A model generated the notes under the pieces. That model had not been told where the DNA came from. It searched no databases and was given only the letters and a program-made list of their open reading frames with translations. Below are positions 1 to 64,000 of a DNA stretch of 64,000 bases, piece by piece (position 1 is the stretch's first letter; each line of letters begins with the position of its first letter). The stretch covers positions 23,188,001-23,252,000 of the forward strand of contig CM106586.1 of NCBI GenBank assembly GCA_048013815.1, in the 5' to 3' direction. Source of the DNA: Setoptus koraiensis. Taxonomy: Eukaryota; Animalia; Arthropoda. The position numbers were made by a program, and so were the translations under genes.

Positions 1-1917
1 GAGTTAATCTTATTTGCTTCACATAACTTATCCTTGTATCTTTTGTGTGTGTCATTATCATAATTCACATCATTAGAGTAATGCAGCAGAATTTAGCTTT
101 CGATCGTTGGCTTCTATGTTGCCAATAGTCGCCACTTCTTATGATATAGGGGCGCTATTTGCAGCAGCACCACCACCAAACATAGCAATACATTCATCCA
201 TAGATTAGCTAGTTGCAGCTTTCACGTGATACTAGTTGAGTATTTACTAGTGAATATCATGAGTTGTTGCTGACCGCTAGCCACTACATGAAATTAGACA
301 AGGTCTCTCTGGTCAGCTGGAAACTAAATTGATTGAGTATAGTAGTAATCCAGTCGTAACATAGTCGTCATCAGCAACACAAGCATGAGTGTGAGCGTTG
401 GCGGATAATATCATGGTTCATGATATATAGTGCTTACCGTAAGGAGCCGACTACTTAGGAAATTCAGTTACATACTCTCAATCTTTCAGTGCAAGCTACC
501 ATTTGGTGCCTATATGTGCCTTACCGTTTGCTGTTAACGCTAGTCGCTACCGTTAGGTATAAGAGCGTATGTTTACATGAATATTCAGCATCGTGCCAAT
601 AGTTAATCTATTCAGTGGATATCTATAGCAGCTGATTAACTGACCATCCACTTATTGCCAACTAGAATCTTGCTCTGGTCACTGAGAGCGTCATTAAACG
701 GTGTCTCCCTTTGATCACGATCAACATAATTAACATCAGAAACGTTGGTTAGTTAGTTGCCTGTTAGTTGGGCAGCTCTAATAAAGACAAAAAAATCTAT
801 CCGCTTTCATGATTTGTCGCTACTCGAAATAGACTACGACCATAGTGGCTTGAACTTACCTATAAGCCAACAAAAGCCCAACTCGCACAACAGTATTAAT
901 TAATGTTAACGAAGCTTGCCAAATGGATTAGATTAGCTCGAATCGAGCTTACTAGAAACTACTGTTTGCTACCGCTATCAATAGTCAAAAATATCAACAA
1001 AATGCACTTGAAACAAACACGTTCGCATCGGCCATGAAACGCCCGAGGTCTCTCTTTCTGTGTGTGTGTTTATACAGTTTGTATAGGTATATGACAGTGC
1101 GGACAAAAACCACCCACTACTAGACCCACTGGCACTACCACCGCCAAATACGACTGGAACACTTTATTTACGACCGTCGTGATATACTTTATGCTAAATC
1201 ATAATCAATTAGAGCTTAATCAATGGGGCGCCCCAGATAGGTTCAACACTTGCCGTTGCTTTCTTTCCTACTCTTTCGCACTCGAATGCAAGCAATATCA
1301 TCTCTTTGCCTTTGGACATTCCTATTGACTTGCAATGATCAGTCTCAGACTGACTTAAGTGCTCAAGACGTCATAAATAAACTCAGTACGACAAGGCAAT
1401 TCAATTGGTGGTGGTGGTGAGATCGAAATGAATGGTCCTCAATCAATTTACACAAGACACTTCGACAAAATGAGAGGCTCAAGAAGTTAATAAGCAAACG
1501 AAAGTGCATGTACCTCTTTTAGTCACTAAGCTTCAAGTCGTCGTCAGTTCGTGCACACCTCAAATCAGTAATACTTTCCCATGAACACAATCCCAGCTAA
1601 GTACATCCTCATAGCAGCCTGAAATTTACAGCAAATTCAACGAATCGCTGTAAAGGACCTTTGACTAATTTGGAAACCGTGTTCCATCGACGAAACCTGA
1701 TGAAATGCAGATCAGTATGCGGCTTTGACCTTGATTCCCAGATTATACCAAGACCAAAACGAGAGAGAGAGAGAGAAAATGAAGTTGAAATTCGCAGAAT
1801 CTATGACAACACTAACACAACTCATTTATATATGTATATACATTTATACAGGGAAACACTACAATGTACAGGCACTATAACAGTTAGAACATTCGGATTG
1901 GATTTGCATTACAGATT

Positions 1918-3330
1918 CTAAGCGGTGCTCTCTTTCTCATCATCGTGCTTGTTAGCTTTTTCGAGCGGGGGAGGTTCTACGAAATATGGCAAACGACCTC
2001 GTTGCCAATCGTTGAGTACCATCTTGGAAACTGTGTTAACATCAGGTTGACCACCTTTGAGTAGTTTTCCTGTTCTCCTGCCGATCATCTCTAAGAAGTG
2101 ATTCGCATCTGTCCATTCGTCAATCTTGTAATGCTTTAACAAAAAGTCTTTATCAACGCGTCTCAGAAGCTCCGGTATGTGAGATTCTGGTTCTTGAATG
2201 TTTTCTACTCTGACAACATTCTTCAATACGATATCAGTGTCGGTTTCATCGTGCGGGTGTACAACTCCTGGACAGTCTATAAGATATATACCTTTCATCA
2301 GAGATATATATTGCCAAACTTTGGTTTCACCGGCAATTGGTGCGACATCGCAGACTTTTTTGGATTTTAACGCGTTGATCAAAGAGCTTTTACCAACATT
2401 CGGATAACCAACAATACCAACGCTTATTTGTTTCTTGTCGTCATGGAGCCGTGCAAACTGCCTCAGTAGTCCAAACAAATCTGCCTTACCAAATGGATGA
2501 GTCATTGATGCTCTGAATGACAAAGTGGGGTACTCTTTGGACAATATGCCTACCCAATTTTTGGTTACTTGAACAGGAACTAGATCACATTTGTTTAGCA
2601 CTATGACCAGATGTTTGAAAGGCTTTTCCTTCTTGAGATAAGTCTCTAGATACGTAGACCTTGTTCCCATCGGATCTCTCACGTCTACAACTTGAATTAG
2701 CACATCGGACGAGTCGATAACTTTGAACAGTTCATTATATATTCTCTTAGATTGGCCAGCCTTCAAAAGAGGATCTCGCTTTTCATCTTTGAATTCCATT
2801 TCTCTCTTTTCCACTTGAGAGCCTAATTGGAAGTCATCCTCTTCGTTATATTTGGCTTGTTTTTGTTCGGCATCGTTGACAAGATCAGCATAATCATGCG
2901 CCTTGATATTTGGCCTTTTTCGTTTGGCCTTCTGGCCGAAAGTCTTATCGAAGGGCTGAGTTTCTAGTACGTGCATTCTAGAGTGTTTGGCACGTTCATT
3001 CAATAGTGTGACAGGCAGCTTAGTTGGCTTGAGAACGACCTGAGTGGGATCTTTGATAGTTTTTGTTAATTCTTCTTGAAACTTTTGCAAAGCATCCTGT
3101 GTGACAGTTCTTGTGTTACCGAACCACTTTTGGTTGGGTGCTATTCTGGCCACAGTGCCACTCTTATGATATGACTGATGTACTGCAGGCTTGATGATTT
3201 TTCCTTTAGAATTTCTAATGGGTTTGCCGCCTTTGTACATCATCAACCGTTTGATGGTGGCCTTGTCACGAAGGTTTGTTTCGCCCTTCTTCCTGGGCCG
3301 GTCGACATTTAGGCTGTGATTACTGGGCAT
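1918..3330 (-). CDS. GNL2: Nucleolar GTP-binding protein 2 (NOG2/GNL2), intronless, 470 aa
   Basis: N-terminal NGP1NT-type region ([26 protein letters not shown]); circularly permuted GTPase motifs G4 NKCD, G1 GYPNVGKS, G3 DCPG; C-terminal [11 protein letters not shown]. Confidence 0.95.
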
Positions 3331-4232
3331 CTTGGTTGTTACGATTCAAAATTAATTAATTAAATTATAATCTAACATATATTTGAATATTTATGTATGT
3401 ATGCATGCATACTTCATTAGTGTAAAATATTGGAGAAGGATATCAAAAATTTTCACTTTAGATTCGAATCTGGCATGACAGAATTAAAAAACCACGTTAC
3501 TTCATTTTCACGCATGCGCACTCAGACAGCGCCGGGATTCAAAAGTGAGAGGCCCGCGCTAGCTGAGGCTGCCATTGGCATTATTTTAACGGCAAATTAA
3601 TGAGGTCGGCTAATTGTGCCAGTAATCAACCGAATCGAACAGTCAAAAGTGAATCTCTTTTGTCGCAATACTTATTCTATTAATATGCATGGTCGCACAA
3701 ACGATCACAAATGATCCAACAAACGCCCTGGCCATTGAAACCTCATGAATCAATTTTGCTACTACCATTGTATTTATATTATTTCCTGGGCTAAGCTATT
3801 TTTGTTGTGGGTGAAGCTATTCAGCAACTCGCCTCCGACGTAAATATTTAATGGTATGAGTATGGGGCCAGTAGATGATAATTGGACCCTCAAGGCCAGT
3901 CGCCTGACGCGACTACAAAGAATTGATAAATTGCTGGACATTGAGGACACTAATGTGTTCTGCGCTGACCATTAATAGACAAAAATACTTCGGTTTCGAA
4001 TGCATAGACCTGCCGAGAATTGTTATCTTGTTCAGACTTTATTGACTTAGTCGAAAAGAAAGAAAGAGAAATTACATAATAATAGAGCTCGCTCGGTCGA
4101 CTTAAATAAATGGCCTCTGGCTCTCATTCTGTAGGTATGATCTAATGTTTGTGTGTGTGAGTGACATTCCGATGGCCACACAATAAACGAACAAACAAAT
4201 AAAATATCTCATCTATCATACAAGTGCTATTG

Positions 4233-7200
4233 TCATATTGAGGTACCTTCTAGCACTTTGCTTGAGACCGTAGTGGTAGTTGCATTGTTGTTGCTTGCTG
4301 TTGTTGTGTAGCTACTCTCCTCCGATACTAGCAGCTCGTATTCCTCTGCGGCATACCTGTCCCAATCGGATATAACAACACCGTCTTTAGTGGCATCCCT
4401 TGCCGAGGCAAATTCCCTAGACTCATGTTCTAAGTATTTCTCCAGATTAATAAATGTATCGAAGAAAATGGGCGTCATTCGACTTCTTTTGAGATCTGAC
4501 AATGTTATCTTATTTGGTATATTTGGATTGACTAAATCTAATATCTGACAAGCACAATCTTGGAAGGGAAACGCCTCTATACCCATTAATTCTAGACGTT
4601 TCATTTGCTCATAGTAAAAATATTCCATTTCATACATGGATATGAAGCCATCGCCATCTAGATCCATTAATCTAAACCAATATTCTATACTTCTCGGATG
4701 CTTTTTATCCTCTTCGGCTATAAGAAACCAAACAAATTCAGTGTAACTCAATTTACCTGTTCTAGCCACCTCCCTAGATACAATACCCATAAATATTCTG
4801 TCGATTATTCTGGACGATATAGCGGCATCATTGTGTCTGGCAAGATCATCTTTACTAATCAGGAGATCATGATCTTGGTCTAATGTCCAAAATTTACAAT
4901 AAATCACATAGAAATGTTCATAGCTAAAATAATCAGTTATCTGATTGATATCCTCCTCTTGGCTCAATACGGACAATACCGGCAAAAGGTTACTCCTTCT
5001 TAATTCGCTTAATGATATCTTCCCTGTCCAACTTCTGTTGATACAAAAGAATATACGCGCTACAACAGTTTGTATGTAGCGCATGTGGAAATCTGGCGCC
5101 GCTCTCAAGAATGACAATCCCGGATGATCTTCGATGATTGATTGTAATAGAGGCACAAAATCTTCGGGTATCAAGTATTTGCGCTGGCCAAGAGTTAATA
5201 TGTGAACGAAACGCGACGCGGCATCATTGCACGAACTAATCACTCTGATAATTTTACACAGTTTAGACGACAAGAGAGATAGTTTTGAATTAGAATCTCG
5301 GGTTTTGCACAGGTCATCATATTAATCAAGAGAGATATCATGACTTAAGGGCGCCTGGTTGCACTTACTTTCTCCAACAAACTAAAAATTGATCACAGGT
5401 AATGAAATTCTGGTTTCCCGATGATTCGAGCGCCGCCGAACCCGTGTCGAAGCTAGCGGCCTTTTTGAGCGTTCGAAAGGTTCTCTTTTCGCCATTGTTA
5501 CCGGTGCCCTTTGTATTCATTTCCTTCAACTGATGCATCACATACAGGTAAAGAGGCTCCTTGTAGTACTCGGACAATCCGCACGCCAGTGCAATGGTGT
5601 GGAAGTTTCGGTTTCTACTTGGTCCAACAAGGGCTGCCCTTCGTTCGGGAAACTTGTTAAAACAAGCCGCGATGTTCTTATTCTGAATCTCTATCTCGTA
5701 TGTGTTAGGTTTTCCATTTGGATGATAGAATCTAGGTATTTTCTGGCTAGTGTTTATTGTACCGCTTGTTTGACTTGAGCGTCGCCTCAAACTGGTTCGT
5801 CTCAATAACAAGTTGCCTGTTTCGGCCTATGATGAACAGAACGACGACAAACAATCAAATCAAAGATGAAGAATTAATTAATGTTTCCAATATGTAACAT
5901 GATTGTGGCACAAACGAATATGCTTCTGCAACTCACCTGGTTCAAATTGGCATTATCAGATGCCAACGACACTCTAGATTTGTATGTTTGTTTGCTGCTT
6001 TGCTCTGTTGTTGAGGAATATTGGCTGCTTAGGGAACCATCGTCGCTCGAGCCATCTGATTTGCTGGTATCGTAATCGATGACGAAATTATTGTCATCGC
6101 TTGGACTCTTTTCAAATTGTTGAACACGCTCTAAAACGGAGCCCCTGGCCAATAATTGTTTGACGGAACTTTTGGATGATGCTTGCGCAGTGGACGATGA
6201 TGATAAACCTGAATTGCCACCTAGCCATTGACTATCGACACTAGACACTGACCAGGAACTTAATAAGGTCTTTTTACCTAAACTACGCTGACGTCTATTA
6301 TTGGCCGATATAAACGGCTCTCCTTCTTCCCATTTTTCGCGTGCCTTACTCACGTTGACTTGTTTAGGTGGCTTGAAGCTAGATACGATACTAGGCAGAG
6401 AATTGAGCGATTGCTTATTGATATTGTTTGGATGTTTGGGCGAATCATAAATTCTAGATTTTGCATTTGTTACAACAGAAGATTTAATCGACGATGTTGT
6501 CTGACGGGGTGGCGGAGGAATATTAAATTGCAACCTTGGCGATGGGGCCGGATTGATAGTTATAGAAGCTGTTGAGGCAGAAGAAGAAGAAGTAGAATCA
6601 TCTCTCTTATTAGTGGCGATTGTAGTCGCATCATCGAAACTTGATGATTTTATCAGACCCTTATTTGATTTAGGTGACTCTTGTTGAGAAATTGTAGTTT
6701 TTTGGTTGCCACTGTTGGTTGCAGTATCTTCTTGTGACCTTTCTTTTGTCACTTTCGGAACAGAGATTTTGCTACTGCTGTTGCTGCTGATTTTATTAGT
6801 TGAACCATTGATTGATGATGGAATAGATGATGGTGTGTCTGTTGTGGCAGAAACCTTTTTCTTTTGGCCTGTTCTATCTTCTTTATCTTCACTACCACTA
6901 ACATCACCACTGTCATCTGCTGCTGATGATTTTGTTAGCACCTTTCTTCTCACAACTCTTCGAGTTTTTGTGGCTGTTGATGAATTAGGACTAGGATCTC
7001 TAGTACTCGTCTTTGACTTGGTCTCAGATCCGTCAGGATTTGCAACAGTGTCATCACTACTGGACACTGGCGACTTCTTAGTCAAGACCTTCTTCCTGTC
7101 ATGGCTGCTAGATCTAGGCTCACGGCTCTTAGCAGTATCGTCTTTAGAGGTGGAAATTTCCTGCTTTTATTAGAGTATTAGATTAGAATACATTCGAATG

Positions 7201-7911
7201 CAGAGGATAAATGAATGTTCAATGATCGCATCGCCATCATGCAAACAATTAGTTGGAATTTTTTGTCTATAATCAACTTACAACTTGTGGTTTGGTGTGA
7301 GAGCTACCGTATTTTAAGGGCCTCGATACAGTTCCACTCGCGGTGGTCGAGGTTGTTGTTGGGCTAATTTGGCTTGTAGACTCTGTTTTGCTTGGCACTG
7401 AACAGGCGGAAGTCTTGGCGGGCGAAACTAACGATTCACCTGTTGCTTTTGGCTCAACTAGATTTCGTTCTGGCTGAGATTGTTGTTGCGACGAAGCAAA
7501 ACTTGATTGAGTGCTAACGATTGACTCATTTCCGCTTCGCTTTTCAGCATATTGATCGTGTTTTGTTTTGTTTGTTCTAGAATTCAGACCGAACACTAGC
7601 CTGTTCTTTTGTATTTCCGAAGTGTTTCTGGCAGTCATGGTCATGTCTTGCTGTTGCTGGCGTTGCTGCTGTTGAGCCGTTGAGTTGCAGTCGCTGGCTG
7701 TATCAGTTCTCGATCTCATTCCTTGTTTATCGGACGATGATGAATAAACATTTGTATCTTTTGTTGCTGTTATTGTCGCTTGCTTAATGTCGCTGTTCGT
7801 TGTAGTTTCATGACAACTATCTAATGGCTGCTGGGCTGTGTTTTTATCTTTAACTTGTTTACTGTTGCTTCTGCTGCTGGTGCCAAAAACGTTATTATTA
7901 CAATGTTTCAT
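4233..7911 (-). CDS. PPP2R3A: PP2A regulatory subunit B'' (PR72/PR130-like), long N-terminal form, ~1107 aa, 4 exons
   Basis: Exons 7911-7282, 7160-5937, 5826-5369, 5244-4233 joined by GT-AG introns of 121, 110 and 124 nt (phases 0,0,2) give one open frame. Motifs IPRFYHPNG, HPGLSFL, YEHFYVIYCKFWTLD, EF-hands DQDHDLLISKDD and DLDGDGFISMYE. Long Ser/Thr-rich N-terminus. The paralogue label (A vs B) is not resolvable. Confidence 0.85.
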
Positions 7912-9211
7912 ATCAACAAAACAAACAAACTGTGTCCTCTTTTTCTTCCTCTACTCTCTTGTTACTGTGTGAACTCTTGATTGCTCACAATGATGTGTCG
8001 CGCGTGGCTTTTTTTTATTTTATAGTTGGTTGGTGTTGGATGCATTCGTCAAATGTGATGGACACAGTGACAAGTGATGATCAAGTAGCTGTAGTTGATT
8101 ATGATTGCATAAATGTGAATATAAATATAAAATGTTTGCCCGCATAGTTTATTGTTATTATTATACAAGTATTTAGTTGTTCTTTTCTTCACATTGATCA
8201 CATTGAGCAAGCAACACCTCTACACATGTGTATCAATCTATATTTACCTAGTTGTTATTCTTTGCATCGGACTGAACTGAACTGAACACTGTGTAGTTGA
8301 GTTATTTTTGTTTGAGGAAAACAAGCATAGCCTCGCTTGAATCCAGTGATCGATGATACTAGCCAGCCAGTCAGTCAGCCAGCCAGACAACAATGAGTGT
8401 GTCGCATCTTATTCTTAAATCTATAACAATATACATGTACACCATGAATCAGCTAGAATCACACAATGTAATGCACACGAAGGTTGAGGTTATCACTTTG
8501 ACCCCCTTTCTCTCTTGCTCGCTTTATTATGTCTGAACCGAACGATATATAACTCCAATCAGCTAGTATTCAATGTGTTATTATGTAATTATTCAATAGT
8601 GATGATTTATATCAATTCGTTCGTTTAAGTTGGCTTTTGTTGTTGTTGTCGTTGTTGTTGCCGCTGCTACTACTGTTGCTGTTGCATATTAATGCACATG
8701 TAGATAAATGTCCAACAGATGAAATGCCTATTGCTCCGACAAATTTGCTCATTTTAGCTAGAATTTCAATTAGTAGTCAGTTCAATTATCAGTTCAGTCA
8801 GTAAGCTATTTGTTTTGTTTGCTGCTGCTGCTTGTGCATATTCCGTGCATCTCACACACTCCAAACTAACAGTAACAGTAATAATAATAATAATAATAAT
8901 AGTAATAACAATAATGGTAATAGTAAAAACTGGAAAGTGAAAACTATTTCACCATTCAACTCGGCAAATCATCTCGAACGAGCCTCTCCCTCTCTGTCTC
9001 CGTCTCGATGATTATGATAATGCCACCATTATTACATGGTGATTCGAGTTGCTAACTCCGCTATATCCAATCAGTGAGAGTTCGCGTACCATCTCCATCA
9101 TGATAATACTGAAACCCACTTCTATAGAGCCAATGATATTAGAATAGATAGATGATGGCGTGGGCGAGAGAATGAGAATTCTTCTTTTAACTGCATTATT
9201 TGCATTATTTG

Positions 9212-9271
9212 CATCATGCAACATCATGCAACATCATGCAACATCATGCAACAACAGAAGAACATCATGCA
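9212..9271. repeat. 10-bp tandem repeat (CATCATGCAA)x4 plus one displaced copy
   Basis: catcatgcaa repeated 9212-9251, another copy at 9262-9271. Confidence 0.85.
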
Positions 9272-10660
9272 ATGAGAGACAGAGACATGGAAGAAAACTC
9301 AACTAGCGAGTGGGTAAACGCATCCAGCGTAGGCGGCAAACTCTATATGCCATCTGCCTATCAATCTACATGTACCTAGCGACCATGCACATAGCGACTT
9401 CCACTTCGCCAATATACTTGCGCTTACTAGTGGCAACACCTTGTAAATGGTGGAAGCAAACAGACAGCAGAGAGCGTAAATGTTAAAAAGAGCCAAGCTT
9501 GTTTGCAAACCGTTGCCTAGTTTAATAATGATGATTCTCTAGACATCTTGTGTCTAGATGAGCGTTAGCGCCAGCGCCAGTCTCAGCCAATCTTGTCGCA
9601 ACGACTATAGTAGTTTGCGGTGCTTGCTTCTTCTTTTGCCCCTAAGTAATTAATTCATTATACATACACATATGGAGCAACAACAGCAACTAAACCAGAC
9701 TATGCTGTAGAGATCAAATTGAGAATAGACAACAAGCTTTAGCAGCTAGACTCTTCTATAAGATAGAGAGCATTTACTGACATGATAGCAGTCAGCTCGC
9801 GAAGAGGAGGAAGCATGCGTTTCTTCCTTTATTTTACTCATTCTCATTTATATTCAAGTTGTATTTATCTACAATAGCAGGCACAACACACATCAACTTG
9901 ATAAAATAAAATGCTGCCTGACATGAGACAAGAGATGTGGCGACTCGGGCGAATTGGGCAACTATGATTATTAATATTATTGCGACAATGTTGTTTTTGT
10001 TGATGCTGTTGTCGGATTTACAGATGAAATGACGATATAGGCTCTATGTAGACATCATTAGACTACCACTGTAAATAATCCGAGATGAGCTATGATTCCA
10101 ATGAATGTGTGATCGACAATGATTTTCAGCAACAACAACAATCTTGTATTCTACGTCGCTATCTCAAAATGATCTATCCAATATATGCCATCTATACACA
10201 CAATAATAACCATGTTATACGTTCTGGCGAGATAAGTGTAAAGAGCCTTGTCTGAAAATGATTATGTATACACCATTTAATATATAACTGTTTATAGTGT
10301 AAAGCTACAGCATAAGTCCGATGACAATCCCAACGAGAATTAACGCTGTCTCAGCATCAAGTGATGTCCGACACGAGACATGAGGCACCAATGTGTCTAT
10401 GCATATTCACTCTCTCGATCTCTATATATATTTAGTTGTGTGGCATGTTGAAAGACACAGATAAAAGAGTGAATGTGAACAGGCTAATTGTGTTTGTTTA
10501 GTAAGTGAGACCGTTATTCCGTTCCATTCAAATAGTTACATAAGCTCATCTTATCGAACTATGCAAGATGCTTGCACAAAAAGATCGCACATGAATTTTG
10601 TGAGCCTTGTACTTTTCAAGAAAACGTGCCGGTATTGTCTTTTCATTCGATGTATCTTTC

Positions 10661-10665
<5 letters not shown>

Positions 10666-10697
<32 letters not shown>
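10666..10697. repeat. (CT)16 microsatellite
   Basis: Perfect dinucleotide run. Confidence 0.95.
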
Positions 10698-10698
<1 letters not shown>

Positions 10699-10969
10699 GC
10701 GGATCGATTATCCAAGAAAAAAAAGCTAAATAAATCGTAGCTCGCTGAAAAGAGGCAGTCGAGATTTTATCATCTGGAACCGTTTCAGCACTCAGCATTA
10801 ATCGTTGAGTGATAGAGCTAGACCACCGTGATGATGACCAATACTGTCGAACGGTCCGTTTTTCACGAATACCCGCGAAATTCGCTCCACTGTACTACTT
10901 CAAGCGAGAGGTTGCTGGTAGCTGATCGTTGCAGTGTATTTGACACTTCAACAACCTCGCAGACAGTTC

Positions 10970-10973
<4 letters not shown>

Positions 10974-11021
<48 letters not shown>
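10974..11021. repeat. (AC)24 microsatellite
   Basis: Perfect dinucleotide run. Confidence 0.95.
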
Positions 11022-11023
<2 letters not shown>

Positions 11024-14000
11024 ATTAGTTAGTTAGTACACATATTATCACAAAATTGTACCACTAATTGTCTCAAGGAAAATTATTACCGAACGATGTC
11101 TACACCTATCAAATAATCCCTATAATATTGATCTCGCAAACAATAATACAGTTGTCACATTTTTGCATCTCTCTACTGACTAATGATACAGTTCGGAATC
11201 CTAATCAGACAGTCGATTACGAATTATCCGATGACATTGTAGAGAGTGGGGCAAAGATCTTTGGACCCACTATATTCAGCGCGATTGTTGATCAACAAAA
11301 TGGCGACCGCAAGTACATGCCTCCGATGCCAGCTTTGTTCGGCAAAAGTGTTGTGGCTAGGCATCGACTAGAGAGTAGACCAGAATTTATCACAAAACCG
11401 TTTTAGATTTGTCTTTTGGATTCTTGTGAACCTCTCGTATCTCTTGTGACAGTGACCGCAGGTCGACCTAGCAAGGAAGATCTAATGACCAGACCAGATT
11501 CATTGGGTTTCGGTGTGAGCAATTATAAGGACGCAACCTTGGTAGATGCAGATGATAAACATGCTCGCTCGTAATTTGTTGGAATTTTTAAAAGTCAGAT
11601 CTAGACAAGTCAATTACAGCGACACACAAATTATATACAATCAGCACATTCTGGTGGCTTGCAAGAAGATCAGAGAATCATTCAGAGGCCGTCTTGAGGC
11701 TCGCGTATCACCATTGATGGCAACACGTTGCGGAGTGAGAGTTCAGACAGGCACCATAACAAGCAATCTATTTTGGATTGAAGGTCCTTATCAAAAGAGA
11801 GTGGAATTCCGTCACTATTCAACATAGTATAGCACTTAAGCAGAATGGCTGACTGGCTCGAAAAGAATGGGCCTAAGATGATCCTTAAGTTGGTGGGATG
11901 CAAATATCCAGACCTCCCTTTATTGTTCGGTTACCCAGAGCAACGAACTTAGTTTTAGCGAATTGATAGTATACCTTCGATGCTAAGCTAATATTATCAT
12001 TATCCTAGACTGTATTTGCATACCCCAAGTTGAGATGCCTAACGTGGATATTTTTCTGTTGTACCCTCGGTGGTATCATTTTTCTTTGGTTAGTTTATCT
12101 CCAGTTGTTGGAGTTTCCCAGCATTGATTGGCGCTCTTAGTTAAGTTTAAGTTCTATTTCTGTTGATTCAGTTTGTTGTTCTTATCCTTCTTTATATAAT
12201 AGACCCACAGCGCGCTATATACAATATATCTAGAGGTAGCAAATACTCAACACAAAACCATTTGCTAATTTTGTCGCAATTCTATTCTGGTTCGTTGGAA
12301 AAAAAATGAATGGCAGTGGACTCTAAATAACAACTGTCCAACCGTGTTTAGCCTATCCTATCTTTCCGAAATACCATTGTAACTTTACTTTACAGAAGTC
12401 TGATGGAATTTGATACCCTGTATTCTTGCCCTATCATCAGATAGATCTTTAGTGAGCTTTGTAAATCGCGTTTGGTTTCGTGCCTAATCAAAGCGAAGCC
12501 ACTTGGTGCTAGCTGATTTTTCTCAAGTTGTACGTGCCAGACAATGATACACAAACATAGATAAATGTATCAATATTATAACATGTTATATGTGAGAGAA
12601 TTTTTACTTCATATGAAGGCGAATGTGGTGGAGATATGTGCACAAGATAAGCGCTAACAATTGCGAGTTTGCATCAGCCAATAGATATGACTATTGTGTT
12701 TGCACACTATCTATCAATAGTAAATATGAGTATGATGATGCTTACAAAACAGTACGAGTTTCCCAAGACTTGAGAGTATCCAATAGAATAGCAACGACTA
12801 TGACGACAATAGTTGATCATAACAACTATGACGAAATGCCCTTATTTTGTTAAGCTTGATTGTGGTGCATAATGGTGATAATTATCAATTAACGATTCTA
12901 ATCTAGATGGCACTGCCGATGACAATACAAACAGTAGATAATTATCCCGTAGAATGTCTAATTTAGGTATGACATCACAAGTGTTTGATGATTGAGCTGG
13001 CGATTATTCTATTGGTGATCGACTCAAAGTTGAAATTGTCACTTTATTCGAAGTGAAAATCAGTTATCGGTGTGGCGATGTGTTATGGTTGCAAAAGCAA
13101 ATGTTGCTGTCATGTTGTTGTTTTCATGGTTGTGTGGTTGTACGGGACAAATGTGAGCCTATATCGGTGTACATGTACACCGATTTATTGGACAATAAAT
13201 TGTCGTAATAATACATTTAATGAATACTCCAATGAGTTATCAGATAGGATATCCTGTGATGGGGATAGAATGACGCTTTTTGTATCATGTGGTATAATGC
13301 GAGCCGAAATAAATGTGGATTAAAAAATAAATGAAAAATTAGTTTGCGCCTGGGTTGTCCATTGGATATTGATCATTTGGAAGAGGCGCCCACGATGTCC
13401 TTTTGTCTGGCTCGGCCCGCTTTAGTAACTAGACTGTCTAGTTGCAGTGTGTGCAGTTCTACTGCTGCATGATCAAGTAACAATAGTCATGGAAAGACTG
13501 CAAATTGAATTTTTGGCGCAACATTCCATTAGTTCGACAATCGAATACCCTCGCTAATGGTGTGCCAATTGGGTAGTGTCGAGCCCCCTCGTCCCCCTCA
13601 ACCGCAGCCACGTAACTTGTGGCCAACACACAACTTTTCAATCGTCAGCAACAGTGCGTTTGTGCGTCGAACATTCTCGCGTTGTATCATAAGTACTGTA
13701 CTTGTGTAATGTTGTTCAACAACAAAATCTTGTTTGTTTATTTTATTGTGTGTGAATTAACACTGCAAATGTAGTATGAATGTGCTAATAATACTTAATG
13801 GCCACCTTGTAACTAGCGATTGTTGATTAATTTACTGTGTGTATGAGATTGTTGTTGCTGTTGTTGTTGTCTGATAAAAAGTTACTCCATGAAGCAATAT
13901 CGTAATAAACCAATCAAGCTCCTCCCATATCAAATTCTCAACTGGCACCAATGACAGACTATAGCTATTTAGCCGACCAATATTTCTATAATATACCAAT

Positions 14001-15751
14001 AATTCTATGAGTAGATACCGATTGAATTGGTAAAAAACAGTTTGGCCGACGCTTTGTTATCTGATGGCTCACAATGAGCACCTTCCCCCTCGTCTATCAA
14101 TTAAACTATGTGAACATGCGTCTTTGTTTACCAACAAACAAATGTGCGTTTTTAGTTACATCGCAGCCGCAGCCTGATGATTACGAATAGCAGCATACGG
14201 AGGCTGTGGCAAAAGTTTCGTGTTACTGCTGCTGCTGCTATTCGTTGCAACTTGTAAATCTTTTATAACGTTGCGAGGGGAAGCGACTCTCTCTCTCTCT
14301 CTCTCTCTCTCGGTCTGTCTGTCTGGCAATTATTGCACATCATCAATCTACAGAGTGTTCGCTTGTTGTGTGTTATATGTACAAAATTACGTTACACTGA
14401 AAAGGGACTTACGTTCAGTATTGCTTGATCAGAACTGATCACATCAAAATGGTGTTGCTGTGACTAACATTAGATGAGAGAAACAAACAAACAAACAACA
14501 ACAACAACAGAAATGAAAATTTACAGCCACAACGTCGACTTCGTTACGATAAATCTTCATCATTCATAGACAAAAACTATATTAGAGCATCGCCACCATC
14601 AATCTGATACCACACCACTGTTTGTGCTGTTACACACTTTAAATTTGCTCCTCTGTAGTAACAGTGCAACAACACACACACACAGCCAGACACACTACAC
14701 TGATATAAGCACAAACGCACACACACACCCACACTCAAAGCCAGACAAACAAACACACTAAAGAACGAACAGACGGACGGACAAACGAATAAACGAGGGC
14801 TCATAGAATAAATGCAATGAAAGTGCTTATGAGCCGAGAGTCTCTAACGGAACTGGACCAAAATAGCTTCTGATCTAAACAAATTATTATTCTCTAAGAT
14901 CATGCACTTGTTCACAAATTTGCCAGGTTCAATAATAAGATAGGATAGAACAATGGTCAGAATCGTCGACTTTTAGGTTGAGGGACATTTATCTAGCTGC
15001 TACTATCAACTCTGGTTCAAATCCAATCATAATAGATAGAAAACAAACAATTTATCACCTATAGTTAATAACATCATCTGATTATTATCATTGTCGTTTT
15101 GCATCGTGTCACAAACACTACGCATATGCTTGCATACATATTTTCAGGAGTACACACTAGCAAAACAACAGCAACATCAGTTAGCCTGCACGATTAATCG
15201 GTGATTTATTAGTACAAACATCACACAAGGATATCAAGCAGATGTCATTTGGGCTTGTTTGAATCAAATATCGAAAATTGACTGATTCGATGGCAGCGAT
15301 ATTTCAACACTGCCAGATCGATCGATAAGTAACTAGCTATCTGTTTTTTCCTTCTTGTTTTCATTGCCAGGATTTATCACACAACCACTTCACTTAATCT
15401 TCTATGAGAATGTTCAATCACATGAGAACTTGTAAAGCACATAAATCGTAATTCAGATAGCTCTAACCCACAGAACATATAGTTAAACCCACTGCCTATC
15501 AATTTAGGCATCATTGTCAAGGTTGTCGTTTCAATTTGTCCAGGGCTGCTGTTTATCAAGCAGAAAAACAGTCCGCAGAACTGTTAATATCAAATATAAC
15601 TCTTCAAGTTTGATCATCGTAATCTTTAATTATCTATTTCACACCAGGCCAAGACAAAGACGATCTATTTAGCGACAAAATCAATAAAACAGTCATCACA
15701 ATCATTATTCATTACATCGAGAGAGCTTACATCTTTAAGGATTGTCTAGTT

Positions 15752-18130
15752 ATGGCGGAAGCCCATCAAGCTGTGGCATTCAGTTTTGCCGTCAATCAAG
15801 AAGGCTTTCATGTTAATCTAGATCTTGACGCATTACACCTAGTCTGGTTATCCGCGGTTAGATCTTGGAAGAAGCGCATCGCCAGGTTCTTAACCCACTG
15901 CAAGAATGGATTTTATCCATCATCAACAACATTCCTGTTTGCCATAGTGGCTTTAGTTTTGGGGTTACGCATTGGTGCCAATTATGATACCAGTTTTGGT
16001 TTAATAGATCACGTTAGTACACATTGGCCTATCAATAGGATTAAAACTCAAGATTTGCGTTTGATTACCTCTTGTTTTTTGTACAGTGTCATATTGTGGT
16101 TGATAAAAGCCACTCTTATGCAATATTATCTGAAGTTTCTACTCATGTACAAAGGTTGGATGTATGAATCGCGCAATGGTTTAGGTTTGTCACTGTTATC
16201 CAAAATCTGGGCCTTGAATGTCAAGTTACTGACCAGCAAGAAGCCTCAGTTATACTCCTATCAGGCGTCTCTACCTAGACTACCCCTACCACCATTAAAC
16301 GCCACTATAGAAAGGTATCTACTATCAATCAAGCCATTATGTGACAGCGAAGAACATTATAAAGAAATAGAAAGAAAAGCCCACGAATTTAGAAACGGCA
16401 TCGGAAAAAAATTGCAATTCTATCTTACGCTCAAGTCTTATTGGACCTCGAACTACGTTTCAGATTGGTGGGAAGAATATGTATACCTAAGAAGTAGGCA
16501 ACCGTTGATGGTGAACTCCAACTACTATGCGATAGACGCTTTATTGGTTTGCCCGACCGACAAACAAACTTCTCGTGCTGCCAATCTTCTATATTCGTCT
16601 ATAATCTTCAGACGCCTGATAGATAGGCAAGAGTTGAGGCCACTCATGGTACAGGGTCTCGTACCTCTCTGTTCATCGCAGTATGAAAGAATATTCAACA
16701 CGACAAGGATACCTGGCAAAGAAACAGATCAGATAGTCCATTTGAATGATTCATCTCATGTTGCTGTCTATCATAAAGGTAGATACTATAAACTGGTCTT
16801 TCACCACAAAGGCCGCCTGTTAGAACCCAAACAACTAGAGGATCTACTTGACAGAATAGTTGAGGATCCCGAACCAGCCACGGGAGGGGAGGAATTTATA
16901 TCATCATTGACGACACTTGATAGAACCAGTTGGGCTAAAGCTCGAGAGGAGCATCTTCTGAGCAATCCTATGAATAAGCAATCGCTGAAGGTCATCGAGA
17001 GTGCAGCGCTCGTTCTGATATTAGAAGATGACGACTTTGAATTTGACAAGAATGATCCTAGCAAACTTGATAGATTCGGTCAGTTATTGCTGCATGGAAA
17101 AGGAAATGATAGATGGTACGACAAGTCCTTGAGCCTGATTGTAAGTAGGACTGGAAGAAGTGGTTTTAATGTTGAGCATTCATTTGCTGATGCACCAGTT
17201 GTGGCACATTATTGGGAATACATTTTGGGTTACGATTATGTTCATCTTGGATATGATGATTTCGGGCGCTGCACGAAGGGCCCAGATGTCTGTGGAACAG
17301 TCAACGGGCCACAGAGGCTCAAGTGGAAAATTGATGATAAATTATCTGATACATTGCTTGATGCTCAACGAAAAGCAATAGCTTTGCTGTCTGATGTCGA
17401 CCTAAGACTACTGATGCATTCAGACTATGGTAAAGGATTCATCAAACGTGTCAAAGTTTCTCCTGATGCTTTCATTCAGATGGCACTCCAGCTAGCCTAT
17501 TTTAGAGATGTTAAAAAACTTTCGCTAACTTACGAGGCATCCATGACGAGACTTTATCGAGAAGGTAGAACCGAAACCGTTCGTCCAGTGACAATTGAAT
17601 CATCTAAATGGGTAAAGGCCATGCACGACCCTACAAAAAGTGACAAAGAAAGATTAGAATTGCTAAGAGTTGCTTGCTCAAGACATACACTGGGTATCCA
17701 AAATGCTATGTGCGGCAAGGGTATTGATCGTCATCTATTCTGCCTTTATGTTATATCACATTATTTGAAGGCGGAGAATGACTTTCTCAAGGAAGTTCTT
17801 TCAGAACCCTGGAAGTTATCAACAAGTCAGACACCTCACAATCAAGCCAATATGCTTGATCCGAAGAGATTTCCAAATCATATAAGTTGTGGTGGTGGTT
17901 TCGGGCCTGTTGCCGATGATGGATATGGTGTAAGTTATATGATTGCAGGGGAGGATCTACTGTTTTTCCATGTAAGCTCCAAGAGAAGTTCGAAAGAGAC
18001 TGATTCGGCAAGATTCAGTGCGAATCTGCGAGAAGCCCTATTGGACATGAAACAGCTATTCGAGGGTTCTTACAACGCGAAACAATCAACTGACTCATCA
18101 AAAAATTTGTCGAAAAACACTTGTAACTAA
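15752..18130 (+). CDS. CPT1: Carnitine O-palmitoyltransferase 1, intronless, 792 aa
   Basis: MAEAHQAVAF N-terminus, two N-terminal TM segments, NYVSDWWEEYVYL, catalytic EHSFAD, LTYEASMTRL, KLSTSQTP, GGGFGPVADDGYGVSY. Confidence 0.97.
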   Translation: MAEAHQAVAFSFAVNQEGFHVNLDLDALHLVWLSAVRSWKKRIARFLTHCKNGFYPSSTTFLFAIVALVLGLRIGANYDTSFGLIDHVSTHWPINRIKTQDLRLITSCFLYSVILWLIKATLMQYYLKFLLMYKGWMYESRNGLGLSLLSKIWALNVKLLTSKKPQLYSYQASLPRLPLPPLNATIERYLLSIKPLCDSEEHYKEIERKAHEFRNGIGKKLQFYLTLKSYWTSNYVSDWWEEYVYLRSRQPLMVNSNYYAIDALLVCPTDKQTSRAANLLYSSIIFRRLIDRQELRPLMVQGLVPLCSSQYERIFNTTRIPGKETDQIVHLNDSSHVAVYHKGRYYKLVFHHKGRLLEPKQLEDLLDRIVEDPEPATGGEEFISSLTTLDRTSWAKAREEHLLSNPMNKQSLKVIESAALVLILEDDDFEFDKNDPSKLDRFGQLLLHGKGNDRWYDKSLSLIVSRTGRSGFNVEHSFADAPVVAHYWEYILGYDYVHLGYDDFGRCTKGPDVCGTVNGPQRLKWKIDDKLSDTLLDAQRKAIALLSDVDLRLLMHSDYGKGFIKRVKVSPDAFIQMALQLAYFRDVKKLSLTYEASMTRLYREGRTETVRPVTIESSKWVKAMHDPTKSDKERLELLRVACSRHTLGIQNAMCGKGIDRHLFCLYVISHYLKAENDFLKEVLSEPWKLSTSQTPHNQANMLDPKRFPNHISCGGGFGPVADDGYGVSYMIAGEDLLFFHVSSKRSSKETDSARFSANLREALLDMKQLFEGSYNAKQSTDSSKNLSKNTCN

Positions 18131-18815
18131 AGACTTCTGATCAGTATTACATTTTTGTACTTTAAAAAGTGTTACATTCAATGTATTAGTCGAGTTATGG
18201 AAAACATAGGGAATTTATTTGATTGATTATTCAATTCAATTCAATGTCTATATTTACACATTTCCTCGAGAGGAACTTCATGGCCCAAGTATTCGGATGG
18301 TGGAGCTATAATGCCTGTAATGGTGTGGTGTGCGATTCAACAGTGATGGGCTTGTCGATGATAGAAACCGGTGTGTTGTTTGTTAGCGCACAGTCAGTAA
18401 GAGGACAGGTATCAGTAAAGGACCGTATCCTGGCTCAAAAGTTTTGTCATGTAAAAACTCTTAAAATGATGCTATTAAAATTTAATTCACTATTCAATCA
18501 CCATGATTTGGTGGAAAGGTTGCGTTGTTGTCCTCAAATACCGACTATAGCTATGCTCTCATGGTTTGTAATCGAGATATTTCTTTGTCACAATGGCAGA
18601 AGCGTTACAAAGTCGAAGGTATTTTTTTCAGCTGTTTTACCTAGGGGCAGATGAGCAGGGACAGATGCCGCCTTTTCTGCAGTTAGTCTAGAATTGTTGG
18701 TGCACATTGTATTTCGGCCGCTAACACGTGCGGAACTATAATTGAAGTCCTTTCTTTTTCAGATAATTTTTCCGATGTGTTACATTTTTAATGTACTCAA
18801 AAGTCTCGTCATAGC

Positions 18816-19709
18816 ATGAAAATCAACAGGTTATTGTTGCAAAAAGTGAAGAATTGGACTTTCCCAACGGAGCAAGACATATGCAACTTGAGGAATATTT
18901 GCGATGCCTGTGATACAAAATCCTACAAATTCAAAGAATTGGCCCCCTTAAACAAGGTTCTGAAGGGATTCAGACCTGGTGAACTGACCATTTTTTCTGG
19001 TGGCACAGGTATAGGCAAAACAACCTTTCTAAGTCATTATAGTTTAGATTTATGTAAGAACAACAATCTCAGGACAGTGTGGCTAAGTCTGGAGGTTCGC
19101 TATCATGTAATGTTACAAAAGATGCTTGTACAATATGCTAATAAGCCATTGAGTGCCATTCCGATGCATGAACACGATTTTGAGACAGAACTGTCTAAAT
19201 TGCCCCTCATTCTACCAAAAGAAAGAGGTCGAGCCACTTTTGCCGATCTGAGATCTTTTGTTGAACTGATATTCTCAGATGACAATGAGAAAATTCTCAA
19301 AACAGGATTCCCTGCTAGGTGTCTCAAGCCAGAGCATCTTATAATAGACAATCTACAATTCATCGATACCGAGAATGGCCTAGATCAATATGGGCTACAA
19401 CAGAGCTTAGTGGTAAAATATCTGAGAGAGAAGAGCAGCGAAGAGAATTGCCATATTACATTAGTTGCGCACCCGAGAAAACTCAATCCCATGAGTAATC
19501 TGATCACAATTGGCGACTTGTTTGGGGGTTGCAAGCTCGCACAGGAAGCTGACAACATAATCATTCTTCAATCTGTCAAACAAACTCTTCATAGTATTAA
19601 ATATCTAGATATATTGAAGAATCGTTATGATGGTACATTAGGACGACTGTATCTAAACTTCAACAAAGAAACTCTAAGATATAAAGTGGAGAGAAGTGAA
19701 GTATATTAA
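18816..19709 (+). CDS. TWNK: Twinkle-like SF4 mitochondrial DNA helicase, helicase domain only, 297 aa
   Basis: LNKVLKGFRPGELTIFSGGTGIGKTTF (Walker A), LIIDNLQF (Walker B), HITLVAHPRK, AQEADNIIIL, KNRYDG (Arg finger). No primase/zinc-binding region in this ORF. Confidence 0.85.
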   Translation: MKINRLLLQKVKNWTFPTEQDICNLRNICDACDTKSYKFKELAPLNKVLKGFRPGELTIFSGGTGIGKTTFLSHYSLDLCKNNNLRTVWLSLEVRYHVMLQKMLVQYANKPLSAIPMHEHDFETELSKLPLILPKERGRATFADLRSFVELIFSDDNEKILKTGFPARCLKPEHLIIDNLQFIDTENGLDQYGLQQSLVVKYLREKSSEENCHITLVAHPRKLNPMSNLITIGDLFGGCKLAQEADNIIILQSVKQTLHSIKYLDILKNRYDGTLGRLYLNFNKETLRYKVERSEVY

Positions 19710-19780
19710 CTCATTCGATTACTGTTTATTCCATCAAGTCCGACACAGATCTGTCGGTATTAAATAAAATGTAATCATCA

Positions 19781-20472
19781 TCACTTGATTACTTTCGCTC
19801 GCCACAAACCATCGTTGAGGTAGTGAATTGTTTCTATGGCGATACCCTTATTTATATTTTTCATGTCAATCCCTGATAATTTTGTTAGACCAATAGCGAG
19901 GGCGTGTTGTTTGTCTTCTGCCATGACTGTCACAACTTGCTCACTTTGAATATCATCTGAAACTTTACCACCGGGAGATGTGAGACCAGGACACATTATG
20001 TTGGCCCCACTCAAAACAAATTTAATGGCGCCTCTATCCACCTGAACTGTAGGACACATGTCAGGATATTGATGCACTAGCCTCAATGATGGGAAATATG
20101 GTCCCTCCCTTTGCCTGTAGAACAGGTGATTGCCATTTGGTGAGATAAGGATCTCGATATGGTCGTGGCATTTGGCCAAACGGATAGGTTCTTTCTTGGG
20201 CATTACATAGTCGATATACTTTTCGAGATTCGGAAACTGTTCCACGAGTTTAGTTTTAATTCCCTTCTGTACAGATGATTTGAGCTGAATAGTTCCAGAT
20301 ACATTCTCATCTTCAAACCTAAGATTTTTTCAATGAGAGGACAGGACTAATGTTTATAAGTAATCAGTTAGAATGAAAGCGCTTGAATTGTGGTACATGT
20401 CATTAGCGTGAAAATATAGATGGACTGCGATTTCGGGATCTTTAAATATTAAAGTACCTACTTTTTAAACAT
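19781..20472 (-). CDS. MCTS1: Malignant T-cell-amplified sequence 1 (PUA domain), 182 aa, 2 exons
   Basis: Exon 1 20472-20462 (ATG TTT AAA AA), GTAGGT..TTAG intron 20461-20319, exon 2 20318-19781 gives [25 protein letters not shown]; [22 protein letters not shown]; HYLNDGLW. Confidence 0.95.
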
Positions 20473-21120
20473 TTTTCTGTCCTGGATTCCCTAAAAGATA
20501 TTTCTCAATTGTTCTCTTGAGAAAAATGAAAATTAACCAAGATTCGATTGGATTATTACAATCAAGTGTAGTCTGGTTATTTCATATGACTGATGATGAA
20601 TAAAATAGATTTATGGGAAGAATGGGTGGCAGCGCATTTTGTAAAGAAATCCTTATTCTGCTGAAATCTCAATACATTGCCCAGTCTAGTTGCACTTGAT
20701 TTCTGGAGGTGGCGTTCGACATTACAATGCAAGTGATTCATGCGGTTATTGCAACACAACGCCACCAAGCAACGAACATGAGAATGACTTTCGCAAGGGG
20801 AAACGTGAATTGCACGCTACACGCACACACATTTTCAGCATCAAACATCAGGTTGCATTTGTGCAATCTGAAACTTCTGAAATGCTTGTGCTGTAGAACG
20901 GAATTATCACCGACAATCGTTGTCTTTGTCCGACCAACCAACCAGCCAACGAAATTCATCATTTATGTTGGCATGTTTGATACCACGAAATATTAGGAAA
21001 TACCATTCAAAATGTTTTAGTGATCCTAATTTAGAATAATAACATAGATGATTATTATTATCACTACAGTGATACATCTGAGCATAAGCTATTTTTAGTT
21101 TTTCCATCAACAAATCAATT

Positions 21121-22236
21121 ATGGATACGAGAAAACCGCAACAAGTAACTCTGGAGCAAGAAGAGGATGACTATAACCACAACAATAGCCTCGCCAGGAA
21201 TTTAAATGATAAAATAAGCACCACGAAAGGGAAACACAGGAGACGCGTGGCCTCTAAATGCATACCAAATGACATAAAGGGTAACATCGAACGTTTGATG
21301 AGTCAGTTTGAAGAGTTGCCTGTATCGAGCATATTCGACTTCTATGGACGTGTATATGGGGATGTCTTAGATGCCGAAGATTACGGCTTCGACCACGGTA
21401 TAATAGAATTGTTGGATAACATGAAGGAATCAGTTGAAATTTTTGATAATGGTAGGGTTCTTGTTTGCAGACTGCGCACGACAACGAGCCATCCCTCGGA
21501 GATTCGAAAGTGGCCGGCTAATTTGATTGCCATTCTCAAAGTGCCCAATTTCTTCAGTGCAGAGGAAAAACTGTACTTCACAAAAAACCCTCCCAAAATC
21601 ATAATAGAAACACCACCTGTAGCTAGACTGTTTATGGGACACAAGACTATAGCTAGTAAAGAGGTGGGCAAATTATTTTATCTTTTCGACAAGCATCCGA
21701 CAGGGATACCATTATTAGACCTGGACGACATCTACTACAGGACATACAAAAGACGCATAGATTTATGTTATTTCAATTTTAGGTCCCTTTGTGAAATGGT
21801 CAACGCTTGTCCGGAAATTTTCTATATTGAGAACCTTAGAAATGAAGAACTTCCTACATTCAATGAAATCATTCTACATGATGGTAGATATCGCACTCAT
21901 CCGGATCTCAAGGGCGAACGACTAAATCCAGTACAGGTTGATGAACACATCAGTAAATTATTGCTTGAACATGTAATACAAAAAACTCTATTAATAGTTC
22001 ATGAAGCTGGCTCAAATGGACTTCCTGTCAATATTTATTACGAGACGCTCAGGAGAAATTTCAAATTAAGTGATAACATGATCAAATATATAGACGAAAC
22101 AATGACTGCCATCAACGTCATACGTGTGCTTGCTAAGGCTGGTCTTATTGTAGTCAATTCTCCCGGAGCGAAAAACGATTTGAGAATTCATATCAATGAA
22201 ACCTTTGATTACGTTTCTTGGTTCGAAAAATTTTGA
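21121..22236 (+). CDS. OST-HTH/LOTUS repeat protein (2 clear, 1 degenerate domain), intronless, 371 aa
   Basis: LOTUS-like pattern twice: LPVSSIFDFYGRVYGDVLDAEDYGFDHGIIELLDNM and IPLLDLDDIYYRTYKRRIDLCYFNFRSLCEMV; weaker third copy GLPVNIYYETLRRNF. Family assignment is by motif recall, not HMM. Confidence 0.7.
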   Translation: MDTRKPQQVTLEQEEDDYNHNNSLARNLNDKISTTKGKHRRRVASKCIPNDIKGNIERLMSQFEELPVSSIFDFYGRVYGDVLDAEDYGFDHGIIELLDNMKESVEIFDNGRVLVCRLRTTTSHPSEIRKWPANLIAILKVPNFFSAEEKLYFTKNPPKIIIETPPVARLFMGHKTIASKEVGKLFYLFDKHPTGIPLLDLDDIYYRTYKRRIDLCYFNFRSLCEMVNACPEIFYIENLRNEELPTFNEIILHDGRYRTHPDLKGERLNPVQVDEHISKLLLEHVIQKTLLIVHEAGSNGLPVNIYYETLRRNFKLSDNMIKYIDETMTAINVIRVLAKAGLIVVNSPGAKNDLRIHINETFDYVSWFEKF

Positions 22237-22605
22237 GCCTTTCTCAATCAAATGATTCCACTCATATATCTACTATGCCAATACTAGTTTTCAGCCATTA
22301 ATCAGATTCACCTTCAATAAAAAAAGAATCGTGCTCACTTCATCAATTTATCCACATGGTTGGTGGGTTGGTTGGTTGGTTGGCATATATAATTTCATTG
22401 AATGTGAGATACTGCGCGTAATCGATACTGCCTGATGTAGACCGTGCCTTGTAGTTGAACGAATATCAGTGTTTGAAGTATACTGATTATCGTGAGAAAT
22501 CTTTTCTAACCGTTATTCCGACCGTTGATCCAGCAATCTATTCGATGAGAGACTCTACTGTGGTGACTGTTAAATCAAATTTACAACATTGGTAAACTAA
22601 CAAAT

Positions 22606-24222
22606 ATGCTGGGCATTGTCACAAATATTCTAATTCCCCTATGCATTTCTAGCTTCGTTCAAACGGGTCCACTCGGACAATCAATTTTTTTCCCAAACTA
22701 CAAAATATCCGCAGCGACTGACACAAGTCACAACGGAGCAAGTACTTTCAATGCACTTGGCCGGCGTTTTAGTTATGCTAAGCAATTCCAATCTTTGAAT
22801 CTGAATCAGGATATACAGTTGACGAAACAAGAAAAAGAGGAGATACTAGTATGTATACAGATGATCCAAAAGCTGAATGGTTTTTTCTAACCACGCAAAT
22901 ATATGTAACCAATCGATTCGATTCGTTGATTAGTTGTGGCGATGCTAAGATTATCAATTTCCAATTTGATTTTCAAGAGATATTTGTTCAGGTATGGTTA
23001 CATAGGATACGTCAAAAGAGGCCACGATGAGGGTGTTTTCGTTAGCGCCAATGAAACAAATCAAGAACATTTATTGCAAGATGCTTTATTGTTGCTCGTG
23101 AGCATGTTTGGTGTTAAGAATGAGCCTTCGAAACGGAAAGGCCATGATTCCGATGAAGGAACCACCGTGAGTTTGTCAGATATCCTTAAATACTCTCGTC
23201 AACCTCGATGTTCCAATTCTGATCTACCCTACGATAGAATTATTGGTTCGGTTGGTTTGAAAACAACAAACAGCACATCCACGCCGTATTTCAATGTCGA
23301 GGCACCTTATCATTATAAAGGTTCTAGATATATCAATCATAATCAAACATGGCGTCTCATGTCTTCAAGTGATTCTTTAGAGTATAATCAAGCGCGCAAG
23401 ATTTTACATAGAGCTTTTTTAACTTGGGCCAAATACACTCCTTTGAATTTCGTTGAACTAACATCCACCCAACAAGGTCCTGTTCATCACGAGATATATT
23501 TTGTTGAGAGAAGACACTATATTAACTCATGGTTAAGGTATGAATGTGAAATAAGTTCAATGAATAACAGAGATGAAACGGCTCATGGTTATTTTCCTCT
23601 TTATGGAGGAACTCTACATATAAACAAGAATAGAATTTGGAAAGATCATTACGCTGGTAATTTTAAAGAGCGTAAGTTAACCAAACTCATTCACTTTAGT
23701 TGTTTAACCAATCGTAACAACTCTCTGTTAGCGCTCTTACGAGGATTATTCAACTATAAAAATTTTCGATTGGACAACTTCACTTTAACTCAAGTCAATC
23801 TCTGGCAGACTGCCACTCATGAGATTGGTCATATATTAGGCTTAGATCATTTACCGATTCAATTGTCGAAACAAGGACTGATGGTCATGCAAATTATGCA
23901 CCCACATTATCACGAAAGCATTGAAGTTGGAACATTAGGGGATTATGATGCTTTGGCAATTCAGAGGCTCTACGGCAGATACCCTGGTGGTAAAAAATCA
24001 TATGAGACAGAGGAAGGCGAGTCCTCTATTGATGAACATTCATTATTACCAATACCCGACGGGCATTCTTTGGGTAAAGGTTTGACCCGCAAAGTAGAAG
24101 AGGGAGCGACCGGACCGGATGTTTCAAAATTTAGATTGAACTATGATGTGCCATCTGATCTATCTGATTGGCTTATAGCCTTGGATAAAGTAAATCTAAA
24201 TGTTTGTAGCAAGACCGCGTAG
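22606..24222 (+). CDS. Secreted matrix metalloproteinase (M10), no hemopexin domain, ~475 aa
   Basis: Exons 22606-22848, 22978-23671, 23732-24222 (introns GTATGT..TCAAG 129 nt; GTAAGT..GTTAG 60 nt). Signal peptide, propeptide YLFRYGY, cysteine switch PRCSNSD, AHGYFP, zinc motif HEIGHILGLDH, Met-turn IMHPHY. Confidence 0.85.
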
Positions 24223-25068
24223 ACCTTATGTAGTACTTTATATCTATAATCGCGGCATCAATATACAAGGGCTAGTATTGTCTGTAGTGCACATTATTTG
24301 GCTCCATATCCGTCCCATTTCCTCTTCGATCTGCTCTATGTTCTTGGTGCCTTGTATGCGGTAAGAAATCATGGAAAAAGTCCATGTCCACCAGTCTCGG
24401 GAAACACTGAGACTGGAATACACTGTAGCTGCTCGGGACGGCACTTGTGGATTAAAAAAAATTGCAGCTAGCCTCAATCTCGACCAGTAGCTAGTGTACT
24501 GTCTGGCCTACCACGTGGTACCGAAAACATTGTACAAGAAGCTCGATACAACGCAAAGACAACTCACCCAGTTTTAAGTAATAAAGATGCCAGACCGAGA
24601 CTATACTGTGTACTGGGTGGAAATCTGCCGATACCTTAAGCCGCAGTTCAGAGAAAAACTGCTCGAGGTCGCTTTTTGTACACGCATTTTTCGTACGTGA
24701 AATCGAATGAGCAATCGAAAAACGAATCAAGAAAAAAAAAGAAGAAAAAACGCAACATTTATCGAGACACTTCAAGCTTTTCAGTGCATTTTTAGGCTGA
24801 CGCGAGCGCCTCTGACGTCTTGAACCACGGTAAAAGGTATTGGCAGATTTCGATCTAGTACAATTAACCACCACAACTACGGTGCATTCGTGAGCGTATA
24901 TGAACAGGCGGTTTTGACATTTGACTTGTATGTCTTGCATTTTGATTTTAAGGAAAAATAAACCGAAAATACCCACTCACATATTTTAGTATTAATTTTT
25001 CAGACCAAGATAGTACGACACTAAAAAAGTCATTCTCACTAGAATACAAACTCAAACAATTCTCCATC

Positions 25069-27702
25069 ATGGTTCTTCAACAGGTTTTTGATGATAAAAA
25101 ATTCACCGGGATTCGTCTGCCCACAACGTGCAGACCCATTACTTACTCGTTGACTTTGGAGCCGGATCTGAGAGCTTTCACCTTCAGAGGAGAGGTACGA
25201 ATCGATGTAGAAGTGACCAAAGAATTAGATCAGATCGTTTTAAACGCTGTCGATCTCAACTTCCAAAGCGCCTCTTATGTAGCCGATGGCGAAACATTCG
25301 AGGTCAGCCGTGTAATATTAAGCAAGCAAACCGAGACAGCTATTTTGACATTCGACATACCACTCAAGCCAGGCGTTGGCAAACTTAATATAATATTTGA
25401 TGGGACACTTAACGACAAAATGAATGGCTTTTATCGAAGTAAATACGTCGCCTGGAACGGTGAAGAAAGATATGCAGCCGTTACTCAATTCGAACCAACA
25501 GATGCAAGGCGTGCTTTTCCATGTTGGGACGAGCCGGCCTTCAAAGCTAAATTTAACATAGTTCTCGTTGTCGACGATCAACTTACTGCATTGTCAAACA
25601 TGTTTACTAGTCAAGAGCATACACAACCCAAAAGCGGTAAAAAAACAGTTACATTCGGCACAACTCCAATCATGTCAACTTACTTGGTTGCGTGTGTTGT
25701 AGGAGAGTTTGATCAACTCGAGGAGCTCTGCCAGAATAGAGCCATTCGAGTCTTCACACGTCCGGGCAAACAAGAGCTAGGACGTTTTGCTTTGGAAGTG
25801 GCTGTCAAATCTATTCTATATTACGAAGGATACTTTGGAGTGCCTTACCCATTGTCAAAATTGGATCTCGTTGCGATAGCGGATTTTAGCGCTGGTGCCA
25901 TGGAAAATTGGGGTCTAATCACATTCAGAGAAGCGCGCCTTCTCGTTGATCCGAACAACACATCTACTCAAACGAAACAGTCTGTAGCTTTGGTGGTTGC
26001 TCATGAAATCGCCCACCAGTGGTTTGGTAATCTGGTTACGATGGAATGGTGGACACATCTGTGGCTAAATGAAGGATTCGCATCTTTTATGGAATATTTA
26101 TGTGTAGACCACATATTTCCTCAGTATGATATCTGGTCTCAATTTGTTACAGATGAATACGCTAGAGCATTGGAGTTAGATGCGCTCCATAACAGTCATC
26201 CAATAGAAGTGCCTATCGACCACCCCTCGGAGATCGAAAGTATTTTCGATGATATCTCTTACAAAAAAGGATCGTCGGTAATAAGAATGCTGCATAACTA
26301 CATTTCGAATGAATGCTTTAGGTCTGGTATGAAAGACTACCTGACAAAGTTTGCATACAGTAATACTTCGACTGAACACTTGTGGGGCGCGTTGGAGGCT
26401 GCTAGCTCTAAGCCAGTCACCAAAGTGATGACTCAATGGACAAAGCAGATGGGCTTTCCATGGTTATCGGTGAACTGTAGAAACGAGGGTGTGTACACGG
26501 TTGTCAGAGTAAATCAAAGCAAATTCGCTTCTGATGGTAAAATCTCACCCGAAGAAAGCAAATTGACTTGGATGATACCGGTCGCAGTTAGCACGGGTGC
26601 TTCTCCCAGTGAGACAGCAAAAGAAGTTCTTTTGTGGGAGGCATGCGACGAAATCGCACTTGGAAATTTCGGCGACCACTGGATCAAGTTCAATCCAGGT
26701 ACCGTTGGACTGTATCGAACTTGCTATTCGAAACAAATGATCGACAAACTTTTGCCGGCGATATCCGCGAAAACTTTACCACCGTTAGACCGATTTGGTA
26801 TACTAAGCGACTATTTTGCTCTTTGTCAAGCTGGTACTGTTTCAACATTCGCACTGCTCGAATTACTAAGTGAGTTCTCCAGCGAGAATAATTACACAGT
26901 CTGGTCTTCGATCGACCGCTGTCTAAGCCGGCTCAATATACTGTTCTCCCATACTGATTTTCAGGATCTGTTCCATTGTTACGGTCGTGAATTATATTAT
27001 GGAATCTTTCATAGACTTACTTGGACGTCGTCTTCTCATGAAAAGCACACGGACGCTTTGTCTCGGGCCTTGGTCATTGGTCGTCTCGTTTCATTCGATG
27101 ATCAAAGAGTTATAACTGAAGCCAAAAAACGTTTCTTGGATCACGTCAGCGGGACCTCACTGATACCGGCTGACCTGAGGAGCGCAGTCTATAGGGCGGT
27201 TGCCGCTCACGGTGATGACGAAATGTTTGAATCCATCTTTAAAATTTATCGGCAGTCTGATCTCCAAGAGGAGAAAAATCGGGCTGCTACGGCCCTTGGC
27301 TATTCCAAGGATACAGCCCGCATAAAACGAGTAATTGAATTCGCCATGTCCGACGAAGTGAGGAATCAAGACAAGGTGTCCGTCCTCATATCTGTAGCGA
27401 TGACCACGAAAGGTCGTGATGCAGTTTGGGAACTTTTTACAAGCCGCACAGAAGATTTAAAAGAACGTTATGCTGGAGGATTTCTCATGAATCAACTGAT
27501 TAAATATTCAATTGAAAATTTCGCCAGCGAAGAAAAAGCTTTGGAAGTATTGAAATTCTTCACAGATAACAAATTCCCAGGATCAGAGCGAGTTATTCAG
27601 CAATCCGTTGAAACTATTCGCTTGAACGCGGATTGGCTCAGGAGAGACAGTGCTGCAACAAAGGCTTTCCTTTCTGATTTGCCACAAGTCTGTGATGAGT
27701 GA
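25069..27702 (+). CDS. NPEPPS: Puromycin-sensitive aminopeptidase (M1), intronless, 877 aa
   Basis: TQFEPTDARRAFPCWDEPAFKA, GAMENWGL, HEIAHQWFGN..x18..E, FDDISYKKG, ERAP1_C-type tail. Confidence 0.95.
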   Translation: MVLQQVFDDKKFTGIRLPTTCRPITYSLTLEPDLRAFTFRGEVRIDVEVTKELDQIVLNAVDLNFQSASYVADGETFEVSRVILSKQTETAILTFDIPLKPGVGKLNIIFDGTLNDKMNGFYRSKYVAWNGEERYAAVTQFEPTDARRAFPCWDEPAFKAKFNIVLVVDDQLTALSNMFTSQEHTQPKSGKKTVTFGTTPIMSTYLVACVVGEFDQLEELCQNRAIRVFTRPGKQELGRFALEVAVKSILYYEGYFGVPYPLSKLDLVAIADFSAGAMENWGLITFREARLLVDPNNTSTQTKQSVALVVAHEIAHQWFGNLVTMEWWTHLWLNEGFASFMEYLCVDHIFPQYDIWSQFVTDEYARALELDALHNSHPIEVPIDHPSEIESIFDDISYKKGSSVIRMLHNYISNECFRSGMKDYLTKFAYSNTSTEHLWGALEAASSKPVTKVMTQWTKQMGFPWLSVNCRNEGVYTVVRVNQSKFASDGKISPEESKLTWMIPVAVSTGASPSETAKEVLLWEACDEIALGNFGDHWIKFNPGTVGLYRTCYSKQMIDKLLPAISAKTLPPLDRFGILSDYFALCQAGTVSTFALLELLSEFSSENNYTVWSSIDRCLSRLNILFSHTDFQDLFHCYGRELYYGIFHRLTWTSSSHEKHTDALSRALVIGRLVSFDDQRVITEAKKRFLDHVSGTSLIPADLRSAVYRAVAAHGDDEMFESIFKIYRQSDLQEEKNRAATALGYSKDTARIKRVIEFAMSDEVRNQDKVSVLISVAMTTKGRDAVWELFTSRTEDLKERYAGGFLMNQLIKYSIENFASEEKALEVLKFFTDNKFPGSERVIQQSVETIRLNADWLRRDSAATKAFLSDLPQVCDE

Positions 27703-28729
27703 CTAGAATAGTGAATGAGACGTTGTTTGTATTTTACTATCAATTATTAGAATTCCTTCGCATGTGTCATCCACAACTCATTTGGCCACCTTTATTTGTG
27801 CTCGAGTCCATTTCTCTTGTGTAAATGCCCACAAAGCGACACAGGTCACTTACCACCCAGCATACCTATCTATTGGACCGAACAGATTAGTCTTGGTCCT
27901 GGGTGGAATTTCGAAGATGCGACACCTTTCCATTTGTTAAACTTTGATAGGGTTTTGCCTGACTTTTCCACGCACGAGTGCATAGATTGTGTGCGGCCCC
28001 TCTTGTATTTTAGAATTTCCGTAGAAATTTATTCTTCCTCTTTCTTCTGTCGGGCCGGCATTGTTACCGAAATTTGGCGAACGTGTTAGAGGGAGGCATG
28101 GTGGGAGACTTTGACTGAATAGGGAGAAATCGGGGGAAATGGGCGTGGCGGAGGGAGGTGCGTCGCACACACGTCCTGTGAATCAGCAATGATAAAACAT
28201 GACGCTCGTCCCGGCCCGATCCTTGCAAGTTGTTACAAATGCTTGTTTATTGTTGTCCGTAAGTCATGGCCGTTTTGTCCAACCAGCCACTATAATTTTA
28301 TGAGCGAGACACATTAGCCAGATCAATCTATTGAAATAACTGATCAATTTATGCTATTGACACTCGACTGGGCAAATTTGATATTTTTTATGGAGTCATA
28401 TTAACAATACTAGAAAATAGAAGGCAATTATTGGTCACACTAAAATTCCATCACTAAAATATTTGTAGTTGCAGTGCATTGAGCCAGAAATCATCCACAT
28501 TAACATATTAATCTGTTGTCATTAGTTGTGATTTTGTTATACCCCTACACACACTCATATTAACTCATGCTTGTCGATGTAATCAAATAAATACACAACA
28601 ATCATTCAATGGCACATCAACTTGGACACCACTAAACAGTTCACTCATTTGCCTCGGATGAAATATTTTTCAAAAGAAGAACACTTCTGGATCTTTTGTT
28701 GTCCCAGCGGCAATTTTTATTCCTCACTA
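27641..28729 (+). repeat. Direct repeat copy 1 (1089 bp): last 62 nt of NPEPPS CDS plus intergenic region up to the CYP start
   Basis: Matches 30329-31418 on visual comparison except tttGgcga vs tttACgcga (~28076) and cactAaaat vs cactGaaat (~28456). Confidence 0.95.
28432..28442 (+). promoter_or_regulatory. TGGTCACACTA, exact match to Drosophila core-promoter Motif 1 (YGGTCACACTR)
   Basis: Exact 11-mer ~290 bp upstream of the CYP ATG; function in this taxon is not established. Confidence 0.4.
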
Positions 28730-30255
28730 TGACATCCTTGCAGCTAGTATCCTCAGGCAGAATATTGGACATTACAAGAAGATGCCAACAGGTGGTCAAG
28801 CTTCACTCGGGCAATCTCTTAAGATGCGAAGATATACCAAAACCTAGAGGAATACCTATGATCGAGCTTATTAAAGAAGGTGGACCTGGTTATCTGCATC
28901 GTCATATTGATACGCAACATGTATTGTTGGGTCCTATATTCAGACAAAGCTTGGGCACAACTGAACTTATCTTTGTCGCGGATGCAGATATCTTCGAGCA
29001 AGTAACCCGTTACGAAGGTAAATATCCTCATCACAATGTACCACCAGCATGGGAGTTATATAATGAAATAAAAAATGTACAGCGCGGCTTATTTTTCATG
29101 CGTGGTCAAGAATGGGGCGAAACTCGTCGATTTATGAATAAAGTCTTCCTTGAACCACAAAACTTTGAACGTAGGATTCGCACACGTATACATCTTTTTA
29201 ATGACGCTATCGATGATTTATTTGCCAGATGGAATAGGCACCAAAGAGAGGATGGATCAATTTTGATTGAAGATCTGAAGAACGATCTAAATAGATGGTC
29301 AATAGAGTCTACAGGTATAATACTTTTTGATCGAAGATTAGATTGCCTCAATGACGCTAATAAGGAGTCTTTAGAACTAGTTCGTAGCGTAAATGGTGTG
29401 TTCGAAACTACTTCAACATTCCAAATTGTTCCACCAAAGCTTGCTTGGGCATTAGGATTGGGCGTTTGGAAGAAGTTCGACCGTCATATGTCCAGGTCAA
29501 TTGAATTGGCCAGCTTCTATGTAGACCGATGCACATCTCATATCACAAAGAAAGGACAATCGAAAGCATACAAAGCCTCCGGAGAACATCTGGATTCCAC
29601 GAGCATTGCAGAAGATATGATTCTACATATGAATGAGAAACAGGTCGTCCAATCTATCGTTGATTTAATCTTGGCTGCAACTGATACCACAGCAAATGCA
29701 GTACAATGGGTTTTGTATCTTTTAAGTAAAAATACCTCTCATCAAGAGAGCATTTTCTCTGAGTCAAAAACAATCACACGGGACCGCTCACTGGATCATA
29801 AGTCCTATACTGAAGCGTGTATTAAGGAAACCTTACGCTTGTATCCGATCGCTCCTTTTATCGCTAGGACTCTGGATTGTGATATAAATTTGTACAACTA
29901 CAAACTTCCCGCAGGTAAAACGATTATATATTCTCTATTCACTACAAGTCGTGATGAAAAATATTTCAGCAAAGCTCAAGAGTTTTTTCCAGAGAGATGG
30001 CTCCGTTCCTCATCTGATCCAACTATATCATGTCCAATGACTAGAAATAGATACGCGAGTTTACCTTTTGGAAAAGGAGTAAGAGCGTGCATTGGTAGGC
30101 GGATGGCGGAGTTACAAATGCGACTCCTAATATCTAGAATAGTAACAAATTTCAAGATTGAGCCGGTGATAGATGATAACATTGAGATAAAGTTGCGCAT
30201 GGTCACAACTCCTGAGAGAAGAATTGACTTGAGATTGATCCCAAGACAAATGTAG
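28729..30255 (+). CDS. sad: Mitochondrial-clan cytochrome P450 CYP315A1 (shadow, ecdysteroid C2-hydroxylase), intronless, 508 aa
   Basis: WELYNEIKNVQRGLFFMRGQEW resembles the shadow signature; IPKPRGIP hinge, I-helix LAATDTT, K-helix ETLR, PERW, heme PFGKGVRACIG. First ATG at 28729 (ORF track uses an upstream TTG). Confidence 0.88.
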   Translation: MTSLQLVSSGRILDITRRCQQVVKLHSGNLLRCEDIPKPRGIPMIELIKEGGPGYLHRHIDTQHVLLGPIFRQSLGTTELIFVADADIFEQVTRYEGKYPHHNVPPAWELYNEIKNVQRGLFFMRGQEWGETRRFMNKVFLEPQNFERRIRTRIHLFNDAIDDLFARWNRHQREDGSILIEDLKNDLNRWSIESTGIILFDRRLDCLNDANKESLELVRSVNGVFETTSTFQIVPPKLAWALGLGVWKKFDRHMSRSIELASFYVDRCTSHITKKGQSKAYKASGEHLDSTSIAEDMILHMNEKQVVQSIVDLILAATDTTANAVQWVLYLLSKNTSHQESIFSESKTITRDRSLDHKSYTEACIKETLRLYPIAPFIARTLDCDINLYNYKLPAGKTIIYSLFTTSRDEKYFSKAQEFFPERWLRSSSDPTISCPMTRNRYASLPFGKGVRACIGRRMAELQMRLLISRIVTNFKIEPVIDDNIEIKLRMVTTPERRIDLRLIPRQM

Positions 30256-30328
30256 AACGAATTGCCACGTGGTTCCACGGATGACTCCTAGACCGACTTC
30301 AAAAAGAGCTTATAATCTTCTATGTTCT

Positions 30329-31418
30329 GGAGAGACAGTGCTGCAACAAAGGCTTTCCTTTCTGATTTGCCACAAGTCTGTGATGAGTGACTAGAATAGT
30401 GAATGAGACGTTGTTTGTATTTTACTATCAATTATTAGAATTCCTTCGCATGTGTCATCCACAACTCATTTGGCCACCTTTATTTGTGCTCGAGTCCATT
30501 TCTCTTGTGTAAATGCCCACAAAGCGACACAGGTCACTTACCACCCAGCATACCTATCTATTGGACCGAACAGATTAGTCTTGGTCCTGGGTGGAATTTC
30601 GAAGATGCGACACCTTTCCATTTGTTAAACTTTGATAGGGTTTTGCCTGACTTTTCCACGCACGAGTGCATAGATTGTGTGCGGCCCCTCTTGTATTTTA
30701 GAATTTCCGTAGAAATTTATTCTTCCTCTTTCTTCTGTCGGGCCGGCATTGTTACCGAAATTTACGCGAACGTGTTAGAGGGAGGCATGGTGGGAGACTT
30801 TGACTGAATAGGGAGAAATCGGGGGAAATGGGCGTGGCGGAGGGAGGTGCGTCGCACACACGTCCTGTGAATCAGCAATGATAAAACATGACGCTCGTCC
30901 CGGCCCGATCCTTGCAAGTTGTTACAAATGCTTGTTTATTGTTGTCCGTAAGTCATGGCCGTTTTGTCCAACCAGCCACTATAATTTTATGAGCGAGACA
31001 CATTAGCCAGATCAATCTATTGAAATAACTGATCAATTTATGCTATTGACACTCGACTGGGCAAATTTGATATTTTTTATGGAGTCATATTAACAATACT
31101 AGAAAATAGAAGGCAATTATTGGTCACACTAAAATTCCATCACTGAAATATTTGTAGTTGCAGTGCATTGAGCCAGAAATCATCCACATTAACATATTAA
31201 TCTGTTGTCATTAGTTGTGATTTTGTTATACCCCTACACACACTCATATTAACTCATGCTTGTCGATGTAATCAAATAAATACACAACAATCATTCAATG
31301 GCACATCAACTTGGACACCACTAAACAGTTCACTCATTTGCCTCGGATGAAATATTTTTCAAAAGAAGAACACTTCTGGATCTTTTGTTGTCCCAGCGGC
31401 AATTTTTATTCCTCACTA
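30329..31418 (+). repeat. Direct repeat copy 2 (1090 bp), including an orphan copy of the NPEPPS C-terminal codons
   Basis: Starts ggagagacagtgctgcaac (RRDSAATKAFLSDLPQVCDE*), ends cctcacta; offset 2688/2689 from copy 1. Confidence 0.95.
31121..31131 (+). promoter_or_regulatory. Second TGGTCACACTA (Motif 1-like), within repeat copy 2
   Basis: Exact 11-mer ~400 bp upstream of the LRR gene ATG. Confidence 0.4.
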
Positions 31419-31526
31419 ATCAATATCCATCTCTTTGAATGTTCTATCAACCCATTCCGAGATTTACATGTGATTCCTAATATATCCGTCAGTAGAAGCT
31501 ATAGGAACTATTGACAATCTTACATT

Positions 31527-33437
31527 ATGAATTCTTCACATCGCTCAAGCATGACTCGGAAAGCCAGCAGTACATCCGAGGATTATTCAAACATCTATCT
31601 CAAAACGACAACAATCAGTATCATATGCATGCTCATTATAAGCTGCATTGTAAATACCGTCGGTGCTCTCTGCCCCAAACGCTGCTCCTGTGATGAAATA
31701 CAACTAGAGTTTACATGCCATGAATCGATTGGGTTGCAGGGCGTGCCCATCACATTGAATCCACAGACGAGGCGGATATTTATCAAGAATAACAACCTAA
31801 CCACATTTCACAATATAGAGATATATAGAGATTTAGAGGGTCTAGATCTGTCGCATAATAGTATTAATCAGTTGAACCTCGAGAAGCTTGAAACGAATAC
31901 TCATTTGCAATTTTTCAATGCTAGTCATAACAGCATCTCAGAAATAGTAGACACTGGTGTCAAAAGCTCGGAGCCTCAGCTTATGAAGGAAGAATACAAT
32001 ATTCCTGTATTACCCACAAAGAGGCTCGATATACGCACATTATTATTAGATCACAACTCTATAAGAGCAATCAACAACTTCTTCTTCCACAGGCTGCCAA
32101 ACATCAATCATTTAGATTTATCCTACAATAAGATTCACAACATTGAGCAATTCGCATTTATTGGAGTACGTAATCTTGAAAAACTGATTCTCAAAGGGAA
32201 TAGAATAACTCAAATTCCAACACTACCTATGTCGTATCTAGGTTACGATGTAACTCCCGCCGGTTTCTCTAGACTACAGCCCGTAAATCTTGAAATCCTA
32301 GATCTCAGCTATAATCTCATATCGATGATACGGACTGATAGTTTACAATCACTGCAAACTCTCCGAGAGCTTTATCTTGAATCATGTGGAATCAACTATA
32401 TTGAGGATGGTGCCTTTGAGGGATTGACGAGTTTGCTAGTATTGTACTTGGACAGGAACCAGCTTGACGCTGTCCCCTTAAAATCTCTCTCTCACCTAAC
32501 ACAGCTGAGAATTCTTCGACTGAGCCAAAATAAATTCACTGAGATACCACCGTTTGCCTTCTCTAATCTAGCGAACTTGGAGAGTCTACAACTAAATAAT
32601 CAATCTTTAATTACCATATCTAAGGACTCATTCTTAGGACTAAACAACCTCAAGCGACTAGAAATTTCCTCAAATAAGGATTTGTCCAATATTGATCAAG
32701 GATCATTTACCAATTTATCACATCTTGTCTATCTCAATCTTAATGCGAATGCCCTGTCTGGACTGACTGGAGACTTCATCAATTCGACAAACCTCAGGCT
32801 GCTTGATATGAGAAATAATCCGCTCAACTGTTTCTGCAATATAAAGTGGTTGGGTCATTGGTTGCGTTTGTTTGATAACAGAACAATTGAATATCAGAGC
32901 AAGTCATATCATCATCCAACATATTCACTCACAGATGAGGAAATCGAATATGCAACATGGCTCAATGACTCAGTTTTGACTCGTGACCTTGTTGACCTGA
33001 AATGCGCCAAACCAGCTGCATTAGCTGGCCAACTACTGATTGATTTACATTTAGATAAATTGGATTGTTTGGAACCAACTTCCGAGCTACATGTACAGAT
33101 AGGAATCGGCTCTCTACTGTTCATACTAATACTACTGGTAGTTGTATGCTCCATCGGGTTTTGCCTGAGGGCAAAAGATTTTTTACTTGTTGTAAAAGAT
33201 AACATATTGCATCGTCAATCCAGTCATTCGAGCGTCCCACCATTTGAACTGGACAAACCCAAAATTTTCGACAACAATAGTTCAACATTGTTTTCAATTA
33301 ATACAGATGCTCACAATATGTATGACACAAATCTATCATATGGCGAGGTCAATGAGTATAGTTCTGCGATCTACGATGAGAGGCACTACCAAGAACCCGA
33401 TCAAATTGTTTCCGGCCGGACCTATACAGATTTGTAG
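31527..33437 (+). CDS. Type I LRR transmembrane protein (tartan/capricious-like architecture), intronless, 636 aa
   Basis: Hydrophobic signal, LRRNT CPKRCSC, more than 12 LxxLxLxxN repeats, LRRCT NPLNCFCNIKWL..CAKP..LDC, TM IGIGSLLFILILLVVVCSIGFCL, Tyr-containing tail. Confidence 0.88.
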   Translation: MNSSHRSSMTRKASSTSEDYSNIYLKTTTISIICMLIISCIVNTVGALCPKRCSCDEIQLEFTCHESIGLQGVPITLNPQTRRIFIKNNNLTTFHNIEIYRDLEGLDLSHNSINQLNLEKLETNTHLQFFNASHNSISEIVDTGVKSSEPQLMKEEYNIPVLPTKRLDIRTLLLDHNSIRAINNFFFHRLPNINHLDLSYNKIHNIEQFAFIGVRNLEKLILKGNRITQIPTLPMSYLGYDVTPAGFSRLQPVNLEILDLSYNLISMIRTDSLQSLQTLRELYLESCGINYIEDGAFEGLTSLLVLYLDRNQLDAVPLKSLSHLTQLRILRLSQNKFTEIPPFAFSNLANLESLQLNNQSLITISKDSFLGLNNLKRLEISSNKDLSNIDQGSFTNLSHLVYLNLNANALSGLTGDFINSTNLRLLDMRNNPLNCFCNIKWLGHWLRLFDNRTIEYQSKSYHHPTYSLTDEEIEYATWLNDSVLTRDLVDLKCAKPAALAGQLLIDLHLDKLDCLEPTSELHVQIGIGSLLFILILLVVVCSIGFCLRAKDFLLVVKDNILHRQSSHSSVPPFELDKPKIFDNNSSTLFSINTDAHNMYDTNLSYGEVNEYSSAIYDERHYQEPDQIVSGRTYTDL

Positions 33438-34185
33438 TCGTTGTCAAGAGCTTGTCCAATACAAACAAAAGAAAACTACAAATATTACTACTTAAAATTG
33501 ATTTGTATATATTTATACATATTGATAAATTAAATCTTTTTAATGGTTATGGTCGAACCTAAATAAACGACTTCAATTATTGTAATAAATTCTCAAATCA
33601 TAGCGTTCCTCTAATATCTTGCCGCCTCCGCCCTTGCTCTGAGCGAGAAAAATACCGTAATCTCAATCGAGTGAACTTCTTCTGGGTCATTTGTGCCTAC
33701 TTACATCACCCCTAACTTCTACCCTTGAAGAGCCAATTATTATCACCGATGGATTGCATCAAAACAGTGTTGATTCACCATGAACATCGATTTACTTGTG
33801 TATTATAGTAGCTTCTGTTAGTTTCATAGAAATCTTTCACAACCATACGAGTATTCGACAGACCCGTTAATATGCAATGTTTTCGTCACGTATCAAGTTC
33901 ATTCAACGACACACATCGTGACAGAAACATAGTATTTTGAAATCATGATTTGCAATATGGATCATCACGATCCAGAATGATGACTACTTAATGAGCCTCA
34001 AGAGTTGCGATGAATGTAACAAAGTAGAATAAGCATGGGTAAATTTGCCAACACCATTCAGTTCACTTAGTCAGTGTAATACAAAAATCAATGTCACCAA
34101 AGACGCATACATATTACTTAACTTTTACTATGAATATTTCTTTCAGCTTCCCTCTGCGTACCAACCGTTATCCTTTTCGCCCAGT

Positions 34186-34193
34186 TATATAAA
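34186..34193 (+). promoter_or_regulatory. TATA box (TATATAAA) upstream of the Gly-rich secreted gene
   Basis: Canonical TATA ~140 bp before ATG 34324. Confidence 0.45.
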
Positions 34194-34323
34194 GAGAAGC
34201 AAACGGCGAATCGACATAAAAAGACCAAAAAGTCACTGAAAAGTGTGATCATTGAGATAGTGAAAAAATAGATCGAACTTGCATAAACTTTCAACCCAAA
34301 GTTATAAAGTCAATCTTAGAAGA

Positions 34324-34719
34324 ATGGTCAAGATACAAGTCAAATGTTTGGTCATGATGGCCATTCTTGCCATTATTTGTATTGAATTACTGGAAGCTTG
34401 TGGTGATGACTACTACGACGACTATTACTATGAATACGAAAACAACAACAATAACAATAATAATAATAACAACAACAACAACAATCAGAATAACTCCAAT
34501 CGAGCCAGACAAAATAATGACAGAGGAAGAGGTGGTGGAGGGAGAGGTGGCAGAGGTGGTGGAAGAGGTGGCAGAGGAGGTGGTAGAGGAGGAGGTCGTG
34601 CCAGAGGACCTGGAGGTGGACCCTGGGAAAGATCTGGAGGGGGATTCGGCGATGGATTTGGACGCTGGAAGCGTGAAGTTGAACTTCACAAACTCCCAAA
34701 TCATCCAGATTTGGAATGA
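34324..34719 (+). CDS. Small secreted Gly/Arg-rich precursor, 131 aa
   Basis: ATG 34324; signal-like MVKIQVKCLVMMAILAIICIELLEA; acidic Tyr block DDYYDDYYYEYE; poly-Asn; (RGGG)n; RWKR furin-type site; upstream TATA. Confidence 0.7.
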   Translation: MVKIQVKCLVMMAILAIICIELLEACGDDYYDDYYYEYENNNNNNNNNNNNNNNQNNSNRARQNNDRGRGGGGRGGRGGGRGGRGGGRGGGRARGPGGGPWERSGGGFGDGFGRWKREVELHKLPNHPDLE

Positions 34720-34989
34720 GTGAACAAGTGTACCCATTATAAATCCATACACATGTTAAATTAGCGATGCGGTTGGGTATTGTGAAAATTGTACGATATT
34801 ACTAGTCTTTATCCACAGTATTATTCCTCGCAGCGCTTTTTCATTACTGGCTTGCACCGAGATTGTTCATTTAAAGCGTATTATTGTTGAAAGTGATGAG
34901 AAAGAAGGATCCCGTATCTTAAAATAATGAATTTATTGAAGCGTAGGCTTTACAAAGTATGTTGGTAATAAATATATAATCCTGTTATA

Positions 34990-36084
34990 TCACGATTCCA
35001 CCGATGTCAGCGATGTGATACTATTTTTCACACTTGTCATTGTCACTATAAGAGATCCTAAAGTGGACTTGAGTGCTGGCAATATGTGCAGGCCTTCTGT
35101 GTCTAGTTCATGTCGTTGATTGGTTTCGATCAACTCTAGACTTGTCTCTAGTATAGCAAGTCTAGATTCAACGAGTTCATAAATATAATATACATGTTCC
35201 CTGAGATTTTGCCTACATCTTTTCCAGTCTATTGATCCCAGATCAACTTTACTGCGAGTTTTGTCATCAAGCCAAGAATATTGCCACAATTTCAATTCCG
35301 GATCTTTTCGCTCAACTGTGAGCAGGCTGACCTTTGCTTGAATGCTGTGAATAACTCTTTGAATCTCTTTAGCTTCGTTTGAGATCTCAGAAACTTTATG
35401 CACTGGTTGTTTGAGGACAGTGTCATAATCATATTGTTGTATGTGCGAGAAGGAATCATGGTTATCTCCAATATTATTATTGTTATTGTTACTAATATTG
35501 TTGATATTATTTCCATCAATTGGAGCCAGCGATTCTGATTCACTCGCATCAATTTTTTGCTCAATAGAGCAATTTTGAGCCGAGTGATTGTATTTGGTGG
35601 GACAGAGAAACTTGTACCATGATATTGGTTGCACAAGTGACTTTCTAACCATTTTGTTCGGATATGAACAATAAGCGCATTTGTAATTATTAGGTACATC
35701 CTCCTCTCTACCGACATTGATACAATGTAGATGTTGCCATGTCAGACATGATTCACATTCTACAAACGTTCCAATGTCTTGATTGATGCCACATGGGCAC
35801 CTTATGTCACCACTTTTGTAGTTGTTGTGATCATCTTCTAGTTCGTCCTGTTTGTTTTTCTTCTCTTCTTTCTTTTGTTGTTTATCCTGTGGGCTACCCC
35901 CCTCGACGACATGTTCAGATTTGTTGCTCGCCGATGATGACGACGATTTGCGACGCTTTGGTGAGGTGCCAGAAGAGACGAGAGGTGGGCAGGAGCGTTT
36001 CTTTAACTTTGGCAATTTCACTATCAGGTATTCTCTTGGTGAAGAGAGTGAATTCTTTTTTGATTTAATGGCGGTATTCAACAT
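34990..36084 (-). CDS. PHD-finger protein resembling the C-terminal part of PHF20/MBD-R2, 364 aa from first ATG
   Basis: PHD C4HC3: IRCPCG..FVECESCLTWQHLHC..VPNNYKCAYC; PHF20-like tail DPELKLWQYSW and CRQNLREHV..RLAILE. Frame is open to ~36280 without ATG, so an upstream exon is possible. Confidence 0.7.
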   Translation of the reverse strand: MLNTAIKSKKNSLSSPREYLIVKLPKLKKRSCPPLVSSGTSPKRRKSSSSSASNKSEHVVEGGSPQDKQQKKEEKKNKQDELEDDHNNYKSGDIRCPCGINQDIGTFVECESCLTWQHLHCINVGREEDVPNNYKCAYCSYPNKMVRKSLVQPISWYKFLCPTKYNHSAQNCSIEQKIDASESESLAPIDGNNINNISNNNNNNIGDNHDSFSHIQQYDYDTVLKQPVHKVSEISNEAKEIQRVIHSIQAKVSLLTVERKDPELKLWQYSWLDDKTRSKVDLGSIDWKRCRQNLREHVYYIYELVESRLAILETSLELIETNQRHELDTEGLHILPALKSTLGSLIVTMTSVKNSITSLTSVES

Positions 36085-39000
36085 CTGTGTGAGTGTCTCT
36101 ATTTTTTGTTGCCAATAAATCAACAATGAAACACTTTGTGCTCCTGGGTCAAAGATCGAATTTACAACTAGAATTAACAGCTCGATTGCTAGGTTGCTAT
36201 GTGCCTCAACCGATATGTTTGTGTGTGTCCAATGTGTTCTATAAATAGTAATAAAATGATGATGATAAAGTCGCTAATAATAAATAATAATCATCTTGCC
36301 TATTTAATGGTCGTGGTAGTGGGTTGTTGTTGGTGGAAGCCGGCCAAGTTGATGATCATGCTACCGTGTACCTAATGAATGGTCATGGCACGAATATCGT
36401 ACATAGTAAACAGTGGAGAAAGAGAACAACGCTAGCTGGTTGGACCGCATTGTGCCACCTGTATATGAGTGAGTATGTGTGTGTAGATGGCGCCAAATTT
36501 GAAAAGCATTTTTTCGAATTTTATAAACAATCCTAAACAATTGTTATCGGTTGACAGAGGCGCCAGAACAGGTGCAATTATCTCATTAGGCCATGGTCGA
36601 TGGGCCTGATTATTGTTAATTAAAATTCATTAATTGAAGCACGTCACTGGCACGTAGAGGGCGGCAGTGTTGAGTGTGTCCAAGATATTGCAGACCCACA
36701 GCGAGAGGGAATAAGGAGTTCTCTGTGGTCTTTTTTATTTGTTCGCAGATCAATTCAGTCTTGTCAGCCAAATCGAAAAACGCCAAATCAAATTGAGGCA
36801 AATCAAGTGAAGTCACAGCACAGTCATGTATATCGCCGTGGCTGTATAGCCGAAAACAAATTGAATTGAATCAAATTTGTTTTCGGCAAGTGCAAGGGCA
36901 ATAAATGGCGGCGGCGCCGCTACAACTTGCAAAAAGACTTGCTGGTCTGCTGCAAGAAACATGGAGACATGGCAAACAGAAAGAAAGAGACAGGCAGAGC
37001 GACAGTCAGATAGACAGAGAGATCTTGACTAACAATCTTTTCTCTCTCTCTTTATTTGCGCTTCTTTCGACTTTTCTTAATATAATTAGATGATGTTCTG
37101 AACTTGTGTGCATGTCTGCTGACGATGATAGAAGAAGTATCAATAATAAAAGCATATATAAAGAAGGATAAAATGAATTAATTGACGATGGGCATGGGCT
37201 TCGGTATCAACATCAACCTGAGCATTAGTGTATAAGTATAAAAATCAAGTATCAGAATCAGTATCATTATCAGTATTAGTATCATCGTCAGCAGCGCCAG
37301 CACAATCAGTACTAGTGAGAGAGAGAGAGAGCTGGGGAGTACAACTGCATATCATCGACACAATCTAAGTAGACGTATCATAATAATAATCTGGTCGTAT
37401 CATCACTATGGGCAATTGATTGGGACGATGATGATGATTTTAAAAAATACACCTGTGAGTGTGTGTGTGTCAGTTTTTGCTGTCAGTCACCTAACAGGTA
37501 CAACGACAGCGATAGCGATCATCGTCGTCATAGTCATCATCATCATCATCAGCAGTGAGCATTAGAAGATCACTAGGCAATCAAACAGGTGACTTTGACC
37601 ACTCATCGTCATGATCGATTGTTGAGTGGCCAGTAAGTAATTAGCGCAAATCTGCTCGCAAATCGCACTCACCTGTCTGTCTAAATAAAGAATATACACT
37701 TTGCGGCTTCTTTAATCTACACGATTTCAAGATTCTATCTAGAGATAATCAATTAACGTCGCTAATCTATGGTCTATCTGAGCAGCTTATACCTTGGCTC
37801 TATCATTATACCCTTACAATGACGCTGTTTCTTCTACCGTCGATACCGTAGCTAGAGCTACTTTAGGTAAACGAGGCATCAATTGACGAAGATTAGCTGT
37901 TTGGCAGCGGCCACAGTTTTTCTTTCTTCTCTAGATGATCTCTTCTGATCTCTTGATTTTTGTTGTCTTGTGTTGTCTTTTGTTGCTAATCTTGTGTTGC
38001 CTGTCGATTGAACCACACATTCGTTCGGGCTGACAGCCGATCAAACGGCTCTAAATAGTATTGGTCAGCGCAAATTTTGTTGTTTGATTCTACCCGAAAT
38101 CAGTGCTGTTGCCTAGGACGACCATAATGGTAAATTGCTCAATCGATTGGAATCAATCGCCTCATTAGGACTTAATTGCGGCCTTTGCCAAAGCTATTCG
38201 TCATGACCATTTGTCTTGGGCCGTCATTGTCGTGTGTGCGTGTTGAAACAACAGCAACAACACCAACGGCTATGTTGAATGTTGTTGTTTGTCTCTGTAA
38301 TGTTTGTATCTGTTCTGATTTCAAACTAACAACTTTGATCTGCTGTTAATGGTCGGTCGCAAATTATAGAGAGCGTGCAATCGGCCGATAATTTTAGCCT
38401 GCTGATAACTTTCATTACACACACACATAGATAGAGAGAGAATGCCTAAACAGTAATAACAATTAAACAATAAAAACAAATTGTTTTGCGCGTCACTTTG
38501 AGCGCTCGTTGTTGTTGCTCGTGCAACAAGACAAATGAGAGCGCCCCCGTTTCTATCATTTTCGGCCTGCTTCGTTCTATCACAATAGATTTGATGCGTT
38601 GATGGTGGTCTGAATAACAAATTAGTTGATTGTTTGTCCGCAATTTGGACTGTTAATTCGATAGCCCATCGTTCAGATATCCGATATACCACCAAACAAG
38701 CGGTGGTGCCCACCCTTGTTGTTGTCTGGCTGTCGTCGCGTTGTTGCCTTGCACGCTTTAGCGGCCAAATAACTGTATATGTGGATACGCCAATCTGGGC
38801 GCAATGACCGGCCAGAGAAACAGCATCGATCTAGCCGGATTTCCTCGGACAACATTGGTTTTTTGGGCCCAAGAAGCCCATCTCTAGCCTGGACCTGATG
38901 CATGCAAGCACGCGCTGAAAGTAGCTGTTCAATGTGAGCGGCTTAAAGGAGTTTCTGGTGACACAATAGCAGGCAACAACTAATTAGTTACGATGCTTTC

Positions 39001-40583
39001 TCATTCGCTCTCTCATTCTTTGAATTGTCCTACAATTCAAACAATGAACGTCAGCGGCGGATGTGGGAGCATATTGGCGATAACACAAGAGAACAAATGA
39101 ATTCTCGCTCGTCATCGCGATAGGTCGCCGATCCTAGCTAAATTACAGCGACAGTCGTTTAGTTGCAATTCGGCCCCTTCTGCTAAGTTGACGGTGAGTA
39201 GCCATGGTCTAGTTAGAAAATTGGGAGCAAGAAGCGAATGCGTTCTGGCGTGTCGTTGATGGGCACGACCATTACTTGCATCTACCGTTACTCAGCGGAC
39301 GGGCATTGTTGTTGGCGATTCAACAGGGGATATTATCGCCAGCACTAGCGGTACTGACGACACGCCTAATATGCACGTATAAACATATCGGCTGCTGCAT
39401 TGCATCAGAGTGCCAGCCTTGTATAGAAAAATAAGGGAAGCCTATATACATAATATCGTAATATGAGCAAACGGCATACGTTTGTGTTCAGCGCCATTGT
39501 CTCTGCGGCCGGCAACGTGCTACGTGTTTGCTTACGTGTTGGCCTGTCCGGCCCAGCTATTGGCGTTTGCGTCTGGCGCTCGTAAAAATTCTTTGCTGAG
39601 AGAGATCGCATTTTATTTAATTTTATGACTACTGGCGACGCTGCCGTTGCCGGCATTCGCTTCATTTTGGTTTCATGCGCAGAGTGTCCGTTGTTGTTGT
39701 TGCTGCAAGCAAACAGCATGACATGCCAGTAATGGTGGCCAAATTAAAACATTGCGCACTAAAACCATAGTTGCTAGATATAGTTGGGGGCCACAGTCTG
39801 CATGAGGCATAGCGGCAGTTGCATTTGCAGCGCCAGCGAGACCATGATACAATGCTATATCTCTCTGTATATACATATGCGAGCCTGATAGTGGCGCAAT
39901 TCGGCGAACCGGCCGTAACTTTACGACTTTTTTCGAAAGTCACAAAAGTCGCCCGGAGTGTCCCAAAGTCGCGGCGCGGATTTTCCTTTGGCCATCTGAC
40001 TGTCTGAATCCATTGCGCCAGCCCGACCATTCGGCATGCCGGCCATCCGTGGCCAGTGGTTCGCCTCTGGTTGGTTGTTGGTTGCCTGGCTGGCTGGTTC
40101 GTGGCACTAGCGACTGTTGTGAGCAATATAGGGCAGAGAAGGGAAAATTTTATGTGCGTCGGGCCTCAAGAACCTTACCAGCTTTAGGGTGGTCCCGGCC
40201 AGTGTCTGGTCGACGACGACGACGACGTAAACACATATATGTGCGCGGTTGTTGTGTATTCGCACGGCCGCTCCAGAACGGGCGTCCGTTCTCAGGGCTG
40301 GCCCCACGAGACAATGCGATCGATCGTTTTGGCCGCGGCTTGTTTGCCCGGTTTTAGGTTCTAATCGACCGGTTGGCTCGCCGTGGAGAGTGACAGCCAC
40401 CGGGGTGTTAGGCCGTCCACGGCTGACGCCGACAATTCATGCTCGGGTTAGCCCGGAAGTGCCGAGTCGGCAGGTCGACTGGCGAGCAACCAATGAGTCT
40501 CAAGTCGACGTGAGCTAGTTAGCGAGCTATGAGTTGGGGTGGCCGTAATTTTCGCATAATTAGCGACTCGGAGTCGAGTTTTC

Positions 40584-40586
<3 letters not shown>

Positions 40587-40652
<66 letters not shown>
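40587..40652. repeat. (TC)33 microsatellite
   Basis: Perfect 66-bp run, the longest GA/TC tract seen in the window. Confidence 0.95.
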
Positions 40653-40655
<3 letters not shown>

Positions 40656-41300
40656 TGCCTTTGTGAATTGTGTGCTGCTGACAGGTGCAAACACACCTAT
40701 ACCTTTACCTATTCACCTGTACCTCGAGCTGTCGTAGAGGCACGTGGGTGTATGATAATGCTACATGCATGATAATGTTGTTTGGCAGTGTAATAATGTA
40801 ATTGGCAGTAAGAATTATAAGAATGGCCGCCGCTGCTGATTCATTGCCCGTCGTCTGACAGCTTCTTTGGTCGGTCGGGCTGCCGTCGTCGTCGCCGGCG
40901 CGTATGATAGAAGCCTATATAAGTAAGCGTACATGAGTGTGTCGGTTTAACTCACACTGGCGGCTAATAATTATCTCTCTCCGGCTGGTGAGTTGTCGCT
41001 TGATTTGGATGCCTTCGTCCTCAAACAAGCCCAGCCACGGCGACACACTCAAACCTGGCGACAGGTGAACAGCAAGCGGCGGTCAGCACAAAGGCAGCAG
41101 CCATAAGTCACACGGCCAGCGCCAGACCAAAGACAAATGATGGCACCTGATGACGGCCGATCAACTTATCATTCGCCAACACCCATTAGCGTCAGGATTA
41201 GAATGCAGGCGAGCACGGCGAGCCGTAGGAATGCAGCAGTAAAGAAAACTAAAAGTTTTTATACTTTCTTTGCGTGTGCGCTTTATATATATATATATGT

Positions 41301-41390
41301 ATTCGCGTCATCTCGGTTATATTCGCGTCATCGCGGTTACATTCGCGGTATATTGGTATATATATAACTCGCGAATGTGACTCGGATAGC
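41301..41390. repeat. 20-bp tandem repeat (2.5 units) ending in an inverted copy (fold-back)
   Basis: attcgcgtcatctcggttat / attcgcgtcatcgcggttac / attcgcgg; GTTACATTCGCG (41336-41347) pairs with CGCGAATGTGAC (41370-41381). Confidence 0.8.
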
Positions 41391-42469
41391 TTGTCGGCTG
41401 GAGCGACAACTTTTTGACGGCGCCAAGCTCGCTGGTCGCGATTCGCGCCGATCCACACGACACAAGCATGCGGAATGTTGCTCGAAGCACGGAGGCGGCC
41501 AGTTCACTGTCGGTGTGCTGGCTCATTGGTCGACGCCGTTGCCAGCTGACAAAAAGAATATAGATCTCATCCGAGCGGCGCTGTCGCTCGAACAATTGGC
41601 CGCATCGGCTCAGCCGAAACTGATCAGCTGCGAGGCTCGCCCGGTGCCGGTGCCGCGAGAGCAGCCCGGCTCGGCCAGCTTGTCGGGCCAGCTTGTCGGG
41701 CCGGCGGCCACTGGCAAGCGATGGCCGAAATAACAGCGATCGGCCGATTGGTGAGAATATTGGCCGCCGGACCGGCCAGCCAGCAAACAACGAGGGACAC
41801 ACAAGGAGCCTACTGTGAACAGGCACACTTTTACGACCGCGCTCCGTTCGAGTTTGATTGGATCGGCTCTGGCCGGATTGACTCGGCTCGGCTCGAGTCT
41901 GCCGGCAGCGGCTCGGCTCGAGTTTGCTCGCAACGGCCCGAATTGGATATGGTACGGCCGTCGGAGGCTTGGCGTAGCCGGCGCGGCCGCAACGCAACTG
42001 CTGTCGGCCGTGGCTTAATTTAATTTTATTATATCGGCATACTATTGTGCGCACTGGCCTTGTTGCCGGTGTTACCGTGGCCGTTGCCGTTGCTGCCGTG
42101 GTTGTTGCTGGTCGCAGCATCACCTCGGGCCTCCTCGGTTGTGCTGTCAGCAGCTGAGCGGCGAGTGTGCCGGCCAGCAGGCCGGCCAACAACAATGACA
42201 ACAACAGGAAAATGGAGTAATTCCTTTGTTAGTGCGCTGGTTGCGCCATTTTACGACCAGCGTCGGCACCGGCCCAACAGCCGCGCGTAAGCCGACCAGC
42301 CAGCGACCGGGTTGCCGGATTGGATTGGATCTGATCGCAGCAGCGACGTCGACGCTCAACCCTTTCGAGCCGCCGCCTGTCAGCCTGTCACTCTCCAATG
42401 GTGTCGTCAGCCATCAAGGTCGCTCAGTGCCTTGGATGGCGCGCCGAGTCGCGAGCCTGCCCTGTAAGC

Positions 42470-42565
42470 TATCCAGCGATCCGCGTATCCAGCTATTTGT
42501 ATATCCTGCCATCCGCATATTCAGCCGCTCGCATATCCAGCCACTCGCATATCAAGCTGTCTGCC
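42470..42565. repeat. 16-bp-period degenerate minisatellite, 6 units with conserved TATCCAGC half
   Basis: Octamers at 42470, 42486, 42502, 42518, 42534, 42550. Confidence 0.8.
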
Positions 42566-43409
42566 AGCCAGCCGGCGAGCGAGCCGAGAGGCGTCTTTCG
42601 CAACGTCGCGGGCGCCCGTTCCCACTCGTCGGCGATCAGTCAGCTGCTCGACGGTTCGCCGACGGTTTGCCGACTGTTGCCCGCAGCCCGGCCGCAGTTT
42701 GCTGGCGCGATGTGGCAACCGCCGGCAGTCGTCGGCAGTCGACAGTCGACAGCCAGATCGGATCGGATGTGCCCAGAGAGCAGGTCGGCGGGAACAGGCC
42801 GACGCGCGGAGTCGTCGTTAAAGCCTGTGAGAGATCCGAATTTTACGATCTTGCGATCGGGTATGTGCGCGCGCTTCCCCACCAGCCGGCCGCTTTATAG
42901 GCCTGTCGCAAGTTGGCTGACATTGCGAGCCATTGTGTGTCGCACAGAAGCCAGCCAGCGAGCCGATAAAATGCCTGCCAGTCAGCCTGGCGAGCTGTTG
43001 TGTCGAGTTCTCGCAGACGCTGCGAACAGAGCGCTCGACTGATATGTGCAATGTCACAAATGTTTCGCATTCGATGTTTACTGTTGGTTAGGCAACTGCC
43101 AGCCAGCCAGCAGAAGTGACGCTGCCGTGGCTGTTGTTGCTGTTGCCGTTGCAGTTGTTGAAGTGGTTGTGCAAATGCTGTTGTTGGCGTTGTGCAAATG
43201 CTGCTGCTGTTGGCGTTGTGCGGAGTCGCGCAAACTAGTCGCGACGAGTGCCCATGACGGATCCATTATAGGCGCACATCCTATAGGCGCCCTTGATGTT
43301 GTTGCCAATTTTAATTGCCCCGCTCTCTCTCTCTCTCGTTGCTCACTGGCAGCGAGCGAGTCGACGAGTCGAGTTTACTCGACTACGCCGAGCTCATCAC
43401 GTCATCCGT

Positions 43410-43511
43410 CTGCCGCTGCCGCTGCTGTTGTTGCTGTTGCTGTTGTTGCTGCCGCTGTTGTTGCTGCCGCTGTTGTTGCTGTTGTTGCTGTTGTTGCTGC
43501 TGTTGTTGTTG
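43410..43511. repeat. Mixed (GTT/GCT)n trinucleotide tract
   Basis: ~100-bp run that produces the poly-Leu/Cys/Ala ORFs in the track. Confidence 0.9.
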
Positions 43512-46186
43512 GTCGCCAGAAAGTGCAAGGCTGCGCACGGAATATACAGAGAGATAATGTTGTACCTTGCAGTTGATACATTAGATGCATTTAGCTTTTA
43601 GTTTGTCGATCTGCCAGCCAGCCGTTCTGTTATAGAGGCTGCCTTTTTGAATGAGCTTAGATGCCGCCGCTGATATGCAATCTGTGTGTGCCCGTCGTGA
43701 ATCTCATCAACTCACTATATATATATATACAGTCGGATATATATATAGTCGGGTGAATATATCTCAATTATCTCGGCTTTAGTGCGGCTCGCAAGCGCAC
43801 TCGTTGTTGCTACATGGCGATAATGGTCATGATTTGGACAAATCAAATGTTGCTGCTTGCCATTCGCTGCTATGTCTGTCAGCCAGCCAGTGGCAAGCAA
43901 ACGGACAAAAAAAAGCAAACTGATGCCCGCGATAGTTCGCGAAACTCTATGCCACTAATTAACTTGTTTCTCTGCTATTTTTTTACACTGTGTTCGCGAG
44001 CGGGCGCGCGATAATTTATCGCTGACACACACCATACGCCAGTTATGAGAGCGCGCCCCGTGGCCCCGTTCGCGCATTCTTCGGCCCCGCACGCTCCATT
44101 GGCCCAATGGCTAGCTTTCCCTGGATATTGATACACATACACGGATCGTCACGACACACACCGATTGTCATGACGCGCACTGCATTGTCATGGCTTGCTG
44201 GCCGAGCCAGCGATATCTCGATATATCGTGGATATCCGGTCGCCACGTATGATTCGAGCCACAACGTGTGCGTATGATAGCGGCGCCGAGAGCGGCCACA
44301 AGTGAGCGAAAAGTTTGCGGAGTCGGCCAAAGGCGACCGGCTACCCACAATTGCCGCCAGACGAGTGTATCAGTGGAGCGCTGAGCAGAGTGCATCTTTT
44401 TATGGCCACCAGATGCACCGTCGTCATCGGCGGCAACAACGCCGGGCAGCGGCGAGATGCGCGCTCAAACTCAGGTGAGCACTGTCAGCCTGGCCGCTCT
44501 GGCTGCTCTGGCCGTACCAACGCTGGTTTTAGTGATACTAGTTGCCAGCGCAAGCATGAGAGACGATAATTTTACGACCTCATGTCCAGTCATGACGGTC
44601 GGCCGGCCGACTGGCGGCTGTACTCACTGCTCACTTGTTGTTGTTGTTGGTGGTGGTGCTGTTGCTGTTGCAAAAATCGGTTCGCTTCGGCAAATCAGAC
44701 AAGCAGACGTACGAGCGGACAGACGCTTATTAGATATAGCCGAGACAGATAGAAGTGGCAGCAGAAATTCAAATGATGCCCAATTGGTCGAGACTCGCAA
44801 CTCAAACTCGCCGTGGACAAACCGGCGACGAGACGCACACACGGCACACACGCCTAAACACGCCGAATCACGCAAGAGTAACCCATAGTTGCGCCAATTC
44901 AGACGGCATTATGCTGCTGCTGGCCGATGCGAGCGCGCTTCAATGGGACCTGCTGCAAACAAATGTGGCAGCTAAATTGGTTTTTGTGTGCAGTGCGCTG
45001 CGCTGATCATGCGATGATGGGAGCTCTTTGGCAAAAAATTGACAAAAATCGCTAAATTGGCCAATTGCAACCAATTGCGCCAGCAGACAGGCTATATGGC
45101 TTTGAGACGATGTGTCTGTGCAGTGTGCGCGATTGTCTGGTTGCGCGCCGTTGTGGCCACGAAGCCTAAACGCAGCCCGTATTATCCGCTGCATGCAGCC
45201 CAGCGCAGATGATACGGCCCAGATATGGCAATATGGACTGTGTGGTATATGATATGGTGACACGACTGCATGGCGATATAACTGCTGCTGCCGCTGTTAT
45301 CAGTGACACAGCAACGACCAATGATAACCATCTGTGGCTAGCTTCTTGTTGATTTTACACCGATCTGGCTGCTCGGCGCCCATAATGTTAGATTGGTTAA
45401 AGTGGCGAGGCAACAACATGATCATCTGACCCTTACAAGGTGGCTCGCGACGCGATTTGTCAACATGATTGGTAATTGATAATCGTTAGTAGCCCATTGA
45501 GCCGCAGCCACCAGAAACAGCCAAAGCTGCGAGATAATTAATGTTGATAATAAACAAACAATAACTCTACGATGAGCATCACTATAAAACAGTATAAACA
45601 ACTAAACAATGCATTGGCGCTGCTGCAACAAAGATTGTAAGATGCGCGTCGAGGCGCCCACATTTATATGATAATTTGCGCTTTGTTGGCCTAATGTTAA
45701 TGGGCTTCTAATTGTCATTGTCTCAACTGCTGCTGTTGCTGTCATACAGCCACTATTTGCCGCAATTTGATGTACACAACTTGATGTCACAATCAACAAC
45801 AGCCCAGTCTGTTGTTGCCAAACTGTCAGCGCCAGTAGCCAGTTTAGTTAGTACAAGTGTTCATAAACACATTGTTGCTTATAGCACCATCATCAAATGG
45901 TATCATAAAACACACACACACACACGCCAGCTAGCCATAGGTCGACTCGCTTATTGGCTGCTTGATGCTTATTACTCATTACCACTACAACATATAACAT
46001 CAACATACAACATCCTAGCCTGTCTAGAGTAGTAATGTTACATAACAACCACAACAGACAAACGCGCAGCCAACGACGAGAGAGAAAAGTAACGACAACT
46101 CAACAGGTATAACAGCTTCATCATAACTGTTTTTATTACTATTTATTATGCCTTTTGCGAATGTTTGCAACTAGTGTATCTGACTC

Positions 46187-46187
<1 letters not shown>

Positions 46188-46228
<41 letters not shown>
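46188..46228. repeat. (AC)20 microsatellite
   Basis: Perfect dinucleotide run. Confidence 0.95.
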
Positions 46229-46229
<1 letters not shown>

Positions 46230-47760
46230 TCGGTTATTGCCATTGCAACTACCAATCAATTGCCACCAACATTTGTCGTCGTGTCAACTAACCTGAAAGA
46301 TTGTTTAGCTCATAAATATCATATTTATAATAAACAGCACCAACGAACTCTCACTAGTGTCGAATCGATGCCACCCAGACAATTGTCAGACACGTTGTCA
46401 CATTGGCTTCCATTCTTTACATTGACAGAATACTACTTTTTGCGAACATTTTCATTCGAACAAATCGCCTGGAGAGATATTAAATGCCTGTCAATGAAAA
46501 TTAGTATTACATAATCTCAGCCGCAGCACAGATTTATCCCGGTCTTTAGTCATGATGTTTCGAGCTGTCATTTGACCTTCACGGGTCAACACTATCAGTA
46601 TAGTTGGTGGCTTTTGAGGCGAGCTGTATCTCGAGGACGGACAACGTTGACATTTTGGTAGCTTCGTGAGCAACGAGTCGATGTAACGAGTTTTCTTTAC
46701 TGAAGCCAATTGTTTTCACGGTGAAAATGTATCTTTCTATTGGCGTGTGCATCTTGATATTTCAAGCTACTAAAAACAAAAGCACTTTCGTCCATGAGCA
46801 CCCATTGATATAATGTGCTGACAATGTAATTCCAACTGCAGAATCCGCGCCGCAATCATACTGTAGAATCGCAGCCGAATGTTTTGCAAGGTTCAGTTGC
46901 TGTCCAAAACTTTTCTTATTATTATAATATGGCAGTATGATTAAAATAGAATCGGGTGTCTTCATTACAATCTCTTCCATAATATGGATACAGTGAACAA
47001 TGTTAACACTCTTTTAGGTACGTTCATCGAGCGTAAAATTTATGAATTGAATAATGGAGTCACACTAATCATTTATTTTCATTATTTATTGGTCGATAAT
47101 TATGGTAATAATTGGCGATAATTGGTCTATGTGAGTCTCGTCGATAATGGATCGAACAATGGCGAATGATAATAGACTGACCAATGAACAGCAGCGAACG
47201 AATGCCAACCACAATAATTGGCGTGCCACAGTGTGAATTTCAGCCTATATATAGGCCACTTTGATCTGATCGGTATACAAATAACAGATTCGCACAACAC
47301 AATGGATAAACATTGCCAACCATTATAGGCCATGAGCCCTATAATGTGTTCTATTAGTGGCGTATGATGCAAGCGTGTGTGCAAAGACAATGCTAAATGA
47401 AGAAAGAATAGACGCATGAACAAGTGTATAAATGCAAGAAATTAACTACAACAACAGCAACAACAACTTTGGACAAGTGAATGGATCCCTCCAAGTGAAT
47501 ACACAACTAACAAGCTGAAGCGATGATAGAAAAACGCCTAAAGAGTTGCAATACTCTTCTTTATTAGAGTGTGTATTCTAGTGGAACTAATTCTCTTGCA
47601 GCTCTTTCTCTCTCTCTCCCTCTCTATCTCTCTGTTTTGGAATATTCGTTTGTTGTTTGTTTGTACTAGTACATGTATAAGTATGTATGTCTGTGTGTAT
47701 AAGTGTGCATGTTTGTGCATGTATAATATTAATAATTATAATTATCTCTAGTTTGCAATA

Positions 47761-50388
47761 CTATTTGTACTGATGGTGATGATTTAAAAGGTTGTGATGA
47801 TGATTCCTATTTGAGTTTCTTTGGCTTGTTTTCTTATTCTTCATACGGCGATTCTGGAACCTGATCACCATGGAACATTTGGAGTTTTGAATTTTTGTTA
47901 ATTCATTATATTATCGCAGCGCATTCATTAAAAGTTGATAGAAGGTAGTTTTGTATTAAGTAAGCAAACGTTCGATGTTCGTTTTCGATTATTTTAACAT
48001 AGCAATATCGCAAGCAAGACATTTGGTGGGCATCAAAAGGGAGAAAGAAAGAGTCAGAAATAGAGTCAAGTTGTTTAAAGAGAAAAGGTTAGAACTTGTA
48101 TAATAAGTTAAAATTAAGCGTAAGTGTATGATATGATGTGTCAAAAGCAACAGCGCGCAAAACATGACTGATATTGCATTGAGCACATTGACTCTGTCAA
48201 ACGCGGCGGCTGAAATTTTGTTAATATCGTGAGTGACAAATTGAATTATCATTAGCGCAAAAGTATATATATATATATAATACATATACTTTTGCTATAT
48301 TATATATATATAAATTACGTACCATATTTTCACTTGACGCTCGGTTAAACTCAAACTTCGTGCCAATTCCCATCTCTTTTGCTTATTAACATAATTACTA
48401 TATAAGAACTCTTTCTCTAATTCCAATGTTTGCGCCTTAGAATATGGTTTCCTTTTTTTCCTATGGTGATGTGCATGATTGTTGACAACATGTTGCTGTT
48501 GTTGTTGCTGCTGTTGATGTTGGTGCTGTTGGTGATGCTGCTGCTTGACAACAACATTGGGATTGACCGCTGCCGCTGCAGCCGCTCCGGCGGCAACAGC
48601 ATTTAGCAAATGTTGCTGTTTGACAACTATGGGTGCAACAACTGCAGCAGCAACAGCAGGATCTATAATTTGTTGTTCCTGGGGTTGTTGCGATTGAGAT
48701 TGTTGTTGCTGTTGTCGTTGTTGTTGTTGCTGCTGCTGTTGTTGTGATATCATAGATCTCGGGGTGACAGTGGCCACATGGTAAGCATCGGGTTCTGCTT
48801 TTAGAGCTACATTGGTGAGTGGTTGCTGGCGATGATGGAGGTGTGGATGTTGTTGTTGCTGGTGTTGATCTAAGTGTTGCTGGTGATGATGATGTGGGTG
48901 TTGCTGGTGTTGTTGTTGCAGTTGAGCCACAACCGATGAAGGGGATACACTAGCGGAAGTGGCCCCATTTGAGTGACCAGCAGCTAATTGTAACTGTTGC
49001 TGTTGTTGTTGATGGTGTTGTTGGTGCTGTTGGGCGAGCGGTTGTTGTTGTTGGTGGTGATGATGATGATAGTGCTGCTGTTGTTGATGATGCTGTTGGT
49101 GGTGATGGTCATGATGCAACTGTTGCTGATGTTGTTGTTGTTGTTGATTATGATGTGGATGATGCGGATGATGTGGATGATGTGGATGATGCGCGTGATG
49201 CGAATGATGTGGATGATGAGGATGATGTGGAAGATGTGGCGATGTGGCGGTGACTGCAGCTCCTGCTAGATATTGTGGTAATGTGCCATTGATCATCCAT
49301 GGATATGTCGACGCTTGATAACAGGCAGCCTGATGCAGGGCAGCCGCTTGTTGTGCAACACTAGAATGATGCTGCTGGGCCTCTTGATATTGTCTGGCAA
49401 CATTGACTGCATTTGCGACATTTAGCGAGCTAGGTGAATTGGCGACAGCGGCAGCCGCTGCTGCCGCACTCACCGCAGCCGATTGCTGATGGTGATGATG
49501 GTGGTGCTGATGATTATAGGCTGCTGCCGCGGCAACATTATGCTGGTGATGCGATTGTTGCATAGAGGCCGCATGATGCTGCTGTTGCTGTTGATGGTTG
49601 GCCCTATGGTGGTGCTGTTGTTGTTGCTGTTGTTGTAGGTGGTGATGTTGTTGTTGGTGGTGCTGTTGGTGGTGTTGAAGGTGCTGCTGGTGTGTCTGCA
49701 GGGGGCCCGATTGACCAGTTGCTGCAGACCCGTCCGACGATAGACTGTTGTTGTTGCTGTTGTGCAAATTGGTTTGTTGTTGCTGCTGCAATGTTGGCGA
49801 CACGTTGGTTGAGGATTTGTTGATGTGCTGTTGTTGTTGTTGAGTGAATTGTTCTTGATGCAAATCTAGCTGCTGGAGGTGATGCTGGTGGTGCAATTGA
49901 TTTGGTTGCTGGTGATGCTGCTGGTGCTGTTGTTGTAATTGCTGTTGGCCATTTGTGTTGCCGTCTTGCTGTTGTGATATGTGCTGGTGATGCTGAAAGT
50001 GTTGCTCATAATGCTGCTGATGCTGCTGGTGTTGTTGTTGTTGTTGTTGTTGGTGACTCTGAATTTGATTGAGATTATCTGGTGTAATATTATTTGTCAA
50101 TGTGGGCGTCGATTGGGGACTCACATGGCCGGCCAGCATGGGCTCGCCGGTGCCGCTCACTAAACTCGCGGGCGACTGATGATAATGACTGTGCGTGACA
50201 GGTACATTTGTGACCGGACTAGCCGAATGATTGAATTGATTGTGATTGTTGTAGTTGGTCCTAGATTGTGTGACGGCCGCCGATGCGGCTGCCGTTGCTG
50301 CTGCCACCGTCATTGCTGATTGTTCATTATGCGACACAACGGGATTGCTGTATGATAAATAATCTGTGGCGGCCTCAGTAATATTCAT
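47761..50388 (-). CDS. Abd-B: Hox protein Abdominal-B, 721 aa, 2 exons
   Basis: Exon 1 50388-48323, intron 48322-47861 (GTACGT..ATCAG), exon 2 47860-47761. Homeodomain [57 protein letters not shown] followed by TSQR is Abd-B diagnostic. N-terminus poly-Q/H/A. Confidence 0.95.
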
Positions 50389-51545
50389 CTTTTGCTCATC
50401 TTTTCATCAAGGATCGCGCCTATTAATTACCAGTAATTACTATTATCTAACTAACGCTCGCTGATCACTTGCTGACTGCACTGTCTTTGTTGTTTATGAT
50501 GATATTTTAATGTCTTAATTAATTAATTATTTATTTATTTACTTTTGATTGGCCCACTGTAATGGCTTTTCGCTCTTGCTCAGCGCTCTCTGATCGTTAC
50601 ACTCTAATGTCTTGCTGTTCTCTGCCTCGTCTCTCTCGCTGATCGCGTTGTCGTGTGTGAAAAATAAACAATTGTATTAGTTCGAACAATTCGACAATGC
50701 ACATTCGACAATATGTGACGTATAGGCCTGTATGCCTGCGACTAAGTCGGCCTAAGTTGCCTGCTCTCTCTCTCTCTCTCTCCTTCTCTCGCCTTGCGAA
50801 ATTTGTTCAGTCGACTCGAACGACGCTACAGCTTTCGCATGTTGCAATTTCACGTGTATCGCAAACAAATGTGTGTGTGTGTGTGTCTGCGCTTGCGCAA
50901 ACAACCCAGATGATTAGCTCATTTGGTTTGAGTTGCTCAAAATCGAATTGTCGAGTGTTGTCGAACTTTAGAATCGAACAAACTTTCAGCGAATCGTACA
51001 TCCTGCTCTCCAATCGCAAGACTCAGAGCGCAGACTCAGAGTGCACCCACTTGCGCCTTATACGGCGACTTTAGCCTCACTCAAGCTCACTCTGATGAGC
51101 AAAGTTCGAACCAACTCGACTCAATACCAACTATCACCACCTATAATCAACGTTATATACAGCCCAAGCGACCCCAACGCCATCTGGCCTCCGCGATGCT
51201 CACTAGACTTTTCGCTATCACCACAATGATACCGAAAAATGATAGATACTCGAGTTCTCTAGATGCAACATGGCTTAGCAATAATTCATTATTAAGTATA
51301 TAATTATAACTGACAATGGGCCAAACAATTAGATGTGATTATTACATAGTTACCACCACAGTTACAGCCTTTTTATTGTTGCGATTTTCAAGAAAATAGT
51401 CGCTTTCTCGTGATACACAATCATAGATATTTATATATTAAACTCACTCGAAACAGAGACTGAATGAGCTTCCAGAACATCTATTTTGGTTAGTCAACCG
51501 AAAATCAACCCTTCTAGCCGACAACAAATATGGTCCGCTCACTGT

Positions 51546-52256
51546 CTATCCTACGTTGGCTAGATAGTCTTTTATTTCTGCCGGTGTAAGACGCTTAAAT
51601 CCATCCTTATTGCAGACGCCAATCTCAATGTTGTCGGCTGTCATTTGGCCTTCAAAACCCTCTTTGAGTGTTAAAATAGCGGTGTGAACAGCGTCCTCTA
51701 ATTCCAGATCTTCTGAGTAACGTTTCTCAAGAAACGATTTGCCATTGACATAATTCTTTCCCATAGCTGTGGCTTTCCAGGCGAAGTAGGCTCCAGATGG
51801 ATCACATTGGAATAAGTAGGATCTATCTTCATCCTTGTCATAACCGGCCGTGAGAAGAGAGACTCCAAATGGTCTGACGCCTCCCGATTGTGTGTACTCT
51901 TGCATAATGTAAGCCACTTTCTGTACTAATTGTGGGGTAGGTATAGGTTCATCATATGTCAATTGATACTGTTGCGCTATCTTTCTGGCTTTTCTAACTA
52001 ATAGACGATAATCTGGTCCCATGCCCGAGTAAATCATTCCTATGTGTGATGTGATTGGCTCTATTTTCATAATAGAATGTTCATCAAATAACAATGACTT
52101 GTGTTTCTTCTCGGTTGCTAGAACAACTCCATTTGAGGCCTTGATGCCCACCGAGGGGGCACCGGCGGCTACAGCTGCCAGAGCATATTCTATTTGGACG
52201 AGTTTTCCCGACGGGCTGAATGTTGTCAACGAGAAACTGTATCTTTCTGTCGACAT
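51546..52256 (-). CDS. PSMA2: Proteasome subunit alpha type-2, intronless, 236 aa
   Basis: ATG 52256: [26 protein letters not shown]; [15 protein letters not shown]; [17 protein letters not shown]. Confidence 0.97.
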
Positions 52257-53617
52257 GTTGGTCTGGAAGATGTTTAGATGTTGACAAAAACACTGTTGGT
52301 GCGCTCTGGTGAATGTCGATGTGAAATCTGATGTTAAATTCAAATTGTCACGGTATTGAACTTTATTGGGCTGCGACGTTTAGCTGTTGACAAGATGCCG
52401 ATGTGCCAATAATAAGAGTAGAGGCCGAATAATAATCAGTTATTGTCAATGGATTCAGTGCATGTGTGTCGATAAGAATATTATCCGACATTTGCTTCAG
52501 CAGCTGTAAAACAGCGGTGCTCTCTTGGTCTCCCCCGCTCGACTGTGTGTGTCTCCCTTGAAGATAAGCGGGCATTTCACTGTTCAGTTGGTGGAAGGGA
52601 GCAAATAAACGATGGGAGCATACACACGACGGGAGACGGGGCACAAAATGCCAGTTTATTGTTGTCAAGGCGCTAGTTTTGAAACAACGCATATCCGGGT
52701 TCTTTCAGATGTGAATAGATGGCGCTAAGAAAAAAATATTTTTCACTATCTCAGTACAGTCATTGGTCTAACACCAGGCAAATAGTACACAAGTACTAGT
52801 GGCATTCCACATATTTAAAATACACACGGTATACCGACGATCCGAACAGACACACGGACGCACAGACAATGATGCGTACGTCTTGTTAAAGTGGTAATGT
52901 TTGTGCGTGTACTGTGGCATCCATAGTCTATTGGTGCTGTTGTTGCTCTATGTGCGATGATGCACACAAAACTCAATTGCCAATGTATAGGGTGATCATC
53001 TAATATAGATTGAGCGACGCTCAGAGTATAACGCAGAAACGCTACAGTTTGCAAAGTGTACACTATTTGTGCACACCAAAAATGAGCATAACTTAGTTTT
53101 GCTGCGTGTTGCCCATTCAATGGCCCATCCAACATGTAAGATACAACACCATTTGTACACAGCCTGTGCGCCGCCAAAGGTAACCTTTGTGCACTTTTGT
53201 GCGGCGCATCCAATCTCTTCTTGATCACCCTATACGTACACACGCATAGGCACACATACATGAAATGATACGTATAGAAATTATCACCACCAGCCACTAT
53301 TATTATTAATTATATATAAATAGATTATTCATACATTATTATCAACTTACAACAGATATGTATATACATATATCTGTATGTATCTATATGTATTTCACTA
53401 ATTATCTTCATTTACATACATAGACATATGTGTATGTAGGGACGCACATAAACAGACCATACATGAACAACACACATAGATTTAGTCAAGAAAGAGAGAC
53501 ACCACCACCACCACATATTTTCAGACAATATCAACAACATTAGAGAAACTTCTTGAAGATAAATCCTCTTGCGATATACACACATTTATATTGATACACA
53601 AGCATATATCCATATAT

Positions 53618-53790
53618 TCATATATATATATATATATATCTATATATATGTATATATATATGTGTTTATTCTTATATGTATACCATAATATATCTTCATC
53701 TATATACATAGATAGCTAGACATATCTTAACGTGGATATATATATATATATAGATTTATATATATATATATTTATGTATATATATATATA
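53618..53790. repeat. Compound (TA)n low-complexity tract upstream of Ras
   Basis: Interrupted TA runs at ~53618-53660 and ~53736-53790. Confidence 0.8.
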
Positions 53791-54003
53791 CATACATAAA
53801 AACAGGCACACATTGGCACATAGCGAGAGTCAGCGACACAAATCATTATTATTATTATATTAGTACTATATATAATTCTTATTATTATCACTATCACCAC
53901 CTATTATTATTATTATTATTAACTGATTTACCATCGCTATTATTACTAGCGTTATTATTATTATTATCCACACACACACACTTACATCCATACAAATCCT
54001 CAA

Positions 54004-54570
54004 ATGACAGAATATAAATTAGTGGTCGTTGGAGCCGGTGGAGTTGGTAAAAGCGCTTTGACAATACAATTGATACAAAATCATTTTGTTGACGAATATG
54101 ATCCCACGATAGAGGATTCCTATAGGAAGCAAGTGGTTATAGATGGCGAAACTTGCTTATTAGATATTCTTGACACTGCTGGTCAAGAAGAATACAGCGC
54201 TATGCGTGATCAATATATGAGAACTGGCGAAGGTTTTCTTTTAGTTTTTGCTGTTAATAACACTAAATCTTTTGAAGATATAGCAATGTATCGTGAGCAG
54301 ATCAAAAGAGTTAAAGATTCTGATGATGTACCGATGGTTCTAGTCGGTAACAAATGCGATTTAACGCCCAGGCATATTAATGAAAGGGAGACGAGGGATG
54401 TCGCCCAAAATTACAACATTCCCTTTATAGAGACCTCGGCCAAGACAAGAATGGGTGTAGATGAAGCTTTCTATACTTTAGTTAGAGAAATCCGAAAAGA
54501 AAAAGAACGCAAAGAACGCGACAGAAGGAGAGGACGCGATAGAAGGATTCGTAATTGTAACGTTTTGTAA
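54004..54570 (+). CDS. Ras1: Ras small GTPase (Ras85D/K-Ras type), intronless, 188 aa
   Basis: [43 protein letters not shown], polybasic tail and CaaX CNVL. Confidence 0.98.
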
Positions 54571-54696
54571 CGTATTAAATATATACATATAAAGTATTTA
54601 TATATATGTATAAACGCATATATATATAAACACGTAACTATCTATTTATAACTATATGGATATACAGAGATTATTATTATTGTTTGGCTACATAAA

Positions 54697-55437
54697 TCAC
54701 CTGCGAGACCTTTTTGGCGACAAAGAATTAATCGAATTGGGTTCATTTTGATTTTCGTTTCGACTTCTCAACTTTGACTTGGCTCGTCGCTCCTCTTCGT
54801 CGTCAGAGTAGTCCCTGAGATGGTCGGGAGGTTCGTTATTGTCTTTCCAACTAGCATCTGTACCTTTGATTTTTCTTAGCTGATTTACAAAGACAAAGCT
54901 AGTGATAGATATATCGGCCGATGGTGCAAAATATACAGCCATGTCGACTGTCAAATGCTTTGATGCAATATCCTCTTCTGTATTGAATCTTATCGAGTAT
55001 GAAGGCTCCTTCACTTGTCCTAGAACGTCGAATATTTGACCTATAGGATTTCCATCAGCAAAAAACAGAACCGAATCGATATTCAACGGTGGCATATCCT
55101 TATCTGACTGGACTATAATTTGCTTCTCAACAATGGTACTAATCGTTCCCAAACGGGCTAATGTGTTTGAAGGCACTGATATCTTGAGATCCTCAATGGG
55201 GGGCAGATCTTGCAGAAGTAACTCTCCCTCCGTTTTCGGGACAAAAACTGCGCGTTCAACTATATTGTCTTCCTCATCATCATCATCCATGTGTGTTTCG
55301 CGACAAGGCGACACTATCGATGAAACTGTATCGGAAGAGTCATCCTCAACTTCCTTGTCTGAGTCATCATCTGAACTGTCTGATGCATAGGCCGATGAGA
55401 GCTGCCTTAAGCCATTTGGATCCTTTGTTGTTTCCAT
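54697..55437 (-). CDS. NAF1: H/ACA RNP assembly factor NAF1, 246 aa
   Basis: Acidic N-terminus, LPPIEDL, Gar1/Naf1 core (IGQIFDVLGQVKEPSYSIRF), KGTDASWKDNNEPP..DYSDDEEE. A splice acceptor (tttttacag) lies 4 nt before the ATG, implying a 5'-UTR intron. Confidence 0.9.
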   Translation of the reverse strand: METTKDPNGLRQLSSAYASDSSDDDSDKEVEDDSSDTVSSIVSPCRETHMDDDDEEDNIVERAVFVPKTEGELLLQDLPPIEDLKISVPSNTLARLGTISTIVEKQIIVQSDKDMPPLNIDSVLFFADGNPIGQIFDVLGQVKEPSYSIRFNTEEDIASKHLTVDMAVYFAPSADISITSFVFVNQLRKIKGTDASWKDNNEPPDHLRDYSDDEEERRAKSKLRSRNENQNEPNSINSLSPKRSRR

Positions 55438-55849
55438 TTACCTGTAAAAAGATTATCGAGCTGCTGAGTGATTCTTTGAAATGCAGCGAATTTAAGTTTA
55501 GTCTAACAAGTTTCATTGTGCAATGAGCATTTTCTGATGCGGCCCTCTGATGACGGAAAGTTTTTCATCAACGCGCATGCAATCAGCTGTGAGGCCAGAG
55601 CACATGTGTTTCAATCAACACACACAGTTATAAACAGGTAGGCACACACACAAACAAGATTTCTAACAACCTTGCAAGATACACGTATACAGTTTCTTTG
55701 AGACAAGAATCTCCATAAGTGATGATGCGGTCACCAATCTTCATTAGTTACCGGACAAAACTATCTAGTGATGCCTTAGGTAACAACTCTCTATTTCCAC
55801 AACCATTCTCCTTATTATTTCAAAAAGTAAGTTCTAATAAGTTGCGAAA

Positions 55850-57080
55850 ATGGCTTTTAAGCAGGTCACCGCCAAGGCACCAGTTAATATAGCCGTTATT
55901 AAGTATTGGGGAAAAGCCGACGAGAAACTTAAGATACCTATAAATGACTCTATCAGCGGGACTCTATCTCTAGATGAACTGTGCACTACCACAACTATCA
56001 AACTATCTGACACCTACACTGAGGATCAATTATATCTCAACAATGTACGACAGAGTTTGGATGAAAATGGTCAACGATTTAGATTGCTCATTGAAGAAGG
56101 TGAGTCTCCAACTGAATCTTATATTTCTTATTCCTCACGACTGACACTAACATTGATACTACCACCCAAACTAAATTTATCGATTATCAGTCCGAAGAAG
56201 AACTCCAAACAAGGAGTTGGCTTCTTTGTATGCCCACATTGAGTCTGAAAACAATTTTCCAACTGCAGCTGGATTAGCATCATCGGCTGCAGGTTTTGCC
56301 TGCTTGGCATTCGTCTTAGGGCATGCATTCGAATTAACAGATAGAAAAGAATTATCCATACTAGCCAGAATAGGATCTGGAAGCGCTTGTAGATCCCTTT
56401 ACGGAGGGTTTGTTCGTTGGCACAGAGGAAATAGTTCAGATTCCTCTGTAGCAGAGCAATTGTTTGATCACAATCATTGGCCGGAAATCAGAGTTCTTAT
56501 TTGTGTAGCTAATGAATCACAAAAGGAAATATCAAGCTCGCTTGGAATGCGCTACAGTAAAGAGACTAGCAAATTACTAGAACATAGGGCGGACGTAGTA
56601 GTTCCTGTTAGGGTTGAGGAGATGATAGGGGCAATACGTGACAAAGACTTCGAATCGTTCGGTCGCATTACGATGCAAGATTCCAACCAGTTCCATGCCA
56701 TTTGCCTGGATACCTGGCCTCCAATACGTTATTTGAATGATACTAGTTACTCTATAATGAGGCTATGCTCACTTATTAATAAGTTTTATGGTGAGATAAA
56801 AGTTGCGTATACTTTTGATGCAGGACCGAATGCTTGCATCTATACCACTGAAGAAATGATAGACAGTTTGATCGCGGTTATCCTTCACTTTTACCCAGGA
56901 GAAAATGGCCTCCCCATTACAATAAAAGGTAGATTAGGTAATGAGAGAGACTCCAAACAGACCACAAAAACTAGAGATGAGTTAATCGGATTCCTTAGGA
57001 GTCAGAATCAAGCAATCTCGATGAATTCATTAAGCTACCTCATTAGCACAAAGATAGGAGAAGGTCCAAAATTGGTTTGA
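55850..57080 (+). CDS. MVD: Diphosphomevalonate decarboxylase, 379 aa, 2 exons
   Basis: Exons 55850-56099 and 56191-57080 (91-nt GTGAGT..ATCAG phase-1 intron). [58 protein letters not shown]. Confidence 0.95.
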
Positions 57081-57246
57081 TACCAATATTTCGCTATCTA
57101 AACACAAGGGAATTTCGTGCCATATAAATATATTATATTTTCTAAGCATAGTGCAGATATGTTATTGAAAGAAGGTTCAGTTGGGCGATAATAATTCAAT
57201 GATAAGGACAGGCTAAAACTATTTCTATAATATTAACAAGATCTAA

Positions 57247-58404
57247 TTATGTAATCAGTTCATTATTGTGATCTGAGAAAAATTGTTTTCCTAACTCATA
57301 ACACGATATCATAATGGCGCAGGAAGGTGCTACTTTCATCACACGTGGCACAACACCAGAGAATAGACCTGAAACTCCTTGCTGTCGGTAGATTTTCGAC
57401 AATATCTCAATAGTTGCCTTAGATGCAGCTTTCTTTTGGAGTTTTTTACTTCCGGATATTTCTTGCTCCCCTAATTCTATTTGACGATGAGTTTTAGCAA
57501 CATCGAATGGCAATGTGACAACTGCTGCTAATGATCCTGCCAGGGCCCCTGCTGAAAGACTAAATTGCCATGTTGGGCGTCGCTGATCGAAATTCTCTTT
57601 GAGGTACTCATATCCTGCCCAGTAGATGGACGAAAACGGTACATCACGCATTAGTGTGGGCGCTAAGCCTCGCCAAAGACTCAGGGTCCCCTCGTTTTTC
57701 ACAAGGGTTCTCACCGCTGAACCAATTTCCCAGTAGCTTAACTTTTTAGATTGCATCTTTGTTCTAACTAGCTCTAATGGACTAATAACAGTGGCTGCAA
57801 TACATCGAGCAAATGCCCCACAAACGACAGGTATCCAAACAGGTTGATGTTGTGTTCCGTGCCAACTCCAGACGTTGGCCCTGAGACGATCATAGGCGGT
57901 AAAATAAACAACAGTTGCTGGTATGGCCATCAAAAGTGTAGGGGGTAAACCAGACCACAATGAAGCAATACCTTCAGATCTAGATATTTTGATTAATGCG
58001 TCAAAAGTGCCATTAAATTGACCAGGTATAGGCCGTTTGTACCAATGAACATTGCGAGGATCTATAGTGAAGGTTCCGCCATTTGGACCATGTATATGAC
58101 CATTCCCATTACCATTAACACAGTAGCAGATATGTTCCATGAGGCCATTGCTGTATAGGAAACATTTGTTACGATAGAAGTTTTTTTGTTGAGCTTGCAA
58201 TCTAATTTTGACAACATCAAACGGGGTCACAATAAGCGACGTAGCGAATGCACCTGTGATGCAAGATATAATCTGTTGGGTGGGTGATATCATTTGAACG
58301 TCGTCGATTGTAGGCCATTGATTGGAGGTATCCTGATGTAATGGACCGTTGAACATGGTACATTCAGCCTTATCACTGATTTTATTGGTTTCCATATCAG
58401 ACAT
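57247..58404 (-). CDS. SLC25A40: Mitochondrial carrier SLC25A39/40 (Shawn-like), intronless, 385 aa
   Basis: Three carrier signatures PFDVVKIRLQ, PLELVRTKMQ, PFDVAKTHRQ; matrix loop CFLYSNGLMEHICYC; LWSGLPPTL. Confidence 0.92.
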   Translation of the reverse strand: MSDMETNKISDKAECTMFNGPLHQDTSNQWPTIDDVQMISPTQQIISCITGAFATSLIVTPFDVVKIRLQAQQKNFYRNKCFLYSNGLMEHICYCVNGNGNGHIHGPNGGTFTIDPRNVHWYKRPIPGQFNGTFDALIKISRSEGIASLWSGLPPTLLMAIPATVVYFTAYDRLRANVWSWHGTQHQPVWIPVVCGAFARCIAATVISPLELVRTKMQSKKLSYWEIGSAVRTLVKNEGTLSLWRGLAPTLMRDVPFSSIYWAGYEYLKENFDQRRPTWQFSLSAGALAGSLAAVVTLPFDVAKTHRQIELGEQEISGSKKLQKKAASKATIEILSKIYRQQGVSGLFSGVVPRVMKVAPSCAIMISCYELGKQFFSDHNNELIT

Positions 58405-59291
58405 TCTGATTGGGTCTTATGTTGGGAATAAGTAATGGCTGCTCGTCTTAGTGATGTTTTTTGTCTACTGATTCGAAGAATGTTAACTTGGTCAGTTCAG
58501 AACCAAAGGCCACATATTCTCGATTGATCAGATATGTCAGATATCATCCAAACTTCAGGTCTAGGTGAGTCATATATGTATCTCTCAGATTTACAATACA
58601 TAACGTGGGTTTTTATTGTTCTATTCGAAACGAAGCTAAATGAAATCTAATACGAAAATATGGTACTTGTCTATTCTGAATGATATTTGTTGAGCATTGT
58701 TATTGTAAATATTTTCAATGATAGAGGTCCTAACGTGGTCAGCTACCTTCGAAGGATGCATCAGCTGGGAGTATCAGAATCAAATACGAATGATTACATA
58801 AATTGAATGATACAATTTGTTTCTAACGGAGATGCAGCATTGTGAGCATTGCGCTCAGACCGTTCACGTGGTCGCTATCATGAGCGCACTCTATCGTTCA
58901 AGAAATGATTCAAATTCGAATGGAACAGAGGTTTTCACTCACGGTAAGCTGTGGTTCAGAAGGAGTCACCTTAGGCCAGCGCCCCAACAAAAAAGAACTC
59001 CAAATGATTTATAGCAGATGATGGTGCAAAATAGAGGTTAGATTTCACATATTTTGCCAAAATCAGATCGAGCAATGAGAATGAATGGCAGTAAAAGATC
59101 GAGATGAGGAAAAAGAATTCTAAGTTTGTATAGACCAATTATTTATATATAGATATATATACGTAAATATATTCTTTTATTGTTTTTCATGATGAATAAC
59201 ATAATAGGTGATGGAACAATTTTGAGTCACAGGTGTCAACAAAGTATGATGATGATTCATTGATTATAGTGATGATGATCTTTGTAGTGAT

Positions 59292-60383
59292 TTATAGATT
59301 ACTTTTGATGTTAACTAGCTGATTGAGGATTTCACCCAAGTAATCATCGCATATTTGAGTGAGCTCGGAAACATAGGATACATCTAGTGAGTTTACATCA
59401 TTCTTGCGTGCACTTCTTCTTGCCGACGATAAAAGTTTCTTTATCTTCCTTTGGATGTTGATGTTATCCAAGGTGTTTTTTACTTGTGTAGACCACACGA
59501 GGTCAGTGCTAGATGCTGCTAGGATTGTGGTGGTGGTTAAGATCCATAGACCTGTCTTGATGAGATTCATGTCGGACTTCATAGACGGCTGTAAACAGTA
59601 TTTAGCTATGTTGGTTATAATTGATGGTGTGAGTAGTCCTTTGAGTAGGTTCACCTGATCTACATTGTCTACATAATGTTGTTTGATAGATGTATTCATT
59701 AGTATACTCATGATTAGAGAGTAAAATAGTATTAACTGTTCGATATCAGACCAACCACACAGAAGGAATATTTCCTCGAATAAGGCACATGTGTTGTCTG
59801 TTAGCATAATAGTTAGAATATAACTAATAAGTGAGGGTGTCTTGCAAATCAAATCATTAAGCAGGGTAATGGAAGCTGTCCTAGTCTCATCTTGTCGAAA
59901 TAGGTCTCTTATCTTATATAGTAGGCCATGTTGTATGAGAAGTTTTAAGCAACTTGGTTGATATGATTGAATAGATCCTAATAAAACGACTGTGTCCATA
60001 TTAGTTCTTATATTTGTGTCTGAAAGTCCCTGCATGATAAGTGACCAGTTTTGTTCGAGTAATGTGGAGACTAGTTCACTGTGTTGACTGTAGTAGGATG
60101 TTGTTTTATATAACTCTGCAATAGCTTCGGAAATTAATGTTGATGAAAATCTATCTGGGCCATTTTCTTGGTTGTAGTAGTCATCTCTGCCAAGAATACT
60201 CATTTCGTGAATATCTAGAGTGTGACGTTTCTCGAGAATGTGAGATAATTTTTCGTTATGCCTGCGATTGTTGATTTTCGCCCTTTGCTTAAATCTGAAT
60301 TCATCCACATTTCTGGCTCTTTCACCTGAATATCTACTAAGTGTTTGATAAGAACAAGCTCTGACTAGTCTTGTTGTTGCCAT
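59292..60383 (-). CDS. Divergent ARM/HEAT-like helical protein with IBB-like basic N-terminus (TMCO6/importin-alpha-like), 363 aa
   Basis: Long ATG-initiated ORF in AT-rich DNA; VDEFRFKQRAKINNRRHNEKLSHILEKR resembles IBB spacing; Leu-rich helical repeats (LIQHGLLYKIRDLF..ASITLLNDLI). The CDS is well supported, the family less so. Confidence 0.55.
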   Translation of the reverse strand: MATTRLVRACSYQTLSRYSGERARNVDEFRFKQRAKINNRRHNEKLSHILEKRHTLDIHEMSILGRDDYYNQENGPDRFSSTLISEAIAELYKTTSYYSQHSELVSTLLEQNWSLIMQGLSDTNIRTNMDTVVLLGSIQSYQPSCLKLLIQHGLLYKIRDLFRQDETRTASITLLNDLICKTPSLISYILTIMLTDNTCALFEEIFLLCGWSDIEQLILFYSLIMSILMNTSIKQHYVDNVDQVNLLKGLLTPSIITNIAKYCLQPSMKSDMNLIKTGLWILTTTTILAASSTDLVWSTQVKNTLDNINIQRKIKKLLSSARRSARKNDVNSLDVSYVSELTQICDDYLGEILNQLVNIKSNL

Positions 60384-63300
60384 TGTTGATTATTGATTTG
60401 CACAACTATTGTGATGAATTTAACTGTGAATTTTCTTCGAGTTTTTGAAGGCACTTGTGGTTGATTTATTATTGTTGATATATAAGTAGTGTTTGTTGAT
60501 GTCTTGTCAAGTAGAATGCTGTTGTCGATGGTTGAAATTGTGTTCGTTTTTCTTGCAAATGTCGAATAAATGTCTTTTTGGTTGAGCAATCGATCGGCGT
60601 GAGGTTATGATGCAAATGAACAAATAGTAGGCACAGTCATTTGTTTATATACTTTGTATAGAGAATTCTTCGTCCTTGTCTTGAGGCGACCCGCCGAGGC
60701 GCCAGCTCCGTGTACTGTATGTCTACTTGGTAGTGAGTATACTTGGCGACTTTTGAGAGTCGAGAAATAGCAAGCGCCAAGTGAGTTGTCAGTAAGCAAC
60801 AGTGTTGTTGTTGTTGTTGTTGGTGTCGTCTAGTATTATGCCAGTAATGATCAGCGCCTATAATTGTAATGCTAATCCTTTGTTATTGTCCAGTTTAGAG
60901 ATAGGCATCATCATGATCATGCATTTATTGCCACCGCAGACAATTAACGATAAAGAGCGACGACAGAGACAATGCAGGACAGACGTGTAGCGGCGGCGAC
61001 AATTAAGCCACTAATCAAATCGCTTGTCAGGCGACGGGCGTCGCACAGATTAATGAGTGCGCACAAGTGTTGTGCTGCGTTGGTGGCTGTCCTCGAGCGA
61101 AAGCGTCTGGCGCCCTCTGTATTGGTGCCTTGTTATGCAGTCTGCACAATGTGTCCCTCTATTCGAATAGTAGTGAGTTGTAAGATGTGCGGAGGCGGTC
61201 TAATCTATATCATAGACATGTCAGATTGTTGTCGTCAAGATAATAGCTGTACAGATGTTTTGTTGCTTTATCGTCACTTGATACTGATCGAGTCAGTGTC
61301 GAGTCTATCTTGCTTGTCACTATGTGTAGAATGCTGCCAGAGAAATAGAGCAGCAAAAATATGGAGCCGATAGGGTTTAACAATGGAACAAGTGATCGGC
61401 TATCTAAATATTGTAATGTCTATCAATAGATGTATCGGTATGTTTGTTTTCCGCGATGTGCTACGTAACGTATGGCTAATATATGTTGCTGTTGTTTATC
61501 CTCGGCATGTGTAACTCGATATATTATGTTTACAACTATCAGGAGGGTGTGTGTGTGTGTGTAATGTAGTCAATAATTGGTGGGCACACTCAGATAATGA
61601 AAGTACAATGATTATATCCGGACTATTGTTAGATTTTGTGTTTATGAAACGGCTAACATGAAATAATATCTTATATTGATGTGATAGACGAGAGTATTTC
61701 TCCAGAGTGGAATGGAGAATGATAACAACGCCAGTGGAGAGGAAGGGAAAATTGTTTACTGACAATGTGTTGTGAGTGGTGGTGAACTGCAACATACAAA
61801 GTGAATATCGGCGGCCGATTGGCATGGACAAGCGTTTTTTAGTGGTTTGTTGATGCTGCTTTTCACTGGCAACCTCATACCCAAATACGAACTCCACTGT
61901 GAATCACAGACTCTGTGATGGCTTCTCTCTGCGACAACTCACTGTACCATAAGGCCGATTCGTAAAAAGTGCGTACTACCATACGTGAAGCCGTGTTTAC
62001 AAACGCACACAGACGCACAGTTGGCTGTGCTTGCCTGTTTGCCAGCATTACCATACAAGTCGAATTGGCCTCTGGAGCAGCACTTGACTAGTGGCACTAG
62101 CAGTCTTCACTGGTACAGCAGTCTTGTACAGCAGTGGTATTGCAGTGAAATTCTGCCACCAACTTGCAGCGCCCGTTGGTGCTGCGCAGAGGCACAAAAT
62201 GTGCGCTTTCTTAATCTGTGAGCCTCGCTCCTAACGATCCTTTGTTAGAGTGTTCTGCGTGATATCAGCGCAACGCAGGCACACGATGTTCGTTTTGGCA
62301 CATCTTGTGCATTTGAATCATTCCAAGGAGTTGTAGTGCAGCACTTGAAGCTCAAGTCTTGGACGTTTCATTCTAGCTTTTTCGAAAAGAAATCAACGAG
62401 AGAGGCGCCACACTGCTTCCTCGATGCAACACAACAGTGAGCTGAATCGTTTGCTCGGATAGTGGCGCGACTCGCGCGAGTGAACAAGTCAAAAAAGAAG
62501 AAACATCCATCGGAACAGCACTGCATTGACCGGTGTATGCTTGTGCGATCGCAACGCCTCAAGCGGAATTTCCCTGCGATGTTGTTTGCATGCAATTCCG
62601 TTGCAGAGAGCGCACACTGTACAATGGTACACGACTGTACGGTATACATGGTGAGGAACAAACAATGAAAAAGTTGTACGGAAAATGAAAAAACGAACAC
62701 ACTCACTTGGCGCCCCTTTGGTTATTTATTGTTGAATATGGAAACAGGGTGCAACAAGAGATAGACCACAAACTGGCAAGGATTTAGTTTATTATTGAAC
62801 TCTCGTTTGCATCGCGCTGTACTTTGTGTTTGCCGTTTGTGTCACATTACAGTGTAATTTCGAACGCTTGTTCTCCGCTAGAACTTGTGCCACTCTTGTC
62901 GGCAACTTACTTTGTGAGCGCCTCACCCGTCCGACACACACACCCCTCTTTTCGAGCAGCGGCTCGCGACCGACCGACTTATCTACGACACCGAATGGTC
63001 CTATCACCGACCGACGCACCGGCCTTGCGAAGGGCCGCCCGACCCGCGCACCGAATGGCCTTGCTGGACGTCCGGCCTCCGAGCTAGTTTCGAGTGCCCG
63101 AGTTCGCGAGCGAAAGGAGGAAGATCCCGACAATCCGCAATTATCGTCGTTATCATTCCATTTTGTTGGCGCTCGAGATTTGTACGCGAGCACCGGACCA
63201 TTTACAATTGCTGGCCGGATTCCAAGTAACAAGCTCGTTGAATTGCAACAAGTCCTACATGGCCCCCATGTGTACATGGCTCATGTAGTATGGGGCATCC

Positions 63301-64000
63301 AAGTGTGTTATTGGCGGCAGTACTACATGCATCACTGTTTGTGTGTGTGTCCAGTCTTTTATTATGTAATTACTGCAAATCATTGGTGTCATAAACAATG
63401 GAGCAACGGTACGGGATTAACTATATGGCTGCAAACAACACTAATTAGAATCACATGTCCGACCAACGATACAATAAACAAGTAACTTAATTGCTCACAA
63501 CATTCTAATAGCCAAAGAGCTGTCCCTAAGTACCATTGGCACAAACTCACAATCAATCACAATCATAAACAAGTGCATATTACAAGTGTCCGGCGATTCC
63601 GTGCGCGATAATCTGTTGGGTGTCGACCAACTTTTGATAAGTCGGCTCAACACACCGGCACACAGGATTCCTATGATAGCAAATCTCTTGTATGTCGATG
63701 TATACATTATCACACATTATCCATCCAGATCGACATGTTTTCGCTTGTTGGCCAAGTTGTTAACTTGTTACTACGACTGGCGAGTTGTGTTGTTAACAAC
63801 TTGTTGTTTTCTCGTATCAACTTCAATTTAAGCACGTAGCCATATCACTTATTAAGTTTAACTTGTTGCCATCGCTTCCAACCAATGTACAGCGCTAACT
63901 GATAGTTGATTACCGCCAATTGCCATTAGAAGACAAAATTTATGATCGAAACAACGCGTTTATTGTTGTCTGTCAGCGGAGCCGAGTCGGTCTCCTAAGA

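Follow-up and report, generated by a model that had tools for sequence, protein, structure and literature searches.

Introduction

How did an intact gene for the P450 CYP315A1 (shadow) come to stand between two nearly identical kilobase-long direct repeats in the genome of the mite Setoptus koraiensis? We addressed this question in a 64-kb stretch of genomic DNA, referred to here as the window. The evidence assembled below indicates that one very recent germline copy-and-paste event probably made the R1-shadow copy-R2 arrangement by templated insertion. In form, the structure is a one-step "cycle of templated insertion", also describable as a FoSTeS/MMBIR-type insertion whose insertion site was duplicated. 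Neither a promoter module nor a circular intermediate nor a transposon is its source.

A single repeat pair between two intact genes

Self-BLAST and MAFFT alignment found one direct repeat pair only in the whole 64 kb, R1 and R2 (Table 1). The 1.09-kb length and the two differences of the original prediction were confirmed: at 28076 R1 has G and R2 has AC, and at 28456 R1 has A and R2 has G. Just upstream of the repeat start, past a single mismatch at 27640/30328, two more bases match (27638-39 and 30326-27), and identity drops to random immediately outside the repeat limits. The predicted landmarks were equally correct: the first 62 nt of R1 are the last 62 nt of the aminopeptidase coding sequence, and its final base is the A of the P450 start codon (28729), while R2 follows the P450 stop (30255) at a distance of 73 nt and the LRR ATG (31527) follows R2 after 108 nt. 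No N characters or gaps were found in the window, R gave no Rfam match in a scan of 24-34 kb of the window, and the ORFs inside R, including one of 97 aa, had no Pfam match. R is present in exactly two copies in the 48.76-Mb genome. An LTR retrotransposon or other mobile element was rejected on these grounds, as R is not a multi-copy family, begins within host coding sequence and encloses a host P450.

Table 1. Features of the R1-shadow-R2 structure and its flanks (window coordinates).
Feature	Position	Strand	Remarks
Puromycin-sensitive aminopeptidase (NPEPPS-type M1 peptidase), intronless, 877 aa	25069..27702	+	Pfam and PDB match
R1, first copy of duplicated target	27641..28729	+	Aminopeptidase 3' end and most of the aminopeptidase-LRR intergenic region
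Motif-1-like TGGTCACACTA	28432..28442 (twin 31121-31131)	+	Judged a chance match
Insert (probable templated insertion), 1,600 bp	28728..30327	+	Inverted copy of G000:C2:19,689,997-19,691,596; 3 mismatches: 29792, 29805, 30225
CYP315A1 (shadow), intact ORF, younger copy, 508 aa	28729..30255	+	Pfam p450, named matches, reciprocal best hit
mTERF passenger fragment, last 12 codons and stop	30288..30327	-	Translation identical to donor mTERF end, NIEDYKLFLKSV plus stop
Orphan T at right junction	30328	+	Differs from donor (G) and from R1 (A at 27640)
R2, second copy of duplicated target	30329..31418	+	Includes detached last 62 nt of aminopeptidase CDS
Unique, non-duplicated 108 bp, R2 to LRR ATG	31419..31526	+	Two upstream ATGs (31439, 31468)
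Transmembrane LRR protein gene, intronless, single-pass, 636 aa	31527..33437	+	Pfam LRR_8

The three gene identities proposed earlier (NPEPPS, CYP315A1, LRR) also hold, with Pfam hits to M1 peptidase, p450 and LRR_8. The aminopeptidase has the M1 architecture (Peptidase_M1_N, Peptidase_M1, ERAP1_C) and is nearest to puromycin-sensitive aminopeptidase (E 1e-276 in PDB, against 1e-135 for aminopeptidase N) rather than APN or ERAP. The LRR protein consists of a signal/anchor, a cysteine-capped LRR block, a transmembrane segment at about residues 525-545 (by hydropathy) and a short tail, and its PDB matches are the ectodomains of LGR4/5, LRIG1 and LINGO. An exact look-up of the aminopeptidase, P450 and LRR proteins returned no identical entry in the protein collection, the best match of the P450 being 79 % identical.

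The enclosed gene is an extra copy of shadow

The window P450 matches PF00067 (E 4e-79, residues 38-500), its heme-loop motif FGKGVRACIG is intact and its ETLR helix-K motif aligns with relatives. Its best named matches are CYP315A1 of Tetranychus urticae (40 %), of a spider and of beetles, with CYP24/CYP27 behind. In the reciprocal search, T. urticae CYP315A1 found two shadow copies best in the genome (E about 1e-106; 4e-106 for the window copy), the next paralogue following at 5e-40. This reciprocal relation identifies the window P450, at the level of sequence, as a CYP315A1 ortholog, for which a role as ecdysteroid C2-hydroxylase, acting on 2-deoxyecdysone in mitochondria, is predicted from orthology. 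Shadow is usually single-copy in arthropods (PMC13449613). The window gene, called simply shadow in the original prediction, is an extra copy, since a second one lies at C2:19.69 Mb.

This second locus, on the same chromosome at a distance of 3.5 Mb, is the donor of the insert. Insert and donor are 99.8 % identical and no match extends outside the insert limits, which lie 1 nt before the shadow ATG and 72 nt past the stop. The donor shadow ORF is intact and intronless, as are its neighbours intact, namely a gene for an RNA-polymerase zinc-ribbon subunit and an mTERF-domain gene (Pfam mTERF hit). The latter lies tail-to-tail with shadow at the donor, whereas the mTERF fragment in the window has no gene attached. 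The window copy differs from the donor by one non-synonymous and two synonymous changes; the former is Pro355Leu, where the window copy has Leu and both the donor and a 79 %-identical relative (P0001) have Pro.

At both junctions the limits of the insert and the inner edges of the repeats agree within 0-2 nt. The left junction shows a 2-nt microhomology, TA (28728-28729), and the right junction another, TC (30326-30327), plus the orphan base; no long homology is present. Thus, the insert copies a distant locus whose original remains intact, and a host segment is directly repeated on both sides of it with edges that are the insert ends. Copying from donor to window is established because the recipient carries the scar, a duplicated target whose ends are those of the insert, and also by the antisense stub of the donor's mTERF neighbour within the insert and the derived Leu355 of the window copy. 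R1 and R2 differ at 2 sites in 1,089 nt and the shadow pair at 3 in 1,598 (0.18-0.19 %), counts that may have been skewed if near-identical copies were polished with short reads. This equal divergence, together with the sharp edges of both pairs, argues for a single event. As regards chance, 2-nt microhomologies are weakly above it, and a 5' limit exactly at an ATG is rare for a random breakpoint.

According to this, DNA synthesis in the aminopeptidase-LRR intergenic region would have halted 108 bp short of the LRR ATG. This synthesis may have been replication, at a fork that had stalled or broken, or the repair of a double-strand break. It would then have switched through the TA microhomology to the shadow locus, copied 1.6 kb there and returned through the TC microhomology with one miscopied base. 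Re-entry 1.09 kb behind the departure point would have led to R being copied twice, giving R1, the shadow copy and R2. Simple end-joining capture of a shadow fragment may be an alternative enzymology for the same insertion, and we infer template switching over it only provisionally, as replication template switching and end-joining capture of a copied fragment leave the same sequence.

The repeats are not a copied shadow promoter

The original prediction had regarded R as a terminator-plus-promoter module and had proposed, as one option, that the shadow promoter was copied in front of the LRR gene. The latter is rejected, because the parental shadow has an unrelated upstream region, 281 bp long and common to the divergent zinc-ribbon RNA-polymerase-subunit gene. 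The exact Motif 1-like TGGTCACACTA does occur once per copy of R; its use as promoter evidence finds no support, as YGGTCACACTR is not enriched genome-wide (129 sites vs 216 for the reversed control pattern), and an Ohler Motif-1 core promoter at R was discarded on this count. The module itself is unproven: no canonical poly(A) signal was found near the aminopeptidase stop, and the LRR core promoter may sit outside R, in the non-duplicated 108 bp, where a TATA-like TAATATAT lies at about 31478, some 45 nt upstream of the LRR ATG. The other option, entry of an intronless P450 with a kilobase-scale target duplication, is borne out by the donor and by insert ends that meet those of R1 and R2. The circular intermediate (Campbell-type integration) suggested for it is not, as the donor holds no R sequence.

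The same architecture recurs in the genome

Confirmed cases comprise three among about 30 P450 loci and one AMP-binding gene. A CYP302A1-like copy (C1:20,505,744-20,508,135) lies between 414-bp repeats of 98.8 % identity, its donor being on C2 (96.4 %); it is 5'-truncated, has a broken reading frame and shows a 6-nt junction microhomology. A second P450 case (C2:9,797,903-9,800,701) lies between 589-bp repeats (98.3 %), with a donor 6.8 Mb away (97.4 %), and is kept under purifying selection (dN/dS 0.07). The AMP-binding gene stands between 460-bp repeats. Junctions of these sibling events are CA, GGGACT and a single T. In the other two P450 inserts the breakpoints fall 200 nt within the CDS, about 150 nt ahead of it or 11 nt before its end. 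The ATG-precise limit in the window is therefore taken as chance, and it was rejected as a signature of RNA or of a gene cassette. A fixed insert length, suggested by the three P450 inserts (1,598, about 1,594 and about 1,646 bp), was also dropped, since the AMP-binding insert measures 3.7 kb. The 386-aa ORFs beside two of the donors are unrelated (mTERF vs ankyrin/MYND). TBK1 has only one locus in the genome at E below 1e-30.

Alternative explanations

The near-identity of both pairs, R1/R2 and the shadow copies, raises the concern that chimeric reads or mis-resolved repeats produced a structure that exists on no real chromosome, the more so if the genome is the published Setoptus koraiensis assembly, for which over 100,000 wild mites were pooled (heterozygosity 1.13 %) and sequenced with noisy PacBio CLR reads. 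However, both junctions are novel joins that reads must contain and that haplotype switches cannot give, the window is gap-free, and the shadow copies differ at 3 sites and the repeats at 2. Furthermore, the published library was a 30-kb one at about 496x, made without whole-genome amplification; single reads should therefore span the 3.9-kb structure. The recurrence of the architecture at two older P450 genes, which with 2.6-3.6 % divergence, one decayed frame and one case of purifying selection cannot be artefacts, makes an assembly error highly improbable here. Hence, of the two options left by the original prediction, "very recent" stands and "assembly effect" is unlikely. Another reading would be an old insertion that looks young because gene conversion keeps both the repeats and the two shadow genes alike. 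The older P450 cases suggest that repeats lying close together do convert to some extent: their divergence is 1.2 % and 1.7 %, against 3.6 % and 2.6 % between insert and donor. In the window, by contrast, identity stays even up to each of the four edges and ends there sharply, leaving no decayed margins, repeat pair and gene pair share the same low divergence, and conversion would need exact coverage of the whole tract over 3.5 Mb in inverted orientation. We consider this reading very unlikely.

In size the copy resembles a transcript and, like processed retrogenes, it is dispersed, intronless, gene-sized and devoid of the parental promoter, as expected if reverse transcription of a shadow mRNA had supplied DNA that entered at a widely staggered break. 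Intron loss is unusable as a test of this, the donor being intronless. The 3' junction lacks a poly(A) tract (no A-run at 30320-30330), the 72-nt tail contains no AATAAA, and the target duplication is 1,089 bp rather than about 5-20 bp, some 100 times the usual length. Moreover, transcription would have to begin 1 nt ahead of the ATG, which is implausible, and the sibling cuts 200 nt inside the CDS and 11 nt before its end misfit 3'-anchored reverse transcription, so that retroposition deserves little credence. The reverse direction, with the window as the ancestral home of shadow and the 19.69 Mb copy as the derived one, has no specific support and is barely credible: the copy ends would match the ends of an unrelated R1/R2 duplication by chance, the mTERF C-terminus would have to stem from inserted DNA, and it is the window copy that carries the derived Leu355. 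Templated insertion is thus the preferred reading.

Relation to known systems

Both the kind of event and the type of scar are already well known. In cycles of templated insertion, described by Li et al. 2020 among PCAWG structural variants (PMC7025897), a distant segment is inserted and the host segment is replicated again, which leaves the donor intact and gives exactly the R1-insert-R2 geometry of the window. Those events are somatic, occur in human tumours and usually measure tens of kilobases to megabases, whereas the event described here is germline, took place in a mite, and combines a 1.6-kb template with a 1.09-kb host duplication and a complete extra gene. For the PLP1 family, one of the complex insertions of the human germline, Gu et al. 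2016 (PMC5120786) proposed by FoSTeS/MMBIR that the fork leaves chr19, copies the whole of PLP1 on chrX and returns to a more proximal chr19 point, duplicating the insertion site, with 1-3 bp microhomology. The duplication there is 182 kb, while the window shows a single pair of template switches and no further complexity, a simplicity with which end-joining capture would also be compatible. In C. elegans helq-1 and brc-1 mutants, tandem duplications arise when strand-annealing repair is aborted and polymerase theta does the joining (PMC8654963). They are spontaneous and 0.1-10 kb long (median about 1 kb), and their junctions show microhomology and, in some cases, templated insertions. The mite target duplications (0.41, 0.46, 0.59 and 1.09 kb) fall within this range; insertions at the worm junctions are short and of local origin, in contrast to the 1.6-kb copy of a distant locus in the mite.

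In this regard, a lineage-wide signature is a possible, if doubtful, extension: microhomology-joined kilobase target duplications, often with a distant gene-sized copy, may be a main route of gene duplication and relocation in this streamlined eriophyoid genome, as a germline equivalent of the C. elegans helq-1 signature, and may reflect loss of the annealing helicase HELQ with polymerase theta (POLQ) kept. No HELQ-type gene was found in the genome, where the only Hel308-family locus is POLQ itself. A link between HELQ loss and the mite duplications is no more than a hypothesis.

Consequences for the locus and the genome

The insertion was probably close to neutral. Because the target was duplicated, both neighbours retain full flanks: the aminopeptidase still has its 3' end, and 1.2 kb of the DNA upstream of the LRR gene is preserved; a landing-site duplication of this kind spares neighbouring genes. 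The new shadow copy is intact and lacks any upstream DNA of its own, so its expression would hinge on what R supplies. It is plausible, by ordinary NAHR logic, that R1 and R2 could drive its loss or amplification.

A complete extra copy of shadow has thus been newly born, and it is now preceded by the upstream region of a receptor-like gene to which it is unrelated. It offers a clean natural start for following whether the duplicate of an essential hormone gene is silenced, lost through the repeats or rewired. Together with its older siblings, the event points to how a compact, almost intron-free genome gains and moves genes by copy-and-paste at the DNA level, and the purifying selection on one older copy indicates that the process yields working genes.

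Structure and origin of the shadow copy

The original prediction placed shadow (CYP315A1) between near-identical direct repeats, and this arrangement is real: self-comparison of the whole window, together with base-by-base alignment, recovered a single repeat pair (R1 and R2, copies of the repeated sequence R; see table). The predicted distances of 62, 73 and 108 nt (R1 start to aminopeptidase CDS end, P450 stop to R2, and R2 to the LRR ATG) and the end of R1 on the A of the P450 ATG were all correct when checked against sequence and ORFs. The two repeats differ internally at two sites (28076, G versus AC; 28456, A versus G); just ahead of them lie two further shared bases (TC) and then one mismatched position. 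Outside the repeat limits their likeness vanishes entirely. The window contains no N gaps, and a genome-wide search of the 48.76-Mb, two-contig assembly found exactly two copies of R.

Every gene model consisted of one uninterrupted ORF and spliced models were unnecessary. Matrixin-type (Peptidase_M10) and PHD-finger ORFs flanking these genes are also uninterrupted, in keeping with an intron-poor genome. With Tetranychus urticae CYP315A1 as query, the window P450 was the top match in the genome (E 4e-106 versus 5e-40), and alignment showed its heme loop to be intact.

A protein search of the genome found a second, essentially identical shadow ORF on the opposite strand, 3.5 Mb away. At the DNA level the two loci align over 1,600 bp, differ by three transitions, at 29792, 29805 and 30225, and show no match beyond these limits; the segment enclosed by R1 and R2 was therefore, to the base, copied from a different locus. 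The parental locus is very tightly spaced (stretch L014, 3997-6200 = G000:C2:19689997-19692200): shadow shares 281 bp with a divergent TFIIS-type zinc-ribbon RNA-polymerase-subunit gene and lies tail-to-tail with an mTERF-domain gene, the convergent stops being 33 nt apart. Translation comparison revealed the final 12 codons of this mTERF gene, stop included, antisense in the window copy, where they are a passenger without function.

Coordinates of the features discussed (bare positions refer to the window, G000:C2:23,188,001-23,252,000; C1 and C2 are the two contigs of the genome, G000; L-numbers are extracted stretches with their own local coordinates)
Feature	Position	Remarks
Matrixin-type ORF	22936-24222 (+)	
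Aminopeptidase ORF	25069-27702	M1 peptidase; top solved relative puromycin-sensitive aminopeptidase (E 1e-276 versus 1e-135 for aminopeptidase N)
R1	27641-28729	
Shadow copy ORF (P450)	28729-30255	closest named relatives CYP315A1 of T. urticae, spider and beetles
Copied tract	28728-30327	= C2:19,691,596-19,689,997
R2	30329-31418	
LRR gene ORF	31527-33437	single-pass transmembrane LRR protein
PHD-finger ORF	34990-36126 (-)	
Parental shadow ORF	C2:19,690,072-19,691,595	
CYP302A1/disembodied-like (Halloween-type) copy	C1:20,505,744-20,508,135	in L007 = G000:C1:20505361-20508981; repeats 384-795, 2362-2775; insert 794-2387
CYP302A1-like donor	L006 1234-2833 = G000:C2:21619088-21620687	other chromosome than copy
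Third P450 copy	C2:9,797,903-9,800,701	in L012 = G000:C2:9797365-9801543; repeats 539-1124, 2749-3337; insert ~1125-2749
Third P450 donor	L011 ~1104-2749 = G000:C2:3008132-3009777	
AMP-binding gene	C1:7.578-7.582 Mb	repeats C1:7577725-7578184 and 7582057-7582516, in L041 = G000:C1:7574001-7584000
POLQ	G000:C1:19991017-19996301 (L019, L020, L022)	helicase and polymerase parts
POLQ helicase ORF	C1:19,991,017-19,993,728	

Direction and age of the copying

The window locus is the recipient, because it carries the scar of the event in the form of a duplicated target, because the copied tract begins and ends within 0-2 nt of where R1 stops and R2 starts, because the mTERF stub belongs to the donor locus, and because Pro355Leu, the sole amino-acid difference between the shadow copies, is derived in the window copy when a 79 %-identical relative is taken as reference. 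The first of the original scenarios, entry of the P450 with a target duplication, holds, with its donor locus identified, while the circular intermediate suggested for it is unsupported. There are 2 differing sites in 1,089 nt between the repeats and 3 in 1,598 nt between the genes (one non-synonymous and two synonymous). This equal divergence (~0.18-0.19 %), together with sharp edges throughout, fits an origin of R1-shadow-R2 in one recent event. The published Setoptus koraiensis assembly (two chromosomes, N50 24.53 Mb) was built from a pool of over 100,000 wild mites, whose heterozygosity was 1.13 % (PMC11920263). Since the shadow copies and R are less diverged than alleles in the pooled mites, the insertion may still be polymorphic.

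Content of the repeat

R comprises the aminopeptidase 3' end and the intergenic region minus its last 108 bp. It had been proposed to be a terminator-plus-promoter module, but nothing shows R to be such a unit, and AATAAA is absent within 880 nt of the aminopeptidase stop. The Motif-1 match put forward as promoter evidence lends no support either, as it was not enriched genome-wide (129 sites versus 216 control sites). The window shadow copy retains no parental upstream DNA. In addition, upstream ATGs occur twice in the unduplicated 108 bp, where a TATA-like element also lies ~45 nt ahead of the LRR start codon; this suggests that LRR transcription may start outside R. Target duplication keeps both neighbours structurally intact, and this may be why such insertions survive.

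Other loci with the same architecture

The shadow copy belongs to a recurrent pattern in the S. koraiensis genome. Repeats of 414 bp (98.8 %) flank a CYP302A1-like copy, which reproduces 1.6 kb of an intact C2 gene in inverted orientation (96.4 %); that gene has 37 % identity to a beetle CYP302A1. The opening 200 nt of the CDS are missing from the copy, its frames are broken, and its junction overlaps are CA and GGGACT (6-nt microhomology). A third P450 copy, between 589-bp repeats (98.3 %), matches a gene 6.8 Mb away at 97.4 % (2.6 % diverged), the copied tract running from ~150 nt upstream of the CDS to 11 nt short of its end. Its frame is open (498 aa) and its dN/dS is 0.07; such events have therefore yielded a retained, apparently functional gene. 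Furthermore, 460-bp direct repeats (98.9 %) enclose a ~3.7-kb gene of the AMP-binding (acyl-CoA-synthetase-like) type; this locus also has an additional, displaced 141-bp match. An assembly artefact cannot account for the older, diverged cases. In the older P450 cases breakpoints fall independently of where genes start and end, so the exact fit of the shadow copy's left junction to the ATG is read as chance. The three P450 inserts are nearly equal in length (1,598, ~1,594 and ~1,646 bp of donor) and differ in their offsets relative to the CDS; the near-equal lengths may reflect ascertainment through the P450 query.

Junctions and mechanism

The mechanism behind the shadow copy is of a known kind. 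At the left junction R and donor have TA in common, at the right junction TC followed by one orphan T, and the junction alignment showed neither a poly(A) tract nor long homology. The geometry of R1-shadow-R2 is that of the "cycle of templated insertion" of Li et al., in which the string goes back to the host and a host segment is replicated again (PMC7025897). For the same geometry in a human PLP1 insertion, the explanation of Gu et al. is a fork that leaves the host, copies a gene and returns more proximally, so that the insertion site is duplicated (PMC5120786). In the window, such a cycle would have copied shadow at the donor, rejoined the host and replicated the host segment a second time. 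Alternatively, repair synthesis could have proceeded from both break ends, with end joining then taking in a captured copy, a route that yields the very same sequence as template switching.

Mutants of C. elegans helq-1 accumulate kilobase tandem duplications with junctions of that type (PMC8654963). In S. koraiensis, the genome search (assembly BUSCO completeness 89 %) detected no HELQ gene or separate HELQ/Hel308-type helicase, and we regard HELQ absence as a lead, not a finding. The only Hel308-family locus found was POLQ, whose helicase ORF matches the human Pol theta helicase (E 9e-195) and is followed 1.4 kb downstream, on the same strand, by a family-A polymerase domain; the next matches to the POLQ-helicase query were Sec63-type helicases only (ASCC3/Brr2-like).

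With its donor locus named, the first scenario is now exact. The shadow copy is a neat, very young example of a known mechanism, affecting a hormone gene that is normally single-copy.

What the first reader, a model, noticed from the sequence alone, without database searches (positions are those of the whole stretch)
48441..49305. Abd-B lacking its conserved Trp but carrying a YPWM hexapeptide
Abd-B-class proteins normally have a lone Trp shortly before the homeodomain (fly EWTGQVSVRKKRKPY) and no YPWM. Here the equivalent stretch is [17 protein letters not shown], with no Trp. STYPWMING occurs at aa ~360-368 (YPWM = 49305-49294), an island of ordinary sequence within poly-Q/H/A. YPWM is the Exd/Pbx-binding motif of anterior/central Hox proteins. 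It lies ~276 aa from the homeodomain, far longer than usual linkers. Inference: a posterior Hox protein may have swapped its cofactor-binding motif. A simple deletion-fusion is unlikely because Abd-B normally lies 5' of abd-A/Ubx.
Basis: partly seen in the sequence, partly recalled or inferred. Interest (0 to 1): 0.72.

Follow-up and report, generated by a model that had tools for sequence, protein, structure and literature searches.

The report
Mite Abd-B carrying Ubx's front half
In this gall-mite-type genome the tail-end body-plan gene Abd-B has lost its own front half and instead carries a diverged copy of the front half of the mid-body gene Ubx, partner-binding YPWM motif included. A second mite species shows the same arrangement, so this is a natural domain swap between Hox proteins that has been kept by selection.

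Summary
The minus-strand gene (CDS 50388..48323 + 47860..47761) has an Abd-B homeodomain. YPWM sits at aa 362-365 (49305-49294), 276 aa before the homeodomain, and it holds the only Trp upstream of the homeodomain.

The motif is not an isolated island. All of aa 1-377 is a paralogous copy of the N-terminal arm of two Ubx-like genes about 320 kb away. The copy runs to the residue before their homeodomains and keeps the 14-aa Ubx linker. The split is old and constrained: dS ~1.3, dN/dS ~0.13 overall and ~0.06 around YPWM.

The first ~190 aa are shared with Antp, Dfd, a pb/Hox3-like gene and Distal-less as well.

Fragariocoptes setiger Abd-B has the same build: an FPWM arm near-identical to its own Ubx arm, and no Trp near the homeodomain. 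Of 91 Abd-B-type proteins retrieved, 88 keep a Trp within 45 aa of the homeodomain, and only F. setiger has [YF]PWM.

Contigs from two independent data sets (three runs) bridge the junction, so this is not an assembly artefact.

No RNA data exist, and Exd binding is inferred, not shown. The scan had earlier noted a shared Antp/Ubx front end in this genome (s1-367031). The Abd-B case and its YPWM consequence are new here.

The parts
48323..50388 (-). Abd-B exon 1 (aa 1-689; the last codon, Trp48 of the homeodomain, is completed by the first base of exon 2)
   Evidence: ORF. GT donor at 48322-48321. No stops in frame, against 8-13 stops in the other forward frames.
49258..50388 (-). Ubx-type N-terminal arm (aa 1-377). 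It is homologous along its whole length to the arms of the two Ubx-like genes and ends at the residue where their homeodomains begin.
   Evidence: 80% aa identity over 1-377 to C2:23563298-23564443. Alignment. DNA 69.5-69.9% over about 1200 bp. dN 0.16, dS 1.28.
49817..50388 (-). Head module (aa 1 to about 190, [11 protein letters not shown]...). It is shared by seven homeobox genes: Abd-B, two Ubx-like, Antp, Dfd, a pb/Hox3-like gene and Dll.
49294..49305 (-). YPWM hexapeptide core (aa 362-365), followed by the Ubx-type 14-aa linker [14 protein letters not shown]
48466..49257 (-). Q/H-rich linker specific to Abd-B (aa 378-641; 30% Q, 23% H). It has no Trp and no detectable relative.
   Evidence: No similarity to the F. 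setiger linker or to the canonical Abd-B N-terminus.
48323..48465 (-). Abd-B homeodomain, positions 1-48 (first two bases of the Trp48 codon)
   Evidence: Pfam PF00046. 81% identity to F. setiger Abd-B, 77-87% to other Abd-B proteins.
47861..48322 (-). Intron of 462 nt, GT..AG, phase 2, inside the Trp48 codon. F. setiger Abd-B has the same position.
47761..47860 (-). Abd-B exon 2: the rest of the homeodomain ([10 protein letters not shown]...), a 22-aa tail and the TAG stop at 47763-47761
   Evidence: match to Oppiella Abd-B residues 367-393.
51332..51452 (-). Conserved non-coding island about 1 kb upstream of the ATG. It is shared with the upstream region of Ubx-like gene 2 (84% column identity) and is a possible shared promoter-proximal element.

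Best explanation
The gene is the single Abd-B orthologue of an eriophyoid-type mite, and it is a natural chimera. Its ancestral N-terminal region, including the posterior-class EWTG/Trp motif, has been replaced. [quoted passage not shown] A 264-aa disordered Q/H-rich spacer and the Abd-B homeodomain follow.

The arm belongs to a family of interchangeable 'front ends' carried by at least seven homeobox genes of this genome. It was probably spread, and patchily re-homogenised, by ectopic recombination or gene conversion, with breakpoints in or next to CAA/CAG/CAC repeat tracts (inferred).

Shown: the homology, its boundaries, its age, purifying selection on it, and its presence in a second eriophyoid species.

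Inferred: the protein is translated as one chain. Its only pre-homeodomain Trp (in YPWM) takes over the contact with the TALE pocket of Extradenticle, which the genome encodes, through a long flexible tether. Eriophyoid Abd-B would then engage Exd/Hth with central-class rather than posterior-class logic, and it would share whatever activation or partner functions the common arm provides.
For: - Arm homology: 80% aa identity over 377 aa to Ubx-like 2 and 67-69% to Ubx-like 1. The full alignment ends exactly at RRRGRQ of the Ubx homeodomain.
- Selection and age: dN/dS is 0.16/1.28 over the arm and 0.07/1.29 over aa 290-377. Synonymous changes occur inside and around YPWM. Both copies are therefore constrained and the split is old.
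- Reading frame: it stays open through the spacer with 0 stops, against 8 and 4 stops in the other frames.
- Ubx origin: the YPWM context aligns with the Ubx-specific box and hexapeptide of non-eriophyoid mites and a spider (AV.R.Y ... A.C.Q.S ... YPWM.I.G).
- Second species: the F. setiger Abd-B arm matches its own Ubx arm up to FPWMH (572-nt alignment, 44 mismatches). It has no Trp near the homeodomain and the same Trp48 intron.
- Canonical motif elsewhere: 88 of 91 other Abd-B-type proteins keep the Trp, and none has [YF]PWM.
- No canonical Abd-B N-terminus: none is detectable anywhere in the genome, and there is only one Abd-B-class homeodomain.
- Exd: the PBC domain and an intact TALE homeodomain are encoded.
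- Assembly: contigs of runs X1 and X2/X3 cross the arm/spacer junction with no differences.
- Precedent: an engineered Drosophila Abd-B with EWTG changed to YPWM is active, in fact hyperactive, in vivo (PMC11759358).
Against: - No RNA run holds the locus, so transcript structure, start codon use and possible splicing inside the spacer are unverified.
- The YPWM-to-homeodomain distance of 276 aa is far outside the 3-50 aa reported for vertebrate HOX linkers (PMC9136108). Cooperative Exd binding in cis is therefore uncertain.
- In Drosophila the Abd-B Trp is dispensable for several Exd-dependent functions.
- The arms are not recognisably alike between the two species, apart from the VARQY box and the [YF]PWM core. 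A single origin followed by concerted evolution is therefore inferred, and two independent replacements are not excluded.
- Only two species could be compared.
Confidence: 0.75

Rival explanations
1. The arm is real and translated, but YPWM is not used by Abd-B as an Exd contact. The shared arm would serve as a common Q/H-rich activation or condensate-forming domain. The hexapeptide would then be kept by another partner, or by repeated gene conversion from the Ubx-like genes (hitch-hiking).
For: - The 276-aa tether is far beyond known linkers.
- The head of the arm is also carried by Dll, which is not an Exd-dependent Hox protein.
- Nucleotide identity along the arm is mosaic (59-95% per 30 codons), as expected from patchy conversion.
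- The Drosophila Abd-B Trp is dispensable in several contexts.
Against: - dN/dS of about 0.06 across the YPWM region, with dS about 1.3, argues for constraint in the Abd-B copy itself rather than recent overwriting.
- The motif core survives in F. setiger Abd-B although the residues after it have diverged from Ubx.
Confidence: 0.3
2. The main Abd-B protein lacks the arm. Translation or transcription would start inside or after the spacer (for example at Met546), or an unseen intron would remove part of exon 1. The YPWM form would then be a minor isoform or none, much as Drosophila makes long and short Abd-B forms.
For: There is no RNA evidence either way. An in-frame Met lies at aa 546. Own knowledge: Drosophila Abd-B has m and r isoforms that differ at the N-terminus.
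Against: - The arm has its own ATG, conserved in all seven genes, and is under strong purifying selection as coding sequence.
- It has stayed in frame with the homeodomain across 264 spacer codons, while the other frames carry stops.
- The same single-exon layout occurs in F. setiger.
- The next gene upstream is only 1.1 kb away, so there is no room for other 5' exons.
Confidence: 0.1
3. It is an assembly or annotation artefact: a Ubx arm wrongly joined to the Abd-B homeobox, or a chance YPWM in low-complexity sequence.
For: The region is rich in CAA/CAG repeats that break short-read contigs. Both F. setiger contigs begin inside the arm.
Against: - The Abd-B arm differs from every other copy by about 25-30% at the DNA level, so it cannot be a collapsed or mis-joined copy.
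- An 832-nt contig of X1 (48829-49660) and a 143-nt contig of X2/X3 (49172-49314) cross the junction with zero differences.
- F. setiger, assembled independently, shows the same architecture.
- [FY]PWM occurs once in the six frames of 64 kb, and it lies in alignable homology to Ubx.
Confidence: 0.02

Closest known systems
Abdominal-B / Hox9-13 posterior-class Hox proteins (e.g. Drosophila Abd-B; Oppiella, Blomia and Centruroides Abd-B)
   Same: The homeodomain has the posterior signature ([10 protein letters not shown]-arm, [16 protein letters not shown]). It is 77-87% identical to arthropod Abd-B, and it is the only such homeodomain in the genome.
   Different: There is no EWTG-type Trp 7-35 aa before the homeodomain, and no canonical Abd-B N-terminal region. 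A central-class YPWM lies 276 aa upstream. The gene sits 3' of Scr and away from the cluster, next to a proteasome gene.
Ultrabithorax / UbdA-class Hox proteins (the two Ubx-like genes of this genome; F. setiger, Tetranychus and Halotydeus Ubx)
   Same: The whole N-terminal arm matches, including the VARQY box, the A-A-C-Y-Q-S context, YPWM and the 14-aa linker INGTLP.YL.GA.V.
   Different: The homeodomain is of Abd-B type, not Ubx type. There is no UbdA peptide after the homeodomain, and 264 extra residues lie between the Ubx-type linker and the homeodomain.
Engineered Drosophila Abd-B with EWTG changed to YPWM (PMC11759358)
   Same: It is a posterior Hox homeodomain paired with a canonical hexapeptide core, and the engineered protein is functional, with increased activity in A7 suppression.
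   Different: That is a laboratory four-residue substitution at the native short distance. Here nature replaced the entire arm, and the motif is 276 aa away.
Shared Antp/Ubx-like front end reported earlier by this scan in the same genome (s1-367031)
   Same: It is the same N-terminal head module ([11 protein letters not shown]...). I re-found it in Antp exon 1 and Ubx-like 1.
   Different: The Abd-B copy is much older (about 70-76% nt identity, dS above 1). It extends through the hexapeptide, and it crosses Hox classes from central to posterior, changing the type of cofactor motif.

Membership tests
Abd-B / posterior Hox class | Homeodomain with posterior-class signature residues and best reciprocal similarity to Abd-B | tested here: met
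   Pfam homeodomain. All top arthropod hits are Abd-B at 77-87% identity. Oppiella Abd-B finds this locus as the only match at 79% identity, and it also finds exon 2.
Abd-B / posterior Hox class | Hexapeptide-like motif reduced to a lone Trp (EWTG type) a few residues before the homeodomain | tested here: not met
   The nearest upstream Trp is 279 residues before RKKRKPY. 88 of 91 comparison proteins have one within 45 aa.
Abd-B / posterior Hox class | Conserved Abd-B N-terminal region, alignable from scorpion to oribatid and astigmatid mites | tested here: not met
   The Oppiella Abd-B N-terminal 300 aa give no specific match anywhere in the genome. Pfam finds nothing but the homeodomain.
Abd-B / posterior Hox class | Position at the 5' end of the Hox cluster | tested here: not met
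   On the minus strand of C2 the 5'->3' order is Dfd, Ubx-like 2, Ubx-like 1, Antp, ftz-like, Scr, then Abd-B 244 kb further on.
Central-class (Ubx/UbdA) Hox N-terminal arm with canonical hexapeptide | YPWM core in a Ubx-type sequence context | tested here: met
   Alignments.
Central-class (Ubx/UbdA) Hox N-terminal arm with canonical hexapeptide | Short linker between hexapeptide and homeodomain (3-50 aa reported for vertebrate HOX proteins, PMC9136108) | tested here: not met
   276 aa here. The linker is 14 aa in the Ubx-like paralogues.
Central-class (Ubx/UbdA) Hox N-terminal arm with canonical hexapeptide | Hexapeptide binds the TALE pocket of Exd/Pbx | tested here: inconclusive
   Exd is encoded. 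The complex prediction gave no verdict, and there is no experiment.
Eriophyoid shared homeobox-gene front end (defined here and in s1-367031) | N-terminal head module [11 protein letters not shown]...[14 protein letters not shown] starting at the initiator Met | tested here: met
   Seven loci in the genome. Nucleotide identity of the first 30 codons is 84-95%.

The most novel reading that the evidence does not exclude
Eriophyoid mites would run most of their Hox genes, and Distal-less, with one interchangeable N-terminal front end that is exchanged and kept alike by gene conversion. In Abd-B this has replaced the posterior-class Exd interface with a functional central-class hexapeptide on a very long tether. 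Posterior identity in these two-leg-pair, worm-like mites would then be specified by an Abd-B homeodomain working with Ubx-type cofactor logic. That would be a natural, selected version of the domain-swap experiments done in flies, and possibly linked to their simplified body plan.
Probability: 0.35. Interest if true: 0.85.

Novelty: new variant of a known kind. Interest (0 to 1): 0.75.

Why it matters
Hox paralogue groups are defined by their homeodomains together with class-specific cofactor motifs. The split between a canonical YPWM in groups 1-8 and a lone Trp in groups 9-10 is one of the most conserved features of the family.

Here a posterior Hox gene has exchanged its whole N-terminal arm, motif included, for that of a central Hox gene. 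It has kept that arm under purifying selection in at least two eriophyoid species.

This offers a natural test of three questions:
- how much of Hox specificity lies outside the homeodomain;
- whether a hexapeptide can work over a 276-residue tether;
- how gene conversion between Hox paralogues can remodel the Hox code in a lineage with an extremely reduced body plan and genome.

The A. lycopersici genome paper compared homeodomains only and did not report this (PMC7738191). I found no paper describing it.

Tried and rejected
- **Word search with arm aa 1-125:** The search for homologous proteins gave no hit among proteins of 379-1205 aa. This says nothing about shorter or longer relatives.
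- **Exhaustive HMMER search with aa 285-385 (YPWM region):** it returned only two spurious bacterial repeat proteins. Not even the F. setiger arm was recovered, so the arm evolves too fast for cross-species sequence searches.
- **BLASTP of this exon 1 against F. setiger Abd-B:** only the homeodomain aligns.
- **Metagenome scan with an alignment of the two eriophyoid Abd-B homeodomain parts (A3):** it found one unrelated homeobox.
- **RNA runs:** none holds the locus. Read laying could therefore show only DNA-type contigs, and the 'joints' listed there lie in CAA/CAG repeats and are not evidence of splicing.
- **Complex prediction (Exd homeodomain, L045:1106-1348:-, with Abd-B aa 345-385):** no verdict, score 0.03. 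This is neither for nor against binding.
- **Scan look-ups by sequence and by words:** empty.
- **Readings rejected:** a chance motif, a misassembly, and a deletion-fusion of neighbouring genes. The last fails because both Ubx-like genes keep their arms and the arm exists in seven genes.
- **Joined model:** Exons were handled separately by reference.

Full report
**What is at the site**

The minus strand between 50388 and 47761 carries a two-exon gene.
- Exon 1 is one open frame from the ATG at 50388 to a GT donor after 48323.
- Exon 2 begins after an AG at 47861. It supplies [10 protein letters not shown]..., a short tail and a TAG stop at 47763-47761.
- The 462-nt intron interrupts the codon of homeodomain Trp48.
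- Pfam finds a homeodomain at aa 643-689 of exon 1.
- The closest proteins in the 5.8-billion-protein collection are all Abd-B, at 77-87% identity over the homeodomain part.
- Oppiella Abd-B, used as a probe on the whole genome, finds this locus as the only Abd-B-class homeodomain, and it also finds exon 2.

The gene is therefore the Abd-B orthologue. I handled the two exons separately by reference and never built or searched the joined protein.

**The observation**

- YPWM lies at aa 362-365 (49305-49294). It is the only [FY]PWM in all six frames of the window.
- Its Trp is the only Trp upstream of the homeodomain.
- The homeodomain begins at aa 642, so 276 residues separate the motif from it.
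- Abd-B from two acariform mites (Blomia, Oppiella), a parasitiform mite (Tropilaelaps), a scorpion and insects all show an (E/D)W motif 7-35 residues before RKKRKPY and no YPWM.
- Across the 91 retrieved proteins with an Abd-B-type N-arm, 88 have a Trp within 45 residues. The three exceptions are a fish multi-Hox gene model, a lamprey protein and the eriophyoid Fragariocoptes setiger. Only F. setiger has [YF]PWM.

**What it really is**

A homeodomain scan of the window's own genome (48.7 Mb, two contigs; the window is C2:23188001-23252000) located the other Hox genes. Two Ubx-like genes lie at C2:23.555 and 23.563 Mb. Both are single-exon, with identical UbdA-type homeodomains.

Both begin with the same sequence as this Abd-B. 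They stay alignable with it through "...AACYQ(S)[19 protein letters not shown]". After that they continue with RRRGRQTY, the start of their homeodomain, whereas Abd-B continues with a His/Pro/Gln-rich stretch. A protein search of the genome with Abd-B aa 1-377 gives 80% identity over the full 377 residues to Ubx-like 2.

YPWM is therefore not an island. It is the end of a 377-aa arm copied from, or shared with, the Ubx-like genes, and the arm includes their 14-residue hexapeptide-homeodomain linker.

The context of the motif also points to a Ubx origin. An AV.R.Y box, then A-A-C-Y-Q-S, then YPWM.I.G, aligns with the Ubx-specific SVTDAW...ACCQSS...FYPWMAIAG of Halotydeus, Leptotrombidium, Tetranychus and a spider.

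**The arm is part of a larger family**

The first ~190 residues, and the few bases before the ATG, recur at the start of several other genes:
- Antp exon 1, which ends with CYPWMRNQFG;
- Dfd exon 1, which ends with VYDWMQKK;
- a pb/Hox3-like gene on the other contig (VYKWMKVKR);
- Distal-less.

The points where the copies stop being alignable lie in or next to poly-Gln/His tracts. From this I infer recombination in CAA/CAG/CAC repeats as the spreading mechanism.

The earlier scan note s1-367031 reported the Antp/Ubx-like pair. I confirm it and extend the family to seven genes.

**Age and selection**

The Abd-B arm is about 70% identical in DNA to the Ubx-like arms over ~1200 bp.

| Comparison (Nei-Gojobori) | dN | dS |
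|---|---|---|
| Whole arm, Abd-B vs Ubx-like 2 | 0.16 | 1.28 |
| aa 290-377, around YPWM | 0.07 | 1.29 |

Codons in and around YPWM differ synonymously between the copies. If the Abd-B copy were drifting, the pairwise ratio would be near 0.5 or higher. So both copies are constrained as protein, and the split is old.

By contrast, the Antp, Dfd and pb-like arms are 96-97% identical in DNA (dS ~0.1), and the two Ubx-like YPWM regions are 96% identical. These reflect recent conversion or duplication. Identity between the Abd-B arm and the others is mosaic along its length, at 59-95% per 30 codons, as expected from patchy conversion.

The spacer keeps the reading frame with no stop in 266 codons. 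The other two frames have 8 and 4 stops.

**A second species**

The only eriophyoid proteins in the collection are from Fragariocoptes setiger.
- Its Abd-B (P0003; contig L040) has the same Trp48 intron.
- It has no Trp in the 134 residues before the homeodomain.
- It has an FPWM 135 residues upstream, preceded by AVARQYELASYQ.
- Its Ubx (P0231; contig L041) carries a near-identical arm up to FPWMH (572-nt alignment, 44 mismatches).

The same Ubx-arm-plus-Abd-B-homeodomain build therefore exists in a second eriophyoid.

Between the two species the arms are no longer recognisably similar, apart from the VARQY box and the motif core. Within each species the Abd-B and Ubx arms are alike. This pattern means either one ancient replacement followed by concerted evolution, or repeated replacement. 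I favour the first as more parsimonious but cannot exclude the second.

Non-eriophyoid acariform Ubx proteins start with the usual MMNSYF... and lack the eriophyoid head module.

**Not an artefact**

Three public runs from three studies hold the locus; two of them look like one data set filed twice. Contigs with zero differences cross the arm/spacer junction and the YPWM codons: X1 at 48829-49660, and X2/X3 at 49172-49314. The arm also differs from every paralogous copy by 25-30% of its bases, which a mis-join could not produce.

**How it probably works**

The genome encodes Extradenticle with PBC domains and an intact TALE homeodomain.

From established knowledge, the hexapeptide Trp inserts into the TALE pocket of Exd/Pbx. 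I take this from the Ubx-Exd and HoxB1-Pbx1 structures as cited in PMC11759358. On that basis the most likely role of the retained YPWM is to provide the Exd contact that the lost EWTG Trp provided in other Abd-B proteins, now on a long disordered tether.

This is inference, and several points weigh against it:
- Known linkers are 3-50 aa (PMC9136108).
- The fly Abd-B Trp is dispensable in several Exd-dependent contexts.
- On the other side, an engineered fly Abd-B with EWTG changed to YPWM is hyperactive rather than dead (PMC11759358).

The complex prediction of the Exd homeodomain with the YPWM fragment returned no verdict. No RNA data exist to confirm the transcript.

The inference of a motif swap is upheld, and it extends to the whole arm.

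The argument from cluster order does not hold in this genome. On the minus strand the 5'->3' order is Dfd, Ubx-like 2, Ubx-like 1, Antp, a ftz-like gene, Scr and then, 244 kb further on, Abd-B. A proteasome alpha-subunit gene lies 1.1 kb upstream of Abd-B. Abd-B is thus downstream of Ubx here.

A deletion-fusion is still excluded, because the donor genes keep their arms.

**Novelty**

The A. lycopersici genome paper compared only the 57-aa homeodomains of Hox genes and mentions neither hexapeptides nor shared arms. My literature searches found no description of an Abd-B with a canonical hexapeptide or of Hox paralogues sharing N-terminal arms in mites.

I rate it a new variant of a known kind: a bona fide Abd-B orthologue with a cross-class N-terminal replacement.

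Noticed in passing
L033/L013 (G000:C2:22150618-22153062, + strand): Distal-less, a non-Hox homeobox gene 1.1 Mb away, also starts with the [11 protein letters not shown] head module (78% aa identity to the Abd-B arm over 300 aa). It carries a second, internal partial copy of the module before its Dll-type homeodomain.
   Followed up: partly
L036 (Antp exon 1, C2:23.546 Mb), L037 (Dfd exon 1, C2:23.867 Mb), L039 (pb/Hox3-like, C1:17.10 Mb): These three genes share 96-97% nt-identical arms over about 360-400 codons (dS about 0.1), one of them on the other contig. This indicates recent gene conversion or duplication between Hox genes across chromosomes.
   Followed up: partly
G000:C2:23.236-23.867 Mb (the window holds the Abd-B end): The Hox order is non-canonical, with all genes on the minus strand: 5'-Dfd, Ubx-like 2, Ubx-like 1, Antp, ftz-like, Scr, (244 kb), Abd-B-3'. 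Abd-B and Dfd have changed ends relative to the central block but keep its orientation. Ubx is tandemly duplicated with identical homeodomains.
   Followed up: partly
window 51332-51452 (-) and L043:1490-1640: A non-coding island of about 110 bp, roughly 1 kb upstream of the Abd-B ATG, is 84% identical to a stretch 600-700 bp upstream of Ubx-like 2, although synonymous sites of the arms are saturated. It is probably a constrained shared promoter-proximal or 5'UTR element.
   Followed up: partly
window 50870-50920 (-) and L044:1480-1570: A 51-bp match (94%), partly a CA repeat, is shared between the Abd-B upstream region and the region upstream of Antp exon 1.
   Followed up: no
window 50299-50388 (-): The first 30 codons of the arm are 84-95% identical at the nucleotide level in all seven genes. 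This is far more than the rest of the arm and hints at a constraint beyond the protein, such as translation start context, RNA structure or very recent conversion.
   Followed up: no
window 47861-48322; L040 about 1146: The Abd-B homeobox intron sits inside the Trp48 codon in both eriophyoid species. An earlier scan note (s1-314241) reports the same position for labial in this genome.
   Followed up: partly
L040:1-40 and L041:1-40 (F. setiger contigs JAIFTH010000718.1 and JAIFTH010001634.1): Both F. setiger contigs begin at the same point inside the shared arm with identical first residues. The short-read assembly evidently broke on the repeated arm, so the N-terminal part of both gene models is missing from the public annotation.
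   Followed up: no
window 51546-52343 (-): A proteasome alpha-subunit gene (Pfam PF00227 and PF10584) ends 1.1 kb upstream of the Abd-B start codon. Abd-B is embedded among housekeeping genes rather than in a gene-free Hox domain.
   Followed up: no
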